This document shows, piece after piece, positions 1 through 5,176 of a stretch of DNA of 5,176 nt; positions within the stretch are counted from its first letter, which is position 1, and every line of letters starts with the position of its first letter. Location: positions 1 to 5,176 of IMG/VR virus record IMGVR_UViG_3300045988_003406; one strand, 5' to 3'. A program made the position numbers and the translations under genes. Below the pieces are notes generated by a model. The model was not told where the DNA came from, did not search any database, and worked only from the letters and a program-made list of their open reading frames with translations. Origin of the DNA: a virus.

Positions 1-127
1 CTGGTATAGCTCGGCAATGGTATGAAGATCATCCAGGTATCTATGAGTATGACAGTATAAATTTGTCTACCAGTAAAGGCGGTATGAAGATACGTCCCCC
101 TAAGTATTTTGATAAGCTGTTTGATTT
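1..127. repeat. Terminal redundancy copy 1 (identical to 5050..5176). It marks the arbitrary break point of a circular 5049-nt genome
   Basis: Seen directly: the first 127 bases of the window recur exactly as its last 127 bases. The duplicated segment lies inside an uninterrupted reading frame (the rep C-terminus), as expected for an assembly overlap rather than a biological repeat. Confidence 0.9.
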
Positions 128-293
128 GGAGCAGCCTGGTGCTTTGGATGAGATCAAGGAGAAGCGTAAGCACTTTGCTGAACAGGCTAAGAAAGGTATG
201 ATGGCTCAAACTAATTTAACCTATGAGCAGCTGCTTAAGGTCAAGGAGGAGAGTTTTCATAATCGTATCAAAACATTGAAGCGTGAATTGTGA
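1..293 (+). CDS. VP4: C-terminal segment of the replication initiator protein (VP4-like Rep). It continues the ORF that starts at 4260 and ends at TGA 291..293
   Basis: The frame of 63..293 is the same frame as the open read-through from 4260 to the window end once the 5049-nt circular offset is applied (63 corresponds to 5112). Track ORF 63..293 is therefore only the tail of rep, and its TTG 'start' is internal. Full rep = 4260..5049 joined to 1..293 = 1083 nt, about 360 aa. Confidence 0.85.
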   Translation, partial: GIARQWYEDHPGIYEYDSINLSTSKGGMKIRPPKYFDKLFDLEQPGALDEIKEKRKHFAEQAKKGMMAQTNLTYEQLLKVKEESFHNRIKTLKREL

Positions 294-307
294 AAGGAGT
301 TTTTGTT

Positions 308-421
308 ATGGCAAAGCGTCAGCCCCGAAGTCAGGATAGGCAGGTGTTTCGGCATACTGCTATCAATGCAAAGAGGATTAATGTAAATCCTAAAGTTTAT
401 CGTGGAGGTATACGGATGTGA
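308..421 (+). CDS. Small, highly basic 37-aa protein (MAKRQPRSQDRQVFRHTAINAKRINVNPKVYRGGIRM). It is a candidate DNA-binding/packaging protein analogous to phiX174 J and gokushovirus ORF8
   Basis: ATG at 308 follows AAGGAG (294..299) with an 8-nt spacer. The product has 10 Arg/Lys in 37 aa and no acidic bias. It sits immediately after the rep stop, and its TGA (419..421) overlaps the next GTG start (418). It is not in the ORF track, presumably because it is below the length cutoff. Small basic proteins at this position are typical of gokushoviruses, and the C-terminal RGG-x-R motif is recalled from ORF8-like proteins, though that is memory and not verified here. Confidence 0.5.
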   Translation: MAKRQPRSQDRQVFRHTAINAKRINVNPKVYRGGIRM

Positions 422-639
422 GAGACATAGTTGAGGAAAATGCGATTAGGACATTTCGTGGTTTCTTAGAGCGTCAAGGTTTCATTGACATCTCTATTCG
501 TCGTGGTCGTGAGTTTGGTAGGTTTGTTTGTACTGCTTATGACCCTTTCGACTGTAAGGTCTTTTCCCGTGAGTATGATGTTTCGGAGATGCAGTGTATT
601 ACCCATGCTAACAAGATTTTTTGGAGGTATTTCAGATGA
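418..639 (+). CDS. Hypothetical 73-aa protein of unknown function
   Basis: GTG 418 is preceded by GGAGGT (404..409) with an 8-nt spacer. Third codon positions are strongly T-biased, as in the confident genes. Its stop TGA (637..639) overlaps the ATG of the next gene (ATGA). The alternative-frame ORF 485..670 lacks this codon bias. Confidence 0.5.
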   Translation: MRDIVEENAIRTFRGFLERQGFIDISIRRGREFGRFVCTAYDPFDCKVFSREYDVSEMQCITHANKIFWRYFR

Positions 640-899
640 ATTTTGGAGTTTATGCTATTCGCGATGTTAAGTCTGGTTTTATGTCTCCGACCGTCGAGGT
701 CAACAATGAGGTAGCTATTCGTAATTTTGCCTATGCTGTGCTGCATAATGAGATGTTTGATTCGTTTGCGTCTGATTACTCGTTTTATCGGATTGGTGAT
801 TTTGACACAGATACTGGTATCCTTAAGCCTTATGCTCCCCCTGTGTTTTTGCTCGAGGCTAGGGCTACTGCCCGCAAGGAGGTGAAAGGTGATGAGTAA
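636..899 (+). CDS. Conserved small microvirus protein, 87 aa, VP5-like/non-structural, function unknown
   Basis: ATG 636 is preceded by GGAGGT (623..628) with a 7-nt spacer. The track ORF begins at an upstream in-frame TTG at 621, but the SD supports 636. The product MNFGVYAIRD...FYRIGDFDTDTGIL carries the 'YAIRD' and 'F/LYRIG-FD--TG-L' motifs, which I recognise from a small protein family recurrent in gut and gokushovirus genomes. That recognition is from memory, not from a search. The stop TAA 897..899 overlaps the VP3 start (ATGAGTAA). Confidence 0.6.
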   Translation: MNFGVYAIRDVKSGFMSPTVEVNNEVAIRNFAYAVLHNEMFDSFASDYSFYRIGDFDTDTGILKPYAPPVFLLEARATARKEVKGDE

Positions 900-1392
900 T
901 TTTGAGACAAGGTATCGACCCCAGCGACATTTTTATAGTGGTCATGGTGATCCTGTTAAGGTGCTTTATAGTCCTGAGTTCGATAAGAATGGTGTAATGT
1001 CTCTTAAAAAGTCTGGCCGTGAGAATCTGTATGACTATATCCAGTCTCATCGTGATAGTGTGGATATTCACAAAATCCTTCAGCGTTTCGAAGAAGGTGA
1101 CGTGGCTGCCCTTTCTAAGGTCCAAGGTCAGTTTGGTGATTTCTCCCAGTTCCCCAAGACTTATGCCGAGATGCTTAATCAGGTGATCGAGGGCGAGAAT
1201 GCTTTTAATAATCTTCCACTTGAAATTCGTGAGAAGTTTGGCCATAGTTTCCAGCAGTGGCTTGCTACTGCCGGTTCTGATGAGTGGTCCGAAAAAATGG
1301 GCTTTCGTCCTACGCCTGCAGGCGTGGACAACCCGTCCCCCGAAGGGGCGCAAGCCCCTTCCTTTGAACAACAGAAAGAAGGTGTTGAATAA
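892..1392 (+). CDS. VP3: Internal scaffolding protein (gokushovirus VP3-like), 166 aa
   Basis: AAGGAGGTG at 877..885 sits 6 nt upstream of ATG 892; the track start GTG 889 is in frame 1 codon upstream. The product contains 'ENLYDYIQSHRDSVDIHKILQRFEEGD' and 'KTYAEMLNQVIEGENAFNNLPLEIREKF', which match the conserved core of gokushovirus VP3 scaffolding proteins (pattern ...IQS-KDS-DI--IL-R...GD... known from Chlamydia/Bdellovibrio microvirus VP3). The stop TAA (1390..1392) overlaps the VP1 ATG (TAATG). Confidence 0.8.
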   Translation: MSNFETRYRPQRHFYSGHGDPVKVLYSPEFDKNGVMSLKKSGRENLYDYIQSHRDSVDIHKILQRFEEGDVAALSKVQGQFGDFSQFPKTYAEMLNQVIEGENAFNNLPLEIREKFGHSFQQWLATAGSDEWSEKMGFRPTPAGVDNPSPEGAQAPSFEQQKEGVE

Positions 1393-3062
1393 TGTCCAGG
1401 AATGCGAATACACGCTTTGCACTGAATCCTACTAATCTTGATATTTCTCGGTCTAAATTTAACCGGAATCATTCGCTTAAGACTTCGTTTAACGTTGGTG
1501 ACGTAGTGCCGTTTTATGTTGATGAGGTATTGCCAGGTGATACTTTCCAGCTTAAAACGTCTCTTGTTGCTCGTATGCAGACGCTTATTACTCCTATGAT
1601 GGATAATATTTATCTGGATACGTATTTTTTCTTCGTTCCTAACCGTCTCACCTGGAATCATTGGAAGGAGTTTAATGGTGAAAATACTCAAAGCGCTTGG
1701 TACCCTTCTGTTGAGTATTCGGTCCCTCAGCTCACAGCACCGGCTACTTCTGGTTGGTCTATCGGTACTCTTGCTGATTATTTTGGTATTCCTACCGGAA
1801 TCTCTAATCTCAGTGTTAACGCGCTTCCTTTCCGAGCTTATGCCCTTATCATGAATGAGTGGTTCAGAGATGAAAATTTGTCTGATCCTCTCTCTGTGCC
1901 TGTCGATGATGCTACTGTCGTTGGTGTTAATACTGGCAATTACATTACTGACGTAGCTAAAGGTGGTCTTCCGTTTAAGGCTGCTAAGTATCACGACTAT
2001 TTCACTAGTTGTTTGCCAGCGCCGCAGAAAGGTCCGGATGTTACTATTCCGGTTGCCGATATTGGTAATGCTCCTGTTGTGCCTTTGTCTGCTAATGTTC
2101 CTACTTCTTTGTTTACTGGTCAGGCTTATAATGCTGTAAGACTTGATGGTTCTTCTTTTTCTGGTTCTGGTACTTATGGTATTGGATTTAATTTGGCTGA
2201 TGGTTCTCAAGTAGATTTTGGTGGTTCTACTGCAGGTAATTCAACTAATAGGACAGTGATTTCAAATTTGTGGGCTGTTCAGTCTGGTGGTGCTGCCGCT
2301 GCTACTATCAATCAGCTTCGTATGGCTTTTCAAATCCAGAAACTTTACGAGCGTGACGCCCGTGGTGGTACTCGGTATATCGAGATTCTAAAATCTCACT
2401 TTGGCGTTACGAGCCCAGACGCGCGTCTACAGCGGCCTGAATACCTCGGAGGTAATCGGATACCCATTAACATCAATCAGGTCGTACAGAGCTCTGCAAC
2501 GGCTACTGAGGGCACTCCGCTTGGTGATACCGCTGCTTTCTCTCTCACTACAGATACGCATGGCGACTTTATCAAGTCTTTTGTGGAGCATGGCTTCATC
2601 ATTGGCGTGATGGTTGCTCGCTATGACCATACCTACCAGCAAGGTCTTGAGCGCTTTTGGTCTCGCAAGGACCGCTTCGATTATTATTGGCCTGTTTTCG
2701 CTAATATCGGTGAGCAGGCAGTTCTTAACAAGGAGATTTATGCTCAAGGCAATGAAAAGGACGATGAGGTATTTGGTTATCAGGAAGCTTGGGCTGATTA
2801 TCGTTATAAGCCTTCTCGTGTTACTGGTGAAATGCGTTCCTCTGCGCCTACTTCGCTTGATGTTTGGCATTTGGCTGATGAGTACACTCAGTTACCTACT
2901 TTGTCTGATTCTTGGATTCGCGAGGATAAATCCAATGTTGACCGTGTTCTGGCTGTGACTTCTGCTGTGTCCAATCAGATGTTTGCTGATATCTATGTAC
3001 AGTGTGAGGCTACTCGGCCTATGCCTGTGTACTCTATTCCTGGTCTTATTGATCATCACTGA
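1392..3062 (+). CDS. VP1: Major capsid protein (Microviridae F/VP1 family, gokushovirus-type), 556 aa
   Basis: It is the longest ORF. The N-terminal region 'RSKFNRNHSLKTSFNVGDVVPFYVDEVLPGDTF...ITPMMDNIYLDTYFFFVPNRLTWNHW' is the hallmark of microvirus major capsid proteins. The more C-terminal 'INQLRMAFQIQKLYERDARGGTRYIEILKSHFGV...PEYLGG' is also hallmark. A Gly/Ser-rich variable insertion (about nt 2013..2306) sits where gokushovirus VP1 carries its large surface loop. Confidence 0.95.
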   Translation: MSRNANTRFALNPTNLDISRSKFNRNHSLKTSFNVGDVVPFYVDEVLPGDTFQLKTSLVARMQTLITPMMDNIYLDTYFFFVPNRLTWNHWKEFNGENTQSAWYPSVEYSVPQLTAPATSGWSIGTLADYFGIPTGISNLSVNALPFRAYALIMNEWFRDENLSDPLSVPVDDATVVGVNTGNYITDVAKGGLPFKAAKYHDYFTSCLPAPQKGPDVTIPVADIGNAPVVPLSANVPTSLFTGQAYNAVRLDGSSFSGSGTYGIGFNLADGSQVDFGGSTAGNSTNRTVISNLWAVQSGGAAAATINQLRMAFQIQKLYERDARGGTRYIEILKSHFGVTSPDARLQRPEYLGGNRIPININQVVQSSATATEGTPLGDTAAFSLTTDTHGDFIKSFVEHGFIIGVMVARYDHTYQQGLERFWSRKDRFDYYWPVFANIGEQAVLNKEIYAQGNEKDDEVFGYQEAWADYRYKPSRVTGEMRSSAPTSLDVWHLADEYTQLPTLSDSWIREDKSNVDRVLAVTSAVSNQMFADIYVQCEATRPMPVYSIPGLIDHH

Positions 3063-3098
3063 TGGATCAATGTAATTTCGAATTTTTCTTTATAGGAC

Positions 3099-3117
3099 GC
3101 GCGCCCCTGCGCTTTTT
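3099..3117 (+). terminator. Candidate intrinsic terminator downstream of VP1: a short GC-only hairpin (GCGC-loop-GCGC) followed by TTTTT
   Basis: Seen in sequence: gcgcgcccctgcgc followed by ttttt, 37 nt after the VP1 stop. The stem is only 4-5 bp, so it is weak. A nested GACG...CGTC pairing (3096..3123) is also possible. Confidence 0.3.
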
Positions 3118-3137
3118 GACGTCTTGTAGAGGATGCA

Positions 3138-3161
3138 AAGGAGGGGGCAGGGGCCCTCCTT
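3138..3161 (+). promoter_or_regulatory. Stable hairpin: 8-bp stem AAGGAGGG/CCCTCCTT with an 8-nt G-rich loop, in the VP1-VP2 intergenic region
   Basis: Seen in sequence: aaggaggg ggcagggg ccctcctt. One arm is a perfect Shine-Dalgarno-like AAGGAGG that is not followed by a start codon at proper spacing. The real VP2 SD (AAGGAG 3173..3178) is downstream. Possible roles are RNA stability/attenuator element, decoy SD, or a ssDNA hairpin for complementary-strand synthesis priming. Confidence 0.45.
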
Positions 3162-3184
3162 GGTCGTTATGAAAGGAGATATTT

Positions 3185-4158
3185 ATGGCTGTTAATTCTG
3201 CTCGTACTGGAGCTATTGTAGACGGCTCTTCGAGGTTTCTTGCTAATGCTGGTAATGCAATGAAGCTTAATTCTATTGATTCCCGGCTTGGTACTGTGTA
3301 TAATACATTAAGTTCAATTACTGGTGCAAATACAGCGGCTTCGGCAAAAGAGGCTTCCCAGTTGCGTGATTGGCAGTCGGAGCAAGCTCGCCTGGCGAGA
3401 GAGTTTAATTCCCAGGAAGCTGCGAAAAACCGTGATTGGCAAAAAATGATGAGCGATACGGCTCATCAAAGGGAGGTTGCAGACCTTGTTAAAGCTGGCT
3501 TAATCCTGTTCTTTCCGTTACTGGTGGTAACGGTGCTGCTGTTTCTTCCGGTGCCACGGCTAGCACATCAGCTCCTTCAGGTGCTATGGGTCATATTGAT
3601 AGTAGTGGTGCTTCTGCTTTTGTGGCTTTTCTTGGTGGTCTACTTAACCAGATGACTCAATTGGAGACGGCTCGTGTTAGTGCAGAGAGTAATCAAGCGA
3701 TTGCGGACAAATATACAGCGATGTCTAAGTACACAGCGGATTTACAGGCTCAAACTCAACTTAATACTGCTACGATTAGTGCTATGGCTTCGCGCTATGC
3801 AGCGGACGCTCATCTTTCTGGTGCCTATGCTTCCGCGGCTGCTACTAAGGCCTCGGCTGCTATTCATGCTGCTGCGCAAAAGTACGGTTCGGATGTGGCT
3901 GCGATGACGCAGAAGGAGATCGCTCAGTTTAATGCTGATGTTAATAAGGATCTTCAGGAAGCTGGATTTAAACAGCAGTTTGATATTAAGTCTGCTTTTC
4001 CGGAAAATGGTTGGCAGTATGCCAATTCTTTAGGTGATTGGTTTTCTGGTAATTCTTCTGGTCGTGGTTTTACTGGTACTTTGGATTCTATTTTTTCGAT
4101 GTTTAATGGAGGTAGTTCTTCGAAGGGTTCGTTCCGTGCTGGTGGTTCTGGTCGTTAA
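3185..4158 (+). CDS. VP2: Minor capsid/DNA pilot protein (VP2-like), about 324 aa, interrupted by a 1-nt frameshift at about 3500..3504 (track ORFs 3185..3655 and 3586..4158)
   Basis: AAGGAG at 3173..3178 sits 6 nt before ATG 3185. The first frame encodes '...DWQKMMSDTAHQREVADLVKAGL' and then degenerates into a poly-hydrophobic out-of-frame tail. The -1-shifted frame, which re-reads A3502, is open from 3493. It continues 'NPVLSVTGGNGAAVSSGAT...' through a Gly/Ala/Ser-rich region to a Gly-rich C-terminus. The fused 'NTA-QR-VADLKAAGLNP' is the conserved VP2 motif of gokushoviruses. The shift falls at the A-run in 'ggcttaatcct' (expected 'ttaaatcct'). Confidence 0.8.
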
Positions 4159-4162
4159 CGAC
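4151..4162. other. Perfect 12-bp palindrome GTCGTTAACGAC spanning the VP2 stop codon
   Basis: Seen in sequence; it is its own reverse complement and is centred on GTTAAC. Function unknown; it could be a protein-binding site or a minor hairpin. Confidence 0.5.
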
Positions 4163-4180
4163 TGAGGCTGGAAGGCGTTT

Positions 4181-4221
4181 CAGTGGGAACCAATACATTC
4201 TTGATATATTGGTTCCCACTG
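4181..4221 (+). other. Perfect 15-bp inverted repeat (CAGTGGGAACCAATA / TATTGGTTCCCACTG) with an 11-nt loop 'cattcttgata'. Candidate rolling-circle (+)-strand origin or other cis-acting replication/packaging hairpin
   Basis: Seen in sequence: 4181..4195 is the exact reverse complement of 4207..4221. The element lies in the 101-nt VP2-rep intergenic region, 39 nt upstream of the rep GTG start. Its loop/3'-arm junction reads CTTGATAT (4200..4207), identical to the 8-nt core of the phiX174 gene-A nick site (CAACTTG^ATATTAATAAC, quoted from memory). Confidence 0.55.
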
Positions 4222-4259
4222 ACACCACCAGATTTCCGAGTACGGAAAGAGGTGAAAAA

Positions 4260-5176
4260 GTGAGTTGTTTCAACCCTTTGAAGGCATTTGAGATTGGTAC
4301 TTTGCCTTCTGGAAAGAAAGATTTGAAAATAGTACCTTATGGTGTGCATCATTTGGAGATGGATTCGCGTGGAAAGATTATCCCGGTTGGGACTTCGGAT
4401 GTGTCTGCCTATCGTGTGAAGACCTTTACCAAGTGGTCGGAAATTCCTTGTGGTTACTGTGAAGGTTGTCGTATTGCCCGTTCTCGTGAATGGGCTAATC
4501 GTTGCATGATGGAGTTGGAGTATCATAAATCGGCCTATTTTGTTACTTTGACTTATGATGATGACCATGTGCCTGTAAGTTATTATTCTGACCCTGATAC
4601 TGGCGAGGCTATGAAGTCTTTGACACTTCGGAAACGTGACTTCCAGCTTTTTATGAAACGGCTTCGAAAGGCTTTCCCGGATTGTCATATTCGTTATTAT
4701 GCTTGTGGTGAGTATGGCTCTCAGACGTTGCGGCCTCACTATCATGCAATTATTTATGGTCTCGAGCTTGATGACCTAGAGGTCTATCGTGATGTCCGGC
4801 GTGGTGATGTCGGATATCAGTATTTTACATCTAAGTCTTTACAAGATGTTTGGTCTGTGATAGCTTTAGAGCAAGCAAAGTATAACTCCCCTTGCAGGAT
4901 ACCCCTTGGATATGTCTTGGTTGGTAATGTTACCTGGGAGACTTGTGCCTATACTGCCAGGTATGTGCTCAAGAAGCATTATGGTGCCGAATCTCAAGTG
5001 TATGAGGAGTTTAATGTCGAACCGGAATTTGTGCTTATGTCCCGTCGGCCTGGTATAGCTCGGCAATGGTATGAAGATCATCCAGGTATCTATGAGTATG
5101 ACAGTATAAATTTGTCTACCAGTAAAGGCGGTATGAAGATACGTCCCCCTAAGTATTTTGATAAGCTGTTTGATTT
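4260..5176 (+). CDS. VP4: Replication initiator protein (VP4-like, HUH superfamily rolling-circle Rep). N-terminal 306 codons in this window; the ORF runs off the 3' end and completes at 293 via the circular junction
   Basis: GTG 4260 is preceded by AGAGGTG (4247..4253) with a 6-nt spacer. The N-terminus M-S-C-F-N-P matches the conserved 'M-x-C-x-x-P' start of gokushovirus VP4. A Cys cluster 'PCGYCEGCR...WANRC' follows. Motif 1 is 'FVTLTYDD'. The HUH motif is 'RPHYHAIIYG'. The catalytic two-tyrosine motif 'CAYTARYVLKK' is comparable to phiX A 'YVAKYVNKK'. There is no stop from 4260 to 5176. The ORF track misses this gene because it has no in-window stop and a GTG start. Confidence 0.9.
   Translation, partial: MSCFNPLKAFEIGTLPSGKKDLKIVPYGVHHLEMDSRGKIIPVGTSDVSAYRVKTFTKWSEIPCGYCEGCRIARSREWANRCMMELEYHKSAYFVTLTYDDDHVPVSYYSDPDTGEAMKSLTLRKRDFQLFMKRLRKAFPDCHIRYYACGEYGSQTLRPHYHAIIYGLELDDLEVYRDVRRGDVGYQYFTSKSLQDVWSVIALEQAKYNSPCRIPLGYVLVGNVTWETCAYTARYVLKKHYGAESQVYEEFNVEPEFVLMSRRPGIARQWYEDHPGIYEYDSINLSTSKGGMKIRPPKYFDKLFD
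5050..5176. repeat. Terminal redundancy copy 2 (identical to 1..127)
   Basis: Exact 127-nt identity with the window start. Confidence 0.9.

Follow-up and report, generated by a model that had tools for sequence, protein, structure and literature searches.

The gene for the DNA pilot protein VP2 is split between two reading frames in a gut gokushovirus genome that reads GG where its near-identical relatives read GGG. Genuine loss of a G from the sequenced DNA, in a defective genome or in an amplification product, is favoured over error as the source of this state, with a probability of a little under 60%. A single 324-aa ORF, present in a twin genome assembled from the neighbouring run SRR3740099, represents the functional gene of this virus. 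Only one sequencing run shows the deletion, and no relative has it. The two-G state was probably the majority state in the reads and the split gene is presumably non-functional.

The genome and its interrupted pilot-protein gene

The window, the whole stretch of DNA that was analysed, is 5,176 nt long (IMG/VR record IMGVR_UViG_3300045988_003406, positions 1 to 5,176). Because its ends carry a perfect direct repeat of 127 nt (1-127 = 5050-5176), it represents a complete circular genome of 5049 nt. The virus is a gokushovirus (Gokushovirinae, Microviridae), a small gut phage. All genes lie on one strand, VP2 stands in a VP1-VP2-VP4 context in a circle within the range of ~4.5-6 kb (Table 1) and the gene order agrees with the microvirus order described in PMC9239249. 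In GenBank, the closest records belong to Microviridae of the pig and human gut, at 83% identity in VP1 DNA and 72-73% identity in VP2 protein.

Table 1. Features of the window, with emphasis on the split VP2 gene
Feature	Position	Strand	Detail
VP1 major capsid	1392-3062		Pfam Phage_F, E = 1.5e-172
Shine-Dalgarno-like AAGGAG	3173..3178	+	6 nt upstream of the VP2 start codon; read from the sequence
VP2 (DNA pilot protein)	3185-4158	+	between VP1 and VP4
VP2 5' part, frame A	3185..3498	+	codons 1-104 and first two bases of Gly105
Last frame-B stop upstream of the junction	3490..3492	+	TAA
Lesion	3497..3498	+	GG where all near-identical genomes have GGG (1-nt deletion)
VP2 3' part, frame B	3499..4158	+	Leu106 (CTT) to Arg324, and TAA stop
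Out-of-frame hydrophobic tail of frame A	3503..3655	+	50 codons and TGA stop
ATGA overlap	3652..3655	+	frame-A stop TGA 3653-3655 / frame-B Met codon 3652-3654
VP4 replication protein	GTG 4260 across window end to 293		REP_ORF2-G2P
VP5			Phage_ORF5 match
VP3			Chlamy_scaf match

Identity between the window and a contig from run SRR10682448 (L006) is mosaic, being 99.5% over 2763-5176 (end of VP1, VP2, VP4), 95.4% over 1342-2792 (the bulk of VP1) and 88.7% over 1-1305 (end of VP4, small ORFs, VP5 and VP3). Such a mosaic points to either recombination or a very uneven divergence of these gut microviruses. The VP2-VP4 intergenic region contains a 22-nt inverted repeat (4177-4198 / 4204-4225; core CAGTGGGAACCAATA/TATTGGTTCCCACTG), which is 91% complementary with a 5-nt loop and is also present in L006 and in a second contig, L005; it may act as a terminator or as a hairpin related to replication. 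A G+C-rich perfect 8-bp hairpin (AAGGAGGG...CCCTCCTT; 3138-3145 / 3154-3161) sits between the VP1 and VP2 genes, just upstream of the VP2 ribosome-binding site.

The assignment of the split gene to VP2, made in the original prediction from the letters of the sequence, is borne out by pilot-protein PHROG profiles and by VP2 homologues. On PHROG 5158, a profile of 322 positions, residues 23-106 of frame A match positions 19-102 and the frame-B ORF from Met 3586 matches positions 130-308, while the fused VP2 matches positions 19-297 in one stretch (E = 4.9e-87). As the two pieces cover one profile in order, chance is excluded as an explanation for a VP2 in two pieces. The fused protein also matches seven 'pilot protein for DNA ejection' PHROGs (up to E = 3.9e-21) and, in tblastn, aligns in one piece to its relatives, being 54-73% identical to annotated VP2/pilot proteins of pig and human gut microviruses. 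No Pfam model matched the fused VP2, and a sequence search against solved PDB structures gave chance-level matches only (E ≥ 0.077).

The VP2 motif RDWQ...TAHQREV.DL..AGLNPVLS is present and invariant. All 120 best homologues (302-343 aa) share the residues G105, L106, N107, P108, V109, L110 and S111 without exception, and in every one of them VP2 is a single ORF across the site. Only in the window copy is the single uninterrupted ORF of ~300-340 aa missing. The window copy is a disrupted member of the gokushovirus VP2 pilot-protein family.

The ORF list and the translations agree with the original prediction that the gene is divided between two frames. Frame A runs from ATG 3185 to TGA 3653-3655 (3185..3655; 156 aa) and encodes a VP2-like N-terminus ending ...REVADLVKAGL. 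Frame B, which is -1 relative to frame A, is open from 3493 to TAA 4156-4158 and its translation from 3493 reads SWLNPVLSVTGGNG... (SWLNPVLSVTGGNGAAVSSGATAS...). Frame B is not an independent gene, since ten frame-B stop codons lie between 3193 and 3490; it follows from the last of these that any shift into frame B must come after it.

Past residue ~106, frame A has no profile match. Across 3502-3654, 71% of frame-B third codon positions are T, and these T-rich positions become second positions in the +1 frame, giving Leu, Val, Phe and Ile codons and few stops. It is clear from this that the hydrophobic tail is, as had been proposed, T-rich DNA read out of frame. An overlapping membrane or lysis gene was considered for the same stretch and rejected, as the hydrophobicity is a by-product of third-position composition; such a gene is also excluded by the lack of an ATG in that frame of the intact genome and of any family match.

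The lost base and the site in relatives

The missing base was identified from a twin genome. An exact-protein look-up with the window VP3 led to two Logan contigs from adjacent runs, L005 (SRR3740098_219, 5079 nt) and L007 (SRR3740099_79, 5080 nt). The same look-up with the window VP1 gave no match; the VP1 gene is cut by the contig ends in Logan contigs. L005 is 100% identical to the window, shift included. When whole genomes were aligned after overlap removal and rotation, L007 was identical to the window at all 5049 positions except for one extra G (GCTGGGCTT in L007 vs GCTGGCTT in the window; CTTGTTAAAGCTGGGCTTAATCC vs CTTGTTAAAGCTGGCTTAATCC).

A search of a large protein collection with the fused VP2 returned P0001, a protein of 324 aa in a cluster of 47, which is 100% identical over its full length and whose contig (L006) reads GCT GGG CTT AAT CCT. 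The 5' part of VP2 is identical to that of L007 and P0001. Judged from these alignments, the lost base is a G of the GGG run at 3497-3498 and the true junction is KAG/LNP. The original prediction had put a 1-nt shift at KAGL/NP: the shift does sit inside the invariant AGLNP motif, but the junction lies one codon upstream. It had also proposed repair by an added A at 3501-3502, which gives the same protein (P0001, 100%, 324 aa), although the base lost is G. In JGI/IMG, intact VP2 proteins of the P0001 cluster bear the names 'Tfp pilus assembly major pilin PilA' and 'aldehyde:ferredoxin oxidoreductase', which look like mis-annotations of a microvirus pilot protein.

More distant relatives also have one ORF with ...AGLNPVLSVTGG.., but cannot identify the lost base because their codons differ at the site (GGA TTG AAT in L001 and L002, GGC CTT AAT in L003 and L004). 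The other repairs hinted at by these GenBank relatives (GGA TTG, GGC CTT) were overruled by the twin L007, which reads GGG CTT AAT.

The comparison with the closest genomes that the original prediction had suggested gave a uniform answer, as all carry GGG at the site and an intact single VP2 ORF. Twelve further genomes at least 99.7% identical in VP2 have GGG and one 324-aa ORF; in L006 and L010-L019, VP2 DNA is 99.7-99.8% identical, with GGG and an intact 324-aa ORF. Ten further GGG contigs come from run series SRR10682xxx and SRR27716xxx and from three JGI samples. Exact-pattern scans of the viral_contigs and metagenome_contigs collections gave no match; these collections evidently do not contain these samples, since three JGI contigs obtained by a different route (L011, L016 and L019) carry the GGG pattern, and the empty scans say nothing about the site.

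Two more short VP2 fragments fall into the protein cluster of the 156-aa product; they are from different viruses of the clade and have different private indels. In L008 (SRR31481596) a run of six A has become seven at the equivalent of window 3441-3446, and in L009 (SRR22944325), which also has GGG at the window 3497 site, CCC has become CC near the equivalent of window 3411-3413. These single-base indels truncate the called VP2 to 99 and 87 aa, respectively. Frame disruptions in this clade are sporadic, occur at different homopolymer sites and are each confined to one assembly.

Origin of the two-G state

A true deletion would have begun with an ordinary gokushovirus VP2 gene that lost one G from GGG (GCT GGG CTT AAT, encoding Ala-Gly-Leu-Asn), possibly through slipped-strand mispairing at this short run while the phage genome replicated. 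The resulting VP2-null genome may then have been packaged with VP2 supplied by co-resident wild-type genomes. Alternatively, the deletion may have arisen early in library amplification. In either case the products expected of the GG genome are an N-terminal fragment of 105 residues that runs into a junk hydrophobic tail and, at best, a C-terminal fragment truncated at its N-terminus. That the VP2-null allele was the majority genotype of one sample, as a 'cheater' sustained by an otherwise identical wild type, is a more specific proposal and we consider it unlikely.

The main competitor of a true deletion is an error at the level of reads or consensus, in which the virus has GGG and a base-calling fault or an under-called homopolymer at low coverage produced GG in one run. 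This is less probable than a deletion but a serious contender. Technical error and a defective genome had both been put forward in the original prediction, and both stay plausible. The missing G is the sole difference from the sister run and falls in a homopolymer run, and a depth of no more than 2-3x at the site, or a platform that tends to miscall homopolymers, would make error plausible. A VP2-null majority would, in addition, need complementation or an amplification bottleneck, and the private VP2 homopolymer indels of L008 and L009 fit noise as well as mutation. Frameshift-split genes are also a recognised class of artefact in microvirus metagenome assemblies (PMC9239249), and those who curate microvirus genomes regard such splits as artefacts of assembly and repair them with inserted Ns (Kirchberger, Martinez and Ochman 2022, PMC9239249).

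Several observations nevertheless argue against error at this site. GG was obtained from two assemblers working with different k (127-nt overlap in the window; 30-nt overlap in Logan, k = 31), and their agreement on the deleted state indicates that it is not an assembler artefact. Logan drops 31-mers seen once per run (PMC12424806), so that each junction 31-mer must be backed by at least two reads; the GG path is the one chosen by graph simplification in the Logan contig. A systematic, context-dependent miscall should recur, yet the sister run and 12 other assemblies with the same local sequence give GGG, and a random error would have had to prevail over the correct call at a run just three bases long. 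Between the two runs, 64 of 64 runs of four or more bases are concordant, including 19 of 5-6 bases. The 127-nt overlap presumably points to SPAdes with paired reads of at least 250 nt and hence, on SPAdes defaults, to Illumina sequencing. Indel errors are rare on Illumina. The literature search found no study using SRR3740098 or other SRR3740 runs.

Proposed recoding or a two-piece VP2, and known systems

A different kind of explanation is that the split is functional. The original prediction had offered a genuine -1 ribosomal frameshift as one possibility: slippage by ribosomes somewhere in 3493-3501 would carry them out of frame A into frame B, so that the GG genome still yields full-length VP2. 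The frame-B stop at 3490 and the conserved LNP do enclose a narrow usable stretch, within which slippage would bring back the invariant motif. However, no X_XXY_YYZ heptamer occurs anywhere in frame A (3185 to 3655), and none of the available codons (GCU, GGC, UUA) allows re-pairing after a step of one base back (AGC, UGG, CUU). The 98 nt downstream (3503-3600) fold with an MFE of -26.9 kcal/mol against -24.8 ± 3.0 for shuffled sequences (z = -0.70), and 47 of 200 shuffles fold at least as well. Nor is the two-frame layout conserved, VP2 being a single ORF in 13 near-identical genomes as well as in the 120 homologues, and the sibling L007 differs only by the G that restores the frame. The prediction of a frameshift thus fails on its lack of a heptamer, on the unremarkable fold and on the single ORF of relatives, and programmed frameshifting is extremely improbable. 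Transcriptional slippage was likewise rejected, as the GG tract (GGG in relatives) is far shorter than the ~6-9 or more identical bases needed.

Another conceivable reading is a working two-piece pilot protein, in which the N-terminal fragment acts together with a C-terminal one whose translation re-initiates at the ATGA (3652-3655) or at Met 3586. The stop/start overlap is a layout able to support termination-reinitiation. It is, however, accidental, because its Met is a conserved internal residue of intact VP2, the Met of NQMTQLE, which is also found in L001 and L002. Such a protein would lose residues 106-128 or 106-150, including the invariant LNPVLS..GG.G block. No other genome examined is split here. 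Public gene calls for the split VP2 are 156 aa with 168 or 190 aa, the 168-aa second ORF being listed because of the frame-B ATG in the overlap, and the 156-, 168- and 190-aa products are recorded only for this genome (the 5176-nt contig in JGI/IMG and ENA, and L005). A functional two-piece VP2 is therefore very improbable.

The gene is best annotated as a disrupted VP2, or as a 324-aa ORF by restoring GGG, instead of as two hypothetical proteins, and the split should not be listed as a recoding candidate. Should GG prove to be a true majority allele, the virus would offer a minor natural case of a defective microvirus genome sustained by complementation, mildly relevant to phage population biology.

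Comparison with known systems places the lesion in an ordinary class. It belongs to no recoding class, as none of the defining features that were looked for was found. The -1 frameshift sites of E. coli dnaX and of IS element transposases share with the window only the outcome, two overlapping frames that would give one protein; unlike them, the window has no slippery heptamer, no notable downstream structure and no conserved two-frame layout. Gokushovirinae VP2, of which phiX174 protein H is the functional counterpart, shares with the window copy its position between VP1 and VP4, the pilot PHROGs and the invariant motif; the window copy differs by the 1-nt deletion, the gene being intact in the otherwise identical L007. 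The lesion is a frameshift-disrupted gene in a metagenome-assembled microvirus, which is a known and ordinary class that involves no new mechanism. As in the cases described in PMC9239249, the assembled genome has a core gene that a single-base shift has divided into two ORFs, but here, in contrast to those cases, the missing base can be named from a sibling genome that is identical elsewhere.

Follow-up and report, generated by a model that had tools for sequence, protein, structure and literature searches.

A covarying hairpin with a CTTG loop and a box at fixed distance as the probable viral-strand replication origin of gokushoviruses

The window analysed here is the whole stretch of 5,176 nt at positions 1 to 5,176 of IMG/VR record IMGVR_UViG_3300045988_003406. 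It holds a complete Microviridae genome of gokushovirus type, whose genes are all on the + strand (Table 1). Microviridae package the strand that has the same sense as their mRNAs, and the + strand of the window is therefore the viral strand. The first 127 nt recur exactly at the other end as a terminal direct repeat (1-127 = 5050-5176), so the true circle measures 5049 nt. This repeat is apparently the overlap of a circular assembly, and a naive join from 5176 to 1 across it produces a false frameshift in Rep. A sequence-only reading of this DNA had placed Rep at 4260 to 293. The gene does run across the circle, with its extent amended for the repeat. Its start codon is a GTG, preceded by a ribosome-binding site, AGAGGTGA. 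Upstream of the spacer, both pieces of VP2 match phrog_5158, at consecutive profile positions (19-102 and 130-308). The split is a frameshift, either genuine or caused by a sequencing error.

Table 1. Features of the window, probable origin elements of four other genomes and a second hairpin of relatives. A caret (^) marks the cut, predicted or known, here and in the text.
Genome	Feature	Position	Strand	Remarks
Window	ORF5/DNA-binding protein	621-899	+	
Window	Scaffold VP3	889-1392	+	
Window	VP1 capsid	1392-3062	+	Pfam Phage_F, 1.5e-172
Window	VP2/DNA pilot gene, upstream of the candidate origin	3185-4158	+	two overlapping frames, 3185-3655 and 3586-4158
Window	5' arm, TCAGTGGGAACCAATA	4180-4195	+	perfect complement of 4207-4222; sequence varies among genomes, always complementary
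Window	Loop, CATTCTTGATA	4196-4206	+	fold
Window	Nick-site core, CTTG^ATAT	4200-4207	+	identical to phiX174 4302-4309; cut G4203^A4204 predicted by analogy
Window	3' arm, TATTGGTTCCCACTGA	4207-4222	+	position equivalent to the AT-rich spacer of the phiX174 origin
Window	Box, TGACACC	4220-4226	+	G4221 = +18 from the predicted nick; putative Rep-binding part
Window	Weaker second hairpin, CACC...TTTCCG-AGTA-CGGAAA...GGTG	4226-4254	+	fold prediction; overlaps the rep ribosome-binding site
Window	Rep (VP4)	4260-5176 then 128-293 (= 4260-5049 + 1-293)	+	360 aa
Chp2	Origin element	2904-2941	coding strand	predicted cut G2925^A2926
SpV4	Origin element	512-544	coding strand	predicted cut G529^T530
Chp1	Origin element	2750-2777	coding strand	predicted cut G2765^G2766
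phiMH2K	Origin element	3297-3335	coding strand	loop 18 nt; predicted cut G3318^T3319
Relatives	TGTATGGGG...CCCCATACA hairpin	L023 1388, L033 1578, L034 2254, L040 2757, L043 252, L052 1345, L053 899		

The intergenic spacer between VP2 and rep (4159-4259) contains a perfect 16-bp palindrome with an 11-nt loop. The sequence-only reading had described it as a 15-bp stem, 4181-4195 with 4207-4221, around a loop at 4196-4206. The coordinates are exact, as 4181-4195 (CAGTGGGAACCAATA) is the precise reverse complement of 4207-4221 (TATTGGTTCCCACTG), but an outermost T4180-A4222 pair brings the perfect stem to 16 bp. With two mismatches allowed, the arms grow to 22 nt (4177-4198/4204-4225). Two additional A-T pairs can form within the loop (4197-4205 and 4198-4204), leaving TCTTG single-stranded. 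That this is the only long perfect inverted repeat of the genome, as had been claimed, was confirmed: the runners-up are 17 nt at 76%, and perfect repeats reach at most 10 nt. The single-stranded DNA fold of the region gave z = -7.1 and -7.6 against dinucleotide shuffles, and none of 200 shuffles was equally stable. The weaker hairpin that follows is doubtful as a part of the origin, since the closest relatives do not maintain its inner stem. It may have arisen by chance or may serve local translational control.

At the junction of loop and 3' arm, the + strand carries the 8-mer CTTGATAT (4200-4207). As stand-alone evidence this 8-mer is not significant. A second copy lies within VP1 (1437-1444), and at least two copies occur in 6 of 200 shuffles. 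It gains meaning from its position in the loop and from its conservation. The sequence-only reading had likened the 8-mer to the core of the phiX174 origin, and the record agrees: NC_001422 reads CAACTTGATATTAATAACACTATAGACCAC at 4299-4328, with rep_origin annotated at 4306. The phiX174 origin is also, as that reading stated, inside gene A and unstructured (MFE 0). The cut there has been restated as G4305^A4306, and synonymous changes in codons Q107-D115 of protein A are detrimental (bioRxiv 10.64898/2026.07.25.740675). By our count, these codons (CAA...GAC) are positions 1-27 of the phiX174 origin.

The match between the two origins has two points. The 30-nt ori+ of phiX174 and G4 (CAACTTG^ATATTAATAACACTATAGACCAC, cut by gene A protein) shares (A)CTTG^AT with the window, on the viral strand in both. 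In phiX174, CTTG is followed by 17 nt and then by GACCAC at +18. In the window, CTTG is followed by 17 nt and then by GACACC at 4221-4226. The box reads TGACACC in the window and TAGACCAC in phiX174. To bind duplex DNA, protein A requires the 3' part of the phiX174 origin. The surroundings differ. The phiX174 origin is located inside a gene and has an unstructured, AT-rich spacer, whereas the window element is intergenic and, in gokushoviruses, the spacer is formed by one arm (3') of a perfect hairpin of 8-17 bp, with the other arm (5') preceding the core.

The initiators of phiX174 and the window are homologous, each with an HUH motif and two tyrosines four residues apart. In the window Rep, motif 1 is FVTLTY at 94, the HUH motif is H160-Y-H162, and Y231-T-A-R-Y235 supplies the Y-x-x-x-Y pair, with Y231 and Y235 the predicted catalytic residues. 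The likeness to protein A that had been noted from the motifs is borne out by BLASTP, which aligned motif 1 through HUH at E = 1e-4. Rep also matches Pfam REP_ORF2-G2P (PF23343) at 9e-14. Kazlauskas et al. found Bullavirinae Reps to be similar only to Gokushovirinae Reps and reported Rep monophyly (PMC6668415). Judged from the sequences, the comparison shows that the predicted nick site and its spacing survived the deep split between phiX174-like viruses and gokushoviruses, even though the Reps are now barely alignable.

A blastn search with 4100-4330 matched the hairpin itself (4183-4227), in unannotated DNA, in most of 65 Microviridae records that are otherwise unalignable in this region. 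Two samples were drawn by protein, making the selection independent of the hairpin. The first consisted of 80 whole IMG/VR contigs chosen by VP1 similarity. In 71 of the 80, the + strand has a hairpin whose loop contains CTTG and whose stem measures at least 7 bp, and it is the longest-stem hairpin of the contig in 57 of those 71. The nine contigs that lack it are the shortest (3.5-4.8 kb) and are probably partial. The second sample was of 22 complete GenBank genomes, 18 of them spread over the 3,821 Rep-positive records in tblastn rank order, to which Chp1, Chp2, SpV4 and phiMH2K were added. Here the element lies on the coding strand in 20 of 22 and on the opposite strand in one; the remaining genome, a Rhizobium phage, has only a doubtful match. 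When the loops of the three longest hairpins of each of these genomes were compared, CTTG was the commonest 4-mer (18 of 22), and its reverse complement was found in 3.

We then anchored 21 genomes on the predicted nick. CTTG is kept in 20 of them, the single exception being CTCG. Its columns carry 2.0 (C), 2.0 (T), 1.7 (T) and 2.0 (G) bits, and the stem columns 0.1-0.8. The first base 3' of the predicted cut is A in 13 genomes, T in 7 and G in 1. The conserved core is (A/T)CTTG^(A/T)T. The proposal that the nick-site core is conserved across diverged Microviridae holds for this core and fails for the full 8-mer, in which ATAT is not kept. The same loop motif is found in phages of Chlamydia, Spiroplasma, Bdellovibrio and gut bacteria, and single-stranded folds of the window, Chp2, SpV4, phiMH2K and Chp1 elements gave z of -3.1 to -7.6. 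In the 19 annotated genomes sampled, the element sits between annotated genes, with one overlap with a hypothetical ORF; in the SpV4 record, the capsid gene is the sole annotation. It does not always adjoin rep. The predicted conservation of a hairpin with covarying stem and invariant loop is upheld for the hairpin, the covariation and CTTG, and not for the position beside rep.

Two assemblies carry the element in unusual orientation. In KX513877 (975-1006), the entire module, comprising the hairpin, TACTTG^AT and GGTGACACC, is opposite to all annotated genes and adjoins a CGCA/CGCG low-complexity tract. It is the only reverse-strand case among the 22 sampled genomes, and reflects either a mis-assembly or a real inversion. 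Contig L009 has the origin hairpin and its flanks twice, at 1356-1392 and 4778-4814, in opposite orientation and with the second copy near the contig end. The contig has the appearance of a chimeric assembly, an inverted duplication broken at the hairpin.

Different clades have stems of unrelated sequence, for example GTGGGAACCAAT, CAGCCCCATTAC, CACTCCGGCCAGTTAC, CTAGCGTATAACAG and AGCACACTTAC. From 13 seeds, a covariance model was made that recovered the element across loci. In 41 distinct aligned sequences, which were fitted to this model of Watson-Crick seeds and include reverse-strand rows, 98.7% of cells are paired and all 11 of the 11 modelled pairs change on both sides. None of 500 shuffles reached the observed values, and registers slid out of place paired in 31-39%. 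Wobble pairs of the G.T type make up 1 of 450 cells. Their near-absence fits pairing of a DNA dyad on both strands.

The second part of the element emerged from the alignment on the G of CTTG. Information is high at -3 to 0 (C, T, T, G), drops to moderate values at +1, +2, +4 and +5, and stays low across the stem. High values return at +15 and at +17 to +20 (T, G, A, C), and most genomes still have A at +21 and C at +22. This is the TGACAC(C) box, which stands at +17/+18 from the predicted nick for stems of 8-17 bp and loops of 7-18 nt. Depending on the genome, it falls within the 3' arm, abuts the hairpin or lies up to 7 nt beyond it. A test blind to the hairpin gave the same spacing. On the + strand, CTTG-N17-GACA is present in 13 of the 22 spread genomes, with 4 more at N18, and in 69 of the 80 contigs of the VP1 sample. 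Other spacings give a background of about 1 of 22 genomes and 0-10 of 80 contigs, and the - strand has no peak at d = 17. Boxes are degenerate or shifted in Chp2, phiMH2K, Chp1 and MN862344. IMG/VR was also scanned for TCTTGAT-N14-TGACACC with no hairpin required; among the matches listed, a stem of at least 7 bp accompanies the motif in 38 of 62 loci of up to 7 kb, versus 1 of 55 longer loci.

Since the spacing of the box is linear and fixed, hairpin geometry is not needed for recognition. The constant distance between core and box suggests that Rep, like protein A, measures distance along the DNA, and a box outside the hairpin at fixed linear distance suggests that duplex DNA is what it recognizes. 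Because recognition needs no hairpin geometry, the analogy with phiX174 leaves the hairpin's own role unexplained. The hairpin probably exposes the core as a single strand through cruciform extrusion and re-forms in the displaced strand for termination.

Two independent features of a proven origin recur at this locus. They are on the expected strand, stand next to a homologous initiator and are under strong purifying selection. For these reasons we consider it highly probable that 4180-4226 is the Rep-dependent viral-strand (+) origin of rolling-circle replication. We are less confident that G4203^A4204 is the exact bond cut, a position predicted by analogy with phiX174. Against the origin reading count the variable base 3' of the predicted cut, the degenerate or shifted boxes of some genomes and the reversed module of KX513877. 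The origin would consist of two parts, a palindrome whose loop presents (A/T)CTTG^AT and a TGACACC box whose G lies 18 nt 3' of the cut. Rep, an HUH endonuclease, would bind the box in the supercoiled double-stranded replicative form. The palindrome would extrude as a cruciform, or melt, making the loop single-stranded (step 1). Tyr231 or Tyr235 would then cut G4203^A4204, joining Rep to the 5' phosphate of A4204, and the 3'-OH of G4203 would prime synthesis by host enzymes (step 2). After one turn, the regenerated hairpin of the displaced strand would be cut by the second tyrosine and the ends joined (step 3). The expected product is a circular + strand, for packaging or further replication.

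A conserved loop on a covarying stem is also expected of a complementary-strand (minus) origin, and this pattern alone does not discriminate between the two. At such a site, a hairpin in the incoming single-stranded DNA would be the point at which host RNA polymerase, primase or primosome starts the second strand. Known start sites for complementary strands include the minus origins of G4 and M13, the PriA site of phiX174 and plasmid ssoA. The element has the gross features of an sso, being intergenic and on the packaged strand. Its loop, however, matches the proven Rep cleavage site of phiX174 and its box matches at the same +18 spacing, neither of which a host priming site would be expected to copy. 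Host priming signals differ between phyla, yet the motif is identical across phages of Chlamydia, Spiroplasma, Bdellovibrio and gut bacteria. The position of the box, outside the hairpin and at a fixed linear distance, suggests recognition as duplex, and the strict Watson-Crick symmetry points to pairing on both strands. Motifs of the ssoA/G4 ori-c family (e.g. ssoA CS-6 TAGCGT) were absent from the window loop. We therefore regard a complementary-strand origin as an unlikely explanation of the element by itself, although the element may have a dual role, as both viral- and complementary-strand origin.

Comparable hairpins of reekeekee- and roodoodooviruses have been tentatively discussed as possible sites of complementary-strand initiation, with their function left open (Olo Ndela et al. 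2023, PMC9865509). By their description, which is the basis of the comparison made here, they resemble the gokushovirus element in belonging to Microviridae, in their intergenic position near rep, and in having a conserved loop and compensatory stem changes.

Transcription signals were also considered. The element could terminate transcription after VP2 in rho-independent fashion or stabilise the mRNA there; alternatively, it could be the promoter of the downstream gene, with TGACAC as a -35-like hexamer. It is intergenic, and TGACAC and TTGATA each resemble TTGACA. The stem, however, is followed by CACCACCAGATTTCC and not by a T-run, and a scan of 3900-4500 called no + strand terminator and found no + strand promoter at the hairpin site. 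An invariant loop is not a feature of terminators. In 19 of 21 genomes, a -10-like hexamer is absent at the spacing that a promoter would need, and the columns from +24 to +43 carry close to zero information. A transcription signal would also leave unexplained the fixed distance between box and loop motif, the near-total lack of G.U-type pairing, and conservation across hosts with different promoter types. We judge this reading very improbable. Being palindromic and intergenic, the element might also be a packaging or a recombination site, but packaging in phiX174 is coupled to origin-dependent synthesis and uses no separate signal. Least credible of all, together with packaging, is a dif-like XerCD recombination site for lysogeny, as proposed for some microviruses and reported in Microviridae-related Bacteroidetes proviruses (PMC3091885), since a real dif has conserved 11-nt arms and a 6-nt spacer, whereas here the arms are hypervariable, the spacer of 7-18 nt holds the conserved sequence, and the strictly lytic Chp2 and SpV4 have the element. 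Among known RNA families, the one hit on the palindrome was to a miRNA model, and it was rejected as sub-threshold (24.8 bits against a gathering score of 76).

The viral-strand origin proposed here can be compared with two other systems in which an HUH initiator acts on a hairpin, the CRESS-DNA viruses (geminiviruses and circoviruses), with the nonanucleotide TAATATT^AC, and the pT181-family plasmids, with their IR-II stem-loop origins. They share with the gokushovirus element a covarying stem, a conserved loop, a cut about 2 nt before the 3' arm (predicted here) and a likely need for extrusion from supercoiled DNA. The loop of CRESS viruses is unrelated, and their nonanucleotide, NANTATTAC, is not in the window loop. 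Unlike the CRESS and pT181 systems, the window Rep is of the two-tyrosine Microviridae type and has no helicase domain. No iterons were seen in the window origin, again unlike CRESS and pT181; a single box lies at a fixed distance 3' of the predicted cut.

The two-part layout may extend beyond gokushoviruses. Two Alpavirinae-like genomes of about 6.2 kb each have one intergenic + strand match with a weak hairpin or none, CCTTG^CT...CTGACAC at 6024 of MG945493 and ATACTTG^AT...AGTGACAC at 3919 of PP511712. The Rhizobium phage MN988475 has AGCTTG^AC...CTGACAG at one intergenic + strand site, 3237, just upstream of rep, likewise with a weak hairpin or none. These are matches to CTTG-N16-18-(T)GACA, for which the estimated chance is about 0.02 per strand per genome with a 6-nt box, and they come from three genomes only. 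As sequence matches, they hint at a family-wide layout. We propose tentatively, as a possibility that falls somewhat short of an even case, that the viral-strand origin ancestral to all Microviridae had the layout CTTG^-N17-(T)GAC(A)C, retained from phiX174-like viruses through gokushoviruses to the large Alpavirinae-like genomes and Rhizobium microviruses. The initiator would read it like a linear ruler. In gokushoviruses, the hairpin would have taken the place of the AT-rich spacer as a strand-opening device particular to that lineage. If this is true, the origins of thousands of uncultured microviruses could be located by a single rule.

Neither this element nor any origin of a gokushovirus was found described in a full-text literature search; the original Chp2, phiMH2K, SpV4 and Chp1 papers were outside its scope. 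The kind of element is already known, an HUH origin with its nick site in a hairpin loop and homology to phiX174, and this architecture appears to be new. Gokushoviruses are among the most abundant single-stranded DNA phages of gut and environmental viromes. The sequence rule, a hairpin with a CTTG loop and TGACAC 17-18 nt downstream, could give thousands of metagenomic genomes a zero coordinate and an annotation feature. It could also provide a precise substrate for Rep biochemistry, a start for phagemid and vector design, and a test for chimeric assemblies. A mechanistic question is raised as well, in that the same initiator fold works with an AT-rich spacer in one lineage and, on the reading preferred here, with a cruciform in the other.

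Other hairpins were encountered upstream of rep in relatives. Those with about 58-60% Rep identity have a second conserved hairpin, TGTATGGGG-GTACGATAT-CCCCATACA, whose loop ends in CGATAT (Table 1). About 40 nt separate it from rep downstream, and the CTTG hairpin precedes it by 210-260 nt. It was rejected as an alternative origin, because the genomes that have it also have the CTTG hairpin, which makes it a separate element. Another hairpin, TTTTAGCACTCT-CACTCTA-AGAGTGCTAAAA, is conserved in some relatives, where it precedes rep by about 270 nt (L025 1568-1598, L027 460-490, L046 2725-2757 and others). L048 has it together with a CTTG hairpin at another place in the genome.
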